Shown: piece by piece, positions 1 through 64,000 of the stretch | Layout of the letters: each line of letters starts with the position of its first letter | How positions within the stretch are numbered: position 1 is the stretch's first letter | IMG/VR virus record: IMGVR_UViG_2636416120_000006 | Location: 18,598-82,597 of that record | Strand: one strand, 5' to 3' | Length of the DNA: 64,000 nucleotides | Source: a virus | Taxonomy: Duplodnaviria > Caudoviricetes | Translations under genes and position numbers: made by a program | Notes under the pieces: model-generated | Seen by the model: the letters and a program-made list of their open reading frames with translations, nothing else | Database searches by the model: none | Told to the model about the DNA's origin: nothing

Positions 1-1
1 G

Positions 2-658
2 CCGTAGCAGACGGTACTCGTGGTTTCCTTCGATCCAGATGACCTCGGTATTGGGAGCGCGCTGGCGGATCGGGCCGAGGAAGTTGGTGTGCATCCAACG
101 GATGCGCTTGACGACGTCCCAGGTGCGAGGGTCGACGCTGTACTTCCCGAACTCCGGAAGGTCGAACCCGTCCCCGTTCAGAACCAGCTTATCAGGCTGA
201 ACCCTCTCCACGGTGTCGAGGAAGACCCTGAGCCAGAAGGGGTCGCACTCGATGTCGTGAATGTCGTTGCAGCCGAGGACCGTCTGCCAGCGGCCCGACG
301 CCGGCATGAGATATTTATCCTCGTATCCAGCCTTCTCCTCGTTCATCGCCCGGTAGCGGTCCTTGGACGCGTGTCGGGCGATGTGAAGCTCCATGCGGTG
401 CGCACCGCGGTGCAGCTGGATCCCAGCCTGGCGCCGGAACTCCTCCATCGTGCCGAAGTACCGATCCCAGGTGGCATCGGAGATGATGGAGTTCTTCCGG
501 AAGAACGTTCGCGTGACGAACTGGTCGGGGATCAACTCGGCCACCCGGCGGAGCTCGTCGACGCATTGCTGGGCCGTCCATTCCGGTCGGAAATTGTACC
601 CGTGCTCGTCGCGGACATAGTTGTCCTGGACGACTCCGTTGATGATCTTTTTCGACAT
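2..658 (-). CDS. Calcineurin-like metallophosphoesterase (runs off window start)
   Basis: Manually translated from ATG at 658: MSKKIINGVVQDNY...GCNDIHD...LNGDGFD...IEGNHEYRL, i.e. the DxH, GD and GNHE motifs; preceded by hairpin-RBS motif. Absent from the ORF track because it has no stop in the window. Confidence 0.85.
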   Translation of the reverse strand, partial: MSKKIINGVVQDNYVRDEHGYNFRPEWTAQQCVDELRRVAELIPDQFVTRTFFRKNSIISDATWDRYFGTMEEFRRQAGIQLHRGAHRMELHIARHASKDRYRAMNEEKAGYEDKYLMPASGRWQTVLGCNDIHDIECDPFWLRVFLDTVERVQPDKLVLNGDGFDLPEFGKYSVDPRTWDVVKRIRWMHTNFLGPIRQRAPNTEVIWIEGNHEYRLLR

Positions 659-683
659 TAGTCCCTCGCAGGGATGTGGACGA

Positions 684-872
684 TCAGCAGGATCGTTCGA
701 CGACCGTGTTGTGGCTGAGCAGCTGGTTGGTGAGCTGGTCGCTGATCACGTCGACGTCGTGGTTGGTGGGGCGGATGATCGGCACTGCCGAACAGGGCAG
801 TGACTTAGTCGCGGGCGTAGGTGCGCAGGCGCTTACGCCGATCAGCGCGAGGCAGAGAACGAATCTCTTCAT
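684..872 (-). CDS. o-spanin (Rz1-like lipoprotein)
   Basis: Signal peptide with lipobox GVSA-C; overlaps the 3' end of the i-spanin, downstream of the endolysin. Confidence 0.75.
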   Translation of the reverse strand: MKRFVLCLALIGVSACAPTPATKSLPCSAVPIIRPTNHDVDVISDQLTNQLLSHNTVVERSC

Positions 873-1056
873 CGGTGGTGACCTTGGTTGTGAGGACCTC
901 GATCGTCCTCTGGGTGGCCTTCAGCCGCTCCTCGTCCTGCCCTTTGGCGTAGACGACACGGTAGGCCACGATGCCGGCGGCGATCGCCAGCAGGGCGACG
1001 AGGATCCATCGCCCTGCAGCGGTGCCCACCAACCAGGTGAATGCGGTCTCAAGCAC
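805..1056 (-). CDS. i-spanin (Rz-like)
   Basis: N-terminal TM helix followed by a charged helical region; lies between endolysin and lipoprotein. Confidence 0.7.
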   Translation of the reverse strand: MLETAFTWLVGTAAGRWILVALLAIAAGIVAYRVVYAKGQDEERLKATQRTIEVLTTKVTTDEEIRSLPRADRRKRLRTYARD

Positions 1057-1765
1057 CGGTGGTCTGCCGGGTCTGGTAGCGACCGTAGATGGTCAGGGCG
1101 ACGCCGGCGGCGATCAGGACGGCGAAGCCGACCTTGAGCCACGGGAATCCCTCCGCCATCGGCAGAGCCGGCTGGACCGTCTCGATGATGGTCTGGCCGA
1201 GGCCACCGGTGCCGGCCAGAGCAGCGCCGATCACCGTCTTGGTCTTCGCCAGGTGAGGCGTCGGGACCGGCTCGCCGATGATCGTGCCGCCGTAGCTCTT
1301 CGCCCACAGAGCTACCTCAGCGGCGCGCCGGGCCACGAGGCCCTTCATGACCACGCCGCCCGACAGCCGAAACTGCGGCAGCCCAGTGATCGGCGCGCTG
1401 AAGTCGCCCTTGTTCAGCTGCTTGACGAAGCTGGCCTTCTCGAGCCAGCCCTCGCCGACGTTGAACGCCCAACTCACCAGAGCGCCGAACTGGTTGTCGT
1501 TGAGGGTCACCTCGACGTGGTCCATGACCGCGTCGGCCACCTCGGCCACATCCTTGTCGAAGAACGCCTGAGCCTGCTCCTGGGTGATCTTCTGCCCGAT
1601 GAAGACATCCGGCCCGGTATGACCCCATCCGATCGTCAGGGTGCCGACGATTTTGTCACCGGGGCTGAGCACCTTTTTCGGCTGCTTGTCGTCGTAGGCT
1701 ACGAGACGGAGCTCCTCGTATCTCTTGATCAGAGCCTCGGTCTCAGCATTGATTTTCCGTGTCAT
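1049..1765 (-). CDS. Endolysin, GH24 phage lysozyme with C-terminal hydrophobic segments
   Basis: IKRYEELRLVAY...TIGWGHTG...NQFGALVSWAFNVG...GLVARRAAE; start set at MTRKIN (1765) behind the hairpin RBS. Confidence 0.9.
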   Translation of the reverse strand: MTRKINAETEALIKRYEELRLVAYDDKQPKKVLSPGDKIVGTLTIGWGHTGPDVFIGQKITQEQAQAFFDKDVAEVADAVMDHVEVTLNDNQFGALVSWAFNVGEGWLEKASFVKQLNKGDFSAPITGLPQFRLSGGVVMKGLVARRAAEVALWAKSYGGTIIGEPVPTPHLAKTKTVIGAALAGTGGLGQTIIETVQPALPMAEGFPWLKVGFAVLIAAGVALTIYGRYQTRQTTGA

Positions 1766-1772
1766 TTGACCC

Positions 1773-2072
1773 TCACAGGGTTGGGAGCTTGAGCGCCAAC
1801 AGTGCGAATCCACCGAGCATGGTCGTCAGGAGGACACTGGCAGCGCCGTAGGCGAGTAACTTGACCGGATCGAAGGCGTCCTTGGTGACGTAGTCCTTCA
1901 GGGTCTCGCTGATCTCGTCCCGAAGCCGGGTGACGTCCGCCTTCGAATCTTCTTTGTACTGTCGGAAGTCGTGGCGTAGCTCTCGGATGTCACTCGATAG
2001 AGCTGACAGCTGCTCAGTGAGTCGTGTGATTTGCACGAGCAGACTGGTGCGGGGCGTCAGCTCATCTTCCAT
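1773..2072 (-). CDS. Putative holin-like membrane protein (coiled coil plus C-terminal TM)
   Basis: Immediately upstream of the endolysin; single C-terminal hydrophobic helix. Confidence 0.5.
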   Translation of the reverse strand: MEDELTPRTSLLVQITRLTEQLSALSSDIRELRHDFRQYKEDSKADVTRLRDEISETLKDYVTKDAFDPVKLLAYGAASVLLTTMLGGFALLALKLPTL

Positions 2073-2117
2073 GGTTAGGCTCCGAGAAAATCTCTGGGAA
2101 CCTAGCAGAGAAGCAGC

Positions 2118-2273
2118 TTACTTCGGCTGACTCTCACTGAGTCTCTTGTATTCTTCGCGGATGAACTCTCTCAGAACTTCGCTCTGGCTGCGGCTGGTCC
2201 ACTCAGCGATCTTGGCAAGCCGGTCACGATCGTCAGGCGAACCGTAACAGCTGATCATCACCTTCCTGCTCAT
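2118..2273 (-). CDS. Ribbon-helix-helix (CopG-like) DNA-binding protein, 51 aa
   Basis: Manual translation MSRKVMISCYGSPDDRDRLAKIAEWTSRSQSEVLREFIREEYKRLSESQPK; ATGA overlap with the upstream gene. Confidence 0.7.
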   Translation of the reverse strand: MSRKVMISCYGSPDDRDRLAKIAEWTSRSQSEVLREFIREEYKRLSESQPK

Positions 2274-2536
2274 AGACTGGGCTCCTTGATGTCGTGACCC
2301 TCGATCCGAGCCCGCGTCAGCAGCCGGCGGATGATCTTGAGGATGTTGGTGTCGAGAACGGCCCTGGTGGCCGCGGTCTTCTTGACCGACAGCAGCACGC
2401 CCTCGAGGTTGAGTGCGGCCTGGGCTAGGTCCGACAAACCTGTCCCGAGGTCGGGGTAGGCTTCTCGGCGAGCGAGCTCGGCCTTGACCGCTTCTGGCGC
2501 AACGACGACGAGTAGAGCCAGCTGGTCCTGGCTCAT
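2270..2536 (-). CDS. Hypothetical protein
   Basis: GGAGGAG SD before ATG (MSQDQL...); stop overlaps the next start. Confidence 0.6.
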   Translation of the reverse strand: MSQDQLALLVVVAPEAVKAELARREAYPDLGTGLSDLAQAALNLEGVLLSVKKTAATRAVLDTNILKIIRRLLTRARIEGHDIKEPSL

Positions 2537-2539
2537 CTC

Positions 2540-2710
2540 CTCCAAGTTGATATTAAGTACAGACAATGGCTTCTCTCCGAACGTTTTGCCTCGGCGAGAT
2601 ATATGAGAGTGCGATTTGGGATTGAAGGGTATTTCTGCTAGCAAATTTAATAGTAGATATATACTGCTCTTTGAACTGAATATGCTGTCGACTATATGAC
2701 GACCCACTGC
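2540..2710. promoter_or_regulatory. AT-rich divergent promoter region with two palindromic boxes (2545-2558, 2652-2665)
   Basis: Non-coding, AT-rich, between divergent genes; boxes match the RGTWRATATCWACY consensus. Confidence 0.6.
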
Positions 2711-2732
2711 CATTCCTGCGAGGAACCGATTG

Positions 2733-3245
2733 ATGTCAGATGATATGGGTGTGGGTGGCAACGCCGCCCTGGTGATCAAGAGCTACGTCGACCGTCGGGT
2801 TGAGCTCGCTCAGCGGAAGATCCCGCTGAAGGCCGAGCGCAAGGACGAGGTCAAGAACATGAAGGACGCGGGCCTGCCAGCGGTGGAGCTGATCGCCCTG
2901 TCCAAGCGCGACGATGACAAGCTGGCCGAGAAGGCTGAGCGGCTCACCCTCGCTGGCTCCCTGCTCGGCATCCCGGTCTACGCCGGCGAGGTCAGTTCCG
3001 ATCGGGACACCAGCCAGGACCATATCCTGGAGGCGAGCCTCAAGCGGGTCCTCGATATCGACGAGGAGCTGAAGGAGATCTCCGAGGACGAGAAGGCTCT
3101 GAACAAGGCCGCCAAAGGAGAAGGATTCTCGGTCTACCTGATCGACCGCTGCGTCCAATTCCGCCTGGATCCGGACTCGATCCAGGGCTACCGGGACGAC
3201 AGCGCCCTATTCGAAAAGTACTGGGAAGCCGCGACGGCGGAGTGA
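2733..3245 (+). CDS. GapR/DUF2312-like DNA-binding protein with two tandem domains
   Basis: C-half (SLKRVLDIDEELKEISEDEKALNKAAKGEGFSVYLIDRCVQFR...LFEKYWEA) aligns by eye to Caulobacter GapR; N-half shows the same pattern. Confidence 0.75.
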   Translation: MSDDMGVGGNAALVIKSYVDRRVELAQRKIPLKAERKDEVKNMKDAGLPAVELIALSKRDDDKLAEKAERLTLAGSLLGIPVYAGEVSSDRDTSQDHILEASLKRVLDIDEELKEISEDEKALNKAAKGEGFSVYLIDRCVQFRLDPDSIQGYRDDSALFEKYWEAATAE

Positions 3246-3248
3246 TTT

Positions 3249-3280
3249 TGAAGGGAGGGTGGGTCACCACCCTCCCTTCA
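3249..3280. terminator. Hairpin between convergent genes, probable bidirectional terminator
   Basis: 14-bp perfect stem TGAAGGGAGGGTGG/CCACCCTCCCTTCA. Confidence 0.7.
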
Positions 3281-3282
3281 CA

Positions 3283-4095
3283 CTATCGTCCTCGGCTCTG
3301 CCGGATCGTGACCGAAGCCAGATCCATCGTTTCACAGTCGGCGTCCGACAGTTCTCTGGTCCAGACGCCATAGCACTCAACCAACAGGTTGGCCTCATTG
3401 TATGCGATATATGGAGTGCCGACGCAGGGCTTCTGCAGCGGGGTTCCATTCACCATGTTCGTCACGTTGATGGCCACGGTGGTGTCTGCGATTTTAGAGC
3501 CGCCGACGTAAAACCGCGCCCGCAGGTTCCCCGCTTTGAGACTTTGGAAGATGGTGAAGTAGGTTGTGTAGCAAAGCGATGTCGGCGCTGTTATAGCCGT
3601 CGCGGCCTGCTGTGCTCCGGACTCAAACCTGCGCAGCGCAGGAGCCAGGGGTGCTGCCGAACTCGGATAGCCCTGACCGGATGTCCGCGTCGCATAGACG
3701 ATGGAGGCCTTTCCATCCGCCAGCCCGTCGCTCGACACGATTGGAGACGTCCAGCTCGTCACGCTGTCGTGCTGCGTCGGTAGACCCACCGCCATGTGAG
3801 AGAAGAGGGTCCATTCCGTGGAATAGTCGATCTGCGGCCCGGGGAGATACTTAGTGCCGCGAAGCTGAATCCCTCCCCCTGTCATCAACACGGCGCTCGA
3901 GTGTGCTCCCGCATTCCCCGGCGTGGCGACACCGGTCGACTGCGCCCCCACCGCGGTAGAATAGTTCCGGATCGACGTGAGCGTGTCCGAGCCGTCCATA
4001 AAATAGAGGCCGGCGAGCTGCGCTGCGGAGAAGCCACGCGGGCCGTCGAAAGGCAGGGACGGATCGTCGACTGCCGTTGCGGTGATGATCCTCAT
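3283..4095 (-). CDS. Tail-spike-associated beta-rich protein (possibly ConA/LamG-like)
   Basis: Coupled by ATGA overlap to the tail spike; beta-rich, ends with a 'WTRELSD' LamG-like pattern. Confidence 0.5.
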   Translation of the reverse strand: MRIITATAVDDPSLPFDGPRGFSAAQLAGLYFMDGSDTLTSIRNYSTAVGAQSTGVATPGNAGAHSSAVLMTGGGIQLRGTKYLPGPQIDYSTEWTLFSHMAVGLPTQHDSVTSWTSPIVSSDGLADGKASIVYATRTSGQGYPSSAAPLAPALRRFESGAQQAATAITAPTSLCYTTYFTIFQSLKAGNLRARFYVGGSKIADTTVAINVTNMVNGTPLQKPCVGTPYIAYNEANLLVECYGVWTRELSDADCETMDLASVTIRQSRGR

Positions 4096-7000
4096 CCCTG
4101 AACCTCAATATCAACAAATGGAAGAAGGGGATTCCACAGGGGGTAAGCTTGGCCTTGACGCGCGCCGTAGGCTGTATCCCGGAAGACCAGCGGTGAGCGC
4201 AGCGTGTCGCTGTCGAAGACATTCCCGTAGGTGTCGACGCGGGCGACGTTCACGGTGTCTCCGATCGAAAATGCGCCAGCACCAGCCGATGCGTCACGGG
4301 CCTCGCCTATAAGGATCGTCTGGCCGCCGGAGAACGCGGCAGAACGAGCTATCCAGGTCTTCGCTGTCGCCTTGGTCTGGTTCTGGACGTAGAACGCCCC
4401 TTCAGTCAGGAGCTGCGAGATCGAGGCAGGAACCGCGCCGGCGACGACAAGTTCCTTCGATGCCTGGCCGTTCGGCAGCGTTGCGCCGTCTCGCCACTCC
4501 ACCACCGGTGTTGCAAGGGTTTCGACGACACGGTCGGTCCCGAATGTGACCGTCGCCAGCTTGGCAGGGCTGCGAGCCGCGGCAAGCTTCAGGCGAAGCT
4601 GATCCGGCCCGATCACCGTGACGCTACTGATCGCCGGACCACTCGCGTAGGTCCCGCCGGCCCCGGGGAGATCTCCCTTGATCAGAGACCCATACATGAC
4701 CTTGAAGCCCATGTCGGCGCCGCGCGCCGGCCAGAACGTGGTATCCAGCCGGATCGGTGGCCGAGGCACGTTGAAGATGAGATCGATCGTCGTGTCGTCC
4801 ACCCAGCGGGCGCTGACGCAACGCAGCGCCAGATGCTGTTCTCGGCCGATCACGTGACGGTAGATGCCCTTACCGTGGTTGCTCCCGATCCAGCACTCGC
4901 CGTCGGCGGTGCGATGGACGTCCGAACCGTGAACCTCGACACCACTTCCGTTCAGGTAGCGGCTGTTGACGGCGCTTGGCACATGCCAGACCGGGCCAAT
5001 CGGGAAGATCTTGGTCGGCTCCTTGTCAGCAGCCATGAGCTGTGCCTGCGCCGCCAGGCCACCGTTGGTCGAATACGTCCAGAACGGGATGCGTCCCTTC
5101 TGCCCCATGATCGCGGCGAAGGCGTTGTGGCAGTCGTCGGCGAGTTGGATAAGATCATCCCGATAAAAGTTTGCCGCATCGACATACGACAACACCGGTC
5201 CGGTGCGGGTGCGCTTTTGGGAGTTGTTGGCCTCTCCCTGCCACCACACGACGCCTAGCACCGCGCAAGTCTTCTGCTTGCTGTCGGCGTAAACCTTTAC
5301 CCGACGGACGTCGTCAACCATCGTCCCGAAATAGTCACCACCACCATCTCGGGTGTCGGGCTGAATGGGCGTCTTCGACAACTCATCAAGGTAACACCCC
5401 CCACGCCCAGCAAAAGTGACGATAATCTCGGGGGCACCGTCGCGGCGGATCGGGCTATTGGGACCGCAGAGCAGCTCCTTCAACATCGCCACCATGCCTG
5501 TTGCGCTGGTTTCGCCTGTGGCGCCGTCCTGAACCTCAGTCAGGGGGATGACATTGAAGTCTGACGCTGGCCGGCCGGTTGGATTGTGCGCATAGGTGTC
5601 GAGCTTCCAGGTCCGCACACCCCGAACGAACCGCTTGCCGCTATGACCGGTCTCACTGGTGCTGACCACTGGGAGGGCTTCGGATCCCTCACCCAGGCTT
5701 TGCCCATAGACGATCAGGTGCAGGATGTCCGCTCCGAGCGGGTTCGAGGTCAGTGATGTGGACCCACCCCCGAGGCCGACGTCACCGCTGCCGTCCTTCG
5801 TCTTGCGGTAGAGGATGCGACCATTTTTCGAGAGGATGGCGAGCGCCTCGTTCGGATCGGTGCTCTTCTCGAAGCTGCCGCCCCCGTCGCCGGCGATGTC
5901 CATACCCTTGAACACGTGCCAAAGCATGTCTGCGCCGAAGCCGCCAAGGACGCGGCCACTCTTGGTAGCATCGCCGGGCGTGGCGAAGCGGGCCAGGAAG
6001 TCGATGCCGGCGATCCGCGCTGCATCCTCGATCTGCACAGCATTGGCTACCGGCAGCATCTTGCCGTTGATGTCGTCTAGCTGGGCCTGGATCGCGGTGC
6101 TCGAGGCGCTCTCATCGGTAAGGTAGCCGAGCTTGCCGTAACCGTTGATGCCGGGGAGGTACTGGACGTAGTTGGCGTTCCCCTTCTGTGTCAGGTTGTA
6201 GGCCTTGATCTGGCAGGCGTTGTCGTCCGTCCCGCCGACATTGCTGTCGTTGCGGAGCTGGAAGAGGGCGATATGGGCATCAATGGCCATGCCGCCGACG
6301 ATGTCGATCAGGGACCGGCAGTTGTCGGTGGTGGTGTTCAGGAAGTGGATGTTGTTCCGCTTCAGATTGCAGTTGCGGACATTGAGTACCTGGTTCCAGG
6401 ACGTGCTCGGGTCGACGATGTTGACGTCCGGCAGCGCCTGGATGCCGATGTGATTGTCGAACAGGTCGGAGTCGATGATCATCGCTGGACCGACCGGGAC
6501 GAAGCCGCACTTGCCGTTGCGGTGAAACCGGCTGCCGATCACCTCGACGTCCTGCCAAGCGTGTGGGCTCATGCCGTCGCCGATGATGGCATCAGTCATT
6601 TCGACGTCGATCACCCGAAGGCGGGCTCGGGTCTCAGGCCAATCGCCGGTGCCATTGGAGGTGGGCGGCGCGAAGTCGGCTGAGAGGGTGTGGTTGATAC
6701 CATCGTTCCACGGACGCACACCCCGAACGCTTGCGATCGTGCCGGACATCATGTCGGGAGCGATGCAGTTCAGGGTCCCGGGCCCCCAGATCTCGCAGTC
6801 CTCGATATTACCATAGACACGGCCAGCCCGGATGCCATGAGCGTAGCCGTGCCAGATCCGCAGACCAGCGATTTCGATCTCGGTCGCACCGATGAGATTC
6901 CGCGGAGGCGGCGCCAGGTTGAGACCGGCATAGTATTCGGACCTGAAGAGCTGCAGCCCGTTCGGATCGGCGTTGTTTCGCGGCTTGATGTACATCAAGC

Positions 7001-8768
7001 CGGTCGCGCCTCCGTTCCAATAGGCGCCGGTCGTCGCCGGGAGCGCGTCGAGTGCGGCCGCGCTCCCCGTGGTCGGACTCAGGCGCGTATAGGTGCAGAA
7101 GCCCCAGAAGCCGTCGGGCTGGCTGTAGTCGTGGATCGAGCCGTTGGCCACGAGCGAATTCGTGATGCCCGCGAAGACGTTGGGCCGCTCCCAGACGTTG
7201 TTGAGACCGGCGGTCTTCGTCCAGCCGCCGGCGAGCATCGTCCCGGGCCTGATGATGCTCTTGAAGTTGCGGTCGCCGACGATGCGGATCTTGCGGAAAG
7301 CGTTGGAGGGGATGTCGATCGTGCCGCTGTAGATGCCACCCTTGAGCGCGATATCCAGCTCTTCACTGGTCTCGGTGACATGCGCGATGGCCGCGCGCAG
7401 CGTCTTGAATGGGCTGCTCTCGGTTCCGACGCCGTCCTGACCGACCGCCGGATTGATGTAGACCCGTTTGGCCCACGGGTTGACCTTCTCGAAAGACGAC
7501 GGCGAGTGCGTCATCACGCGCGGGGTCGGGGTGAACCCGCCGGCCCGGCCGACGGCGCCCATGAACCCGATCGGCAAGCCTGACACGGTGAAGCTCGAGA
7601 CCTGCACACCGTTCTGGGTCAGGGTGAACAGGCCGGTGGTCTGGTCGGCGTCGAGGGCGACCGACATCTCGTGCTCGACACTCGCCTGCAGTGCCGTCCG
7701 CGGCACGGTCGGCCCAATCACGACGCCGGTGCTAGACCCCGGTGCCGTGTATGTGTCGATCAAGGTAGTGGCATCGAGCTTGCGGGCAACAACAAGTCCG
7801 TTCTGCTGCCAGAGAATGGCGACGAAGGTCGTGGAGTCGGGGGTAGAGGCGCTGGTAGGATTCCAGCAAATGCCGAAGCTGTCGGTGCTGTTGAGTCCGT
7901 CAGTTTTAAACTTGACCTTGAATGTTCGGTTCGCCGGGCTCTTTTGCCCAGTCAGATATCCGGTAAGGAAAGCGCTGGCATTGTAGGTCTGGCTGATAAC
8001 CAACTTGCCATCGACGACGCTCCAGGAATATCGGGTCGTCGGGTTCGTGATCGGTGTATTGAACACCGTGAACTGCGTCGGATCGGCAAAATCGATCGTC
8101 AGCGAGTCCTGCTCCAGGGCTACCAGGCGGCTGTCGTGGGCGGCAATTTCGTCCGACAGCTCGCCTGTGGCGTCAGGCCCCCAGTAGACCCAAGTGCCGG
8201 TACCATTCGGATTGCCTGTGGATGCACCGGCGCCGTTCTTGCGATAGAGGCCGCGCTTGTTAACGTCGGGCTCCAGAGGACCGACCCGCGCGATCACCTT
8301 GTCAGCCGGCTTCAGATCGGCAGACATAAGCGCAAAGGTGTCGTAGCCGATGCTCCAACTGCCGTTCGCGGCTGCTGCTTGAGCCCCCGCCAATACCTCT
8401 TGAGCGTCCTCCACCAAGTCCGACGTTTGCTCGATCTGCTGCTGGAGCGTTAGCGGATCGGAGATGCGGTTCTGCACCTCTACAAGCAGATCTGAAGTCG
8501 CTCGAACCACCTCGGCCGACGCTGCTGCACCGGCAAACATGATGATGGAATAGGCGAGGTTCGATCCTGACGCTCCACCCCAAGCAGGATCGATTTTCAA
8601 GCTTGTATCAGAACCGACTTCGACAATCTGGTAAAGCTCTGGACTTCCAGTAGCGGTAAAAATGTCTCCAACGCGAATGTTTTTCTGCCAGACCGTACCA
8701 GTTCCCGCGATGACTTGGGATCCAGCCGCGACTGAAACGGTTCCCTCACTATACCATCCGGACGCCAT
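4092..8768 (-). CDS. Tail spike/fiber: N-terminal anchor, beta-helix depolymerase-like region and SGNH (SASA/CE6-like) esterase domain
   Basis: N-terminal WYSEGTVSV..GTGTVW fiber anchor; DGVGTESSPFKTL/LKGGIY beta-helix start; YGQSL, WWQGEAN and DVH SGNH motifs. Confidence 0.8.
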   Translation of the reverse strand: MASGWYSEGTVSVAAGSQVIAGTGTVWQKNIRVGDIFTATGSPELYQIVEVGSDTSLKIDPAWGGASGSNLAYSIIMFAGAAASAEVVRATSDLLVEVQNRISDPLTLQQQIEQTSDLVEDAQEVLAGAQAAAANGSWSIGYDTFALMSADLKPADKVIARVGPLEPDVNKRGLYRKNGAGASTGNPNGTGTWVYWGPDATGELSDEIAAHDSRLVALEQDSLTIDFADPTQFTVFNTPITNPTTRYSWSVVDGKLVISQTYNASAFLTGYLTGQKSPANRTFKVKFKTDGLNSTDSFGICWNPTSASTPDSTTFVAILWQQNGLVVARKLDATTLIDTYTAPGSSTGVVIGPTVPRTALQASVEHEMSVALDADQTTGLFTLTQNGVQVSSFTVSGLPIGFMGAVGRAGGFTPTPRVMTHSPSSFEKVNPWAKRVYINPAVGQDGVGTESSPFKTLRAAIAHVTETSEELDIALKGGIYSGTIDIPSNAFRKIRIVGDRNFKSIIRPGTMLAGGWTKTAGLNNVWERPNVFAGITNSLVANGSIHDYSQPDGFWGFCTYTRLSPTTGSAAALDALPATTGAYWNGGATGLMYIKPRNNADPNGLQLFRSEYYAGLNLAPPPRNLIGATEIEIAGLRIWHGYAHGIRAGRVYGNIEDCEIWGPGTLNCIAPDMMSGTIASVRGVRPWNDGINHTLSADFAPPTSNGTGDWPETRARLRVIDVEMTDAIIGDGMSPHAWQDVEVIGSRFHRNGKCGFVPVGPAMIIDSDLFDNHIGIQALPDVNIVDPSTSWNQVLNVRNCNLKRNNIHFLNTTTDNCRSLIDIVGGMAIDAHIALFQLRNDSNVGGTDDNACQIKAYNLTQKGNANYVQYLPGINGYGKLGYLTDESASSTAIQAQLDDINGKMLPVANAVQIEDAARIAGIDFLARFATPGDATKSGRVLGGFGADMLWHVFKGMDIAGDGGGSFEKSTDPNEALAILSKNGRILYRKTKDGSGDVGLGGGSTSLTSNPLGADILHLIVYGQSLGEGSEALPVVSTSETGHSGKRFVRGVRTWKLDTYAHNPTGRPASDFNVIPLTEVQDGATGETSATGMVAMLKELLCGPNSPIRRDGAPEIIVTFAGRGGCYLDELSKTPIQPDTRDGGGDYFGTMVDDVRRVKVYADSKQKTCAVLGVVWWQGEANNSQKRTRTGPVLSYVDAANFYRDDLIQLADDCHNAFAAIMGQKGRIPFWTYSTNGGLAAQAQLMAADKEPTKIFPIGPVWHVPSAVNSRYLNGSGVEVHGSDVHRTADGECWIGSNHGKGIYRHVIGREQHLALRCVSARWVDDTTIDLIFNVPRPPIRLDTTFWPARGADMGFKVMYGSLIKGDLPGAGGTYASGPAISSVTVIGPDQLRLKLAAARSPAKLATVTFGTDRVVETLATPVVEWRDGATLPNGQASKELVVAGAVPASISQLLTEGAFYVQNQTKATAKTWIARSAAFSGGQTILIGEARDASAGAGAFSIGDTVNVARVDTYGNVFDSDTLRSPLVFRDTAYGARQGQAYPLWNPLLPFVDIEVQG

Positions 8769-8836
8769 GCATTAGTCTCCAGCAGAGATAACTGGATTTA
8801 TACAAATCGTCGCTCATACATTCCAGGGTTAATTGA

Positions 8837-9244
8837 TCACCATGCGATGTTGCAGGCCACTTCGATTTCCCGTGGAGTGGATGCTTCGGTGATATTTCTT
8901 TTTGCACTCAGGCGGAGCCCCTCAATTCCGGCGACAGCGGTCTGCCATTGGGCTCGAACATTCAGCACGACTTGAGCGACAGCGTAGATGTCATCCGCCT
9001 CCACCCCTGTCTCCGGCACGGTGATACCGACCTCAGCGAAGAGCACAGGGAAAGCTCCCCTGGAAATATCCGCTTGGTCAGCTCGCACGACGGCAGTCGC
9101 CTCCTCGATTTTCAACTGATAGACAAGCGTCTGACCCACACCATCGGTGAGATACCTCGAGCGCGCGATTTCGGCCTCCGCGTCGATCTTCGCGATCGCC
9201 GCCTCCTTCAACGGCACCAAGTCCTTAGTGAGCGACAATCTCAT
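8837..9244 (-). CDS. Tail fiber assembly-like protein
   Basis: Start MRLSLTKD; 'AKIDAEAEIARSRYLT..GQ..VY..K..EA' pattern typical of fiber-adjacent genes. Confidence 0.55.
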   Translation of the reverse strand: MRLSLTKDLVPLKEAAIAKIDAEAEIARSRYLTDGVGQTLVYQLKIEEATAVVRADQADISRGAFPVLFAEVGITVPETGVEADDIYAVAQVVLNVRAQWQTAVAGIEGLRLSAKRNITEASTPREIEVACNIAW

Positions 9245-9623
9245 ATCGGGCATCCTTATAGGGCCACTGCTTGATCTCGACCACATAGGTCGCCGGCATG
9301 GGGCTGGCGATCGACAGAGACCCGCCCTCGACGACGTGCTCGACGTCGTCAACGATGACCCTGCAAGGGTCCGGAAGACCAACCAGCGTTGCCTCGTCGA
9401 CACCGTCCGCAGCGATCTCCATCTTGTCAAAGATCGGCAGAACCGGGCGGTTGGCGATCTGTCCCTCCACCATGTAGTGGTCTCGGTATGACAGCCTGGA
9501 GGACACAGCGACGGAGATCCCGCCCGGGTAGCCACCAGCTTGCAGAGGCACGTCCTCCTCCCGACACTGGCCGACGATAAGGATCCGTCCAGTCGCGCTA
9601 TCGTAAACGGCGTAGTCGATCAT
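9225..9623 (-). CDS. Tail-associated hypothetical protein
   Basis: Coupled to gene J; good coding ORF. Confidence 0.6.
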   Translation of the reverse strand: MIDYAVYDSATGRILIVGQCREEDVPLQAGGYPGGISVAVSSRLSYRDHYMVEGQIANRPVLPIFDKMEIAADGVDEATLVGLPDPCRVIVDDVEHVVEGGSLSIASPMPATYVVEIKQWPYKDARYEIVAH

Positions 9624-12600
9624 CGCTTCAGCTCGATCAATGAGAGGATGATATTGCTCATATCGACTTTATCTCCCGCCGCATCCGAGCAGGCCTGCAG
9701 GGTATAGGTGTGAGCGCCGGCGGGAGCACCCGTGTCGATAATACTCATGGACTGAGTCAACCACTTATCCAGGTACTGGATGTATGTGAACACCTTTAGC
9801 AAACTGCCGTCTCTCAACAACCGGTAGTGACCCTGGTTGTCGCCAGCCGTTTTTCCCAAGAACGAGACGTTGAACATCGTCCTTCCAGCAGCGAACGCCG
9901 TTACAGAAATCGAACCGATGTTAGTCCATCTCCAAGTGCTCGGATCATTCTCATTGTATCCGGAAATACCCTCGTCTTTGGCTGGAATATCTACAACGTC
10001 GGCCGGCTGGGCCGCAGTTATGCTCGAGATCGCTCCGTCCTTGATTTTCAGAGTGTCCACCGACAGGTTCTTGATCCAGACGTCGGCGTCCATCTTGATG
10101 TCGCCACTCTCGATCGTGAACGGAGCTCGTCCGAGGGACCCGTCCCAAATCAGGAAGTTGTTGGCGCTGACAATGAACGAGGACTCCACCGTCCCGCCTG
10201 TATAGTCGCTGACGAGTTGGAATCCCGACATCACCCCATTGTTGTCGATCTTGACGACATACTGGCCGCTTACACCGTCGATGATCGTCTGCTGGGTCTG
10301 GATCTTGGTCTCCGCATCGCCGACCCGAACGTCCATGGTACTGATCTGGGTGGCCATGGCGCTGTCAGCAGTTGCTCGAGCGGTCGCCTCGTTCTGAATG
10401 GCAGCTGCGTTGTCGCCGACCTGAACCGCGATCGTGTCGATGGATTGAGCTAGAGCCTCATCCTCGGTGACCCGGATGTTCCGCTCTTCGATGATCGCCG
10501 CACGGGCGTTGCCGGTCTCCTTGTAGAGAGCGAACTGGGCATTCGCCAGCGCATTGGCCAGCCACTCGTTGCGCTCCTCACCGAAACCGATCTTGTCCAG
10601 CAAGCTCGGGATTGGTTCGAAGCCCTCGAGATAAGACCGAACGGTCATCTGGGGCGAGACCAAGAAGTCGTTCGGGTTGTAGGTGTCGAACGAGGCTACG
10701 CGGATGTACCAGAACTCCGGCCGATGATGTTCGTAGGCCGTGTTCGGTCCTTGGTAGACCAGTGTCTCGTCGCTGATCGTGAAGTTCTCTTCGGTGGACG
10801 CCCACACCTTCGTTCCGCCGAAGTCCCGGATCGACGGCCTGTCGTAGTTGATCCGAAACCCTTCGAACGTCTGCTCGACTTTCAGTTGGAAGGGGATGTG
10901 TGGCGGGGGATTCGACGCGGTGGTCTGAACTTCGATCGAGCGGTTCCCCCACGGATCACAGACGGTGACGCCGACGATGAACGAGCGCTTCTTCCCGTCC
11001 TCGTCCGACATCGAGCTTGTGTATTGCCACTCCCGAGAGGTCGTCGTGTGCGTGCTGATGACGATCTCGTTGTCGATGTCGCGGATCACCACCTCGAAGT
11101 GGTGGAACGCCGGATCGGGCTTCGGGACGTCCCAGGTGAAGAACGGCTCGGCGACGTCGAACTCGGTGTTGGTGACGCCGTTCAGAACCCGGACGTTGGT
11201 CACCGGGTCGACCTGGCGCGTGGTGTTGCCGAGCTTGAAGGTCGCGACCGCTGGCTCCGACGTGATGTTGGAGACGGTCCGGGCCCTGATGTAGAAGACA
11301 TAATCGCCGAGAGGAGCGTCGACCAGCTCGGCGATCGTGGTGGTCGTCTCGGTCAGCAACTGCCGCTCCGAGCCGTTGCGGGTATAGTCGACCAGGTACT
11401 TGGTGACGAACTTGCTCGGGCTTCTATCCCAGTCGACGGTCAAGACCATGTGACCACCGAGGTGGTCGTAGCGCTTCGAATAGGTTACGCGGGGGTTAAT
11501 CGGCGGGGAGACGACGCTCACCGGCAGATCGATGATGTCGACGTCTCCTCCAACGACTGGCGGGTTATCGGCAAGCGCCCACTTCGACCGGTTGACCTCC
11601 GTGGCGAAGATCTGGATCTGGTCCGGATTGCCGTCGAGCTCCTCACGCTTGATGACGCGATAGGCCTTGGGCAGGCCATCGTGGTCGCTCTCCAGCGTGA
11701 ATACGGCGTCCTCGACGTAGTCTGCCGTCGGCAGACCACCGGCGACACTGAGGGTCGTGGTTGACCCCGGTGGCGTTGTGATGGTCCGGGTCTCGACCCG
11801 GTCATGATACTGGACCCGGATAGCATAGGTGACCCCCGCTTCAAGGAAGACGGGGTCGCGCAGCCCGATGACGGTGCCGCTCGGGGAGAGCGTCTTAATA
11901 CGCCCACTGATGCCGTAGCCCATGTTGGGGTCGGCAATGAGGATGATCTCCCACGGGTTAACGAACAGGCCGCGGCGGTTGGTCGTGAACGTCACCATCT
12001 CCGTCTCAGTAAGAGACGTGAGCATCTTGTAATAGGCTCGTCCGATCGCCTCTTCCGTGTTGGTGCAGCCCACTGCGACGAAGTCGAGCGGCACCCTCCC
12101 GTTGAGATCAATGTCGGCTTGATCGAAGATTCGGCGCCGGTCTTGAGCCCAGTTGAGTTCCGGGTTCAGGTAGACGACGGTGAGATCATTGATGCGGGAA
12201 GTGACATCCGTGTAGCTGTATTGGAAATCCCCGTCGATCGACTCTTGCGTGAAGATGGCGACAGCCGCCTCTTCCTTATCAACGAGCAGGTGGACGACGT
12301 TGTTGTCATCCTCGACCACGGCGCCGTTGAACGATCCGGCGATATAGCGGGCGAATTCGCGCCCGTTCATCGGATCCTGGATGTAGGCGTTGAAGGTGTA
12401 TCGAGGCCTCTGGTTCGGCCCGATTCGACCGTCACACCACTGGGCCGCCTCGTAAAACACGTACTTGTCGACCGTGACTGGTTGGTAGGAGCTCCAACCC
12501 CAGCGGTCGTTGGTCAGGACGGCGTACAGAATCCAAGGACCGTTGTTGGTCCACGCCATCTTGAACGTGCCGTCCCAGATCCCCGAGTAGGTGCGGGCGA

Positions 12601-13414
12601 TCGGGTCATAATTGCTCGGCACCTGCACGATCAGGCCGTCGTACACACCAGAGAAGGTGGGCAGGCTGGAGAACTGGTCCGATGCTTCGGCAACGAAATG
12701 AACCAGGGCGGTGTCCGGATAGGTCCGGGGGATTGCGTCCACCTCCTGGAAGCTCTCCCAGACCATTTCTCTGACGCGCTCGGAGGTGCTCTCCGGATCG
12801 ACCTTGGTAACCCTGATCAGGTAGGGCTCGTTGATGCGCGGGACGGTGCGCCGGAACTCCTTCACATAGGCTTGGGTCGTCTTGCCGGTGATGTTGATTT
12901 CGGCGTCATCGTAGAAGTTTGCCCAGGTGGCAGCCGAGAGTGGCTTGAACTCAATCTTGAACTCGATATCCTGCTCGAAGACACCATCATCGTTCTGATG
13001 ATATAGCTGGTCGATACGCAGTCGAACTTCGATCGCATCAATTTGACCGGTCGAGGTCTCTCGCGTGACCGGTACATCCTTCATCAGGTTGACGTTGACC
13101 GTCGTAGGTTGCGACGAGCCACCGAGAACCAGCTTTACGGGCGGTGGAGCATGCTCGCCCGGCAGAATGTCTAGTGTGTACTTCTGAAAATTATAGTCGC
13201 CCGCCTCGGACTGGAGAGAGGTCTCGCCGATGCGGAAGTCCTTGTCACCTCTCGTCAGCCCTTTGATCGGCCCTTCGCACAGGCCGAGCAGGATCTCCAT
13301 CGTGTCCTTGGAACGGAGGTTGTCCGGTGTCCGCTTGGGAGAACTCCCCCCTCCTCCACCACCGAGGCCACCGCCGGCCCCCTTGAAATCCATGTGTCCC
13401 ATTAGAACGGCCAA
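9620..13414 (-). CDS. Tail tip attachment protein J (central tail fiber, Fn3 domains)
   Basis: LCEGPIKGL, VPSNYDP..RTYSGIWDGTFKMAWTNN lambda-J motifs; size and position. Confidence 0.92.
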   Translation of the reverse strand: MAVLMGHMDFKGAGGGLGGGGGGSSPKRTPDNLRSKDTMEILLGLCEGPIKGLTRGDKDFRIGETSLQSEAGDYNFQKYTLDILPGEHAPPPVKLVLGGSSQPTTVNVNLMKDVPVTRETSTGQIDAIEVRLRIDQLYHQNDDGVFEQDIEFKIEFKPLSAATWANFYDDAEINITGKTTQAYVKEFRRTVPRINEPYLIRVTKVDPESTSERVREMVWESFQEVDAIPRTYPDTALVHFVAEASDQFSSLPTFSGVYDGLIVQVPSNYDPIARTYSGIWDGTFKMAWTNNGPWILYAVLTNDRWGWSSYQPVTVDKYVFYEAAQWCDGRIGPNQRPRYTFNAYIQDPMNGREFARYIAGSFNGAVVEDDNNVVHLLVDKEEAAVAIFTQESIDGDFQYSYTDVTSRINDLTVVYLNPELNWAQDRRRIFDQADIDLNGRVPLDFVAVGCTNTEEAIGRAYYKMLTSLTETEMVTFTTNRRGLFVNPWEIILIADPNMGYGISGRIKTLSPSGTVIGLRDPVFLEAGVTYAIRVQYHDRVETRTITTPPGSTTTLSVAGGLPTADYVEDAVFTLESDHDGLPKAYRVIKREELDGNPDQIQIFATEVNRSKWALADNPPVVGGDVDIIDLPVSVVSPPINPRVTYSKRYDHLGGHMVLTVDWDRSPSKFVTKYLVDYTRNGSERQLLTETTTTIAELVDAPLGDYVFYIRARTVSNITSEPAVATFKLGNTTRQVDPVTNVRVLNGVTNTEFDVAEPFFTWDVPKPDPAFHHFEVVIRDIDNEIVISTHTTTSREWQYTSSMSDEDGKKRSFIVGVTVCDPWGNRSIEVQTTASNPPPHIPFQLKVEQTFEGFRINYDRPSIRDFGGTKVWASTEENFTISDETLVYQGPNTAYEHHRPEFWYIRVASFDTYNPNDFLVSPQMTVRSYLEGFEPIPSLLDKIGFGEERNEWLANALANAQFALYKETGNARAAIIEERNIRVTEDEALAQSIDTIAVQVGDNAAAIQNEATARATADSAMATQISTMDVRVGDAETKIQTQQTIIDGVSGQYVVKIDNNGVMSGFQLVSDYTGGTVESSFIVSANNFLIWDGSLGRAPFTIESGDIKMDADVWIKNLSVDTLKIKDGAISSITAAQPADVVDIPAKDEGISGYNENDPSTWRWTNIGSISVTAFAAGRTMFNVSFLGKTAGDNQGHYRLLRDGSLLKVFTYIQYLDKWLTQSMSIIDTGAPAGAHTYTLQACSDAAGDKVDMSNIILSLIELKR

Positions 13415-14073
13415 TCCGGTGGAAGGTCATCACCATCCTTGTCGCCGACGGCCACGTCGACGGCGTCGATGTCCATGCTCAAGATGTGACCGAAGGCCAG
13501 GTGGCGACCGAGGAGAAGCGGAATTCGCGTGCCGATCTTCGTCGTGTTCTGGGGCGAGCCAAGATACTTGGACGCCTCAGGATCTTTGGCGGAATTGACA
13601 TCGATGGTCGGTGCCGGACTGATGACTTCGAGCAGGCCGCCCAGGGCGAACGTCACGCCGGCCCAGAACAGCCCTGCCGACAGAGATCCAGCAGCCAGTA
13701 CGCCAGCGGGGCCAGCGACGACAAAGGCCGCGGCGATCAGCACGGCACCGATGATGATCTTGAAGAAGCCACCATTGCCGCCGCCTCCCACGAACGCGGG
13801 AACGATGTGGATCTCCTCCTGGTCCGTTTTCTCATAAAGGCTCCCGACCGTGTCGAACCCGACAACCGAGATGGTGTGCCTGTCCTGACCCGGCACCGGG
13901 CGGAACGCCTTGATCTGAGTGGTGAAGGCGTGGACGATCTCAGCGACCGTGTCCCCGACGATCTTAATCGGGCCGGGATGAAGATCCCTCAGGTACCCGT
14001 GGAGTATAACGGTCTTCGCATTCGACAATTGCGCGGCCCTGTACCTTGTAACAACGTGCGCCGTCGCGGCCAA
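13402..14073 (-). CDS. Tail assembly protein I (true start probably near 14030)
   Basis: VILHGYL, IHIVP..GGG hydrophobic stretch, GTRIPLLLG. Confidence 0.85.
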   Translation of the reverse strand: MAATAHVVTRYRAAQLSNAKTVILHGYLRDLHPGPIKIVGDTVAEIVHAFTTQIKAFRPVPGQDRHTISVVGFDTVGSLYEKTDQEEIHIVPAFVGGGGNGGFFKIIIGAVLIAAAFVVAGPAGVLAAGSLSAGLFWAGVTFALGGLLEVISPAPTIDVNSAKDPEASKYLGSPQNTTKIGTRIPLLLGRHLAFGHILSMDIDAVDVAVGDKDGDDLPPDWPF

Positions 14074-14326
14074 TCACCCAGTGTTCTATCATTGGGTAGT
14101 TCAGAAAAGCAATGTAATCTTCCGTAGACAACTGGGACGTCCCGAATGGATGCGTGTGCCACGTCCCGACTATATCATCCTCGTACCTGACGAGATCTTC
14201 ACCCCTCACCTGAAACGCATCATTCGGCTTGTCGGCGATATTCTCCACCTCGACGACCTTGTCGCCGTTGAGGATGAAACCGACCCTCTCCGGGCCGTCA
14301 GGACGATGCAGTTGCAGCAGCATCAC
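13964..14326 (-). CDS. JAB/MPN-domain tail protein (lambda K N-terminal half)
   Basis: ERVGFI...WHTHP...LSTED JAMM motif. Confidence 0.85.
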   Translation of the reverse strand: MMLLQLHRPDGPERVGFILNGDKVVEVENIADKPNDAFQVRGEDLVRYEDDIVGTWHTHPFGTSQLSTEDYIAFLNYPMIEHWVIGRDGARCYKVQGRAIVECEDRYTPRVPEGSSSRPD

Positions 14327-14777
14327 GAAACCTCTTCGGCATGAGCGACATCAGGTCGAGAGGCTTACCCTCCTCTCGAAGTTCGGGAACATCCTTATGG
14401 CGGATGATGCAGGACCGAGCGGTTCGCCAGATCCCCCGAGGAGGAACCACCTCACTCAGGCGGTGACGGTAGTGGTGCAGGATCTTGCCTTGATCGACGT
14501 AGACACCGGCGTGGCACGGAACTTCCGATCCGACACACACTAGGATCAAGTCGCCGATCCACATCTCATGAAGCTCGATATCGACGACAGAGAAGCCCTC
14601 AGCCCGAAAATTGTCTCGATAGAGGTCGAGGCCTTTGTTCCACCAGTAATCCGGACGAGCATAGTTGGTGAGCTTGATGCCGAAGCTATCATCGTAGTAG
14701 TGCTGGATGATGCCATAGCAGTCATCCGATCCCCCGATCCACTGCTTTCCGGTGAGGTGTAGATAATCAGGGATCAT
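14298..14777 (-). CDS. NlpC/P60 tail peptidase (lambda K C-terminal half)
   Basis: DCYG...HAGVY...ILHH catalytic motifs. Confidence 0.88.
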   Translation of the reverse strand: MIPDYLHLTGKQWIGGSDDCYGIIQHYYDDSFGIKLTNYARPDYWWNKGLDLYRDNFRAEGFSVVDIELHEMWIGDLILVCVGSEVPCHAGVYVDQGKILHHYRHRLSEVVPPRGIWRTARSCIIRHKDVPELREEGKPLDLMSLMPKRFRDAAATASS

Positions 14778-15247
14778 CGGATGCTCACGCTCGGGAAGTC
14801 CGGGGGAGCGAATATACGAGCGGGGACCACGAAGAATGGACCGTCCATTGTCAATCGCAGCTCCAACGAGGCGTATTGACGGTTCAAGGCGATGGTCCGA
14901 CTGACGTACCAGCTCTGAGAACTGGAGACGTTCCGGTTGTTGACCAAGTCGTCGTAGAGCACCCGCGTGCGGGTGACCTTCGCTCGATCGAGCGACCCCT
15001 GGCTGATGAAGGGGGAGAAGGCGCCATCGGGGTTGGCGAACTGCAGCTTGGGTCGAGAGTTGCCATCGTCGACGCTGTTGGACACGCCGTCCATCTTGAT
15101 GGCGGTCCCCTCATACACGTTCCCCTGCCAGGTCACCGTGTTGTCCGCCTTCAGATAGATCGTGCCACCTGAGGCCAGCTCGATCTTGAAGAGGTAGACG
15201 ATGCCGTCCGCGGTAAGTTTCTGAGCATCAACGCGATGGTCGGTCAT
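14774..15247 (-). CDS. Minor tail protein L-like
   Basis: VTWQGNVY...RPKL...AKVTRTR; synteny. Confidence 0.75.
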   Translation of the reverse strand: MTDHRVDAQKLTADGIVYLFKIELASGGTIYLKADNTVTWQGNVYEGTAIKMDGVSNSVDDGNSRPKLQFANPDGAFSPFISQGSLDRAKVTRTRVLYDDLVNNRNVSSSQSWYVSRTIALNRQYASLELRLTMDGPFFVVPARIFAPPDFPSVSIR

Positions 15248-15630
15248 GGATGCTCCAACAGTTGGACCTCGAGGTTCTCGATCGCGCCGTCTCCCCCTTC
15301 GATCCCATCGGGGATCTCCAACGGCTTTTGGAACCGAACAACGACGTTGCCGTAAACTGGGTGAGGGTAGATGAACTTCTCGTAGAGCCTATGCCGTGCG
15401 TAGAAGCCGTCGAGGGCCGCGGCATTCGTGGCTTCCCCTACTATCGAGGCATCCGCCTGCCCAGCACCGTTAACGTAGTATTTCACAAGCTGGAATGTGA
15501 GTATGAAGAGCCTCTGATCTGGAGCGGAGGGTTTTGAAACGAACGTGTAGGAGTTCCCGAACTGAACACGGAAACTAGACTCAGGATACTGAGTTCTAAA
15601 TTTGTGGCGGGGAAAGTTGAAAGTCTCCAT
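15244..15630 (-). CDS. Distal tail protein (lambda M-like)
   Basis: VQFGNSYT; directly after the tape measure gene. Confidence 0.7.
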   Translation of the reverse strand: METFNFPRHKFRTQYPESSFRVQFGNSYTFVSKPSAPDQRLFILTFQLVKYYVNGAGQADASIVGEATNAAALDGFYARHRLYEKFIYPHPVYGNVVVRFQKPLEIPDGIEGGDGAIENLEVQLLEHP

Positions 15631-15672
15631 CCAGTCTTTTTACCTCACGAGCGGATCGGATCGTAGGCTTTT

Positions 15673-18600
15673 TTAAATAGTCCCCATATTGATTTGCTTG
15701 ATCAGTTTCTTGGTCGACCCACCTTTGAGAATGTCATCATTGATCGTGGCGATGATGTCATTGGGACCGAGGGACGGCTTCTGGTCCGGCGCTACCACAT
15801 AGACGTTGACCTTGCCCCCGTTCTGGTTCGCGGGCTGGAACACCGGCGGGGCGGATTGAGAAATCCGGCTGTTGCCCATGGCGTTGATGGCCTTCAGATT
15901 GTCGGCGCCGATGGCCGAGACCGCCGAATTGCGAAGGATGAACTCACCATCTCGGGCCCACACGGGCACAGCGTCACGGGTCTTGATGTGCTTGCCCATG
16001 GCGGCCCGGATCATGCCGCCACCATTGAAGCCGAGCCAACTGCCAATGCTGGATAGGAAGCCTCCGAAACCGCCTCCACCACCGCCGGCGGGGTCAGTGT
16101 AGAAATCCATGGCCGATACCCCTTTACCCAAGTTGGTGATCCCATCGGCTCCACCACCCAACAAGCCCAGCAGCGATCCCAGAATCCCCGTGGCGGCCTT
16201 CTCGGAGGCGATTTTCAACAGGCTCTGGATGATCGAGGAGGCCATGTCGCGGAAGGCCGCGCCAACCGACTTGGTGTTCGCCGAGATGTCACTCAGAAAG
16301 GTCGAGAAGGACCCTCGCACGTTGTCCAAGGTGCCTGGAATTTCGTTCCCGATCTGGTCCGTGAGGCTGGTCAACATCCCGGCCTCTTCAGCCATCTGCT
16401 GAACTGCCGCTGACAGCTGCTGGCCGAGAGTCATGTTCGAACCAGTGCCCTGACCCACCGAGACGTTGTACTTCTCCTGAGCGTCGGCCAGCGTGTTGGT
16501 GCTTTCGGTCAGCTTGTCCTGGATATCCCGACGTTCTGACAGGATCTTGTTGTATTCGCTGAGAGCACTGTTCCTTTTGGCGTTGTCGAACTTCGGGTCA
16601 TCATAGACCTTCTTCAACTCAACGAGCCGATCGTCGTTGACCTTGTTGAAGTCCGTGAGAAGCTCCTGCAGTCGGTCGCGTCGAGCCTGCTCGGCCTGGA
16701 GAACCTTCGGCAGCTCGGCCGCCTCCTGCTGGCTCTTCAGCATCTCGAGCGCCTTCCGCTCAACAGAGCTGTAGCTCTTCATGAAGTCGTTGGCGCCGAG
16801 GGCAATGTCGAGGATCCGACTAGGGTTCTGGATGTCACGCGTCGACCGATCGTATTCCCGGTCGATCTCGGCCTGGCGGTCGTTCCACTGCTCCCAAGGC
16901 TTGAGCAATTTCTCGTTCGTGCGGTCTCGCCCCCCACCTCCGCCGTATTTTTTGGTTTTTGGATTGAGGAAGCTCTTCAGGTCGTCGTTGTTCTGAGCTG
17001 TGAGCATGGAGTTCATGAAGTCGAACGCCTTCTCCCCCTCGGGAGTCAGCATCTTGATGAAGCCTTTCTGCTCCACCATACCCGGCAGGGTCATCAGCGC
17101 GGCCAGGTACTCCCGGAGCAGCGCGTTCTTCTTCGCATCAAGAATCCCCTGGAAGGTCGAGGCCCACTTCTCGCGCTCGGCCTTGGACATGACCTGCGTT
17201 GGCAGACCAGAGGCGGCTTGGGTCATATCCTGGAAGACCTTCTGGCCGGCCTCGTTGACCCTGTCGTTGAAGGTCTGCAGTGCCTCGGTCGTCGTGGTCG
17301 TGTAGCCCTGAACCATGGAGTCCCGAGCTGCCATCAAACCCACCAGCTGGCTGTCGATCTGCTGCTTGATCGATGGGTCGGTCGCGCCATCGCGCAGCGT
17401 CTTCAGCGCCTCGACGAGCGGAAGCAGGAGATCGTTGACCGCCTTCGATGCCTGCTTGTTGAGCTCCAGGATCTCCTCCGGGCTGGTGGCGTCGCCGGCC
17501 TTGTCCTTCAGCTGCTCGGCGATCGCCGCGGCCGACTGCACCATGAAGTCGGTGGCCTGGCCGGACAGGAACACCGCGAGCTGCTTGGCCTGCTGATCGG
17601 ACAGAGGCCCAACATCCGTCGGAGCAAACTTGCCAAGGTCGAACCCAACGTTGGTCGGATCGTTGCCCAGCTCCTTGGCGACGAACTCCTTGGTCATGGT
17701 GCCTAGGGTGATCTGCAGGCTGTCGCGGTAGGCGCTGAGGGCCTCCTGGAACCCGCCAGTTCCGAGCGCCTTCTGCACTCCACCTTGGGACATCTTGACC
17801 ATGCCCTCGGCGGCCTTGAGAGCCTCGGGCAGGAAGGTCTTCCACTCCTCCAAGGAGGCGACGGCACTCTCCTCCATCGCCTTCGAAATGTTGGTCTCCA
17901 TCTCGACGAGAGCGCCGTTGGCAGCCCGGTTCACAGCCTCCTTGAACTCAGGCCCGAGCATGCCGGCCAGGCCGGAGACACCCTGCATGCCCAGGCTGAG
18001 AAGGTTGCCGTTCTGTTGCAGGTACCGGTTCTTATCGATCGAATCCATCGGTGCTGCCGACTGAACACCGCGGAACGCCGAGTTCAAACCAACAGCCGTC
18101 CGACCGAGCCAGAATGCTGGGTTGTAGGGGTTTTGCGACATCCGCTCGATGCGCTCATTGGCCTTCTGATCCTCCTGGGCCTTCTGCGTCTTGAGGTTCT
18201 CGGCAATCTTGTCGCTCTGTGCCTTCATGGACGCGAGAAGGTTTTCGAACGCACCCGTGAGATCCTCTACAGACATGCCGAGATCGTCGGCCATCTTCTG
18301 CAACCCTTCCGGGTTGTTGAGCATGTCGACCAGTGAGGAACGCGCCTGCAGCGTCGTGTTCCGCATGGCCTGCAGATCACCGCTGCCCAGGCCTTCCCGG
18401 AACCGTTGGGAGTCACGCAATGCCTGGACAACAGAGGCAGGCAACCCGATCCCGGCCAATCCCTCGATCTGACGAGTGATCACAGCGTCTCGCCCGCCGG
18501 TGCTGTAGAGGTACTGCTGCTCCTTATCGAGGCCCGTGAACGGATTGCTACCAAAGCCGAGAAATCCTCGAGGCGAGAAGCCTTGGCGCAGCCCCTGCAA

Positions 18601-21435
18601 CAGGGGATTGTCGACCTGGAGCTGCCTTTGCTGGGCGCGATTGAGTTTGTCGAGTTCGACCTGGAGCTCGCGAATTGCGAGAATGGTCTGCCCCTGGATC
18701 TCCTTGCGGAAATTCTCAAGACGCTCCTGCACCTTGTCGAAGGTGTCCGCCGTTCCGTCGATGGAAAGCCCCAGGTCTCCGAACCGGTCGTTCAGCCGGG
18801 AGACCATGTTGCCGAGAGCGTCCTTGTCACCGCGGAGGGTTTTCTCCTGGCGGGACATCCGCTCGAGCTCTTCGTTGACGTTCTGGAGCGCTTTCTGATT
18901 GTCGTCGTACTTGGCCTTCGCCGACGCCAGGGAGGCTTGAATATGGTCGACCGCTTCCGCGGCCTCTTCACCCGCCGACTTCATGCTGCCTAGCCACGTC
19001 ACCAGGCCCATCACACCGATGACGGCAAGCGCGATCCATCCGGTCGGGCCGATGACAGCCGCCATCGTGGTGCCCAAGGTGGTGATGCCCGCGCGGAACG
19101 CTCCGAGCGCGGCGAGGGCGTTCGTGAAGTATGCGCCCACGCCGGCGACGGCGGCTCCGACACCCAGCAGACGGGCAAGGAGCGTGACGCCAAGCGCGGT
19201 CGTCAAACCAGCAGCGGCCACCCCAATGTAACCGAGCACAGGCCCGAGCCCGGTGAGAGATCCCGCCAACTCGTTGAAACCGGCCAGTGCCTTCTGAAGG
19301 ATCGACACGACGGGCGCGAAAGCCTCGGACGCCAACGCCGTGAAAACGGATGCCGTGTTCCGGGCGGTATTGGATAGGGCCTCCATCTGCTTCTGGTTCG
19401 CGTCGACAGCGGCGTTGGTTCCCACGATGCTGGCGAGAAGATCGTTGTAGATGTCCTTCTGGCCCTGGAGGGCCACGAAGGCAGCCGCGGCCCGGGTTTC
19501 CATGGACCGGAATGCCTCCGACACGCCGAAGCCCTTCTCGGTCAGCGTCTGAATGACAGGGTTGAGGCCACGGGTCTGGATGTCAATGTCGGCGAAGGTC
19601 AGGCCGAGCTTCTTCATCTCCGCCTGGAGCTTCTGGGTCGGGTTCATCAGATCGATGAACAGGGCTCGAAGACCGGTACCAATGGTCGAGCCCGACCGAA
19701 TGCCGGCATTCGCCAGCGAACCGACGTCGGCGACGAGCTCCTCGATCGGGATGTTGGCCTGAGCCGCCGTGTTGGCGACATATTGGATTGCCAGGCTGAG
19801 CTGCTCCGAGTTGAGCTTCGTCTGGTTGAGGGCCGCGGTGAACAGGTTGGCGAGGTTGAGGCTCTCACTTGCCCGCATGTTGAAGACGGACAGGGTCGAC
19901 GTCATCAGATCGGCGGAATCCTTGAACGCCGTCCCGGTTGCAGAGGCGAACAGCGCCACACCGCCGAGGGACTCCTTGATCTCCTCAACGGACTGACCCG
20001 CCTGGGCGAGGATCTTCGCCCCCTCAGCCGTCTCAGTGGAGAGGAACTTGGTCTTCGTCGAGACGTCGAGAATAACGGCACCCAGCAGCCCCATCTGCTC
20101 GTCGTTCGAGCCGGTGATCGCAGCCAGGTCGTGCATTGCCTCATCAAGGCTCACGACCGAACCAGAGAGCGCCGACACACCCTGCTGAGCCTTGCTCAGG
20201 ATGGCGTAGTTGAGCATCAGACCGCCCTGGAACCGGAAGAAGTCCGAAGCACCGCTTCCGAACACCATGTCGTTTCGGTAGGCGCTGGCCGTCTGGTTCC
20301 GCTCGGTGATCTTGGCTGGATCCCGCACGTCCCTGAGATTGAGCTTCTGGCGCTGATCGGTGAGCTGGTTAAGGACCCGGAGCTGTTCCCGCATTTCTGC
20401 GGTGGTCATCTGCTCGTTCTTCAGGCGATCGCGGACCTGACGGATCTGCAGATCGAGCTTCTGGCTGTCGTCAGGCGCGGCCGAGATCGCCTGACCGAAC
20501 CAGTCCTGACGCTTGTCGAAGGAGCTCGGCCCCGTGCCGCGCATCTGCCGGCGAGACTGGTTGTTGAGGTAGTTCTCGACGTTCCGGATCGTCGCTTCGG
20601 TGCGGCCATAGTAGAGGCCGGCGGCCTCGGCGACCTGCTTGAACTGGGAGATCTGGTCCTGCGCTGACTTCCGAGTGGCCTCGTCCAGGAGGTTCATCTG
20701 GGAGATCTGCGAGCGGAACGCCGAGATGTCACCGGTCAGTGCTGAACGTTGCAGGCCCACCTGGCTATTCGCCGCGGAGACGTTGCCGCGGGAAGACAGC
20801 AGGTTTCGACGTGCGGTGTCGTCCTGCTTCCGGAACTGGGTCTGGAGGTTGACCAGTTGGCGGAGTTCGTCCTGATACCGGTCCAGGGTGGCCTGGCGCG
20901 ACTTCGTCGCTCCCTTGGTCTCGATGTCACCCTTCTGCCTGATGATCTTCAGGATCTGGGCCTGGATAGCGAGCTCGGCCTGGCTGGCGTCGGTGACCGC
21001 CTTCAAGTCGGTTTTGCGACGGGCAGCGGTCACCGCTTCGGCAGAGGCACTCGCCTTCTGGAAGTCCCGGATCTGCTTCTGGACTTGTTCGATCTCGCGG
21101 GCAGCGAGGCCGGTACCGGTGAAGGCCTGGTCGATGCCCTGCCCCTGCAGCCGGGCCCGGTTCACCGTGGCGTTCGGGCTTCCGCTGCTCAAAGTCCGCG
21201 TGACGACGGACAGTTCGCGGAGAAGCTCCACCCGCTCCTTCAGGATTTGGTTGAACCGAGGGTTCTGGCTGGTGATCCCGTCCGCGTTGGTGGACCGACG
21301 CATCTGGCCGGTGAAGGCCTGAGTGACGTCCTCGATCTTCGCCGCCAGAAGCTCGAACGATTTCGCGAGCTTATCGACCTGAGCTGTCGAGTTCCCGGTG
21401 GTGACGTCAATGTTGTAGACGGTATCGTCGGCCAT
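15673..21435 (-). CDS. Tape measure protein (TP901-type core)
   Basis: 1920 aa, Ala/Gln-rich helical; LANAGIRSGSTIGTGLR motif; central hydrophobic region. Confidence 0.95.
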   Translation of the reverse strand: MADDTVYNIDVTTGNSTAQVDKLAKSFELLAAKIEDVTQAFTGQMRRSTNADGITSQNPRFNQILKERVELLRELSVVTRTLSSGSPNATVNRARLQGQGIDQAFTGTGLAAREIEQVQKQIRDFQKASASAEAVTAARRKTDLKAVTDASQAELAIQAQILKIIRQKGDIETKGATKSRQATLDRYQDELRQLVNLQTQFRKQDDTARRNLLSSRGNVSAANSQVGLQRSALTGDISAFRSQISQMNLLDEATRKSAQDQISQFKQVAEAAGLYYGRTEATIRNVENYLNNQSRRQMRGTGPSSFDKRQDWFGQAISAAPDDSQKLDLQIRQVRDRLKNEQMTTAEMREQLRVLNQLTDQRQKLNLRDVRDPAKITERNQTASAYRNDMVFGSGASDFFRFQGGLMLNYAILSKAQQGVSALSGSVVSLDEAMHDLAAITGSNDEQMGLLGAVILDVSTKTKFLSTETAEGAKILAQAGQSVEEIKESLGGVALFASATGTAFKDSADLMTSTLSVFNMRASESLNLANLFTAALNQTKLNSEQLSLAIQYVANTAAQANIPIEELVADVGSLANAGIRSGSTIGTGLRALFIDLMNPTQKLQAEMKKLGLTFADIDIQTRGLNPVIQTLTEKGFGVSEAFRSMETRAAAAFVALQGQKDIYNDLLASIVGTNAAVDANQKQMEALSNTARNTASVFTALASEAFAPVVSILQKALAGFNELAGSLTGLGPVLGYIGVAAAGLTTALGVTLLARLLGVGAAVAGVGAYFTNALAALGAFRAGITTLGTTMAAVIGPTGWIALAVIGVMGLVTWLGSMKSAGEEAAEAVDHIQASLASAKAKYDDNQKALQNVNEELERMSRQEKTLRGDKDALGNMVSRLNDRFGDLGLSIDGTADTFDKVQERLENFRKEIQGQTILAIRELQVELDKLNRAQQRQLQVDNPLLQGLRQGFSPRGFLGFGSNPFTGLDKEQQYLYSTGGRDAVITRQIEGLAGIGLPASVVQALRDSQRFREGLGSGDLQAMRNTTLQARSSLVDMLNNPEGLQKMADDLGMSVEDLTGAFENLLASMKAQSDKIAENLKTQKAQEDQKANERIERMSQNPYNPAFWLGRTAVGLNSAFRGVQSAAPMDSIDKNRYLQQNGNLLSLGMQGVSGLAGMLGPEFKEAVNRAANGALVEMETNISKAMEESAVASLEEWKTFLPEALKAAEGMVKMSQGGVQKALGTGGFQEALSAYRDSLQITLGTMTKEFVAKELGNDPTNVGFDLGKFAPTDVGPLSDQQAKQLAVFLSGQATDFMVQSAAAIAEQLKDKAGDATSPEEILELNKQASKAVNDLLLPLVEALKTLRDGATDPSIKQQIDSQLVGLMAARDSMVQGYTTTTTEALQTFNDRVNEAGQKVFQDMTQAASGLPTQVMSKAEREKWASTFQGILDAKKNALLREYLAALMTLPGMVEQKGFIKMLTPEGEKAFDFMNSMLTAQNNDDLKSFLNPKTKKYGGGGGRDRTNEKLLKPWEQWNDRQAEIDREYDRSTRDIQNPSRILDIALGANDFMKSYSSVERKALEMLKSQQEAAELPKVLQAEQARRDRLQELLTDFNKVNDDRLVELKKVYDDPKFDNAKRNSALSEYNKILSERRDIQDKLTESTNTLADAQEKYNVSVGQGTGSNMTLGQQLSAAVQQMAEEAGMLTSLTDQIGNEIPGTLDNVRGSFSTFLSDISANTKSVGAAFRDMASSIIQSLLKIASEKAATGILGSLLGLLGGGADGITNLGKGVSAMDFYTDPAGGGGGGFGGFLSSIGSWLGFNGGGMIRAAMGKHIKTRDAVPVWARDGEFILRNSAVSAIGADNLKAINAMGNSRISQSAPPVFQPANQNGGKVNVYVVAPDQKPSLGPNDIIATINDDILKGGSTKKLIKQINMGTI

Positions 21436-21442
21436 TCAAACT

Positions 21443-21805
21443 CTACCCTCCCAGCACTCGAGCAAGCGCCAATTGGGCTTCCTGAACGCTGTTGTACTGC
21501 GGCGCCTCGGTCTTCTTTTTCTTCCCTCCCAGTGCAGCAGACACCACGCTGGCGAAGGTCTCGTATTGCTGGACCACCTGTGCGGCATGGAAGCCGTAGG
21601 TGATCTTGGTGAGCGTCCGCAGGTCTCGAAGAGAATGGCTCCAGTAGACTTCGGAGATGGAGCTCGGCTTACACTTCAAGACCCAGCAGACCGACTCCTC
21701 AAAACTCAGGCCTGTGAACCAGTTTCGGAAGGCGACAAGCTCTTGAGTCTCGGCGCGATCGCCTCGGCTGTCGCCTTTGCCTTCTCGATCTGCCTGATAA
21801 AAAAA
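21443..21805 (-). CDS. Tail assembly chaperone GT extension (reached by -1 frameshift)
   Basis: The -1 frame is open from slippery T TTT TTT (21799-21805) to the stop at 21443. Confidence 0.8.
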   Translation of the reverse strand, partial: FFYQADREGKGDSRGDRAETQELVAFRNWFTGLSFEESVCWVLKCKPSSISEVYWSHSLRDLRTLTKITYGFHAAQVVQQYETFASVVSAALGGKKKKTEAPQYNSVQEAQLALARVLGG

Positions 21806-22086
21806 TCGAGGCAGTGATCCGACACCCAGTCGAGAATGGCGATGCCGTCGTCGATCGACATGTCGTAGTTGTCCAGGTCGAAGTTTTCGTCCTCGACCAG
21901 ACCGCTCTTACCCCGCTTGACGAGGACCTCCTTGAGGATCACGTCACGAACCACCGGATCCATCTCGGCCGAGGAGACCCCGTTGATCTCACCGACGATC
22001 GCCACAAGTCGATTGAGAAGAGCGAAGGACATGAACAGCTCGTGTGGCTGTCCATTGATCGTAACGAGGAGCTTATCGCTTGGCAT
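21706..22086 (-). CDS. Tail assembly chaperone G
   Basis: Between major tail and tape measure genes; contains GAT TTT TTT slippery site. Confidence 0.8.
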   Translation of the reverse strand: MPSDKLLVTINGQPHELFMSFALLNRLVAIVGEINGVSSAEMDPVVRDVILKEVLVKRGKSGLVEDENFDLDNYDMSIDDGIAILDWVSDHCLDFFIRQIEKAKATAEAIAPRLKSLSPSETGSQA

Positions 22087-22103
22087 TGATTGGGAACCCC
22101 AAT

Positions 22104-22134
22104 GAAAAACTCCCGGAGTATTACCCCGGGAGTT
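22104..22134 (-). terminator. Rho-independent terminator after major tail gene
   Basis: AACTCCCGG/CCGGGAGTT stem followed by T-run on the minus strand. Confidence 0.65.
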
Positions 22135-22151
22135 ATCTAATACAAGGGTTA

Positions 22152-22928
22152 TTACGCCCTCGAGAACAGCTTCGCCTGGGCGTTCTGGAATTCGGAGTAG
22201 TTCGGATCCGTCGACACCAGATTGTACAGCGTGAACTCGATCGGCATGTTGCCGAAATCGGAGCTCGTGAAGGCCAGGCTGAAGCCCGCGGTCACGCGGA
22301 TCTTCGGCAGCAGGAGGGTGATCTCCTTGCCGTTCGCGATCGTGCCGACGACCTTGGCCGATAGGTACGGCTGATCGGCCAGCGAACCGATATCGACCAC
22401 GTTCACCTTCGACACGCGGGCGCCGACGGCGATGTTCTGCTTGATCCCCGGCGAAACGGTCAGCACGTTCGAAGCGACGGACGACACCTTGCGGATCGTG
22501 ACCTGGTCGTCGTTGCCGACCTGGATCATGATGTAGCTGCCGGCGGTGATGCCGGTAGCCGACGTCACGGTGACCTCGTCTTCCGGAGCCACGTCGGTGC
22601 CGGCGATGACGGCCGAGGTCGTGGTCTCGGTCGTGATCGGAGCCAGCGTGGACCCCTCCAGCCCCAGCGCGTAGGAGATGTTCTTCGAGGTGTATTCATA
22701 GGCCTCCATCGTTGCGCTGACGGTATTGCCGGTCATCACACTCGCGACGTTCTGGTTCTTCACGCCCTGGGTCAGGTTGGTGTAGGTCGGCTGGCTGGTG
22801 ATCGTGAAGTTCTTCACCAGTCCAATCGAGTGGTCGGTCGCGTTCAGATCGAAGAGCGCATCCTGCGCGCCAATCATGACCGTCGCGGTTCCGAGCATAA
22901 AGTTGTCAGTACGGGCTTCACCGGCCAT
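22152..22928 (-). CDS. Major tail tube protein
   Basis: Thr/Val-rich, strong codon bias, position, own terminator. Confidence 0.8.
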   Translation of the reverse strand: MAGEARTDNFMLGTATVMIGAQDALFDLNATDHSIGLVKNFTITSQPTYTNLTQGVKNQNVASVMTGNTVSATMEAYEYTSKNISYALGLEGSTLAPITTETTTSAVIAGTDVAPEDEVTVTSATGITAGSYIMIQVGNDDQVTIRKVSSVASNVLTVSPGIKQNIAVGARVSKVNVVDIGSLADQPYLSAKVVGTIANGKEITLLLPKIRVTAGFSLAFTSSDFGNMPIEFTLYNLVSTDPNYSEFQNAQAKLFSRA

Positions 22929-23017
22929 TAATCGGCACTCCTAAAAGAGAAAGCACTTGCTGTTCTCTTTTAGTCGTGACATAACTTGGATTCTAAGAAT
23001 CTATGGGACTCTTACCA

Positions 23018-23215
23018 ATGGAACCGGTTCGTCAATTCACTCTTAGACTTCCTCAGTCTCTATTTGATCAGGTGAAGGATAGAGCAACCGTGAATCGAAG
23101 GGACGTGAATAAGGAAATTACCTACATCGTTGAGAGCTACATTGACGAGCAAGCTCGGAAGGACATCGAGCTCATGCGCCAAATGCACGATCGGTTCCAA
23201 GCGAAAGTCCAATAA
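23018..23215 (+). CDS. Arc-like RHH repressor
   Basis: QFTLRLPQSLFDQVKDRATVNRRDVNKEI Arc-family pattern. Confidence 0.75.
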   Translation: MEPVRQFTLRLPQSLFDQVKDRATVNRRDVNKEITYIVESYIDEQARKDIELMRQMHDRFQAKVQ

Positions 23216-23609
23216 ACTTCACCGGACGGGTCTCCGTCCGGGCGACCGGAAGAACAACCACGGGGCTCTTCACCTTCATCATTCCCATTGGGGCTCCGTT
23301 GCCGGCGTCCAGGAACGGAAACATTTTGTCCGGCTGCAGCTTGGTGAAGAGGCGACTGATCAGCTTGTCGAGACGAACGATGTTCGTGTCGTTGAGTGTG
23401 CTGATCCCAATCAGGGTCTCGATCTCCAGGATGCCGACGTTGACTTCGACCTGAAACTCGGCAGGCCCGATTACGTCGTTATTGGGCCAGCTGTTGGTCT
23501 CGGCGTGGGCATCGAATTTGAATACGGCCATGCCGCCGCCGGTTTCGGTAGCGAAATTCTTACAAATATTGAGCACGGACGCCTGTGCGCTTTCATACAG
23601 GTCGGTCAT
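23172..23609 (-). CDS. Tail terminator/completion protein (putative)
   Basis: Synteny upstream of the major tail gene. Confidence 0.5.
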   Translation of the reverse strand: MTDLYESAQASVLNICKNFATETGGGMAVFKFDAHAETNSWPNNDVIGPAEFQVEVNVGILEIETLIGISTLNDTNIVRLDKLISRLFTKLQPDKMFPFLDAGNGAPMGMMKVKSPVVVLPVARTETRPVKFIGLSLGTDRAFGA

Positions 23610-24211
23610 TGCAGCACCTCATCGATGATTTTCTTCAGCCGCACCCTCGTCCACCAGCGCATGTAGGGCCCGAGAATGCTGCGGTTCCGCTGACCTCTCC
23701 AATTGGTCAGGCGGTAGGCAGCGAGCCTCGAGGGCAGCGTCCCCTCCGGATCGTTGTCGGCAATCCGCTGGAGCCCGGTAAGGCGGAGCGTGACGCGATA
23801 ACCCTGTCGGAGTTCCTTGGTCCCGTTGTCGAGCGTGAATGGAGCCCGTGTGCCTTGGAAGTTGGTCTGGACGGCGACGGTGCCGAGGAAGGTCGTCGCG
23901 TTCATATGATCGAGGGCCTGCTTCAGCTTGCCCTCATACCGATAGAAGCCCGGATTGCGTCGCTTCTGCTTTCGGCGGAGGTATCGTTCCGTCAGGGGAC
24001 GCCAACGAGGCACCGGCACGCCATCCAGCGACGGCTGCCCGCTCGAACCGATGATCTTCGACGACAAAACCCGGAAGAAGTCCTTGTTGGCCTTCTCCAC
24101 GGCGATCGCCGCCTGCAGCCCGATTAGGGTCGCCATGTCACGGGTGTGCTCGAGCACCCGGCTGAACACGTTGCCGAAATTGCCTCGCTGAGTGAGCTTG
24201 GCGCGGATCAC
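23606..24211 (-). CDS. Neck/tail completion protein (putative)
   Basis: GTG start overlapping the upstream stop; basic; WRPLTERY. Confidence 0.5.
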   Translation of the reverse strand: MIRAKLTQRGNFGNVFSRVLEHTRDMATLIGLQAAIAVEKANKDFFRVLSSKIIGSSGQPSLDGVPVPRWRPLTERYLRRKQKRRNPGFYRYEGKLKQALDHMNATTFLGTVAVQTNFQGTRAPFTLDNGTKELRQGYRVTLRLTGLQRIADNDPEGTLPSRLAAYRLTNWRGQRNRSILGPYMRWWTRVRLKKIIDEVLQ

Positions 24212-24711
24212 TTCACGAGCGCCTGGCAGACACCGTAGGCGAAGAAGACCTCGACCACGGTGTAGTCCCCCAACTTGTCGTTGACCTGGAGAGTCACCGG
24301 TGTGGTCACCGTATACCGACGCTCGTCGATATGAGTGATGTCGGTGATCAGATCCTGCTTCTCGATGTGAACCCAAACATCACCGAGAGCGACCGGAACG
24401 GTGTCGGTCTCGAGCCCGGTCACCGGATCCACGATCTTCTGCATGCGGCTCCAGGCCAGCTTGCGGTCGACCTCGACCAGCTCGAACAGCCGGTAGATTG
24501 TGGTGGCGAGATCACTCTCCCCTCTCGACAGGACCAGGTAATGGCGGCCGACCTCGGTGCCGAACACGTTCCCCGCGGCGACCATTGAGGCCGGATCGAC
24601 CTTGAGGAAGACCTTGTCCGGCGCCGGGCTGGTGAGCTCGCCGAGGAACCGCAGCCCGTCGTCTCGAACGAAGGTGCTGCGGTAGCGCTTCATCACGTTC
24701 TTCAGGCGCAT
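24208..24711 (-). CDS. Head closure/adaptor protein (putative)
   Basis: Synteny; VDPVTG motif. Confidence 0.5.
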   Translation of the reverse strand: MRLKNVMKRYRSTFVRDDGLRFLGELTSPAPDKVFLKVDPASMVAAGNVFGTEVGRHYLVLSRGESDLATTIYRLFELVEVDRKLAWSRMQKIVDPVTGLETDTVPVALGDVWVHIEKQDLITDITHIDERRYTVTTPVTLQVNDKLGDYTVVEVFFAYGVCQALVK

Positions 24712-24713
24712 GG

Positions 24714-25400
24714 TTACACCCCTGTGAACACGTCGGCCGGGGTCGAGAGCAGGAAGTAGGAGCGGTCGCCGGTGCTGTCACCGGGCACCAGGTCGTCGAT
24801 GATATCGTTGTAGGCGGAGGTGGCGGTGTCGATCAGCGCCCGGAAGTCGATGTCGGCGAAGCGCTGGAAGCTGGATTGGTCCGACTTCTCGATCTGGTTC
24901 ACCCGCAGCTTCAGGGCCTCGGCGCTGAAGCTCATGATCGACCGGTACAGGACAGCGTTATTGGCCTGCAGCAGGATGTGAGCGTCGGCGCTGGCCAGCG
25001 CCGTGCGGATCTCTTCCGGAACAGCGTAGTACGCGCCGAGGAGATCGATGTCCCCATCGGCCAGCTCGTCGGCGGAGAAGCCGAGGAAAGCACGAACCTC
25101 GTCGGGCCCGACCAACAGCGGAGGCTCGTCGACGAGGAGGTAGGTCTGCCTCTGGCTGTAGCCGAAGCCGGCATAGGTGAAGGAGACAGTTATCGTCCGC
25201 TTCTCGACCGCATCGGTCTTGGCGTTCTCGGACGCCGGCACGGTGACGGTGACGAAGGTGGTCGTGGCATCCGTGCCGATCGGCGTGGAGGTTCCGTTTA
25301 GGCTCCAGACCACCGACCCGATCTCGGGCACGACGAATTCCCCGCCGACCATCAGGTCGAACCGCAGCGTGACGTTCTGGTCAGCGGGGAAGCGCTTCAT
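24714..25400 (-). CDS. Head-tail connector protein (putative)
   Basis: Synteny; PDEVRAFLG..DEL adaptor-like motif. Confidence 0.55.
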   Translation of the reverse strand: MKRFPADQNVTLRFDLMVGGEFVVPEIGSVVWSLNGTSTPIGTDATTTFVTVTVPASENAKTDAVEKRTITVSFTYAGFGYSQRQTYLLVDEPPLLVGPDEVRAFLGFSADELADGDIDLLGAYYAVPEEIRTALASADAHILLQANNAVLYRSIMSFSAEALKLRVNQIEKSDQSSFQRFADIDFRALIDTATSAYNDIIDDLVPGDSTGDRSYFLLSTPADVFTGV

Positions 25401-25699
25401 TTGGAACGGCCTCGAGCCTTGGGTGCAGGAGCGGGCGTCGGCGCCGGTGCTTCGGCCTCAGGCGCAAACGATGCCACGTAGGCCTCGATCGCAATCTCCG
25501 GAGCCTCCTCCCAGTACTTGGCGAAGTCGGCGTCGTTGGCCGCTTCGGGGAGGTCGGTTCTGAGGATCTCGACCTGTTGGGTTGCACAACGGTCGTTGAT
25601 GAAACGGGTGTTGCGAACGACCGAAGGGCGCCGGCGCTGAATGATCTGACCAGCCGGGTCGTAGAGCGTGAACGGGCCGGTGGTTTTCACAATGAGCAT
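25397..25699 (-). CDS. Hypothetical virion protein
   Basis: Follows the major capsid gene; Pro/Ala tail. Confidence 0.55.
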   Translation of the reverse strand: MLIVKTTGPFTLYDPAGQIIQRRRPSVVRNTRFINDRCATQQVEILRTDLPEAANDADFAKYWEEAPEIAIEAYVASFAPEAEAPAPTPAPAPKARGRSK

Positions 25700-25707
25700 G
25701 AGCAGTT

Positions 25708-25727
25708 CGGGGGGCCGGAGCCCCCCG
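25708..25727 (-). terminator. GC hairpin after major capsid gene
   Basis: CGGGGGGC-CGGA-GCCCCCCG; weak U-tract. Confidence 0.45.
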
Positions 25728-25735
25728 TCCCTTCG

Positions 25736-26929
25736 TTAGGCGCTGTAGTCGAAGACCTCGCGGGTTCCCGGGAAGACGATCCGGTAGCCCGAGTTCTGGG
25801 TCCGGTAGACGTCGACCGTCTGGTTCTGCACCGAGCGCTCCGACTCCTGGATCAGCGAGCCGCTCTCGATCAGCTCCTCCAGGGTATCGCCGCGGCTGAA
25901 GCCGACCAGCTTGTTGGCGGGCGCCGTGGTGGAGAGCACGAAGTCCACCGTGCCGGTCAGCATCGGCACGCCCTGCATCCGGAAGCCGGTGGCGGCCAGG
26001 TTCTCGGCATCCGTGCGGGTGTTGTTGCTGGTCGGTACCGCGAACAGCATCAGCCACTGCAGGTAGGAGTCGTAGTTGCCGACCACGGTGTCGATCGGGT
26101 AACCTGTCTTGGCCCGTGCCACCAGCCACGCCAGCAGGTGCTTGTAGCTCAGCAGGCCGTTGGTGGCATTGCCGATCAGGGTGCTGTTGAACGAGGACTG
26201 GTCCACCTCGGTCGCAGCCGCGTTCAGGCCGTCGCCGTTCAGCAGGACGCTGGTGGCCCATTTGACCTTGCTGATATCCGCCTGGCGCAGGGCCCGGTTG
26301 ATATAGGGGGTCATGATGTCCAGCGACACCCGGCGATTGAACTCGTAGGTGGTCCGGAAGCCGACGCCGTGCTTGTAGAACTTCACGGTCTTCTCGGAGG
26401 CACGGATCGACCACACCGGGATGCGGGCGCCTTCGGCGATCTCGCGGGTGATGTCATAGTCACCGGCGGCGTCATCGACCACGGTCGACAGCAGCTCGAT
26501 ACCCGAAATGGTCCGGGAGCCGGCCAGCATCGGAGCGACCTGCTCGAAGTTGGTCTGCTTGTACTTCCACTGGACCACATCGTCGATGACCTCCGGGAAG
26601 AGCGCACGCACTCCCGGGAAGGTCTGGAAGGTCTCCGCCGCGGCCTGCAGGAACACCCCCTGCTTCAGGTCGTCCTTGACCGGCAGGCCGAGGTGGGCCA
26701 GGGCGGCCTCATAGCCGCTCAGGCCGGAAGCCTTGATGCCTTCGTCGGCCGACAGCCGAGGGTCGATCTTGACCGTCAGGTAGTCGCGCAGGTTGAGGCC
26801 GAAACTGGAGGCCTCCGCGACGAGCTTCAGCCCAGCTTCCTTGGAAGCGTGGGGGCTGTCCGAGCGCAGCGAGCCGAGGAACTCGACGCCTTCCCGCTTG
26901 ATCTCGGTGAGGGAACGGATATGCGACAT
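25736..26929 (-). CDS. Major capsid protein
   Basis: 397 aa, high codon bias, IAEGARIP...KHG...TYE and LLNGDG HK97-like motifs; synteny. Confidence 0.85.
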   Translation of the reverse strand: MSHIRSLTEIKREGVEFLGSLRSDSPHASKEAGLKLVAEASSFGLNLRDYLTVKIDPRLSADEGIKASGLSGYEAALAHLGLPVKDDLKQGVFLQAAAETFQTFPGVRALFPEVIDDVVQWKYKQTNFEQVAPMLAGSRTISGIELLSTVVDDAAGDYDITREIAEGARIPVWSIRASEKTVKFYKHGVGFRTTYEFNRRVSLDIMTPYINRALRQADISKVKWATSVLLNGDGLNAAATEVDQSSFNSTLIGNATNGLLSYKHLLAWLVARAKTGYPIDTVVGNYDSYLQWLMLFAVPTSNNTRTDAENLAATGFRMQGVPMLTGTVDFVLSTTAPANKLVGFSRGDTLEELIESGSLIQESERSVQNQTVDVYRTQNSGYRIVFPGTREVFDYSA

Positions 26930-26943
26930 AGTTCAGGGGCTCC

Positions 26944-27339
26944 TTACTGCTTGAGCACGACGGCAAAGCCGGTGCCGACTTCGACGACGATGGGCATGGT
27001 GTCCGCCTCCGTGGTGGCCTTCTTGACCACGCCGGCGGTGGCGCTGCCGGTGATGCGATCGCCGATGGCGATGGCTCCGGTCGTCGGCAGCTTGTCGATG
27101 AACTTCAGCGCGACGGTGCCGACCAGGCCACCGGAAGCGCTGCGGTTCTCGACCACCTCGAGGCGGCCCAGGACGAACTCATCCGCGACAGCCAGCTTGA
27201 CCTGGTTGGGGGCCGACTCATCGAGCGAGACGGCCTTACCGATGTCGGCGGCGGTGATGCCCGCTGCCAGATTGAAGGTCAGGTTCCAGTCATTGAACTT
27301 GAAGCCGCGAAGGCTGACCCCAAAAGAAACCGACGCCAT
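26944..27339 (-). CDS. Capsid decoration/cement protein
   Basis: Small Gly/Ala/Val-rich gene between protease and capsid genes. Confidence 0.65.
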   Translation of the reverse strand: MASVSFGVSLRGFKFNDWNLTFNLAAGITAADIGKAVSLDESAPNQVKLAVADEFVLGRLEVVENRSASGGLVGTVALKFIDKLPTTGAIAIGDRITGSATAGVVKKATTEADTMPIVVEVGTGFAVVLKQ

Positions 27340-27351
27340 GATTGATCCTCC

Positions 27352-28503
27352 TTAGCGGCGCGACTTGAAGCCGTCGTAGCTGGCGGTCAGCTTGACCTCC
27401 GGCTTTTCGACGGTGGTGGCGGGCTTGGACGCTCCGCCCTCGGGAAGCAGGTTCACCAGGTTCAGCTGGCTGGCCTTGATCGCCTCGATGCTCGCGGCGA
27501 TGTCCTTGGGCTCCTCCGGGTCCTTGGTCCCGGCGGCGATGAGAGCCTTCTTGGCGTGGTCCGCCAGGAAGGGGCGGGCGAGCTCCAGCTCGGCCTCGGC
27601 CGCATCGAGTTTCGCCTGCACCTCGGTGGTGGAGGTACCCGCAGCGGCCTTCAGGCCATCACGCTCGGTGGTGACCTCGGCAAGCTCCGCCTTCAGGCGC
27701 TCGATTTCGGCAGTGGCCGTCTTGAGCTCGACGGTGAGCGTGGCCTTGGCCGTGGTGGCCTCGGTCAGCCCGGCGACGAGTTCAGACAGGTCCATGGAAG
27801 GGTCCTCTTTGTACGATGCGATGAGCATCTGGGCCTCGAACGGGATGCCCGAGGCGGCTAGTCGCTCCCGCGAGCCCTCGGCCAGCTTGGCCTTGGCACG
27901 GGAAACGATCTTGGGATCCTTGGAAGCACCGCGGCTCACCAAGGACATCTCTGACCAGTTCTCGAGGCCGGCGATGGTGACGTAGACGCCATCCTTGCCG
28001 ACCTCGTGGCCCTCGGCGCAGGTGCGCTCCCAGATGTGGAAGTAATCGCCCGCGCGGTAGTCGTATCCGCACTCCGAGCAGAGAAGATGCTTGCCCAGGA
28101 CACCGACGCTGACCTCGTCCAGCACCGCGTTGTTGATGCTGGCGATTAGGTCCTTGCCCTCCTCGTTCGGGATGTAGAATTGGGCCCGGAGCTCGGAATC
28201 GTTGCTGTTCGGGAGGTCGAACACCTCGGCGTAGAACACCCGGCCGACTGGCAGCTCCATACCCTGCTGGTGCAGGGTATGGAGCGGAACCGACATCGTG
28301 CCGGCGTTCAGCTGCGAGGCCATTTCAACCAGAGTGGACCGAGTGAACCGGGCGCCTTCGAAGATCGAGCCTCGCTTGTTCAGCGGCTTGGTCGCCACGG
28401 CGGCGGCTTCGAAGACAGTCAGCTTCGAGACGTCGATATCATCCCCGGCAACGGCCTTGATCCGCTGCTCAACCTTGGGAGTGATCTCGATCGACTTCGC
28501 CAT
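27352..28503 (-). CDS. Prohead protease with C-terminal scaffold
   Basis: LH...LPVGRVF, EVSVG, EMSLVSRGA motifs; coiled-coil C-terminus; start MAKSIE. Confidence 0.8.
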   Translation of the reverse strand: MAKSIEITPKVEQRIKAVAGDDIDVSKLTVFEAAAVATKPLNKRGSIFEGARFTRSTLVEMASQLNAGTMSVPLHTLHQQGMELPVGRVFYAEVFDLPNSNDSELRAQFYIPNEEGKDLIASINNAVLDEVSVGVLGKHLLCSECGYDYRAGDYFHIWERTCAEGHEVGKDGVYVTIAGLENWSEMSLVSRGASKDPKIVSRAKAKLAEGSRERLAASGIPFEAQMLIASYKEDPSMDLSELVAGLTEATTAKATLTVELKTATAEIERLKAELAEVTTERDGLKAAAGTSTTEVQAKLDAAEAELELARPFLADHAKKALIAAGTKDPEEPKDIAASIEAIKASQLNLVNLLPEGGASKPATTVEKPEVKLTASYDGFKSRR

Positions 28504-28574
28504 CTGGCCCTGCCTCAAATATCCGATGCTGTGTTTAACATTGACACATCCACTATTCTCAGACTCTTGAAGAA

Positions 28575-30038
28575 TCACTTCTTCACAGCATTTGATTTGG
28601 AGGCGTTCTTGTCTTTCGGAGCGAGCGCCCGATCCATCGACGATATTCTGGACGGTCCGTCAGTGGCGCCGTCGGCCGGAGCTGGGCTCATGAAACCAGT
28701 GCCAGACAGCTCAGGGACGGCGTCCGGGCGGATCCGGTTGAACATCTCGATGTGGAAGTCGTCGTCCGAGATCAGGCCGTAGGACAGGAGCGTCAGGTAG
28801 CGGGCCTGCTTCTGGGTGAGGTGGGTCTCGAGCTCGAGGTCAGGACGCAGCTCGACGTTATCAAACCCCACGGTGACGATGCTCTCGGATCCAGTCAGGC
28901 GCAGGGCGAAGGTAAAGGCCTGGCTCAGCAGGTCGGCGACCGGACCGTTCAGCTGCTCGGCATTCCGGCTGAAGATCAGGGCTTCGACGGAGGCGGTGTT
29001 AACACCACTCTCGCCGCGGCCGATGACCGAGGACATGGTCTTCAGGGCCGCCTGGTTCTGAGCGTTGAGGGTCTCGATCACCTCCTTGATCTGGAGGCTC
29101 GCGCCAGGGTTCTTGTCGTTGAGGATCTTCGCTTCGACGGAGTCGTAGTGGATGAAGGCCTGATCCGGACGGCTCAGGCCGGAGATGACGCCCTGGAGCT
29201 CGGACAGCCGGGCGTCCAGGAACTCCTTCATCTTGGTTTCGTTGGTCTTGCACTCCGGAGGGGCATTCTTCCGAAGCACCTCCTCCAGCACCGAGATTTC
29301 CAGGCGAGGGAAGCCCGTCACCTGCATGATCCGGTAGAGGGTGTTGATGACAGCCTGACGCGCGGCGATGGTGTTGATCGCGGCGGTGAAGGGACTGGTC
29401 GAGTAGATCGTGGTCGGGTCCTGCCGGTAGAAGGTCAGGAAGAAGCTCGGGAGGTCGAGCGAGATGCGCTCCGAGGACCCGGTCGGCACCTGCTCCGGGA
29501 AATACACGCCGGGCGACTTTTCGGTGAACTCGAGGGTGCCGGGATCCACCAGGCGGAGCTCGGTCGGCAGCAGGGTCTTGTCGACCACCAGCTCGGCCGC
29601 GCACGCGCCGCGGATCAGGGCGAACCACCGCAGCTGCTCGCACAAGGCGACCAGAGACTTCTTGATGAGGAAGTTGGCCGGCTTGGTGTAGTCGGTGCGG
29701 GTCGTCAGCGAGAGGAGGATCTGCTGGAGGGTCTTGTGACCCTCGCGATCGATGTTCCCTTCGAGGTCGCGAACGTAGAAGTAGGGCTCGGTGTCGGCGG
29801 ACGTCAGGTAGGCGTTTAGTGCCGCGCTGAGATCCGGGTCGACCTTGGCGAGCTGCTGAATGAGGGACTGGCTGTTGCCGGCCAGGCGGGTCGTGTAGAT
29901 GTCGTCGAGGTGGTCGCGGTAGGCTGGCTTCGACAGAACGGCGGTGTTCGACGACGCATTATAGGTCGAAGTGAACGAACTGCCCTTATCACTCGTCCTC
30001 TTCTTTGGGAAGATGACGCTAAGAATGCCGCCGGCCAT
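28575..30038 (-). CDS. Portal protein
   Basis: 487 aa between terminase and protease. Confidence 0.8.
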   Translation of the reverse strand: MAGGILSVIFPKKRTSDKGSSFTSTYNASSNTAVLSKPAYRDHLDDIYTTRLAGNSQSLIQQLAKVDPDLSAALNAYLTSADTEPYFYVRDLEGNIDREGHKTLQQILLSLTTRTDYTKPANFLIKKSLVALCEQLRWFALIRGACAAELVVDKTLLPTELRLVDPGTLEFTEKSPGVYFPEQVPTGSSERISLDLPSFFLTFYRQDPTTIYSTSPFTAAINTIAARQAVINTLYRIMQVTGFPRLEISVLEEVLRKNAPPECKTNETKMKEFLDARLSELQGVISGLSRPDQAFIHYDSVEAKILNDKNPGASLQIKEVIETLNAQNQAALKTMSSVIGRGESGVNTASVEALIFSRNAEQLNGPVADLLSQAFTFALRLTGSESIVTVGFDNVELRPDLELETHLTQKQARYLTLLSYGLISDDDFHIEMFNRIRPDAVPELSGTGFMSPAPADGATDGPSRISSMDRALAPKDKNASKSNAVKK

Positions 30039-30066
30039 ACATTAGATCCTCGCAGGATTAAGGCTA

Positions 30067-31806
30067 CTAATATGGAAAGTACAACCCGTTTTCAACCCTT
30101 CTTTTGCTTGACCCTATCAGCGGCGAATTGTGCATAGGCACAGTAGCGGTCAGAATGCCGAAGTTCGTCCTGACCTCGGTGTTGCTGAGAGCAATGATCA
30201 GGTTCCGAAGTTGAAGCCCGGCTTTGAGGAACGCGAGGCTGTGATGGAAGTGGTCTTGACCCGTCAGCTTCTTCCACTCAGCGGGCTTCTCCGGTTGCTC
30301 GTCACGAACCTGATCCCGCAGGTGCTCGATGATGGTCTGCCTGTAATGGCCATACCCGGACATCCGAATGCTGCGTCGACGGATGTCCTTGGCGACCGCG
30401 TCCAGCGCCATGGTCCGGTTGATCTGACCGTGGGTGATGTTGTCGTACTGATCCTTGACCGGGTTGAACTCCTTGGTGCCGCGGTATTCCAGCGGCAGGA
30501 TCTTCCCTTCGGAGATGTCACGGATCTCCTCGGCCGTGGGGGTATAGGGATGACGGTCGATGCCGCCGGCGACGATGTTGTACTGCTTGCAGAGAGCACG
30601 AACGAAGTCGGGCAGCTCCTGAACTGGAACGGCCTCGAACCGAAAGACCTCGAGCTGCTCGACCGGACCTGTCGCCAATGTCACGTGGGCGACAAGGCCC
30701 ATATCGATGCCGATCGACACGGGCACATCCGGGCCGACGTCCGGTACACCGGGCTGCTCATCGCGGAAGCAGGCACGGATCACCTCCTCCTCGAGCCGGA
30801 TGTTGCCGTCCGAGTAGGTCTCGCCGAGCACCGTGTTGAAGAAGCCTCGGAGGTAGTCGCGCTGGCGGTACTTCAGCAGCTGGCCGAGGATGTAGGGCAG
30901 ATCGAGCTTGCCGGTGGAAAACGGCGTGACGTAGTAACCCCGAGCGTGCTTCCGGCTCGGGTGCTTGGCGACCCACTGGCGAAACGAGGGATCGGTGAGA
31001 TCCAGCGCCCGATGACATTTCGGACACCAGATGTAGGACTCCATGATGTCGATCTCGTCGGCGATCGACTGCGTGATGTCGGAGAGCTTCTCGATGTTGT
31101 CGGAGAGCCCCGGGATGAGGCAGAAATCCCTGTTGAACTGCGGCCAGGACCAGTGGTTACAGCGGGAGCAGCGGACCATGTAGTGCAACTGGTCCGAGGC
31201 CTGGTAACTCAGATCGATCCCGAACCCAGGAAAGGTTGGGGTCGAGAAGCGCTGCGAGATGCGGTGGATGGAGTTCTGCAGGCGGCTGTTGAACAGCACG
31301 AGCATGTCCTGCGGGGATAGGTCCACCTCGTCGTTGAAGATCGCGTCGGCCGATGTCGAGGTCGCGTCCGCCTCGGTGCAGCCGGTCAGGTAGAGGAACG
31401 ACCGGCCGAACTGCATGATGTTCATCGACCGGACGGCGCCCTGGTCGTGCTCCCGGTTGAAGATGGCATCGGCGTCGACGATCGGCTTCACGCGGGTTTG
31501 GCTGACGCGCTTGTAGAGCTTCTCCTCAGGCAGGGTGAACAACGCGGACAGGCCCTGGTTGCGCACCAGGAAGCCGAGCATCTTCCGGATCTGCACCTCG
31601 GTCAGCCCCACCTGGGAGCACTTGATGACGTCCAGGTTGGGGTGCATGTCGTCAAGGATGGCCCGCTGGAACTCGTACCCCTTGATCGAGAATGGGCGAC
31701 CCTTGATCGTGGTGTTCTTCTCGACCCAGTCGGTCATTGATACGGCAGCACTGTCCAGGGTGAACCTGGACCGGAAATCCGACTGGAAGTCCGTGCCGAA
31801 GCTCAC
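30067..31806 (-). CDS. Terminase large subunit (lambda GpA family)
   Basis: KCSQVGLTE Walker A variant, FNDEVD Walker B, STPT, CxxC..CxxC, FFNTVLGE, GIDMG nuclease; GTG start at 31806. Confidence 0.92.
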   Translation of the reverse strand: MSFGTDFQSDFRSRFTLDSAAVSMTDWVEKNTTIKGRPFSIKGYEFQRAILDDMHPNLDVIKCSQVGLTEVQIRKMLGFLVRNQGLSALFTLPEEKLYKRVSQTRVKPIVDADAIFNREHDQGAVRSMNIMQFGRSFLYLTGCTEADATSTSADAIFNDEVDLSPQDMLVLFNSRLQNSIHRISQRFSTPTFPGFGIDLSYQASDQLHYMVRCSRCNHWSWPQFNRDFCLIPGLSDNIEKLSDITQSIADEIDIMESYIWCPKCHRALDLTDPSFRQWVAKHPSRKHARGYYVTPFSTGKLDLPYILGQLLKYRQRDYLRGFFNTVLGETYSDGNIRLEEEVIRACFRDEQPGVPDVGPDVPVSIGIDMGLVAHVTLATGPVEQLEVFRFEAVPVQELPDFVRALCKQYNIVAGGIDRHPYTPTAEEIRDISEGKILPLEYRGTKEFNPVKDQYDNITHGQINRTMALDAVAKDIRRRSIRMSGYGHYRQTIIEHLRDQVRDEQPEKPAEWKKLTGQDHFHHSLAFLKAGLQLRNLIIALSNTEVRTNFGILTATVPMHNSPLIGSSKRRVENGLYFPY

Positions 31807-32051
31807 TCTTCGTCCGACGCCGCGGAGATGGCGATCTGGGTCTTGTGGACCTCGAGGACGCCGACGAGGTTGGTTTCTGGGATGGTGGGGGTGATCTCGA
31901 AGACGTCGTAGTCGCCTTCCTTGTTGAAGACGAAGGCCAGAACCCCTTCGATCTTCCCCTCTTTGGCCTCGGCTAGGAGGGTCTCCAGACCCTTGACGAT
32001 CGAATCCTGAGCGATGGCCAGGGGGGTTCGCAGCGACGCGACATTGGACAT
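31803..32051 (-). CDS. Hypothetical protein
   Basis: SD GGAG; coupled to terminase. Confidence 0.6.
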   Translation of the reverse strand: MSNVASLRTPLAIAQDSIVKGLETLLAEAKEGKIEGVLAFVFNKEGDYDVFEITPTIPETNLVGVLEVHKTQIAISAASDEE

Positions 32052-32240
32052 GCATTTGCTCCACGCAGGAGTGAGACGTCCTATATACGGTGGTCAGCCA
32101 CTGTTTTGAAGGTATTTCTACAGTACATGCGAACTAGATCTGCGGCCTGATGAGTACATATCAACCTACCAAATTCGGTCTTTCTGAATTTCGATCCACC
32201 CCCTACATATGCCCCAACAAATTCATCCCATGAGGATCTA

Positions 32241-32711
32241 ATGCAGCCATACGACTACTATCCGAAGCTGGACGGGCTGAACATTGTGCTCGGGTTCGTC
32301 GGTGACGACCCGGTTGGGTATCTGGAGGGACCGAACTGCCCCTATGACGAGGTGACGAAGGCTGCACTGCGGGGTCTTGTCACGAATGTGAACCACCATC
32401 CGATCGGGGTAACGGACGCAGAGGTCGAGAAGCTCGACATCGAGAGCGAGGCGATCGCGCTCTACCAGGAGACCAAGGAGTTCCGGGCCCGCGCCCAGAG
32501 CAGCGGCGAGGTCGGTGACCAGGCCGCGGCCCTGCGTGTGGCCAACTCTCTGCTGGAAAAGCTGCTCAACATCCGCGAGCGGGCTCACAACCTCAAGGAG
32601 AACGTCGCCTGGAAGAAGAAGATCCTCCAGTTCATTGAGGACGTCCTCGACGACGAACAGAGGATCGAGTTCGACAATCGTCTGGCGGCTGAAATCGAGG
32701 TGGCACGATGA
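32241..32711 (+). CDS. Hypothetical helical protein (possible terminase small subunit)
   Basis: Hairpin-RBS start; overlaps primase start; function inferred only. Confidence 0.5.
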   Translation: MQPYDYYPKLDGLNIVLGFVGDDPVGYLEGPNCPYDEVTKAALRGLVTNVNHHPIGVTDAEVEKLDIESEAIALYQETKEFRARAQSSGEVGDQAAALRVANSLLEKLLNIRERAHNLKENVAWKKKILQFIEDVLDDEQRIEFDNRLAAEIEVAR

Positions 32712-35122
32712 CCCAGCGCATTTTTGGTGACTACGCGCCGATTTACTGGGCCAACGGCCTTCCCGCGATCCCGCTGATGTACCAGGACAAGCGGCCGATC
32801 ATTCAGGATTGGTCTCGCTTTTCCGAGGTTTTCCCGACCGATCAGGAACAGGAGGAGTGGACGAGGCGGTATTTTGACAACAACATCGGCATCGTCCTGG
32901 GCCCCCAATCCGGTCTGACGATGATCGACATCGACACCGAGGATGAGGGTCTGATCAAGGACATCCTCGAGATCCTGCCCCCCTCGCCCTGGCACCGAAA
33001 GGGGCGCAAGGGCGTCATGCTCGCCTACAAATTCTCCGGCATCCAGACGTTCCGTATCAAGGAAGCGTCGGGCAAGATGCTGGTCGAGTGCCTGAGCAGC
33101 AAGACCCAGATCGTCCTGCCCCCGTCGATCCACCCGGACACAAAGCGGCCATACGAGGCCAACTGCAACCTCTTCGACGTGGTCGGCGACTTGGTCGAGC
33201 TGCCGAGCCAGGTGGAGAGCCTCCTCCGCGGCTTGTTCAAGGACCGCGGAATCGAGCTCAGTCACTCGGGCTGGACCCGGGTGACCGACTATGTCTCGGT
33301 CGGCAGCCGGGACGTGAAGATGACATCGGTCGCCGGCTTCTTCGCCCAGGGTGTGACCCGAGGTGAGATGACCGTGCTCGAGGCCATGGAGCGGATGCGC
33401 GCCTGGCACAGCACCTGCACCGAGAAGATCGCCGGCGATGACGTCGACATCGAGAAGGGCGTCAACAACCTCATCAAGTTCCTGATCGGCGACGTGCTCG
33501 ACAAGGGCAAGATGCTGCCGATCGGGTGGGACGCCGGCCTGTCGGACGTCGACAAGAAGGCGATGGGGCTCGAGTTCACCGTCGACAACGAGGAGTGGGA
33601 CTACGAGCGGATCCGGGACTACCTCAAGGAGGAGTTCGAGAAGTTCGAGCCGGACACGCAGGGCCGCATGAACGCGGTCGAGTACGTGCTGCGCAAGATC
33701 TCTTCCAGCGATCGCATCACCTCGCTCGATGCTGACCGGATCTTCCGGTACATCGTCGACGTCGGCGGCATGCGGCTCAACCTATCGAACCTGCGTCGGC
33801 GTGTGGTCGAGCTGCAGAAGGGCGACTTCCAGGGCATCAACCACACCGAGATCGCAGCCCAGATCAAGAAGGAGCTCGAGGAGATCACCCCCCACGCCCA
33901 TGTTGGGGGAAATTTCTGGCGCTATGGTGGCTCCCACTGGGAGATCGTCGACCGCAGCGAGCTGCTGCGCATCGTCGCCGAGCGCTATGGCAACTACATC
34001 GCGGCCAAGCGTGCCGGCGACCATAAGGGTGTGCTCGACATTCTCGGATCGCTGCTGCCCCAGCAGCTGACCACCGATGACGTCCGCGGCATCAACTTCG
34101 CCAATGGCGTGCTTCTCGAAAACGGCGCGGTGGTGGAGCACAACCCGGCCTTCGGCATGCAGTACACCCTGCCCTACCGCTTCGTGCCGAACATCGGCCG
34201 CGAGGCGACGCGCTGGCACGCCTTCCTGGAGCGCGTCTGGGGCGCCGACGAGGACTACGAGGACAAGGTCCGAGCCCTCCAGGAGGCCATGTGTGCGACG
34301 ATGTTCGGCATGGGGCCCCGATTCCAGCGCGCGGTGCTCTGCTACGGGGTCGCGAAGACCGGCAAGTCCCAGCTGCTGACGATCGTCAAGAACCTGATGC
34401 CGTCGGAGGCCCGATCGGCCTGCCCTCCGGACATGTGGGGTGACAAGTTCGCGCCGGCGACCATGTACGGCAAGCTGATCAACGTCTGCGGCGAGCTATC
34501 GGAAACGAAGAACGTCGACGGACAGCGGTTCAAGCAGACGATCGACGGCGAGGAGATGGCGGGCCAGTACAAGGGCCAGCAAATCTTCCACTTCCGACCG
34601 CGCTGCATGCACTGGTTCGCCTCGAACCACATGCCGAAGACCGACGACACCTCAGGGGGCTTCAACCGGCGCTGGCTGGTGCTGACGTTCAACAGCCCGA
34701 TCGACAATTCCGAGCGGATCCTGGATTTCGGCGACATCGTCGCCGCCGAGGAGCGTGAGGCGATCGTCTCATGGGTGATTGAGGCCTTGCCTCGGGTCCG
34801 TCAGATCCCTGATTTCACTCTCCCGGAGTCCCACAAGAAGATGATCGACGAGATGGCGGCAGGGAATAATAGCGTGCGCCATTTTTTTATGACGGGGGGT
34901 CGCGTGACGGTCGATCCTACGATCACGGACGTGACCTCCGAAAAGAAACTCTACGCCGCCTACTGGTCCTTCTGCATCTCGGGGGTGGGTGCGCGGCCTG
35001 TCACTACGACGAAATTCACTCGTCGAGTTCGGGACTTGGCGGGCGACCTGGGGTTCAAGGAGGTCCCGGGTGGGTGGAGTGGCCTCACAGTCAAGGATGT
35101 GGCCGGCCAGGCTCGACTCTGA
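32708..35122 (+). CDS. Bifunctional primase-polymerase fused to D5/P4-type SF3 helicase
   Basis: NIGIVLG..MIDID, VLPPSIHPDTKRPY (PrimPol); GVAKTGKS Walker A, ASNHMP, GFNRRW. Confidence 0.92.
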   Translation: MTQRIFGDYAPIYWANGLPAIPLMYQDKRPIIQDWSRFSEVFPTDQEQEEWTRRYFDNNIGIVLGPQSGLTMIDIDTEDEGLIKDILEILPPSPWHRKGRKGVMLAYKFSGIQTFRIKEASGKMLVECLSSKTQIVLPPSIHPDTKRPYEANCNLFDVVGDLVELPSQVESLLRGLFKDRGIELSHSGWTRVTDYVSVGSRDVKMTSVAGFFAQGVTRGEMTVLEAMERMRAWHSTCTEKIAGDDVDIEKGVNNLIKFLIGDVLDKGKMLPIGWDAGLSDVDKKAMGLEFTVDNEEWDYERIRDYLKEEFEKFEPDTQGRMNAVEYVLRKISSSDRITSLDADRIFRYIVDVGGMRLNLSNLRRRVVELQKGDFQGINHTEIAAQIKKELEEITPHAHVGGNFWRYGGSHWEIVDRSELLRIVAERYGNYIAAKRAGDHKGVLDILGSLLPQQLTTDDVRGINFANGVLLENGAVVEHNPAFGMQYTLPYRFVPNIGREATRWHAFLERVWGADEDYEDKVRALQEAMCATMFGMGPRFQRAVLCYGVAKTGKSQLLTIVKNLMPSEARSACPPDMWGDKFAPATMYGKLINVCGELSETKNVDGQRFKQTIDGEEMAGQYKGQQIFHFRPRCMHWFASNHMPKTDDTSGGFNRRWLVLTFNSPIDNSERILDFGDIVAAEEREAIVSWVIEALPRVRQIPDFTLPESHKKMIDEMAAGNNSVRHFFMTGGRVTVDPTITDVTSEKKLYAAYWSFCISGVGARPVTTTKFTRRVRDLAGDLGFKEVPGGWSGLTVKDVAGQARL

Positions 35123-35196
35123 TCCCCGAAGAGCTCGTGCGCGAGCTCGATCGAAGGGTCGAGAAGGGTGTTTCGGACTGGAACTGGGCTGATACG

Positions 35197-35220
35197 AGGG
35201 TGGACCGCTAGGTCCACCCT
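35197..35220 (+). terminator. Hairpin after primase gene
   Basis: AGGGTGGACC-GCTA-GGTCCACCCT. Confidence 0.5.
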
Positions 35221-35266
35221 TCCTATTATGGAGCCTCCCGAGCGTCAGTTTTCCTAGGCAATTTTC

Positions 35267-36013
35267 ATGATCCGTTTCAGCTATGTGTTTTGTGGCGTCC
35301 TCGCACTGGCACTGTGCGGAGTCGCCCTTGAAAGCCAGTTGCCACAGCGGATCGCGGCCCGGTTTGGGTGGTGGCCAGAGGTGATGGGGCCGGCGCGGTA
35401 TGTGGACGAAGCTGCCGCCGAGCTCCAAGAGGTCTACCCAACTCGCAAAGCCGACATCGTGATGTTGGGGGACAGCCTGACGGCTGCCGCCGATTGGAGA
35501 GAGCTTCTGCCGAATTGGGACGTCGTGAACCGAGGAGTTGCGGGTGAGACCATCAGGGAAATTTCAGCCCGGGTGGATGCCGTGGGCCGACTCCACCCCC
35601 GCGTCGTGTTTCTGATGGCCGGAACGAACGATCTGATGGTCGGCCAGACGCCTAATGAGGTCGCCGAGTCCTACAGACTTATCCTCGATCGCCTGCAAAG
35701 TACAGGTGCGAAGGTGGTGGTTCAGCCGGTTCTGCACGTTGCCAAGGATCGCAATACGGTTGGTATACAGCGTTTCTGGTACAATCGGCGGAACGATGCA
35801 ATCAGCGACGTCAACGCGCGGATCCGCGCCATCGCGGAGAAGCGCGGCCTGGTGTTCCTCGATCTCAACGAGACCATCGCGCCGGATGGGGTATTGGCGG
35901 ATGACCTCACTAGCGACGGGACGCACCTGCGCGCTCCCGCGTATCTCCTCTGGGCGAAGGCCATCAACGATGTTCTCTCTGCACCGGGCCTCCTAGCAGA
36001 AAGGCGATCATGA
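35267..36013 (+). CDS. Exported/membrane-anchored SGNH (GDSL) hydrolase
   Basis: GDSLT, NRGVAG, GTND, DGTH; N-terminal hydrophobic helix. Confidence 0.9.
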   Translation: MIRFSYVFCGVLALALCGVALESQLPQRIAARFGWWPEVMGPARYVDEAAAELQEVYPTRKADIVMLGDSLTAAADWRELLPNWDVVNRGVAGETIREISARVDAVGRLHPRVVFLMAGTNDLMVGQTPNEVAESYRLILDRLQSTGAKVVVQPVLHVAKDRNTVGIQRFWYNRRNDAISDVNARIRAIAEKRGLVFLDLNETIAPDGVLADDLTSDGTHLRAPAYLLWAKAINDVLSAPGLLAERRS

Positions 36014-36810
36014 TCAACGAGTTCGCTGATGCCTCGAAGACCAAACACCGACGCTCTCTGAGGAGAGCGCTTCAGAACTGGCTATTTCCGATGTTTTCGG
36101 AGATGCCGCGTGAGCTACTGCGGGTTCGGTTCGCTCGCTTCGCTCTCTGTTCTGCTCGATACGCTTGGTTCGTGCTCGCACTGCGACGGCTGCGCGTTAC
36201 GAGCGGAGGAGAGGGGGTCGCGAAGACGACCCTGAAGCACAACCTTAGAGGCATGTTCGATCTCCATGCGGAGCGTTCCACCCGCTTGATCTACCCGATC
36301 GCCATGTGGGCCGCGGCCCGCAGAGTGTCTCTTGCCAACCTCAAGGTTCTGACGGTGGGTCCTCGAACCGAGGGCGAGATATACACCCTGGTAGCGCACG
36401 GTTTCCGCCGGCGGAACATCACCGGGCTCGATCTGATCTCCTACTCGCCCATCGTTGACCTCGGTGACATGCACGCCATGGCCTACCCCGACGCCAGCTT
36501 CGACGTTGTGCTCGCCGGCTGGGTGCTTTCGTACTCAGACCGGAAGAAGACCGCCGCGGCCGAGATTGCTCGGGTGACCAAGCCGGGTGGGATCGTCGCC
36601 GTCGGTGTGGAGTGGGGTCGCAAGAGTCCTGAGGAGGTGGCCGCGGAGAGGACCGGATACATCGTCGGCTCCGCCACCAGACTAAGATCGGCGGAGGAGA
36701 TCCTCGCGCTCTTTGGTGACCAGGTCGATAGGGTTTATGCTAAGGTGGACGACCAGGACATCGCCGGCGAGGATGTTGGAGACCTACTGGTGATTTTTCG
36801 CCTGAGATAG
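36010..36810 (+). CDS. Class I SAM-dependent methyltransferase
   Basis: VLTVGPR..., GLDL, GDMHAMAYPDASFDVV, RVTKPGG. Confidence 0.85.
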   Translation: MINEFADASKTKHRRSLRRALQNWLFPMFSEMPRELLRVRFARFALCSARYAWFVLALRRLRVTSGGEGVAKTTLKHNLRGMFDLHAERSTRLIYPIAMWAAARRVSLANLKVLTVGPRTEGEIYTLVAHGFRRRNITGLDLISYSPIVDLGDMHAMAYPDASFDVVLAGWVLSYSDRKKTAAAEIARVTKPGGIVAVGVEWGRKSPEEVAAERTGYIVGSATRLRSAEEILALFGDQVDRVYAKVDDQDIAGEDVGDLLVIFRLR

Positions 36811-36819
36811 AGGGGTGAA

Positions 36820-36954
36820 ATGTACAATCCCCAGTACGATATCGGAGGGGATCCAGGGGCCGGCTCTCCGCAAGACTTCCTGTGGGTGATCGGCTTTCTC
36901 ATCTTCTTCGTGATATTCATGTGGATAGCTAAGTTTTGGTGGGATCGTGATTGA
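36820..36954 (+). CDS. Small membrane protein, 44 aa
   Basis: MYNPQYDIGGDPGAGSPQDFLWVIGFLIFFVIFMWIAKFWWDRD; GAGGGG SD. Confidence 0.55.
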   Translation: MYNPQYDIGGDPGAGSPQDFLWVIGFLIFFVIFMWIAKFWWDRD

Positions 36955-37312
36955 GATTCCTGTTGCCGGCACTGACCGGGTGATGCTGGTCGACGATGAG
37001 GTCGCCGACCAGGCTGATCGCATGCGTTGGCGCTGGGTCGCCGGCCAGGTCATCAATGAGGGTGGGATGGTGAATTTCGGTCTATACGGCCGGAAACGGG
37101 CGAAATTTGTTGATGGTGACCCCTTCAACTGCACAAGCAGCAACCTGCAAGGGGTCGGTGGTGACCGATCTGGACGGAAACGCAACCGGATCGGGTCGTC
37201 CGGCGTGAAGGACGTTCGTTGGGACAAGTCCCGGAACCAGTGGAAGACGTCGAAGGGCAGAACCTTCAAGAACCTGGATGATGCTGCGGATTTTGTTCGC
37301 GATGAGGGTTAG
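36947..37312 (+). CDS. Degenerate HNH/AP2-like protein
   Basis: DGDPFNCTSSNL and SSGVKDVRWDKSRNQW; catalytic His appears absent. Confidence 0.55.
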   Translation: MIEIPVAGTDRVMLVDDEVADQADRMRWRWVAGQVINEGGMVNFGLYGRKRAKFVDGDPFNCTSSNLQGVGGDRSGRKRNRIGSSGVKDVRWDKSRNQWKTSKGRTFKNLDDAADFVRDEG

Positions 37313-37336
37313 AGCGAAGGTCTGGATGGGTTTGGG

Positions 37337-37358
37337 GGCGGCTTCGGCCGCCTTTTTT
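37337..37358 (+). terminator. Rho-independent terminator
   Basis: GGCGGC-TTCG-GCCGCC-TTTTTT. Confidence 0.9.
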
Positions 37359-37500
37359 ATTTGCTAGCATGAATACTAGTACCTGAAATTCTGAAAATTT
37401 TCCCGAGGCATTTCCGACATCATCGCCCCAGGCCGTCCCTTTCCCGGCCAGAAAAGGGCACCACCCTACGCGCGCGTTCCTTCCCTCTCGCGGGAAAAGA

Positions 37501-37515
37501 GAACAAATAAGGAAC
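37501..37515. promoter_or_regulatory. Alphaproteobacterial LexA (SOS) box
   Basis: GAAC-AAATAAG-GAAC (reverse of GTTC-N7-GTTC) in an AT-rich intergenic region. Confidence 0.7.
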
Positions 37516-37717
37516 ATCTGCTAACTATCTGTATTCACTCACTTCTTGTTAGGAATATGTACTTATTGAGTTTATCGTCCGAAACGCGCTTGATGAAACT
37601 CCCTTCGGGGACCGGGCAGACCACCGCCGCAAGAGACCTTCGGGGCTCAACGCCACAGGTGCGACCGGAAACCGGAAACCCGGCCGAAACGGCCGCTAGA
37701 CACGGAAAGGCAAGACA

Positions 37718-38503
37718 ATGGCGCAGACGATTGCAGAACGGGCCGCGAAGGCGAAGGAAGCGGCCGACAAGGCGAAGGCGAAGGCCGACGCGCTGGACCG
37801 GCAGGCGGCGGAAGCCGCAGCCGACAAGAGGATCGACACTTTCGCGGCCGTCATGGACGTGGCCACGGCTTCGTTCACCGGTTCCCGCCGGTCACAGGTG
37901 CTGGCATGCACCGCGATCGGTTTCGCGATCGTGGCAACCGCCGCCGGATGGGTCGACGGAAAGTCGGTCGGTCTGGTCGAGGCGGTGGAACGGGCCCGGG
38001 CGTACATCACCGGTCAGGACAAGGCCGAGATGTCCGGCACCGACAAGGCGACGTTCAAGCGTGCGAAGGCCGTCGCCAGCCGCGTTGTGAAGGCGGACGC
38101 GACATTCCGTGCCACCCTGGCACAGTCGGCCAGCGTGCAGGACGGCATGGCGTTGCTCATGACGTCGCTGGACGCCGAGCACCCCGCCCGCCATATCGCC
38201 ACGGTCGCGGACCTGGATGGTGTGCTGTTCCCGGCGAAGGCGGCGAAGGCGCCGGAGTCGCCGTGGGTCCGCCTCGCGAAAGCGATGGTCACCCGCGTCG
38301 AGAAGCTGGCCGAAGACGGCGGGCCGTCGGGGGAGGAATTGGCCGACCTGGAAACGGCCCTGTCCACCCTGATCGACAATGTCGATCCCGGCATCATCGA
38401 TCGTATCGTGGCGCGGCGCGCGGCGACCGTGGCGCAAGGCGACGCGGAGCGTCTGGCCGCGGAACTTGACGCCGAAGACGAGGAACAGCGTCAGGCCGCC
38501 TGA
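37718..38503 (+). CDS. Ala-rich hypothetical protein (candidate immediate-early gene)
   Basis: Long ORF downstream of the LexA box and a structured leader. Confidence 0.7.
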   Translation: MAQTIAERAAKAKEAADKAKAKADALDRQAAEAAADKRIDTFAAVMDVATASFTGSRRSQVLACTAIGFAIVATAAGWVDGKSVGLVEAVERARAYITGQDKAEMSGTDKATFKRAKAVASRVVKADATFRATLAQSASVQDGMALLMTSLDAEHPARHIATVADLDGVLFPAKAAKAPESPWVRLAKAMVTRVEKLAEDGGPSGEELADLETALSTLIDNVDPGIIDRIVARRAATVAQGDAERLAAELDAEDEEQRQAA

Positions 38504-38592
38504 CCCGCGCCCGTCCACACCCACACTCACGACCCCGCCCGGCTTCCGGGCGGGGCCGGAGGCGTTCACCCGTTCGCGCAGGGAGGCGTGCG

Positions 38593-38799
38593 ATGTTCTC
38601 TGACTGGTGCAGCAACCCGAAGGCCGGGCATGGCCAATTGATGCGCGCCGGCATGCAAATTCGGGAACAGCGGCGGGCCGATGCGGTGGTCCGGTCGCAC
38701 AACCGAAGAATTTTCTTCAACGCGGACAAGCCCGGCACGCGCTGGGAACCGCCGGTGACCGCCGACACGCGGCGCCGCAAGGTGTGGTCCGCGACCTGA
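38593..38799 (+). CDS. Hypothetical protein
   Basis: GGGAGG SD upstream. Confidence 0.45.
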   Translation: MFSDWCSNPKAGHGQLMRAGMQIREQRRADAVVRSHNRRIFFNADKPGTRWEPPVTADTRRRKVWSAT

Positions 38800-39002
38800 A
38801 AGGAGGTGAGCTAGGTTCTCTAGGCGACTCTTATTACCCACCGCCCCGTCGCGAGCTAGACCGACGGGGCCTGCCCAAGGCTTGACATGAACACGCGTGG
38901 TTTACCCCGGCTGGTCGCTCCAGCCGGGGTTTTCGCGTTGCCATCCAGGCCCAGAGTGCCGCTCTGGGCCTGGATGGCAATACGATTCCCGAGGAGGAAC
39001 CA

Positions 39003-39080
39003 ATGTATGTGATCGCTTATGGAATGGTGATGCTGACCCTCGCGCTCGGAGTGATCATGTCGCTTCTGGTGGTGGGTTAG
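39003..39080 (+). CDS. Small hydrophobic peptide, 25 aa
   Basis: MYVIAYGMVMLTLALGVIMSLLVVG behind GAGGAGG hairpin RBS. Confidence 0.55.
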   Translation: MYVIAYGMVMLTLALGVIMSLLVVG

Positions 39081-39384
39081 TGGGAGAGGGTGAGGACCCC
39101 GAACCCGAGATACCAGCGAGAATGAGCGGCAGACGGAGAGGACCCCGAATTTGGGTCGAACCGCACGGGGTTGTGAGAAGTGGACGTGATTCCGGGTGGG
39201 GGTGGCCAAGCGGTTGAAATCGCTTGGCTTTTTTGGGCCTTGAATTTACTTCCTTCCCCTCTAGTGACTATTTTCTATACGTTTAAACGTCTAGGTAGGT
39301 ATATATAAAGTATAGAAAAAGAGGTTAGAAATATGGAAACAACGTGTTAGGAGGACGGGAAGTAAACATTGATGATCCTGAGGC

Positions 39385-40089
39385 GTGAGAATGCCTGAAT
39401 TAATGCCCCATGACGCCCCCCTGGTCAAGACCAAACGTGGTCGACCAAAACTCCCTATTATCAACAGGTTGCTGAAGTGCCTCGAAATCCCTAACTACGA
39501 CGTCGAGCACCTGCTCCGTCCCCGCCCAGATTGGCCTTTGGGCCTCGAGGACACCGACTGGCTATGGGTCGGCCCTGTCGAGAAGTCCGGGCTCAAGAAG
39601 CGCCGGACCTTCAACCAGTATGAGGAGTTGGTCACCTACGTGGGTGGTCGGTTCAAGCGCGAGCAATTCTACATCGACGGCACCTACCGCGCCGCGTCAC
39701 GCGTGCTCTACGAGCAGTTCGTCGGCCCCATCCCCGCCCACCTCGCCATCCGGCGCATCAAGTATCACGGGCACGATGCCGACTGCATCAACCCCTTCTG
39801 CATGAAGCTGCGCCCTCGGTCTCTGCTCGCCGAGCTGCAGCGGGAGATCGTTCAGGCCCACGACCTGGATGAGGACGGAGTCCCCGTCTTCTCCGACGAG
39901 GAACTCGCCGAGGAAACCGCCGAGGAGCTGGTCTCCTACTGGAACTCGTTCACCCCGGACCAGTTCTCCGCGTGGTTGACGAACCGCCTCCGACCCAGCG
40001 ACATCCCCGAGCATCACGCCGCCCTCGCCCACATCCAGGACCGGGACCTCATCCAGGCCGTGGAACGCATCCTGAGGAACATCCGATGA
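39385..40089 (+). CDS. Protein with degenerate HNH-like domain
   Basis: AASRVLYEQFVGPIPAHL...DCINP resembles HNH_3 consensus with His residues replaced. Confidence 0.55.
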   Translation: MRMPELMPHDAPLVKTKRGRPKLPIINRLLKCLEIPNYDVEHLLRPRPDWPLGLEDTDWLWVGPVEKSGLKKRRTFNQYEELVTYVGGRFKREQFYIDGTYRAASRVLYEQFVGPIPAHLAIRRIKYHGHDADCINPFCMKLRPRSLLAELQREIVQAHDLDEDGVPVFSDEELAEETAEELVSYWNSFTPDQFSAWLTNRLRPSDIPEHHAALAHIQDRDLIQAVERILRNIR

Positions 40090-40624
40090 TCACCTACACC
40101 ATGGGCGACGTCGACGCCGCCCTCCGCGCGATCTTCGGCCCGCACTACGACCCCCACGATCGCACCATCCACATGGACAGAGCCGCGGCCAGGTGTTTCG
40201 TCGAGCAGCGCCCCGAGGATCGCCACACCCAGGTTCTGCGCGCCGCCCTCACTCACCTCCGGAAGACCGGCGTCATCCTGCCTGAGGACGTGAGATGACC
40301 ATCAGAATCTCGTTCGATCAGCCCACCAAGGAAGAGGGCTTCGCCGAAGGTGGCTACTTCCACCCTGCGGGGGTGGCAATCGAATATGTCGGCAACGGCG
40401 AGTACACCCTCAGGCCCACTTACAGCGACGGTAGGATAGCCTCCCACGGCACCATCATCCCCCGGAACGCCATCCCCGCCCTCATCCGGGCCCTGGAGGA
40501 CGTCTGCGGCGACGCTGCGTGACTCGCCGACCCTCCCCGCTACCTGCGTAGCCCAGCCGCCTCCCCCGCCCTCAGCGGGCTTCTAAACGCGATAGAGGCG
40601 CGCAAGCAGAAACACTATTGCCGA

Positions 40625-40671
40625 GGTTGATACCAACCACATTTGCACTCAACCCCGCCCCCGCCCACACT
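40625..40671 (+). promoter_or_regulatory. Box-associated sigma70-type promoter
   Basis: GGTTGATACCAACC, then TTGCAC-N17-CACACT. Confidence 0.65.
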
Positions 40672-40689
40672 CCCCCCGAGACCACAACC

Positions 40690-40710
40690 CATCCCTGAGA
40701 GGGACAAATG
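40690..40710 (+). repeat. Representative copy of the recurrent hairpin-RBS motif CATCCCTGAGAGGGACMAATG (about 26 copies window-wide)
   Basis: Exact core ATCCCTGAGAGGGAC at 40691, 41042, 44945, 46644, 50089, 51331, 54566, 57252, 57591 and 61475, plus variants. Confidence 0.95.
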
Positions 40711-41049
40711 CAAATCGCCAGCATCAGCGGCCTCGACAACGATGTGCTTCGTTTCTCCTTCACCAACGGTTCCACATTGGAACTGCGGGACACCGGTCAG
40801 TCGTGCTGCGAATCCCGCTACATGACCTGTGACGACGACCTCAAGCCCATCATCGGCGCCACCCTGCTCGGGTGGGAGATCCGCGACGTCACCTACGATG
40901 GTGACGACTACGACGTTCACGAGATCCAGTTCCTGGTCGTGAACACCTCCCAGGGCTCCTTCACCGTCGCCAACCACAACGAGCACAACGGCTACTACGG
41001 CGGCTTCTCGATCGAGGAGCAGTGGACCCACCCTGCAACCCATCCCTGA
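40708..41049 (+). CDS. Conserved phage hypothetical protein
   Basis: SCCESRY...NEHNGYYGG; flanked by the motif on both sides. Confidence 0.75.
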   Translation: MQIASISGLDNDVLRFSFTNGSTLELRDTGQSCCESRYMTCDDDLKPIIGATLLGWEIRDVTYDGDDYDVHEIQFLVVNTSQGSFTVANHNEHNGYYGGFSIEEQWTHPATHP

Positions 41050-41058
41050 GAGGGACAA

Positions 41059-41451
41059 ATGACCCAGCTGATCACCACCGCCCAGATCAAGGCGGCGAAC
41101 CTGGCCGCCATCGAGAACCAGACTCTCGCGGCCATCAAGCCCAACTTCGACAACACCGGCCGGTGCAGCTACCTCGCCGGCTGCGCCATCAGTGTCGCCA
41201 TGTCACCCGAGACCCTCTCGGTCATCCGCGAGGAGCGCTCCGACGGCGAGAACATTCGTGAGCTCGTTGATATGGGCGTCGTGTCCGTCGAGGACACCAC
41301 GCTCGCCTACCGGCTGCAGGGCCTCCACGACAAGCTCGCCCTCAGCGGGTTCATCGACGACTGGACCATCGCGTGGTTCCGCGCCCTTGCCCCCTACGAG
41401 GGCCAGCGCATCACGATCGAGCACTACCGGTCCGTGATCGAGGCGCTCTGA
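41059..41451 (+). CDS. Cys-motif paralog family A, copy 1
   Basis: TTAQIKAANL..CSY..GCAI..RLQ..HD shared with 46242. Confidence 0.8.
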   Translation: MTQLITTAQIKAANLAAIENQTLAAIKPNFDNTGRCSYLAGCAISVAMSPETLSVIREERSDGENIRELVDMGVVSVEDTTLAYRLQGLHDKLALSGFIDDWTIAWFRALAPYEGQRITIEHYRSVIEAL

Positions 41452-41604
41452 ATGCGTGACACCCTCGACGACGCCATCAACCACGCCAAGGCCCATCCAG
41501 CGCCTTACACCTGGTACGTCTACGAGACGCCGTCGGGCAAATTCATCATCAGCGACTACCCGCCCACGTCCTGGCCCAGTTTCATACACAGGGCCACGAT
41601 CTAA
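41452..41604 (+). CDS. Hypothetical protein, 50 aa
   Basis: Manual translation MRDTLDDAINHAKAHPAPYTWYVYETPSGKFIISDY...; fills the gap exactly. Confidence 0.55.
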   Translation: MRDTLDDAINHAKAHPAPYTWYVYETPSGKFIISDYPPTSWPSFIHRATI

Positions 41605-41620
41605 TTCCCGCGAGGAACCA

Positions 41621-41986
41621 ATGACCCAGTTCAAGCACACTCCCGAAGAGGCCCGCACCAAGTGGGTCGAGGCCCTCCGCTCCGGCGAATACCAGCAGGG
41701 CAAGCACCAGCTGCGCGACGGCGACGGTTTCTGCTGCCTCGGCGTGGCCTGCGATCTGTTCGCCAAACTCGAGGGGATCGGCGAGTGGGACAACGGCCAC
41801 TTCAAGATCCAGCACGAGCGCGAATTCGGCGTCCTGCTCACGCCCGTGCGCACCTGGCTCGGCCTCCAGAGCAACACCGGGGACATCAACCCGACCAAGT
41901 GCCTCACCTCCCTCAACGACCGCGGCTACTCCTTCGCGGAGCTCGCCGACGTGATCGAGGAGAAGCCGGGAGACCTGATCGCATGA
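41621..41986 (+). CDS. Cys-motif paralog family B, copy 1
   Basis: FKHTPEEAR..WV.ALRSG.Y.Q..FCCLGVACD. Confidence 0.85.
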   Translation: MTQFKHTPEEARTKWVEALRSGEYQQGKHQLRDGDGFCCLGVACDLFAKLEGIGEWDNGHFKIQHEREFGVLLTPVRTWLGLQSNTGDINPTKCLTSLNDRGYSFAELADVIEEKPGDLIA

Positions 41987-42195
41987 ACGCCCCCGAACAC
42001 ATCCCGATCTTCCAACACGACGCCGACATCAAGGCCGGCATCGTCAACATCTACGAGCCCGACAACCCCGACTTCACCCGGTGCCCGGGCACGGTGTTCG
42101 ACATGCGCTTCGACACCCCCGACGCCCTCTACCGGATCCGGATCATCCCCGGCGGCCGGAAGCGGACAAAGGCGGCCTATCATGCTCACTCGTGA
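41983..42195 (+). CDS. Hypothetical protein
   Basis: ATGA coupling; start MNAPEH. Confidence 0.55.
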   Translation: MNAPEHIPIFQHDADIKAGIVNIYEPDNPDFTRCPGTVFDMRFDTPDALYRIRIIPGGRKRTKAAYHAHS

Positions 42196-42523
42196 TGATC
42201 TCAACGCCGCACTCACCGCGGCTCGAGAGCTGCATCGAACCGAACCTCATGCAGCCAACCTTCCGCTCCATCAAGCGATGGTCGATGCGATCATCAAGCT
42301 CGGGGGAATACCCCCGGGCCGAGCAAACCCCGACGACATCCCCTCCAACTGCGTTATCGATATCGGCACCGAGTTCAACGGCAACGGCGGCGGTGACACC
42401 TTCGACACCATCGAGCAAGCGGCCCAGTTCGCGGCGCAGTGGATCCGCGGTCTCGACTGGTCCGACGTCGGTTCCGACGGGGATGTCCGACTCATCGTTG
42501 GACTGAGGGATCGCGACGCATGA
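42182..42523 (+). CDS. Hypothetical protein
   Basis: Overlapping chain of genes. Confidence 0.6.
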   Translation: MLTRDDLNAALTAARELHRTEPHAANLPLHQAMVDAIIKLGGIPPGRANPDDIPSNCVIDIGTEFNGNGGGDTFDTIEQAAQFAAQWIRGLDWSDVGSDGDVRLIVGLRDRDA

Positions 42524-42846
42524 CCGCCCCCACTCCCGACCAGATCAAGATCCTCGTCGGCGCCGTGCGCGAGATCCTCGATGATTTTCCCTACATCGGG
42601 GAGAAATTCGACCCTCTGAGAGAGGCCCTCAAGCCGTTCGAGGAGCCTGCCCCCACCCAGACACCCGTGCTCAAGACCTATCGGGTCGACGTCCGCCGGA
42701 TGTACTACTCGACCGCGACCATCGACGTCGAGGCACGGGACGAGCACGACGCCCGATATCAGGCGCTGCATATCATCGAACCCAACTGGCCCGAGCCGGA
42801 CGTGTTCGGCGACGAGATCGACAGCATCACGGAGGTCACGCCGTGA
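42520..42846 (+). CDS. Hypothetical protein
   Basis: ATGA coupling; start MTAPTP. Confidence 0.6.
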   Translation: MTAPTPDQIKILVGAVREILDDFPYIGEKFDPLREALKPFEEPAPTQTPVLKTYRVDVRRMYYSTATIDVEARDEHDARYQALHIIEPNWPEPDVFGDEIDSITEVTP

Positions 42847-43019
42847 ACATCCTCTACGCCCTCGTCCTCGTCACCCACCTCGGCGCCGGCCCCTCCACCG
42901 TCGAGGTCGTCGACACGGGCCTCACCTTCGAGGACTGCGTCCCGCACCTGACCTACCTCGCGCTCCCGGGGGACCAGTACGTGGTCACCGAGTGTGTGGT
43001 GGATCGCCAGCCTTTCGCC

Positions 43020-43222
43020 GAGTAGGTCCTAGCCCTACTCCGGACCGGACCCCGGCGCAGGGGGTCGGTCGCCCCAACGACCTCGTCCGGCTCTGCCGCA
43101 AGCAGACATGGCGATGTACCACCTCCCCCGTCCGTTGCCCTGCGCCGGCGCGGATGGGACAACTGGGTATGAGCGAACACAGTGCCCCACCCAGGCTCAC
43201 AACCAGTGCCTGGGTGGGGCGG
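43020..43222 (+). ncRNA. Candidate structured RNA with kissing loop
   Basis: Several helices; loops GGCGCAG (43054-43060) and CTGCGCC (43140-43146) are exact complements. Confidence 0.45.
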
Positions 43223-43231
43223 GAGAACAAC

Positions 43232-43459
43232 ATGTCGGACATCTTCGAGAAGCATCCCCGCCCTTGGCGTGTCACGGACGAGTATCGTCGGTGGTTCACC
43301 GAGAACATCCACAATGAGAACCCTCCAGCCATTGTGGATGCCGCCTACGTCGAAGACGCGCCCTACTGCATCGATCATGTCGTGGTCGATGCCACTGAGG
43401 GCTTGAGGCTGGATCTCGATGTTGCCGATCAGATCGTGAACTGGGCCAACACAAAATGA
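43232..43459 (+). CDS. Hypothetical protein
   Basis: GGGAG SD; start MSDIFEKHPRPW. Confidence 0.6.
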   Translation: MSDIFEKHPRPWRVTDEYRRWFTENIHNENPPAIVDAAYVEDAPYCIDHVVVDATEGLRLDLDVADQIVNWANTK

Positions 43460-43663
43460 AGCTCAAATATGAGGGCCGCGACATCAGCGTCCAGGAAGCA
43501 GTCGAGGAAGCTATCTCGCCTGGCCCGAGATACGAGGGTGATCCCCTCGAGTTCGAGGTCGAGCAGCTCACCAAGATGATGGGCCGGCTGCTCAACACCT
43601 TGCCGATCGCCGTCGCCCATCGGATCATCGACGATTACCGCATCCACCTGGTCGGGGACGACA

Positions 43664-44071
43664 ATGCCACTTCGGGTTGAACTCCCGCGCGTGCTGCAAC
43701 TCGCCGACCCCGTCCAGACACCACCCTGGTCAGGGTGTCACAGCCTCGACCCCGGCCTGCCCCGGATGCTGGCAGCGGATGGAGATTTGCTCGACCAGTT
43801 GGTCGAGCCCGGAGCCGCGACGTTGCAGGTTCACGCCCGTCGAATCGCCTGGTTCATCGTCAACGGATGGCACCAGCCGATCCACGTTGATGTCGGTGTC
43901 CCTTCCCTCGGCTTCACACCACGATGGCCGATCGAGGACGGCAACCACCGTCTCTATGCCGCGAAGCTCCGCGGCGACACCCACATTCTGGTGACGATCT
44001 CCGGTTCCGTTGACCTGGCAGCGGAGCTGTTCGGCGTCACTGCCGACGTGATCATCGAACAGGACCCCTAA
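43664..44071 (+). CDS. ParB/Srx N-terminal-like domain protein
   Basis: PIHV...IEDGNHRLYAAKLRG motif. Confidence 0.7.
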   Translation: MPLRVELPRVLQLADPVQTPPWSGCHSLDPGLPRMLAADGDLLDQLVEPGAATLQVHARRIAWFIVNGWHQPIHVDVGVPSLGFTPRWPIEDGNHRLYAAKLRGDTHILVTISGSVDLAAELFGVTADVIIEQDP

Positions 44072-44245
44072 GACCAGTCAAGTCCCCGCCCTGATCCACA
44101 ACCTCACCCTGGGCGGGGTGTTGACTCGTCTCCCATCGCGACGACGCGGAACCACTCTCGAACAAACACGGGAGCCGCGGCGGGGACCGTCTGGGCAGTT
44201 TGATGCCGGCGAACGCCGGTCAGCCCCACCAGCACGAGCCAACCA

Positions 44246-44683
44246 CTAGCGACCATCATACCAGCGCCAACCTTGCCACTGCTTCCAATACGGTGCATCA
44301 AACCGTGGTCGGAGCTTGCCCAAGTAAACGTTCGCGTTGCACGACCCGCGCCCTCTAACTATTACGTCAGCCGGATCAAAGAGATCGGCGTGCTTGCGGA
44401 TGAACAGAGACAGATTCTTGAACCTATAGACGGTTCCATCTGGACTGAGCAGGGACCACTCACGAGCAGCGAAGTGTGTCTCGAAAGGACCTGCGATCGG
44501 CGAGCAGTGGACGGCCTCGAGACGCTTCTGATCGTTCGGAGTCGACACTCGTGAACGCCGTTTGAGCTCGTTTATGCAGGCACGACGCCCGCAGGTTTTC
44601 TTTGGGCGCGTCCAATGTTGGATAAACTGCACCTGCTTCCCACAAATCAAGCATGTCACGTCGAAGGTGTACTTCGTAGCCAT
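44246..44683 (-). CDS. Zn-finger plus homing-endonuclease-type DNA-binding domain protein
   Basis: CLICG..TCGRRAC; WSLLSPDGTVYRFKNLSLF; opposite strand and lower GC. Confidence 0.55.
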   Translation of the reverse strand: MATKYTFDVTCLICGKQVQFIQHWTRPKKTCGRRACINELKRRSRVSTPNDQKRLEAVHCSPIAGPFETHFAAREWSLLSPDGTVYRFKNLSLFIRKHADLFDPADVIVRGRGSCNANVYLGKLRPRFDAPYWKQWQGWRWYDGR

Positions 44684-44741
44684 GCCCTAAATCTAGCACG
44701 AACAACTTCGTGTTCGACAACCCCATTCCCGAGAGGAACCA

Positions 44742-44891
44742 ATGTCTCGCACCGAGCGCCGCACCCTGGCGCGGCGGCTGATCCGCCGTGCCCAGGTCCT
44801 GAAGGACCTCGCCCTCACCACCCGGAACCACACCCTCTTCAACGACGTCCGGGCCTTGCGCAACCAGGCCGCGAAAATTCTGGCCGGTTGA
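44742..44891 (+). CDS. Small basic protein, 49 aa
   Basis: MSRTERRTLARRLIRRAQVLKDLAL... behind hairpin RBS. Confidence 0.6.
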   Translation: MSRTERRTLARRLIRRAQVLKDLALTTRNHTLFNDVRALRNQAAKILAG

Positions 44892-44932
44892 TATCTACCC
44901 CGTTTGCCCCGTGGCCGGACTCCGGTCATCTT
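44886..44932 (+). promoter_or_regulatory. Box-associated promoter
   Basis: GGTTGATATCTACC, then TTGCCC-N17-CATCTT. Confidence 0.65.
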
Positions 44933-44961
44933 CCACTTCGACACATCCCTGAGAGGGACCA

Positions 44962-45429
44962 ATGCAGATCCACCTGACCATCCTCGTCAACCCGGATCCT
45001 ATGGCCCAGAGGATTCCCGACATCAAGACGCTGCGGGAGATCACGGGCTTCGGCCTCAAGCACTCCAAGGACATGATCGAGGGCGTCGCCTACGACGTCA
45101 TCCTCTCGGTCACCCAGCTCAATGAGCTCCTGGTCGCCTTCCCCAACCGGATCCGCATCGGCGAGCCGGTCCACGACCAGTTCGAGCACTACGAAGTCGA
45201 TAGGAGCGATGAGCATCCCACCGACGTCGTTCTCCATATGGATCACGACAAGCACTGGGACGCTCTCCACACCTTGAGCATCCGTCCCGAGCGCATGATC
45301 ACCGGTGTTCGGCTCTCCCGCGACCGCGCCATCGAGATCCTCGGCCAGATCGCCATCGACGGCATCGTGCTTCCGTCGATCGCCAGAGCCATCAATCCCA
45401 ACGTCCTGGTCGCCAGGACCAATCCCTAA
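44962..45429 (+). CDS. Protein with ribosomal L7/L12 C-terminal-like domain
   Basis: RIPDIKTLREITGFGLKHSKDMIE versus bL12 K..VIK.VREITGLGLKEAKDLVE. Confidence 0.65.
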   Translation: MQIHLTILVNPDPMAQRIPDIKTLREITGFGLKHSKDMIEGVAYDVILSVTQLNELLVAFPNRIRIGEPVHDQFEHYEVDRSDEHPTDVVLHMDHDKHWDALHTLSIRPERMITGVRLSRDRAIEILGQIAIDGIVLPSIARAINPNVLVARTNP

Positions 45430-45455
45430 CCCTCCCTCATTCCCGCGAGGAATCA

Positions 45456-45854
45456 ATGTTCAAGCACACCCCCGAGCAGGCCCGAGCGGCCTGGGTCGCG
45501 GCCCTGCGTTCCGGCCAGTACAAACAGACCACCGACACCCTCAAGGACGACTACGGTTTCTGCTGTCTCGGCGTCGCGTGCGACGTCTACGCCAAGCTGG
45601 AGCCGGAAACCGGTGCCAGTTGGGACGGCGACACCTTTGTCACCCCCAACCACGACGACGACCAGAACGACGCCACCCTGCCCACCCTCGTGCGCAATTG
45701 GCTCGGCCTCGACGGCTTCAGTGGTCCCCTGACGCGTGAGGCCACCCTGGCGACGTGCGCCGCCTCTCTCGCCAATCTCAACGACGACAAGGGCTTCACG
45801 TTCGCCCAGCTGGCGGACGTGATCGAGAACAAGGGAGTGGTGCTCCGTGGTTGA
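45456..45854 (+). CDS. Cys-motif paralog family B, copy 2
   Basis: FKHTPEQARAAWVAALRSG..FCCLGVACD. Confidence 0.85.
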   Translation: MFKHTPEQARAAWVAALRSGQYKQTTDTLKDDYGFCCLGVACDVYAKLEPETGASWDGDTFVTPNHDDDQNDATLPTLVRNWLGLDGFSGPLTREATLATCAASLANLNDDKGFTFAQLADVIENKGVVLRG

Positions 45855-46254
45855 GTTCAAGCACACTCCCGACCAGGCCCGTGCGGCCTGGGTCGCCGCT
45901 CTCCGCTCGGGCGAATACAAGCAGGGCAAGGGGAGGCTGCGAAGCTACCACGCGCCCTCCTATTGCTGCCTCGGCGTGGCCTGCGATGTGTTCCTCAAGC
46001 TTGAGGAACGGGGCGAGTGGCTCGATACCGTGTTCGATGTCAGCGGTGACAGCGCGGGCACCATTCTGCCACGCTCCGTCATGCGCTGGCTCGGCCTGAC
46101 CAGCGAGGGCGGGGATCTCGTCGAGGTGATCGCCGCCAGCAGCGAAGATGACGACCCCGCCGAAGACCTGATCGCTGTCAACGACCGCGGCATCGGCGAC
46201 TTCAACTTCATCGCCGACCTGATCGAGGGAGGGAAGGTCCAGTGCAACACCTGA
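45847..46254 (+). CDS. Cys-motif paralog family B, copy 3
   Basis: Same motifs as the other family B copies. Confidence 0.85.
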   Translation: MVEFKHTPDQARAAWVAALRSGEYKQGKGRLRSYHAPSYCCLGVACDVFLKLEERGEWLDTVFDVSGDSAGTILPRSVMRWLGLTSEGGDLVEVIAASSEDDDPAEDLIAVNDRGIGDFNFIADLIEGGKVQCNT

Positions 46255-46634
46255 CCACCGCCCAGATCCGGGCCGCCAACCTTCGTGCCATCGAGGAAGG
46301 CACCCTCGCCGCGATCGCCCACCCGGGCAAGGACGGCTGCAGTTACATCCGAGGATGTGCCATCGGGTGCGCTCTCAACGATGAGACGCGCCAGAAGATC
46401 ACCAACGATCTGCTCGACGCCACCCGTCTCGTCATCCTGCTCGAGGAGCCCGACCTCCTCCAGGTCGAGGACGTCGCCCTCGCCTGCCGGCTGCAGAGCG
46501 TCCACGACGCCCTCGCCCGCGGCGACATGATCGCGTCCGAGCACGCCGCGGCCTTCCCCGTCCTCACCCCCTTCATCGGCGAGCCCATCGAGCTCGACCA
46601 CTACCGGGCCGTGATCGAGAGCCTGCCCACCTGA
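46242..46634 (+). CDS. Cys-motif paralog family A, copy 2
   Basis: TTAQIRAANL..CSY..GCAIG..RLQ..HD..HYRAVIE. Confidence 0.8.
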   Translation: MQHLTTAQIRAANLRAIEEGTLAAIAHPGKDGCSYIRGCAIGCALNDETRQKITNDLLDATRLVILLEEPDLLQVEDVALACRLQSVHDALARGDMIASEHAAAFPVLTPFIGEPIELDHYRAVIESLPT

Positions 46635-46664
46635 TCCATCCACATCCCTGAGAGGGACCAATCC

Positions 46665-47039
46665 ATGTCCGATTTCAAGCACACCCCTGAGCAGGCGAGA
46701 TCCGCGCTTGTCACCGCGCTGCGTTCCGGCGACTACAAGCAGGCCGAAGGTCAACTGCGCAGAGGCGATCGTTTCTGCTGCCTTGGCGTCGCGTGCGACC
46801 TGTTCGCCAAACTGGAGGAGACAGGCCACTGGGATCCCGAGGACGAGGAAATCTTCCGGACCGCCGATGGCGGATGGGGTGACGCTCTACTGCCGGACAC
46901 CGTTCGCCGCTGGCTCAACTTCCGGACGGTGAACGGGGAGTTGTTCAGTGACGAGACCTCTCTTGCCGGCATGAACGATCGCGGAGCCTCTTTCGCCGAT
47001 CTGGCGAAGGTCATTGAGCAGGGCCAGGCCAATGCCTGA
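46665..47039 (+). CDS. Cys-motif paralog family B, copy 4
   Basis: Same motifs as the other family B copies. Confidence 0.85.
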   Translation: MSDFKHTPEQARSALVTALRSGDYKQAEGQLRRGDRFCCLGVACDLFAKLEETGHWDPEDEEIFRTADGGWGDALLPDTVRRWLNFRTVNGELFSDETSLAGMNDRGASFADLAKVIEQGQANA

Positions 47040-47466
47040 CTTCAAGCACACCCCCGAACAGGCGCGTGCGGCCTGGGTCGCCGCCCTGCGCTCCGACGCC
47101 TATCAGCAGAGCCAGGGCGCCCTGCGTGACGTCAACTACCACACCGAGAAGAGCAGCTTCTGTTGCCTCGGCGTCGCCTGCGACGTGTTCCTGAAGCTCG
47201 AGGGCCGAGGCGAGTGGGACTGCGACGACTACTTCGTCGTCGGCGACTATGACAGCAGCACTGCCCTCCCCGATCCCGTCGCCGAATGGCTCGGCCTCTC
47301 GTCCTCGCTCGGCCGCCTGACCGAGGAGATCGACTACAACAGCATCCGGGTCGCCAGAGACCTCACCGACCTGAACGACAGCGCCAAATACTCGTTCGGC
47401 GACATCGCCGACCTAATCGAGGGCGGCAAGGTCGCTCTCTCCCACATTCCCGCGAGGAACCAATGA
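47032..47466 (+). CDS. Cys-motif paralog family B, copy 5
   Basis: Same motifs; start MPDFKH. Confidence 0.85.
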   Translation: MPDFKHTPEQARAAWVAALRSDAYQQSQGALRDVNYHTEKSSFCCLGVACDVFLKLEGRGEWDCDDYFVVGDYDSSTALPDPVAEWLGLSSSLGRLTEEIDYNSIRVARDLTDLNDSAKYSFGDIADLIEGGKVALSHIPARNQ

Positions 47467-47888
47467 ACGTCGAACGTCTCACCGAGCTCGTGCGCCTGCT
47501 GCGCGAGCCTTCCCAGGTCCCCGGCGTGTGGGGGTTCTGGATGGGTACCTGGTACGAGCAGTTTTCAGGCGTCGAGCACGTCGTCAACGCCGAAGCCTAC
47601 GACGAGGAGAACAACTGCGGCACGACGTGTTGCGCGATGGGCCTGGCCGGGCTGCACAAGTCCTTTCAGGACCAAGGCCTCACCTACGACCCGGAGAGGG
47701 CCATTTTCGCCGTCGATGGGCGCCGGTCCAACGGCTTCGATGCTGCCGCGATCTTCTTCGACATCCCGTTCGATGACGCACTAGCGATCTTTGACGCGCA
47801 CTACAGCCTCTACGGCACCAGCGACCCCAGCCCCGAACAGGTCGCCAATGTCATCGAGCGCTACATCGTCGACGGGAGCCTGCCGTGA
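47463..47888 (+). CDS. Cys-motif paralog family C, copy 1
   Basis: RL..LV.LLR...NCGTTCCAMGLA...PEQVANVIERY. Confidence 0.8.
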   Translation: MNVERLTELVRLLREPSQVPGVWGFWMGTWYEQFSGVEHVVNAEAYDEENNCGTTCCAMGLAGLHKSFQDQGLTYDPERAIFAVDGRRSNGFDAAAIFFDIPFDDALAIFDAHYSLYGTSDPSPEQVANVIERYIVDGSLP

Positions 47889-48295
47889 ACAAGCCCCGCC
47901 TCCTCCGCCTCGTCCAGCTGCTGCGCGCCCCGCTGCCCGACGAGCTCAGCGGGTTCTCAATGAGTTTCTTCAGGACCAACGTGGACCTGAACGACTTCGG
48001 CGCGGACAACGCAGTGTGGCGCCCTGGGTTCAATTGCGGCACGGTCTGCTGCGCGCTGGGTCTGGCTGCCCTCGACCCCGAGTTTCAGACCGCTGGCCTC
48101 CACCTGTCCGGCGGGAACGTCTACTTCGAGAACTCGAACAGCTACGATGCCGGGGCTGAGTTCTTCGAAATCCCGATCGATCATGCCGAGCGCATCTTCT
48201 ACCCCGACGACGACCTCTACGGGCCCCGGCCTCACCGCCCCGAGACCGTCGCCGACGTGATCGAGCGGTACGTGGAGACGGGGGTGCTTCCGTGA
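47885..48295 (+). CDS. Cys-motif paralog family C, copy 2
   Basis: NCGTVCCALGLA...PETVADVIERY. Confidence 0.8.
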   Translation: MNKPRLLRLVQLLRAPLPDELSGFSMSFFRTNVDLNDFGADNAVWRPGFNCGTVCCALGLAALDPEFQTAGLHLSGGNVYFENSNSYDAGAEFFEIPIDHAERIFYPDDDLYGPRPHRPETVADVIERYVETGVLP

Positions 48296-48527
48296 GCAAA
48301 CCCTGGCAGTTGCGCTACTTCATCGGAGACGAACCCGCCAGCGAAGCTTGTGCTGACGTCGATCGTGCAGAGTTCAGTCGGCACGGTGTGTACGACCGCG
48401 TGGTCGTGCCCGTGAAAGACGGCACGTCTCGCAGTCTTCTCAGCCTCCTCGAACGTGCCTACGAGGCGGGACGCCAGGCCAAGGCGGATGAAATTCGGCA
48501 CGCAGTCTTCAACACAAGGCCCGTTCC

Positions 48528-48977
48528 ATGACCCCCACCCCCCTCCAGCTCCTCGAGCAGGTCTGTGGCGAGGTCCACGAGCGCCGAGACGGCAAGCTGC
48601 TGATCGCCCTGTCCGGCGGGCTCCCCAACTACGACCCGCGCGTCACGGTGATCCGAGCGGCTCTCGCCGCTCGGGCGCCTCTGCGAGAAGATATCGATCT
48701 CCTCCTCGATCGGCTGGAAGACAAGGCCAAGAGCTACCGCCACACAGCTGATCGGTGTGACAACCCCGACGCTGCCGACTTCTTCCGCAGCACGGCGCTC
48801 CAGGCCGACATCGACGCCGGCCTAGTGCAGTCACTCGCGGAACGGGGGAAGCAGCTCGAGGATCTCGCGAAGGATGCCCTTCGGGATCTCCGCTACATCT
48901 ACGACAACTTCCCGGAGACGGGCGGCGGGTTCGTCGCCCGGGAGACCATCCGGAAGCTCGAGGCGGTTCTGAAATGA
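48528..48977 (+). CDS. Hypothetical protein
   Basis: ATGA-coupled chain. Confidence 0.6.
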   Translation: MTPTPLQLLEQVCGEVHERRDGKLLIALSGGLPNYDPRVTVIRAALAARAPLREDIDLLLDRLEDKAKSYRHTADRCDNPDAADFFRSTALQADIDAGLVQSLAERGKQLEDLAKDALRDLRYIYDNFPETGGGFVARETIRKLEAVLK

Positions 48978-49414
48978 AACTCAAGGCCGTCCACAACAAG
49001 CGCCTCGGCCGGTGGCAGCTTTGCCATGACCAGTGGTGCAAGCCGGGTGAGACCAGCATCGTCGCGATCGTCCTCACCAGCGAGGATCCCGAGGCCGACG
49101 AGCGCCGGGCGAAGCTGATCGAAGCCCGGTTCAACGAGGGCGACGCGCTCCAGCGATCACGAGATCTCTGGAAGGAAACAGCTGAGTTCGTTCTCAAGCA
49201 TGCAACCCCCACCGGCTGGCGCCCAAAGATGGAGTGGGCCGAAGACGATCAACCCATTCCCGAGGACGCCCAGATCGAGGCCGCCCATCCGATGATCTCC
49301 GAGGCACCGAACGTCCATGGTGTCTACGCCGAAGCGCTCCGGATGGTCTCGGCCAAGCGTTCGAAGTACGCCCTGGTCGACCTCGTCCACTGGCTGCTGA
49401 TGCGCCATGCGTAA
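48974..49414 (+). CDS. Hypothetical protein
   Basis: ATGA-coupled chain. Confidence 0.6.
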   Translation: MKLKAVHNKRLGRWQLCHDQWCKPGETSIVAIVLTSEDPEADERRAKLIEARFNEGDALQRSRDLWKETAEFVLKHATPTGWRPKMEWAEDDQPIPEDAQIEAAHPMISEAPNVHGVYAEALRMVSAKRSKYALVDLVHWLLMRHA

Positions 49415-49581
49415 CCGCCACCCAGGTCCCTGCTACCGCTGCGGCGAGGTCGTCCTCGCCGGCGAGGGCCACTTCGAGAAGTGGGGCCGAGGCTGGCTTA
49501 CCCAGCACGCCGAATGTGCTATCGCCTACCGGGGCACCGGCGTCGGCAAGACCGAACCACAAAGCAGTCGCGGAGGAAGAG

Positions 49582-49782
49582 ATGAGTGACATCGAACGCC
49601 GGATCCTCACCTACCTCAGCCGATATAAGAAGGAGATCGGCGCCATGTGGACGGCCGACATCGCCTACGGCCTGCGAGAGTCCACACCTTTCATCCGGAA
49701 GATCCTGGTGAAACTGGAGAAGGACGGGAAGGTCAGGCGTGTCGTGATCGGCAACCCGACGTCGTGGGAGCTGGCAGAATGA
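49582..49782 (+). CDS. Winged-helix DNA-binding protein
   Basis: GGAGG SD; RILTYL..TADIAYGL..IRKILVKLEKDGKV..PTSW. Confidence 0.7.
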   Translation: MSDIERRILTYLSRYKKEIGAMWTADIAYGLRESTPFIRKILVKLEKDGKVRRVVIGNPTSWELAE

Positions 49783-50030
49783 CACCCTCAGAGATCGCCA
49801 GGAGAGAACGCGTAAAAACGCTGGAGTTGCTTGCCCAGAACCCCGAACTCTCCGACGAGACCCGTCGAGACGCCGAGGTCCTCGGCGGTGCTCTGACGCT
49901 GGCGATCAACCAAGTTGGGGAGGTGCTCGGCCGACCTCTGGCGCCAGGCGTCGTCGCGTTGGTGCTCCGCGCCTACGCCGAAGAAGCAGAGCGCGTGATC
50001 GCCGCGCTCCGTGAACACTACAATTCGGAG

Positions 50031-50077
50031 AGTTGATATCAACTTGCTTTGACCAGACCATCCGGCCCGAGCATCTT
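50031..50077 (+). promoter_or_regulatory. Box-associated promoter
   Basis: Perfect palindrome AGTTGATATCAACT, then TTGACC-N17-CATCTT. Confidence 0.7.
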
Positions 50078-50105
50078 TACCAAACACCATCCCTGAGAGG
50101 GACCA

Positions 50106-50339
50106 ATGTCGAACGTTCTCACCTTCCCGGCCCAGGATCAGCCTGCGGTCGAGCACGTCTCCCAGGACCAGTGGGGGCGGCCGATGTACCGGTTCGCGAT
50201 CTCGTACGATCACCTGCCGAACCGCACCTGGACCGCCGACATCTGGGCCTACAACCAGGCCGACGCAGAGGCCCGGCTCGAAGCCATCCGCAACAACGGC
50301 GTCATCGCCGGCCAGGCGCTTGAGGAGGGGGCATGGTGA
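50106..50339 (+). CDS. Hypothetical protein
   Basis: Hairpin-RBS start. Confidence 0.7.
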   Translation: MSNVLTFPAQDQPAVEHVSQDQWGRPMYRFAISYDHLPNRTWTADIWAYNQADAEARLEAIRNNGVIAGQALEEGAW

Positions 50340-50649
50340 ACCTGCCCGAACTCCGCCCCATCGGGCCGGATGGCGCCCCTCATGCCAAGCTGAAGGGCCA
50401 GATCCAGATCCTCACCGCCATGCACCACGTCGAGCTGATTCAGGTCGGCTACCTGACGGAGTATGGAGACATCATCACCCGCCAGATGCCGGACGAGGAC
50501 GCGCCCGATATGGCTGACATCGTCTCGGTCGAGCCGGAATTCACCGACGAGTTCAACGAGCTCCACGCCGCTACCGGCAGCCAGGGCTGGCTCGAGACCG
50601 TGTTCATCGCGCACCGCGAGTATGCGGTGTTCATCTTCCCGTTCTCGCT

Positions 50650-51318
50650 ATGAACAAGCTCGACAGCTTGGTTCGGATGAGCCTTCTTCGCTATCCGACC
50701 CTCTATGCGACCAGGTGGGACGTTCTGCGGAACCTCTATCTCGGCTTTGGCCACGGCTACGAGTGGATCGACGGCGAGCTGAGCAACATCTTCAAGGAGG
50801 ACGACGAAGAGACGGCCCGCTCCAGGTTCTTCCGGGACATTAACGAAGACGCGGCCGAGCATCAGGCAGCGGTCGATCGGGGAATTCCTGATTTCCTGCA
50901 AGACCTGTATGAGCGCCGGCGAGTCAACCTCGAATTGCGTCGCCAGCGCCGGCGGTTCCAGTTCGACAACCTCGACATGATCACCGTCGAAGATCGTCTC
51001 TATCTGACCGGCTCATGGGACAACCCGCACGGCATCGTGCGGACCATTTCGACCCGGTACAGCCCGATCTTCCTGGTGCCGGACAACGCCGAGGAGTCGT
51101 TCCGACGCGGCGCCCGCGAGGTCTTCGACATCGCGATCCCCATGCTCTACGACCTCGAGCTCTGCGGCCACGACCACGGCATGCGCGCCACTCTGATCGC
51201 TTCGCAGAACAGGATCTTCCCACCGTCACCCTACGCCACCGAACTGGCGAAGAAACTGATCGACGAGATCCGGCGAGAAGAAGAAGAAGAAGAAGAAGAA
51301 GAAGAAGAAGGCGAGTAG
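50650..51318 (+). CDS. Hypothetical protein with poly-Glu tail
   Basis: ORF ending in (GAA)11. Confidence 0.7.
   Translation: MNKLDSLVRMSLLRYPTLYATRWDVLRNLYLGFGHGYEWIDGELSNIFKEDDEETARSRFFRDINEDAAEHQAAVDRGIPDFLQDLYERRRVNLELRRQRRRFQFDNLDMITVEDRLYLTGSWDNPHGIVRTISTRYSPIFLVPDNAEESFRRGAREVFDIAIPMLYDLELCGHDHGMRATLIASQNRIFPPSPYATELAKKLIDEIRREEEEEEEEEEEGE
51277..51309 (+). repeat. (GAA)11 microsatellite
   Basis: Perfect trinucleotide run. Confidence 0.95.
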
Positions 51319-51347
51319 TCTTTCCACCACATCCCTGAGAGGGACCA

Positions 51348-51746
51348 ATGCTGACCCAAGCCATCGACGAGTACATCGCCGGGCTCGAGATCCCGTCCAA
51401 CATTAAGGACATGATCTCCCTCGCCCGGATGGACCTGACCAATGGGCCCGTCTACCTCGACGCCGGCGGCGAGCCCTGCTCCTGCTTCGACCCCTACGTG
51501 AAGCGCTTCGACTTCTCGGCGGCCACCGACCAGATCTCCACGGCGCTCCGGGACCTGGTCGGGCCGATCTACCTCACTGAGGACGGGTGCTGGCAGATCA
51601 GCGAGCCCGAGGCGGAGCTCGATTGGTTCACCAACGACGATGGTGAGGTCGAGGAAATCTGGGTGCCGGCTCCGGACTTCACCGTCGTCGACACGAGCCA
51701 GATCCTCGCCCGGATCGTCGGGCCGGAGCTCGTGAGGTACGTGTGA
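51348..51746 (+). CDS. Acidic hypothetical protein
   Basis: Hairpin-RBS start. Confidence 0.7.
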   Translation: MLTQAIDEYIAGLEIPSNIKDMISLARMDLTNGPVYLDAGGEPCSCFDPYVKRFDFSAATDQISTALRDLVGPIYLTEDGCWQISEPEAELDWFTNDDGEVEEIWVPAPDFTVVDTSQILARIVGPELVRYV

Positions 51747-52355
51747 TGAAGCGCAAGCACCTCACCGACGCAGAGCAGTCGACCCTCACCAACGCCCTCC
51801 AGGTCGCGGCCGAGCGCTTCGATGAGCACGTCAAGCTGTTCACCGAGCTCGCCGAGGGCGGTGGCAACGACTTCATCCGCCCCCGTGCCGCCGTCTCGAT
51901 GGCCCAGCAGTTCGAGCGCCAGGCGGCGGACACCCGATCCCTGCTCTCGGTGATCAACGGCGCCGAGAGCGTAAAGGTGGAGTACGAGCCCGACGATGAG
52001 TGACTACGACCGCGTCATCGCCATCGAGGCCGAGCAGCAGCGTCTGCGTGCCGAGATGGAGCTCCAGCCCCAGCTCTGGATCCCCAACCTGATCCGGATC
52101 GCCGGCCTCGAGCAGGATCGAGCCGCCACCTACGCCCGGTTGAGGGAGGGGGCGGCATGAGGCACCTCTGCTCCGACTGCGGCGGCACCGGCCGGGACGA
52201 GCGGAAAACCGCCGCTAAAGCCAAGGAAGACGCCGAGTTTCGACATCGGGTCAAGCACCACGGGACCTATGTCCAGTGCTGGACCTGCAACGGTAGAGGC
52301 ATCGATCCAGCGGAGTATTTCCGCTGGGGGCCTCATCCCACAAGGGACAAATGTG

Positions 52356-52916
52356 ATGCATGACCCCAAGATCGGTGAGATCATCACCAACCCCGACGCC
52401 AAGCGCGACGCCATCCACTTCGCCGTGGCTCCCGTCACCGCGGCGCACCATCTGCGGCCCGGCGACCGGGTCCAGTTGCGCGACGACGGCACGGCCACCA
52501 ATGCCACCGACAAGGTGATCGGCATCGTCGATCCTTTCCTCGACGAGAACGTCAAGAAGGGCGACCGCTTCTTCCTGTTCCTGATGCCGAACACCATCAC
52601 CAGCCTGCGCCACGCCTGGGCCCACCCGGCCTTCCCCGACGAGCAGCTGGGCGAGATCGCCCCGCAGAACCCGGTCAAGGCGACCGAGTCCCGGCAGTGG
52701 ATCGAGGAGTTCGCCTCGAGCATGGGCTACACCTACGATGAGGTGATGACGGCGGCCAATGATCTCGCCGACGATGAGTGGGACTACACCTACGACAACA
52801 GCGAGAAATACAAAGACCGGGACTGGGAAGAGTTCTGGCCTCACTGGGAGCAGGTGACTGGTCGAACCAAGCCGGAGCACATTTACGGCGGAGCGCCGTA
52901 TTCGTGCGCCTGCTGA
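52356..52916 (+). CDS. Conserved phage hypothetical protein
   Basis: RDAIHFAVAP...GIVDPFL...ITSLRHAWAHPAF; ends CAC. Confidence 0.7.
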   Translation: MHDPKIGEIITNPDAKRDAIHFAVAPVTAAHHLRPGDRVQLRDDGTATNATDKVIGIVDPFLDENVKKGDRFFLFLMPNTITSLRHAWAHPAFPDEQLGEIAPQNPVKATESRQWIEEFASSMGYTYDEVMTAANDLADDEWDYTYDNSEKYKDRDWEEFWPHWEQVTGRTKPEHIYGGAPYSCAC

Positions 52917-53320
52917 GGATCCGGCCATGAAAACCATCTGGGCCCTCACCTCGGTCGCCAACCTCTACGATCAGCCCCCGAACAACCTGGTCGCGTGGTG
53001 GAGCGAGAAGCCCACCCTCGACCAGGTCTGTGACGCGCTCGGGATGGGCAAGTTCCCTCCCCAAACCGATCAGGCCGTGCTGCAGGTCGTCAACATCTGG
53101 TCCGGCAAAACCGAGAGGATCGGCAGCGACATCAGCGGCACCGACTTTTCCCTCAGCGAGATCAAGGAAGGCAAGCTGTGAACTATTTTGGCTGCGGACT
53201 GATGATCTTTGGCGCCGTGATGCTTCTATGCCACGGCGTGCAACAACCCACCAACCTTCGCTTCTCAATCTTTACCAGTGCCGGCACCGTTTTGGCTATT
53301 CTTGCAGGAGCATACGCGCT

Positions 53321-53710
53321 GTGAACGTCAACATCAGCATCGACATCCCGATCAGCCGGATCGCCGACCTCGTCTGCAACTGCTTCGAGGGCAGTTACTC
53401 GCCCTGGATCGGCAGCGCCAACCTGGCGCCCGGCGAGCACGCGATACCCGGGCTCGTCTTCTGGGCCCAGCCGCTCCTGTACGAGCAGCCGCGGTTCGGC
53501 ATCGTCGTCACCTACGACGGCCCGGACGATGACGAGGGCTCCTTCGCCAGCCAGAAGACGATCACGCTCGAGGACCTCCGCAAGGGCCTCGAGCTGATGG
53601 CTAAGGAGGAGCCCTATCAGTTCGGCAACTTCCTTTCGGACAACGACGACGCGATCACCGCCGACACCTTCATGCAGCTCGTGGTACTGGGAGAGGTGGT
53701 GTACGGATAG
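53321..53710 (+). CDS. Hypothetical protein
   Basis: AGGAG SD plus GTG; DAITAD..Q...GEVVYG end motif. Confidence 0.65.
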   Translation: MNVNISIDIPISRIADLVCNCFEGSYSPWIGSANLAPGEHAIPGLVFWAQPLLYEQPRFGIVVTYDGPDDDEGSFASQKTITLEDLRKGLELMAKEEPYQFGNFLSDNDDAITADTFMQLVVLGEVVYG

Positions 53711-54166
53711 GCATGACCGACCCCCAGTTCCAGGCTCTGAACTACCTCTACACCAGCGGCTTCAAGCCGCAACTGTGGGGTTCAGACTCGGCTGGGTGGC
53801 GGATTGGTCCGCTGCACAAGGTGTCCGCCGCCACCAAGCGCGCCCTCCTCCGCAACGGCTGGATCAAGTACGTGAAGGCCACTGCCGAGGCCGAGTGGTT
53901 CGAGCCCACGGCTGAGGGCCGGAGAGCCTATATGGCGGAGAAGGCGAGAAGACGATGACAAGATCCCTCAGTTCCATCTCCCAGCTGATGTACAAGGCTG
54001 GGATCGATCTGGAGGCATTCTACATGTTCGCGATCGCTCTCGGTGTTTCCGAAGATCGAGCGGAGCGGTTCCTCGAGGAGGAGGTGAAGGTGGTCCAGCA
54101 AAATCCTCACTTGCGGTATGAGGACGCCGTCGAGAAGGCACGGAAGCGGGTTTTGGAGCTCGCGAC

Positions 54167-54198
54167 TCGACATTCGACCTGATGTTCCTATAATGTTC
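54167..54198 (+). promoter_or_regulatory. SOS promoter: LexA box overlapping the -10
   Basis: TCGACA-N16-TATAAT with GTTC-CTATAAT-GTTC (54184-54198). Confidence 0.8.
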
Positions 54199-54207
54199 TC
54201 ATCCGGC

Positions 54208-54510
54208 ATGGAGGAGAACGTGCTCACCCTCAACACGATCGGCGACCTGGTCGACAGCGATCACGACCTCTACGTCTACTGCAAAGGCCGGGATTGTGGG
54301 CGCCGCGGTGCGCTCGATCTCTCTGGCATTGCGAAGATTCGTGGGAGAGCTCTCACGGTAATCGATCTGGTTGACAAACTACGATGTCAAGAGTGCGGAA
54401 ATGGTGTTACGTGCAGCATACATCCGCCAACGACCGGTCGAAATTTTGAGAGAGGCGTAATCAGAAAACCATCGCCAGATACTAGGCGACCTCTAATTCT
54501 CGGCAGTTAA
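54208..54510 (+). CDS. Zinc-ribbon protein (start may be GTG at 54220)
   Basis: YCKGRDC...LRCQECG; lower GC; own promoter and terminator. Confidence 0.7.
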   Translation: MEENVLTLNTIGDLVDSDHDLYVYCKGRDCGRRGALDLSGIAKIRGRALTVIDLVDKLRCQECGNGVTCSIHPPTTGRNFERGVIRKPSPDTRRPLILGS

Positions 54511-54558
54511 TATCTACCTCATTTGCAATGCCGCCCCCGAGGCGGCATTTTCCTTTTT
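54505..54558 (+). promoter_or_regulatory. Box-associated promoter overlapping a terminator hairpin
   Basis: AGTTAATATCTACC, TTGCAA-N17-CATTTT; AATGCCGCC/GGCGGCATT stem plus T-run. Confidence 0.6.
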
Positions 54559-54582
54559 AACAACCATCCCTGAGAGGGACCA

Positions 54583-54708
54583 ATGTTGACCGCCTTATGG
54601 AACTCTGTGCGCCTCGTCGCTGAGTGCGTCGGCTGGATCTTCATCGTGGGCGCCGTGTCTGGCGCTGTCGCCTACATGCACTTCAACCGCGAGCAGGACG
54701 TCGAGTGA
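54583..54708 (+). CDS. Small membrane protein, 41 aa
   Basis: MLTALWNSVRLVAECVGWIFIVGAVSGAVAYMHFNREQDVE behind hairpin RBS. Confidence 0.6.
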   Translation: MLTALWNSVRLVAECVGWIFIVGAVSGAVAYMHFNREQDVE

Positions 54709-54991
54709 TGTTCGTCGTGGTTCAGGAGCGCCCCTCCAACGATATGATCGCGGCTGGGTCGGAGGCCGAGGGTTACACCAGCTTCGACATGTTCGAGGAT
54801 CCACTGAAGCGGTCCTGGCCCGCCATGGTGAGTGCCTCTCGCCGGCCTTGCAACGGCGTCTACCTGGTCACCGATGGCCGGCTTCACCGACCACCCTGGC
54901 TCGTCCTGGTCTTCTACATCACCCGCTTCGCCCTCGGCTGCATGTGCGGTGCGAGCGCGATGGCCGCCATCCTCTGGTGGAGCCTGCAGGC

Positions 54992-55291
54992 ATGATCACT
55001 CTCTACGCCATCCAGCACAAGCCGACCGGCCATTTCCTGCCGGCGTCCAACCGGAAGCGCCGCGGGTATACCAACGACAAGCCGAAGGATCCTTTGAAGG
55101 TTCCGCCTCGCCTCTTCCGTCGGAAGGGGGACGCTAAGAACGCCCTGAGGTGGTGGCTGAAGGGGATCACCCACGTGTCCTACGTCGGCTCGTACGACGA
55201 CTACAACGAGGATTGGCACACCAAACCCGCCCCCGACCGGAAGGCCGAGGAGATGGAGGTCGTTCCGATGAGGCTTACCTATGACGATTGA
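54992..55291 (+). CDS. Hypothetical protein
   Basis: ATGA coupling; start MITLYAIQHKPTG. Confidence 0.6.
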   Translation: MITLYAIQHKPTGHFLPASNRKRRGYTNDKPKDPLKVPPRLFRRKGDAKNALRWWLKGITHVSYVGSYDDYNEDWHTKPAPDRKAEEMEVVPMRLTYDD

Positions 55292-55784
55292 GAAAGCCCG
55301 CGCCTTCGCGATCGGCGCCCACAACGGGATCGGTCAGGTCCGGAAGTACACCGGCGAACCCTACTGGTGGCACTGCCAGAACGTCGCCTGGTGGGTCCGC
55401 ATGGCGGACTACTGGACCGACGAGATGGCAGCCGCGGCCTGGCTCCACGACGTGGTCGAGGATACCAAGGTAACGCATCAGCAGCTGCTGGATGAGTTCG
55501 GCCGGGAAATCGCCTCCCTCGTCCAGCAGGTGTCTGACGTCTCCAGGCCGGGCGACGGAAACCGGAAAGCCCGGAAGCAGCTAGATCTCGAGCACCTAGC
55601 CGAGGCCTCGCCGGCGGCCAAGACGATCAAGCTCGCCGACATCATCGACAATACCGAGTCCATCGTCCGCCACGACCCGAACTTCGCCAAGGTTTACCTC
55701 GCCGAGAAGGCCGCCCTTCTTGAGGTCCTGACCGAGGGTGACCCGGGGTTGTGGGCGATCGCCAAACGACAGGTGACACCGTGA
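55281..55784 (+). CDS. HD-domain hydrolase, small alarmone hydrolase (Mesh1/SpoT-HD) type
   Basis: AH..Q.RKYTGEPY..H...AAWLHDVVEDT...IKLADIIDN. Confidence 0.85.
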   Translation: MTIEKARAFAIGAHNGIGQVRKYTGEPYWWHCQNVAWWVRMADYWTDEMAAAAWLHDVVEDTKVTHQQLLDEFGREIASLVQQVSDVSRPGDGNRKARKQLDLEHLAEASPAAKTIKLADIIDNTESIVRHDPNFAKVYLAEKAALLEVLTEGDPGLWAIAKRQVTP

Positions 55785-56329
55785 CACCCTCCGAACTCGA
55801 ATTTCTGACCGCCAAGCGTCGCGCACTCTGCGACCGGCGCGACGCTCTCAATGATCAGATCGTAGCCATGACCAATCGGATCGATGCGATCCGCAACGCC
55901 GAGGCCGAGGAAACGATCAGGGCCGGCGCTTCGCTTGCCTGGCTGCTCGACGTCACCAATGAGACAACGGCCTCCTACAAGGAGCTGCAGCGGGTCCTCG
56001 CCGAGCACCACTGCATGAGCAGCGGGTATGACACCCGCACGAACCAGACGGTCGTAAAGGTGAGACCTCCGCGGCGCGACCCCGCGGCGCTGGAGAAATG
56101 TCTGCAGTTCCTGATCGAGCAGGTGGTGCCGATCCTCGCCTCCGACCCGAAGGAGATCGGGATCTTCGAAAACACCCTGAGCGAGAGCGGCGTCTACAGC
56201 CTGGTCGTCCATGACCAATCGGTGGACCTCGTGCTCACGCGATGGCGCCGGCCCACAACCCTCGAAACTTTCCCCGACCTGCGGACCGCCCTCACCTACA
56301 TCCAGGAGCATCACTACTATGGAGATTGA
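55781..56329 (+). CDS. Hypothetical protein
   Basis: GTGA coupling. Confidence 0.6.
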   Translation: MTPSELEFLTAKRRALCDRRDALNDQIVAMTNRIDAIRNAEAEETIRAGASLAWLLDVTNETTASYKELQRVLAEHHCMSSGYDTRTNQTVVKVRPPRRDPAALEKCLQFLIEQVVPILASDPKEIGIFENTLSESGVYSLVVHDQSVDLVLTRWRRPTTLETFPDLRTALTYIQEHHYYGD

Positions 56330-56760
56330 GACGGCCTACACCGCCCGTGACACCGCCCTCACCCCCACCGTCGACCTGATCCTCATGCAAGGCCGGGCGA
56401 TCTGCCAGCGCGTGATCGCCATCCAGGAGAAGAAGCCGGACGAGGCGCTGGGCCATGTCGTGGTGCTGGAGCGAGCGCGATGACCCCCACCGTCATCGTC
56501 CACTGGGACGAGCAGGGAGGGATGACCTTCCATGTCCACGGCGCCGGTGTGCGCCTCTTCACCGTGGACGAGAGGGCGCCTGACGATCGCGTCTTCGAGA
56601 TCGAGAGCCGGGTCGAGGAGAAGGACATCGCCGCGATCCTGCGGAACGACCCGGTCGGCCACCTGGGCGATCGCCCGATCGTGGAGCAGGCGATTCGGGC
56701 CAAGCTAAACCCCGGCCTTAAGCTCGTCGACTAACCTAGCCCCATCCCTGTGAGGGACCA

Positions 56761-56961
56761 ATGTTCGAAATCCGCTTCGACACCGGCAACTCGGCCTTCG
56801 ACCAGGCGCCGGACGAGGAAATCAGCCGCGTCTTAGACGAGGTCGCCAAGGAGATCGCCGCCCGCCCCGCTGTGCATTTCAACCGGCGCGAGGACGGCAT
56901 CATCCGGGACAGCAACGGCAACCGCATAGGCGGGTGGTCCTACAGACCAGCGCGAATCTGA
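56761..56961 (+). CDS. Hypothetical protein
   Basis: Hairpin RBS; IRDSNGNRIG motif. Confidence 0.65.
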   Translation: MFEIRFDTGNSAFDQAPDEEISRVLDEVAKEIAARPAVHFNRREDGIIRDSNGNRIGGWSYRPARI

Positions 56962-57268
56962 TGTTCCGCTGGCTACTCTCGCTGTTCCGTCGGCGCGCGA
57001 GGGAGCGCGCTCCACCGCGCAATATCATCGACGAGTTTTGATGACCAGAATTCCGTTCGCCCGGATTCCTGAGGTCTTCAACTTCGGGAAGAACGGGGCC
57101 ACCAAGCCAGCCGGTGTCACGGTTGAGCCAGGTGGTGATCAGACGGTCAGGTTGGGCGCCCTCAATATCAAGGGCGGTGAGACGGCGGGGCTCATACTGC
57201 ATGTCCCCGTCGAGCACCTCCCGGACCTGATCCGAGCTCTCCGACAACTCCATCCCTGAGAGGGACCA

Positions 57269-57598
57269 ATGAGGCTCTTCCTCGACGACGAGCGTCCCCC
57301 GCCCAACGACGGCAACGACTGGGTCATCGCCCGGACCTACTTCGACGCCGTCGCCAAGACCGTCGAGTGTTGGCTCGCTGGTGACCTGCTCACCTACGTC
57401 AGCTTCGATCACGACCTGGGCGAGGGTCCGAACGGCGCCGAGTTCGCTGATTTCCTCGTCATGAACGATGTGGAGAACAACGGCGCCCTGCTCCCCCACG
57501 ACTTCACCTACTACGTCCACAGCCAGAACCCGATCGGCAAAGCCAACATCGAAGGCAAGCTGGAGGGGTATCTCACCTTCAAACGCAACCATCCCTGA
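57269..57598 (+). CDS. Cyclic-phosphate-processing receiver domain protein
   Basis: LFLDDER, SFDHDLG, HSQNPIG motifs. Confidence 0.8.
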   Translation: MRLFLDDERPPPNDGNDWVIARTYFDAVAKTVECWLAGDLLTYVSFDHDLGEGPNGAEFADFLVMNDVENNGALLPHDFTYYVHSQNPIGKANIEGKLEGYLTFKRNHP

Positions 57599-57607
57599 GA
57601 GGGACCA

Positions 57608-59542
57608 ATGAAAATCAACCTTGCTGTCGCTCCGGTGGAGCGATCCCAGGACTTCGTCGAGACGGAGTTCTACATCCCGCCGAGCGCGAACCACAAGCTG
57701 GCCGAGCTCGTCGTCAAGAATCTGTACGAGAGCCAGATCCGCTTCGTCGTCGAGCTCGTCGCCAATGCCTACGACGCGGCGCCAGGCAAGGCGCCTCGGA
57801 TCAAGTTCCCGACCAAGCTCGAGCCCTGGTTCGAGGTCCAGGACGAAGGCCTCGGCATGAGCCCGGCGTTCATGCGGTCGACCTACTGCCAGATCTTCTC
57901 GTCGACCAAGGACGACGACGACACCAAGATCGGCGGCTGGGGCATGGGCCGGCTGTCCGCCCTGGCCATCACCCAGTCCTACATCCTCATCAGCGACGAC
58001 GGTGACACCCGGAACACCTACAACGTGTTCCGCGGCGAGAACGGGATGCCGCGGCTCTCGCTGATGCACAGCGGCCCGAGCCAGAAGACGGGCGTCACCG
58101 TCACCGTTCCGATCCCGCACGACAAGATCGACGAGATCCGGCGGGAGGGCGCCAAGCTGCTGCCCTTCTTCAGCCCGAAGCCGAACTCCAACCTGGAGAT
58201 CACGCCTGTCGAGCTGACCTACGAGAACAAGGCCGACGGCTGGGCCATCCGCAAGTTCGCTCCGGACAGCAAGAACGTCGTGGTCATGGGGGGCTACCCC
58301 TACCCCATCGACTACAGCTCGCTCAGCTACGGGGACTCCTACAGCATCCTGAGCAGCTTCAACCGGTTCGTGTTCACCGCCCCGGTCGGCACTTTCGACG
58401 TCACGTCGAACCGTGAGCGTCTTCGGTACACCGACAAGACCAAGGTGGCGATCGACGCTCTGGTCGAGAAGATCAAGTCGGGCTTCCACGAGTCGATCCA
58501 GGATCTGATCCTGGCCCAGCCGACCTACTGGCTGGCCTGCCAGGAGTTTTCCCGGATCGAGCGTCCTCTTCCGGGGTCCCTTTCCGAGCTGATCAAGGGC
58601 AAGATCAAGTGGCAGGGCCGTGTGGTCTCCAATCAGATCAAGGTCGTCGGCCACTCTCTCGGTGAGCTGGACAACGAAGGTAAGCGAGACCGCTACCACC
58701 GGCCGAGCAAGCCGACGTTCGGTCACCGCTACGAACCGTACGTCTATCCAATCTCCAGCTACCACGACAACAAGGAGCCGGTTCTCGTCTGGATCGACGA
58801 CGATACGATCAAGAACCAGGCCCGTCGGATCTCGGAGGCCTGCGAGGTTCGTGCCAAGATCTACACCTTCAAGGATCTCGACGTCGTCAAGCAGCTCGGC
58901 GATCCGCCCTACCTGACCCTGTCTCAGCTGCCCGAACCGGCGCCGATCCAGCGGAGCCGCTACAGCACCGGACCTCGCGCCAAGGTCAAGATCTACGACT
59001 GGATCCGGGGGACGTGGGACGAGGAGACCAGCTGGGACATCAACGCCGGCGGTATCTACGTCGATATGGAGAATGGCGATATCTCGTCAGAGGACGGCGA
59101 TCTCCTCTGCGGAGCTCGCCAGTGCGCCGAGATCCGCCCCGACCAGTTGATCGCGATCCCGAAGTCCAGCTTCAAGACCCGCGACGGCTACACCCCGTTC
59201 AAGACTTTCGTCGACGCCAAGTTGAAGGAGCTTCTGACACGGGACATGAAGAAGGCCCTCGCCAACGTGGTGGGCTTCGATTCCATGGAGTGGAGGAAGC
59301 GAGAGTTTCTCGTCACCCTCACCACCTATGCAGACCGAGCCAAGGAACTCCGCCCCTTCCACAAAGTAGTGGAGGACGCGGAGAAGCTACGCCCCTTGGC
59401 CCACGCGGCCAAAACCAGAGTGGAACTGAAACCCACCCTTTCCTTCGACCTCGAACCCCTCAAGGCGAAGCGTCCCCTTCTCTTCGAGGTGCTCGGCCAT
59501 ATCAGAAACCCTTCACCCGAACTCATCAACAAAATCCTGTGA
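57608..59542 (+). CDS. rIIA: rIIA-like protein (N-terminal GHKL ATPase)
   Basis: ELVANAYDA, DEGLGMS, SSTK..IGGWGMG, SNRERL; followed by an rIIB-like gene. Confidence 0.8.
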   Translation: MKINLAVAPVERSQDFVETEFYIPPSANHKLAELVVKNLYESQIRFVVELVANAYDAAPGKAPRIKFPTKLEPWFEVQDEGLGMSPAFMRSTYCQIFSSTKDDDDTKIGGWGMGRLSALAITQSYILISDDGDTRNTYNVFRGENGMPRLSLMHSGPSQKTGVTVTVPIPHDKIDEIRREGAKLLPFFSPKPNSNLEITPVELTYENKADGWAIRKFAPDSKNVVVMGGYPYPIDYSSLSYGDSYSILSSFNRFVFTAPVGTFDVTSNRERLRYTDKTKVAIDALVEKIKSGFHESIQDLILAQPTYWLACQEFSRIERPLPGSLSELIKGKIKWQGRVVSNQIKVVGHSLGELDNEGKRDRYHRPSKPTFGHRYEPYVYPISSYHDNKEPVLVWIDDDTIKNQARRISEACEVRAKIYTFKDLDVVKQLGDPPYLTLSQLPEPAPIQRSRYSTGPRAKVKIYDWIRGTWDEETSWDINAGGIYVDMENGDISSEDGDLLCGARQCAEIRPDQLIAIPKSSFKTRDGYTPFKTFVDAKLKELLTRDMKKALANVVGFDSMEWRKREFLVTLTTYADRAKELRPFHKVVEDAEKLRPLAHAAKTRVELKPTLSFDLEPLKAKRPLLFEVLGHIRNPSPELINKIL

Positions 59543-59549
59543 GGATCAA

Positions 59550-60761
59550 ATGCTTCCGTACAACATTACGAGCGACAGTCTGACTGTCGTGCTGCCGACT
59601 GGCGTGACCAAGGTCATCACCAGCGGCCATCCGAACTTCGAGGCGACGAAGGCCGCCATCAAGGCCCATGAGTGGGATCGTGTGCCGGACCTGGTCGACG
59701 TCGCCGCCTCGATCCGCAACTACCTCGAGGGCGCCCAGGGCCGCCTCGTCCTGGATGAGAACGGCAACCTGACCTTCGACGGAGCCGAAGTCCACCACGG
59801 CCTGGTCGGCAAGATCATCGATATCCGCGACGAGGGTCACGACCCGGTCCCGCTCGTGAACTTCCTCGAGCGGCTGCTGCAGAACCCGTCCAAGCGGTCG
59901 CTGGACCAGTTCTACAACTTCATCGAGCGCAACCACATCACCATCCAGACCGACGGCATGGTGGTCGCCTACAAGGGCGTCCGGGACGACTACAAGGACG
60001 AGCACTCCGGCACCTTCGACAACTCGATCGGTAAGCGGCACTCGATGCCGCGCAACCAGGTCGACGACGACGCGGACCGCGGCTGCAGCTACGGCTTCCA
60101 CGTCGGCTCCTACGACTACGTCAAGGGCTTCGGCCATCGGAAGATGCTCGTCCGGTTCGACCCGAAGGACGTCGTCTCGGTCCCGCACGACGCCAACTGC
60201 ACCAAGATCCGCGTGTCGGAGTACGAGGTGATCGGCGAGGTCGACGCCGGCACCTTCGCCCAGGCCGAGCCCTTCAAGCAGACCGTGATCGCCTCGGCCG
60301 GTGATGAGCGGAAGGTCCTGAACGAGCTCCGGACCTACTCCGCCCTGCTCCGCGCCCTCGCCGACGATGGCGCGGTGCTCGAAGAGACGGTCGTTTTCGT
60401 CACCACCGACGAGCTCGAGACCAACGACGAGATCGAGGACGCCATCATCGAACTCGATCACGTCGTGTTCAACGGGCTCGAGATCGACGACTGGAAGCTC
60501 GCTTCCTGGACCGAGATCGAAGACACCGAGGGCGCTGTCAACAAGGACGACTACGAGCTGTTCGCCGTCGACGTTCACTTCTTCGACTACAATCCCTACG
60601 GCGATGACAACGAGACCGTCGAACTCGTGAAGGGGAAGGTCTGGGCCGCCTCTCGCTACGACGTCGACGAAGAGGTCGACGACCTGATCCAGAGCGACGT
60701 GCTGCCGACCAACGGCGCCTCGTACGAGGACTACGAGACCACCATCGTCGACACCCACTAA
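59550..60761 (+). CDS. rIIB: rIIB-like protein with acidic C-terminal extension
   Basis: LLQNPS, DGMVVAYKGV, MPRNQVDDD..CSYGFH, DVVSVP..KIRV..YEV. Confidence 0.82.
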   Translation: MLPYNITSDSLTVVLPTGVTKVITSGHPNFEATKAAIKAHEWDRVPDLVDVAASIRNYLEGAQGRLVLDENGNLTFDGAEVHHGLVGKIIDIRDEGHDPVPLVNFLERLLQNPSKRSLDQFYNFIERNHITIQTDGMVVAYKGVRDDYKDEHSGTFDNSIGKRHSMPRNQVDDDADRGCSYGFHVGSYDYVKGFGHRKMLVRFDPKDVVSVPHDANCTKIRVSEYEVIGEVDAGTFAQAEPFKQTVIASAGDERKVLNELRTYSALLRALADDGAVLEETVVFVTTDELETNDEIEDAIIELDHVVFNGLEIDDWKLASWTEIEDTEGAVNKDDYELFAVDVHFFDYNPYGDDNETVELVKGKVWAASRYDVDEEVDDLIQSDVLPTNGASYEDYETTIVDTH

Positions 60762-60811
60762 ACCTACGAGGGCGGGGCGCCCTGCCCCGCCCACATTCCC
60801 GCGAGGAACCT

Positions 60812-60985
60812 ATGAAGACCTTTCTCATCGTGTGGCTGTTATTCGCCATCTCCGGTATCGCCGGCATGGCCGAGCACCTCATCTACTGCATCAAAACCGA
60901 CTGGATCGCCATGCTCCTGGTCGGCCTCTTCATCCCGCCGGTCGGCGTGGTTCACGGCCTCGGCCTGCTGCTGGGGGCCTGGTGA
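60812..60985 (+). CDS. Small membrane protein, 57 aa
   Basis: MKTFLIVWLLFAISG...PPVGVVHGLG behind hairpin RBS. Confidence 0.65.
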   Translation: MKTFLIVWLLFAISGIAGMAEHLIYCIKTDWIAMLLVGLFIPPVGVVHGLGLLLGAW

Positions 60986-61160
60986 TGGAGAAGGACATCC
61001 GACCGACCGCCGTCCATCTCGCCGATCGGGACTACGACCTCAACCTGAAGAAGCGCACCCGCTCTCAGAAGGCCGCCAACAAGGCCATCATCCAGCGCCT
61101 CGGCGCCGACAGCGACGGCGCCTTCCGCGTCCGCAACCGCCTGGACGGGAAGAACTGACC

Positions 61161-61325
61161 ATGCCGAGCCGCATCATTCGCCGCGTCTGCCACGCCCGCG
61201 GCCGCTACGCCCGGTTCCATCCGCCGAAGGGTGACGCCAACCGGGGCGTGATCCACAAGCGCGTCGTCGACGGACGAGAGATCTATCTCCACGCCACCAA
61301 GGGCTGGAAGACCCGACGGGCTTAA
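61161..61325 (+). CDS. Small basic protein, 54 aa
   Basis: Manual translation ending LHATKGWKTRRA. Confidence 0.5.
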   Translation: MPSRIIRRVCHARGRYARFHPPKGDANRGVIHKRVVDGREIYLHATKGWKTRRA

Positions 61326-61491
61326 CCCCTTGCACAGGGGCAGCACCTTTCAGGTTCGTGGCTAGGCCGGACCACACCTCACAGTCGACCTCGAAGTTCA
61401 GAGAAGCTCCGTCGCTGCCCCGCGCTCACGCGCCATTGCAGACGGGAAGGTCGGCATCCGGCCACCCTTACACCATCCCTGAGAGGGACAA

Positions 61492-62187
61492 ATGCTACGC
61501 TTCTGCCCGGATATCGGGATGTGGGCGCTCGATCGTCCGCGTTTCGATATCACCAATCCCGACGGTACGGTGACCCGGGGCTCCTGCACCAAGGTCGCCA
61601 CCTCCTTCTGCAAGGCCACCTGCTACAACAACAAGCTGGAGAAGGTCTTCACCCGCATCCGGAAGCGGGACGTGAAGAACGAGACCTTCTGGCAGCAGCT
61701 CACCGGAGCGACCTTCCGAGCGATCCTCAAGCGCAAACGCCGCGTCGTCGCCCGGTTCCGTGGCATGACCCGCGGGGAGAATTTCTCGTCGCACGAGGAT
61801 GTGTGGCGCTGGAGTGACATCCTGAAAGAAAATCCGGACACCCTCTTCTGGCTCCCCACCAGAGCCTGGTGGGACCCGGAAAAGCAACGCCTCAATTTGT
61901 GGCAAATCCTGGAGATCGAGGCGGCTGTGATGTCGCTTCCGAACGCCCGGGTCCAGGCCTCGGTCGACCCGAGCAACATAGCCGGGTGGGCAGCGATCGA
62001 AGCCCGCGGTTGGGGCGTCATGTTCTACGGGGACGACAATCCCAACCTCCGCTCGCCAAGTGGACTGAAAGCATTCCACTGCCCTAAGACTTTCAGGCAT
62101 CTGAAGGGACACTGCGGGATCTGCCGCGCGGGCTGCTTCGACAAAGATCTCGCGTCGAAGCGATTTGTCCACCTGAAGCAACACTGA
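61492..62187 (+). CDS. Gp88-like (radical-SAM-related, Cys-rich) protein
   Basis: C..C...CY, RFR..GE, FWLPTR, C-terminal CP..C..C..C. Confidence 0.6.
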   Translation: MLRFCPDIGMWALDRPRFDITNPDGTVTRGSCTKVATSFCKATCYNNKLEKVFTRIRKRDVKNETFWQQLTGATFRAILKRKRRVVARFRGMTRGENFSSHEDVWRWSDILKENPDTLFWLPTRAWWDPEKQRLNLWQILEIEAAVMSLPNARVQASVDPSNIAGWAAIEARGWGVMFYGDDNPNLRSPSGLKAFHCPKTFRHLKGHCGICRAGCFDKDLASKRFVHLKQH

Positions 62188-62319
62188 TGTACATCAGCGA
62201 CCTGGAGTACATCCGCCGTCAGATCCAAACCCGTGGGTTTGTGTCCATCGACGACACGTCAATTCCGTCAAACGGCATAGACGATCACCACATTCCGCAT
62301 TGCATGCTTAAGGAGAGAG

Positions 62320-62541
62320 ATGATGACGATCACCATGATTCCGGTTCAAAGCTCCAACCTCGCCGCCGTTGGCCATGACGGCATCAGCAGCCTTGACGTG
62401 CTGTTCAAGAACGGAGGACACTATCGTTATCAAGGAGTTAGCTCCGACATCTTCGTTCAGATCCTGAATGCCGACAGCGCCGGCAAGGCTCTGAACACGC
62501 TGGTGAAGAGCGCCGGCTTCCCGTTCGAGAAGCTTGACTAG
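62320..62541 (+). CDS. KTSC domain protein
   Basis: VQSSNLAAVGHD..L.V.FKNG..YRY.GV....A.S.GK. Confidence 0.88.
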   Translation: MMTITMIPVQSSNLAAVGHDGISSLDVLFKNGGHYRYQGVSSDIFVQILNADSAGKALNTLVKSAGFPFEKLD

Positions 62542-62699
62542 AAGCGATACGTAACGTATCTATCAATGCGGCGGAACGTCCCATTGGGACTCTCTGGTAG
62601 GGAACAAAAGTTCGGAAACTGGTTATTTTCCGCCGCATCACAGTCGTGATTAATGCGCAAGTGAAACCTTGGTAAGCCGACACATCCCATGAGGGACAA

Positions 62700-62981
62700 A
62701 TGTTCATCTCGACCGCCAGGGCCGCGCGGCACCTGGATTTCGATCCTTCGACCTTACAGGCGATGGCAAGGCGGGGGGTTGTTCCAGGTGCAAAGAAGTT
62801 CGGCCGCCTATGGCGCTTTGAAAGCGAGCTCTTCTTTGCCTGGGTCAAGGACGATAGTGACAGGCAACGAGGGGTGAAATGCCAAGGGTCTTCCAACGGA
62901 AAAACAGTCAAAGCCTCTACATCGCCTATACGAAAGACGGAGTCGAAGTATATGAGTCTGCTCGGACTCAAGACCCGGTAA
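62700..62981 (+). CDS. xis: Excisionase-like HTH protein
   Basis: ISTARAARHL..STLQAMARRG.VPGAKKFGRLWRF; overlaps the integrase gene. Confidence 0.8.
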   Translation: MFISTARAARHLDFDPSTLQAMARRGVVPGAKKFGRLWRFESELFFAWVKDDSDRQRGVKCQGSSNGKTVKASTSPIRKTESKYMSLLGLKTR

Positions 62982-64000
62982 TCGCCCAGCAACTTCTTGA
63001 TCAACGTCTCGCGGAACAAAACGCCGGCCTAGGCCCCACATGGCAATGGGCTGTCGAGGAGTTCTTCGAGAAGGCGATCATCAAGCCGAAGACCCGAGCC
63101 TGTTACCTCTCGAGCGCGAGGAACGTTCACCCGTTCCTCGGGCATCTTCGCATGAAGCAGGTGACGACCACGGTGCTGCGCGAGGTCATCACTGAGCGAC
63201 GGAAGCAGGTTGTGCGGAACAAGCCGGTAGGTGACACGGCGATCCGTCGGGACCTGGCATTTGTCAGTTCGGTCTTCACCCTGGCACTCGAGACCGAGGA
63301 GGAGTGGACGGAGGGGTTTGAGCATCCGGTCCACCGGCTGTCGAAAACCACGACCAAGAACAAGCGGCTCAAGCGCACCACGCGCCGGCGGAGGTTCTTC
63401 TCCCCGCGCGAGTTCGGTGCCCTGCTCTGCGCCTGCACGACCCAGCAGCAGCGTCGGATCCTGAAACTGGCCGTCTCCACCGGCATGCGCCGGCAGGAGA
63501 TCGAGAACCTTCAATGGGAGCGGAACGTCCGCCTCTCTCGTCGCGAGATCGTTCTCTGGGACGACGACACGAAGACGAGCGAACCGAGGACGATCGCCCT
63601 GAACGACATCGCTGTCAGGGTCCTGTCCCTGACAGTCCGGAGCAACCAGTGCCCCTACGTTTTCTGGCACATGGAGATCGACGAGAAGGGTCGTCCGGTC
63701 CCTGTGAAGTACGCCTCGTTCGCTCAGTGGTGGAAGGGCGTGAAGAAGCGAGCGATCGCTCGGTCACCCGATTCGCGCTTCCACGACCTGAGGCGGACGT
63801 TCGCTTCCTGGTGGATCCAGAGAGGTGGCGACTGGGAGGTGCTGAGAACGATGCTGGGTCACTCGCAGTCGGAGATGACGGCCAACTATGCCTACCTTCG
63901 GACCGGGGACCTGCACGATGAGATCGCCCGACTGTCAGGGCCGCAACCCGGACAGGACCTTCTGATCGATGACGAAGAGGAGGACGACGAGGATGAATAA
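62879..64000 (+). CDS. int: Tyrosine integrase
   Basis: TGMRRQE, TKT, FHDLRR, LGH, TANYA catalytic residues. Confidence 0.95.
   Translation: MPRVFQRKNSQSLYIAYTKDGVEVYESARTQDPVIAQQLLDQRLAEQNAGLGPTWQWAVEEFFEKAIIKPKTRACYLSSARNVHPFLGHLRMKQVTTTVLREVITERRKQVVRNKPVGDTAIRRDLAFVSSVFTLALETEEEWTEGFEHPVHRLSKTTTKNKRLKRTTRRRRFFSPREFGALLCACTTQQQRRILKLAVSTGMRRQEIENLQWERNVRLSRREIVLWDDDTKTSEPRTIALNDIAVRVLSLTVRSNQCPYVFWHMEIDEKGRPVPVKYASFAQWWKGVKKRAIARSPDSRFHDLRRTFASWWIQRGGDWEVLRTMLGHSQSEMTANYAYLRTGDLHDEIARLSGPQPGQDLLIDDEEEDDEDE

Follow-up and report, generated by a model that had tools for sequence, protein, structure and literature searches.

What are nine small cysteine-motif genes of three paralogous families doing in one prophage? 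The window, the whole 64,000-nt stretch of DNA that we analysed, contains them as intact plus-strand genes of 121-144 amino acids, five of family B and two each of families A and C.

41059..41451, plus strand: A1, family A, 130 aa; an open reading frame with a start-associated motif directly upstream.
41452..41604, plus strand: a putative, unassigned 50-aa open reading frame between A1 and B1; its ATG abuts the A1 stop.
41621..41986, plus strand: B1, DUF8296/phrog_18067, 121 aa, a dispersed copy; phrog_18067 E 3.1e-21, precomputed PF26948 (P0003).
45456..45854, plus strand: B2, DUF8296, 132 aa, opening the block of seven; phrog_18067 E 6.4e-20.
45847..46254, plus strand: B3, DUF8296, 135 aa; phrog_18067 E 3.1e-18, GTG start overlapping the B2 end.
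46242..46634, plus strand: A2, family A, 130 aa; an open reading frame homologous to A1, GTG start overlapping the B3 end.
46665..47039, plus strand: B4, DUF8296, 124 aa; phrog_18067 E 2.6e-16.
47032..47466, plus strand: B5, DUF8296, 144 aa; phrog_18067 E 1.9e-13, start overlapping the B4 end.
47463..47888, plus strand: C1, family C, 141 aa; family profile and a weak phrog_889 match (E 8e-4).
47885..48295, plus strand: C2, family C, 136 aa; homologous to C1, GTG start overlapping the C1 end.

A sequence-only reading of this DNA had claimed nine Cys-motif paralogs in three families at these starts, and the open reading frame list, alignments and genome scans bear this out. It put the lengths at 120-145 aa, which agrees with those measured, and the seven consecutive genes (45456-48295) and recurring A-then-B order that it described are both seen in the map. 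Gene ends in the block overlap or nearly abut, and A precedes B twice (A1, the 50-aa frame and B1; A2 then B4). All nine are intact and share one orientation, some are translationally coupled, and every one encodes an acidic protein (pI 4.3-5.1). A six-frame scan of the genome found no further copies of A, B or C, leaving totals of two, five and two; a profile of the five B copies matches exactly B1-B5 in the 6.93 Mb genome (E 1e-54 to 1e-61).

The array sits in the non-structural (early or accessory) arm of a ~83 kb prophage integrated at tRNA-Arg. The prophage encodes tail, tape-measure, capsid and terminase proteins, a primase-helicase, and an integrase that is followed directly by the tRNA-Arg; GC content is 63.6% in its contig vs 69.7% in the rest of the genome. 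An 18-nt motif heads the array genes singly or in sub-blocks.

41041-41058: motif copy heading A1.
41603-41620: motif variant heading B1.
45438..45455, plus strand: start-associated 18-nt hairpin motif heading B2-B3-A2.
46643-46660: motif copy heading B4-B5.
47445-47462: motif copy heading C1-C2.

The motif has 18 matches in the window vs 0.22 expected, and 21 in contig C1 (the contig, not the gene), with an ATG immediately after it, and no spacer, in 19 of the 21. It occurs in a single orientation, just upstream of ATG starts of non-structural genes only, with hardly any copies in the host genome. It includes a Shine-Dalgarno core and folds into a hairpin of 5 bp, one pair of which covaries.

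Family B is DUF8296 (PF26948/phrog_18067), a large and almost exclusively viral family. All five copies match phrog_18067 (E 1.9e-13 to 3.1e-21) over about positions 4-127 of the 129 in the profile, and PF26948 is recorded for each of them, as well as precomputed on 120 of 120 homologues listed. Candidates passed E 1e-3 in 7933 of 8000 scored cases. The neighbours of B2 in the Atlas are DUF8296 clusters that are 96-100% viral. Searched for in other genomes related to the host, the family turned up in none of 43 from its order and in 2 of 400 from its class. The literature yielded no paper under the names PF26948 (DUF8296) or phrog_18067.

B2-B5 are 48-51% identical to B1, and 40 columns are invariant across the five copies; these include the blocks FKHTP, ALRS, CCLGVACD, WL, ND and IE that the earlier reading had singled out. 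Conserved in every copy are ALRSG-Y-Q, where helix 1 ends and the first hairpin strand lies, C-C-L-G-V-A-C, where helix 2 begins, and N-D ahead of the last helix. Of 28 family-conserved positions, B3 keeps all 28, B2 and B5 keep 27, and B1 and B4 keep 26. Across DUF8296 the polar residues R18, S19, Y22, Q24, C36, C37, C42, N109, D110 and E124 are invariant or nearly so, and the same set is invariant in phages of Ralstonia, Synechococcus, Alteromonas, Bradyrhizobium and Tunturiibacter. The paralogs differ mostly in two loops, at about residues 49-74 and 85-104.

DUF8296 is confidently predicted to be an alpha/beta domain (AlphaFold2 model of B2, pLDDT 95.6), and it matched no solved fold. The best Foldseek match of the B2 model in the PDB has E 2.6, its matches in BFVD are only uncharacterized proteins, and family B has no significant match among PDB sequences. 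The scaffold shared by the families that the earlier reading suggested has weak support for B and C and is not shown for A. In the models, B and C show an identical order of helices and hairpins, cross-match the same BFVD models and share 11 chains, aligned over the same chain ranges, between their lists of 50 weak PDB neighbours each; profile-profile and HMM comparisons of B with C were no better than reversed-sequence controls. A fold common to B and C is possible from these models. Its extension to family A is unsupported: the Atlas model of A2 (pTM 0.82) reaches at most TM 0.41 with any structural neighbour, and DUF8296 is not among them. Families B and C each conserve only two or three Cys and no His, so that the metal site suggested earlier would not be of the classical four-ligand kind. 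B-B and C-C fusions occur in metagenomes (P0007, P0090, P0144, P0150, P0259).

Family C is a second large family, related to phrog_889. C1 and C2 are 48% identical over 91 residues (E 5e-24; 43% in alignment), and the family profile finds 8313 cluster representatives at E 1e-3. Within this large unnamed family, phrog_889 is matched by 65 of 93 aligned members; C2 itself has no phrog_889 match at E 0.01, C1 only the weak one listed above, and family C has no match in the local copy of Pfam. C1 and C2 resemble the phrog_889-related family in their end-to-end alignment, the same N-terminal helix and the motif C-G-T-x-x-C-A-x-G-L-A, and they keep 20 and 18, respectively, of its 21 conserved positions. 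An invariant Cys pair (C52 and C57) lies at the start of a helix, 53-64, in the C1 model (pLDDT 75.4); apart from this pair the conserved residues are mostly hydrophobic. The one hint of an enzyme, a match of the protease SENP1 to the family C profile, is not significant (E 0.19) and spans 52 residues without the protease His and Asp. In 8 of 77 loci (best 80 of 558 confirmed matches) a DUF8296 gene has a family C gene no more than 6 kb away, as it does in 1 of 4 loci retrieved with C as the query; these co-occurrences stem from perhaps five independent lineages.

Family A is a near-orphan. A1 and A2 are 45% identical (BLASTP, E 6e-31; 48% in a MAFFT alignment), A1 has no match in Pfam, PHROG or NCBIfam, and the single outside homologue of the family is one metagenome protein. 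Searches of Pfam, PHROG, NCBIfam, the PDB and the literature tied none of A, B or C to any named family, solved structure or paper, and gave no direct sign of the anti-defence binders or nucleotide-signal sponges that the earlier reading proposed.

Tandem amplification of DUF8296 has happened repeatedly, in separate phage lineages, with the resulting copies kept afterwards. The sequence-only reading had called five-fold paralogy uncommon in phages, which is not so for this family: among 77 viral IMG/VR loci (from the best 80 of 558 confirmed matches, near-identical phages such as L007/L026 and L008/L027 included), 27 hold at least two copies within 6 kb, 5 hold at least five, and the maximum is eight. 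A single DUF8296 gene within 6 kb, without A and mostly without C, is found in the other 50. The same loci reveal no conserved functional neighbour of DUF8296; the largest real neighbour cluster, a helicase, occurs in 11 of the 77 (best 80 of 558).

In a tree of 72 copies, drawn solely from sources that hold at least three (15 loci and the window, 16 in all), the window's five B copies form one clade (SH-aLRT 97). The arrays L006, L050, L012 and L052 are also single clades, and one related phage group has orthologous copy sets in common. A 45-row set that included the closest outside homologues did not reject monophyly of the five B copies (p-AU 0.70), and likelihood was higher for the tree constrained to it. 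A starred branch (96) parts B1 from B2-B5 in the free tree of 116 rows, so a single origin of the five is not secure.

Selection on the copies was estimated by NG86, with intervals from bootstrap. Orthologous pairs have overall dN/dS of 0.09-0.24 (10 of 12 pairs computable) and, split by region, 0.07-0.16 (core) and 0.18-0.54 (loops). For the three pairs of window paralogs, whose dS of 0.65-1.04 may be saturated in a genome with strong GC3 bias, the core gives 0.27-0.41 (bootstrap intervals below 1) and the loops 0.82-1.37. Two unsaturated paralog pairs in L012 have loop values of 1.33-1.47; the paralog loop intervals include 1 (0.30-6.97). The loops, on which the earlier reading had proposed measuring dN/dS, are thus near-neutral between paralogs and constrained between orthologs. 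Paralog loops show relaxed or near-neutral divergence, and positive selection is not proven. The diversified repertoire proposed earlier gains support, as the copies are intact and keep the conserved residues, with fast paralog loops and a constrained core and orthologs.

We tentatively favour, at somewhat less than even confidence, the explanation that the array encodes a diversified set of soluble proteins, made early, that interact with the host. Each protein would be soluble, acidic and cytoplasmic and produced early in infection. The conserved residues may perform a family-wide job, the binding of one conserved ligand or host component, and the variable loops would give each paralog a partner of its own. 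Taken together, the paralogs would then make up a repertoire of host-factor binders or inhibitors, serving counter-defence or host take-over. Being widespread, confined to phages and often multiplied in tandem, DUF8296 is a good candidate for a family of proteins that act on the host. A polar set invariant across phages of very different hosts is as good a fit to an enzyme or small-molecule binder as to a protein-protein inhibitor, or a better one.

DUF8296, and perhaps family C, could instead be a small thiol-dependent enzyme or redox protein, which we consider unlikely. Its nucleophile or redox centre would be the invariant Cys that N-caps helix 2, aided by Arg/Ser/Tyr/Gln and Asn-Asp, while the choice of substrate, for instance among host proteins, would fall to the variable loops. 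Thiol enzymes typically have a Cys at a helix N-terminus; C36 immediately precedes helix 37-48 in the B2 model, the C52/C57 pair of family C is analogous, and the ten polar residues are kept in phages of unrelated hosts. Against this, a conserved His is absent from both families, the conserved residues of C are mostly hydrophobic besides its Cys pair, no enzyme family or fold was matched (SENP1 against family C gives only E 0.19), and up to eight tandem copies of one enzyme would be unusual for a phage.

Less probable again are binders of a small molecule or metal (a nucleotide signal, a metal or an Fe-S centre), in line with the sponges of the sequence-only reading, in which the Cys pair possibly bridges subunits and more copies give higher dosage or a wider ligand range. 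The proteins are small, acidic, early and phage-restricted, their polar cluster is constant across host phyla, as expected for a universal ligand, and the B-B and C-C fusions are compatible with oligomers. A metal is disfavoured by the two or three conserved Cys per chain and lack of a conserved His. Tad1, Tad2 and Acb2 are phage nucleotide-signal sponges, small and soluble, and the array proteins are of roughly the same size. No match to these sponges was found in Pfam, PHROG, PDB sequence or PDB fold searches; without sequence or fold similarity to any solved protein the array proteins have none to known sponge families, although a missing match excludes no family. To our knowledge, neither multi-copy arrays in sponge families nor a conserved Cys motif in Tad1, Tad2 or Acb2 is a known trait.

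It is improbable that the paralogs form one hetero-oligomeric complex (A-B, B-B, C-C) with an early housekeeping role, for example in replication or transcription. Translational coupling within B2-B3-A2, B4-B5 and C1-C2, the recurring A-then-B order, the position of arrays near replication genes (the primase-helicase here, helicase and Toprim genes at other loci) and the orthologous copy sets retained by related phages would all suit such a complex. The lone DUF8296 genes in 50 of 77 loci (best 80 of 558), with no A and mostly no C, mean that B needs no partners to work; phages differ in copy number, from 1 to 8 (best 80 of 558 confirmed matches), family A has its one metagenome relative elsewhere, and no neighbour is conserved. 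That the copies are functionless, decaying duplication leftovers is disfavoured and very improbable, near-neutral loop divergence between paralogs notwithstanding, given nine open frames, conserved start signals, 26-28 of 28 (B) and 18-20 of 21 (C) family-conserved positions kept, a core dN/dS of 0.27-0.41 with intervals below 1, and purifying selection on orthologs elsewhere (0.09-0.24).

Compared with Pfam PF26948 (DUF8296), that is PHROG phrog_18067, the five B genes are full-length members and the domain itself has no differences. Compared with DUF8296 at large, the B array is combined with families A and C and lies in an integrated prophage, and the family is rare in bacterial genomes. 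The motif resembles the start-associated sequences of Cluster K mycobacteriophages, in the published description of those elements, in being short and conserved, with a Shine-Dalgarno core, in one orientation just before the ATG of non-structural genes, and almost missing from the host genome (PMC3203893). The Cluster K motif is a 13-nt sequence, GGGATAGGAGCCC, described as non-palindromic (PMC3203893); the prophage motif is 18 nt long, has another sequence, forms a hairpin and in 19 of 21 copies abuts the ATG.

The repertoire that we favour would resemble tandem arrays of diverged immunity proteins. Pfam and PDB fold searches detected no sequence or fold relation to the SUKH superfamily, whose tandem arrays of diverged paralogs are described as repertoires of immunity proteins in the account of these loci (PMC3113570). 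Unlike SUKH arrays, which that account (PMC3113570) places in bacterial toxin-immunity loci, the prophage genes lie in an early phage region with no linked toxin gene. Like the SUKH 'polyimmunity' loci as described there, they form an array of small paralogs (up to six for SUKH) in which adjacent copies are often distantly related (PMC3113570). SUKH arrays are read as a repertoire against different partners (PMC3113570), and by analogy the prophage array may work in this way.

The window carries an array of nine genes that encode proteins of 121-144 amino acids and fall into three paralog families (A, B and C). The open reading frames are as follows.

Open reading frames of the nine-gene array
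41059-41451, + strand, A1 (family A)
41621-41986, + strand, B1 (family B)
45456-45854, + strand, B2 (family B)
45847-46254, + strand, B3 (family B)
46242-46634, + strand, A2 (family A)
46665-47039, + strand, B4 (family B)
47032-47466, + strand, B5 (family B)
47463-47888, + strand, C1 (family C)
47885-48295, + strand, C2 (family C)

The other B copies are 48-51% identical to B1, and the alignment has 40 invariant columns, which include the motif blocks quoted in the sequence-only reading. BLASTP relates A1 to A2 (E 6e-31) and C1 to C2 (E 5e-24), and when the complete 6.93 Mb assembly was scanned in six frames, these nine genes and no further copies came up. The reading frames, BLASTP, alignment and scan together uphold the earlier call of nine paralogs in three families. 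Seven of the genes (45456-48295) stand in a row with overlapping or abutting ends, and the gene order A then B is seen twice. Between B1 and the main array there is a 145 amino acid open reading frame on the minus strand (44246-44683), alone within the + strand block. It has a Cys-rich N-terminus (C-x2-C ... C-x5-C), has no match in Pfam or PHROG, and is possibly a mobile or moron gene that was inserted there.

The array is located in the long non-structural + strand arm of a siphovirus-like prophage, which is integrated and about 83 kb in size. The window corresponds to positions 51064-115063 of a 119,858-bp contig (C1 in front of a coordinate), which has a GC content of 63.6% compared with 69.7% in the remaining genome. 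Features that mark the element are listed here.

Marker features of the prophage
Window, - strand, genes for tail-tip J-like protein, tape-measure protein, capsid and gpA-type terminase
Window, + strand, primase-polymerase/D5 helicase
62879-64000 (window end), + strand, tyrosine integrase
C1:115086-115162 (just past the window, directly after the integrase), tRNA-Arg(ACG)

The tRNA gene is probably the attachment site, and we judged the left prophage limit to be near C1:31.8 kb from the motif distribution described below and a shift in GC3. The arm that holds the array consists mostly of unknown genes, among them genes for a DUF7448 protein, an HD_4 domain protein, a GHKL-type ATPase and a methyltransferase. 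The HD_4 gene (55281-55784, E 2.5e-14) has the domain type of (p)ppGpp hydrolases and may encode an early-region alarmone hydrolase. A 644 amino acid protein with a GHKL-type ATPase domain (57608-59542; HATPase_c_3, E 4.8e-8) is followed by a 403 amino acid protein without a match (59550-60761), and the pair may make up a module, accessory or defence-like, close to the end that carries the integrase. In its host portion the contig encodes a permuted, two-piece tmRNA (C1:9804-10135), a type that occurs in Alphaproteobacteria.

An 18-nt motif, CATCCCTGAGAGGGACCA or its variant CATTCCCGCGAGGAACCA, immediately precedes start codons in the non-structural genes. It matches 18 times in the window (659-61491), where 0.22 matches are expected, for example at 40690-40707, 44944-44961, 50088-50105 and 57590-57607. 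The contig has 21 matches (C1:31857-112554), 19 of them directly followed by ATG, and the other 6.8 Mb has only three weak matches with two mismatches. Over its GAGG Shine-Dalgarno core the motif folds into a hairpin of 5 bp, and motif positions 4 and 14 covary (C-G versus T-A). It may serve as an operator of translation or as a processing site. It heads, or is close to, both the 644 and 403 amino acid protein genes. The same motif stands at the start of the gene immediately upstream of A1 (40708-41049), which belongs to DUF7448/phrog_2650 (E 2.6e-13), another uncharacterized phage family. As set out in the available text on the start-associated sequences of Cluster K mycobacteriophages (PMC3203893), those elements are likewise found in one orientation just upstream of non-structural starts and are rare in the host. 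The sequence differs from the motif printed there, which makes ours an analogue and not the same element. This start-associated hairpin gives the window a translational signal that is testable separately from the array.

The B genes are unremarkable representatives of a family that is catalogued but uncharacterized. All five match phrog_18067 (E 1.9e-13 to 3.1e-21) across nearly all of its 129 profile positions, and PF26948 is the precomputed assignment for the five window proteins and all 120 homologues listed; its name, DUF8296, was taken from the Atlas of structure-model clusters (Pfam 38.1). A search with a copy of Pfam that lacks PF26948 matched none of the nine proteins at E up to 1, and NCBIfam gave only chance-level hits for them (E 0.016-0.026, far below cut-offs). 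Across 116 sequences, 28 DUF8296 columns are at least 90% conserved, and the five B copies retain 26, 26, 27, 27 and 28 of these, including ALRSG-Y-Q, CCLGVAC, LP-V-W-G, L-ND and F-IA-IE. The family is large, with 7933 of 8000 scored candidates passing E 1e-3, and its Atlas clusters are 96-100% viral. DUF8296 is rare in bacterial genomes (0 of 43 others of the host's order, 2 of 400 others of its class). A tblastn search with B2 returned 12 records from phages of unrelated hosts, every one annotated as hypothetical, and the 7.4-kb region had no megablast match in 50,697 phage records. The fold is confidently predicted, and the model has no solved match. The literature searched had no paper under PF26948, DUF8296 or phrog_18067, and nothing relevant on tandem paralogs in phage counter-defence.

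Five-fold paralogy had been regarded as uncommon in compact phage genomes, a view that the family at large does not bear out. We counted DUF8296 copies within 6 kb in 77 IMG/VR loci, kept from the best 80 of 558 confirmed hits; near-identical phages among them are L007/L026 and L008/L027.

DUF8296 copies within 6 kb in the 77 viral loci kept from the best 80 of 558 hits
1 copy: 50 loci
2 copies: 12 loci
3 copies: 6 loci
4 copies: 4 loci
5 copies: 1 locus
6 copies: 2 loci
8 copies: 2 loci

With at least two copies in 27 of these 77 loci (best 80 of 558 hits), and up to eight, five copies are within the normal behaviour of DUF8296. A tree was built from 72 copies of 16 sources with at least three copies each, leaving out single-copy loci. 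In it the five window copies form one clade (SH-aLRT 97), as do the arrays of four viral loci (L006, L050, L012 and L052) each on its own, and in one group of related phages the arrays are made up of orthologous sets. In a poorly resolved 116-row tree, to which the closest outside homologues were added, a starred branch parts B1 from the other four. On a 45-row set the tree with the five copies together reaches the higher likelihood and is not rejected (p-AU 0.70). Duplication within the lineage is the simplest reading, and it is not secure for B1.

We found no conserved neighbour gene of DUF8296. The two clusters with most members turned out to be antisense shadows of DUF8296 itself; those of a helicase, an RF-1 domain protein, an SPFH protein and a Toprim protein come next. 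In the phages with the largest arrays (6-8 copies), L007 and the related loci L026, L015, L008, L027 and L023, the RF-1 protein, whose domain is peptidyl-tRNA hydrolase-like, is encoded directly upstream of the array (L007:4348-4974) and an SPFH/Band 7 protein a few kb off, in six loci each.

The C genes appear to belong to a second catalogued but uncharacterized family. The phrog_889 match is weak for C1 (E 8e-4) and absent for C2 at E 0.01. A profile from both copies and nine homologues found 8313 representatives, and 65 of the 93 that were aligned match phrog_889. The match of this profile to SENP1 among PDB sequences is not significant (E 0.19). In 8 of the 77 viral loci (best 80 of 558 hits), a DUF8296 gene has a family C gene no more than 6 kb away, and with family C as the query (an 11-row alignment) one of four loci has the two that close together. 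Some of these phages are related, which leaves about five independent lineages. Fused forms are B-B or C-C only. The metagenome tandem fusions P0007, P0090, P0144, P0150 and P0259 (234-405 amino acids) may be genuine proteins of two domains, or gene calling may have read through from one copy into the next. Family A comes close to being an orphan, with one outside homologue in a set of 5.8 billion proteins, none in 43 genomes of the host family and none in the genome, viral and metagenome contig collections searched. A match of its profile to RecA in PDB (E 9e-5) is an artefact, in which six identical weak stretches (i-Evalue 970 each) were summed in fused RecA constructs.

The three families had been suggested to share a metal-binding scaffold. 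Comparison of their sequences demonstrates no link: profile-profile comparisons, shallow and deep, gave nothing significant, reversed controls scored higher when the models' secondary structure was added, and HMM cross-searches scored below reversed controls. With hhalign the probability is 1.7% for B and C and 4.5% for C and A, and the aligned part is the Cys motif only. The models give indirect hints of a structural link between B and C. Both have the order helix, hairpin region, helix starting at the Cys motif, beta hairpin and three or four helices, the last being a conserved C-terminal helix. The two lists of 50 weak PDB neighbours, one per model, have 11 chains in common, which are aligned over the same ranges, and each model matches some of the other's neighbours among the predicted viral structures of BFVD. 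For family A, the neighbours of the Atlas model (pTM 0.82) do not exceed TM 0.41 and include no DUF8296 protein.

Conserved cysteines number three in family B (C36, C37 and C42, at one helix start, with no conserved His), two in family C (C52 and C57) and two in family A (C36 and C42). In none of the families did we find the four conserved Cys/His ligands of a classical zinc-binding domain; a putative metal site bridged between subunits is possible. The DUF8296 proteins combine an invariant polar set with two paralog-specific loops. That this set stays unchanged in phages whose hosts differ widely is the main argument for two other accounts of the array. One is that the products are thiol enzymes or redox proteins, which we consider unlikely; the other is that they bind a small molecule or metal, in line with the nucleotide-signal sponges first imagined for them, which we consider decidedly unlikely. 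Searches of Pfam, PHROG, PDB sequences and PDB folds gave no match to the known anti-defence sponges Tad1, Tad2 and Acb2 or to other solved phage inhibitors. If the products did prove to be enzymes or cofactor binders, a function would still be assigned to a large block of viral dark matter. There is a small chance that the array encodes a hetero-oligomeric housekeeping complex.

We compared selection on the two loops of DUF8296 (residues about 49-74 and 85-104) with that on the remaining core, using pairwise Nei-Gojobori dN/dS over 39-82 codons. The overall ratio could be computed for 10 of 12 orthologous pairs from other phages and lies at 0.09-0.24; in such pairs the core alone gives 0.07-0.16 and the loops alone 0.18-0.54. 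Among the window paralogs the core gives 0.27-0.41 and the loops 0.82-1.37, and in the L012 array the loops give 1.33-1.47, where dS is only 0.2-0.4. Bootstrap intervals of the loop values span 1 (0.30-6.97) and window core values stay below 1, so the loops appear to have diverged about neutrally between paralogs, with the copies then conserved. Such loop values do not demonstrate positive selection. All copies look functional by their conserved positions (26-28 of 28 in B, 18-20 of 21 family-conserved positions in C). With these positions kept and core dN/dS below 1 in the window, the idea that the array consists of decaying duplicates is scarcely credible.

Our own reading, which we put forward tentatively, is that the array is a repertoire of soluble acidic proteins with a common conserved site and individual loops for different host or competitor factors. 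The proteins are acidic (pI 4.3-5.1), and the genes are intact, co-oriented, partly translationally coupled and in the early region. The family is restricted to phages and has been amplified repeatedly, after which copies were retained. The conserved site would be common to all copies, and the loops of each copy would engage a different host or competitor factor. Judging by the element order of the model, ALRSG (end of helix 1), Y-x-Q (first hairpin strand) and C-C-L-G (start of helix 2) are probably adjacent, and loop 49-74 would leave the far end of helix 2, which suggests a conserved end and a variable end.

New here are the recurrence of DUF8296 arrays across phages, the co-localisation of family C with DUF8296, a predicted DUF8296 fold without a solved match, and the apparent concentration of divergence between paralogs in two loops. 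Counted together, DUF8296 and the relatives of family C run to many thousands of proteins in phages. Genes that engage variable host factors would be expected to show just such recurrent tandem amplification, with orthologous copies retained and divergence focused on loops. It is therefore sensible to include these families in screens for anti-defence or host take-over functions and to determine their structures. For such work the window has a compact test set, as nine genes of the three families stand together in a single prophage. A broader proposal, which we regard as doubtful, is that DUF8296 and phrog_889-type proteins share a fold that has not been seen before, in which a Cys pair caps the N-terminus of a helix, and form a new, very widespread class of phage host-interaction proteins, whose arrays (up to eight copies) are modular inhibitor repertoires against host defence effectors. 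If this is true, the arrays, with their amplification and paralog-specific loops, would be a phage-side counterpart of bacterial polyimmunity loci.

The repertoire that we propose would work in a mode like that of SUKH immunity proteins, which, in the available text of PMC3113570, occur as tandem arrays of diverged copies. The likeness to the arrays described there is in the manner of working only, and homology is not evidenced.
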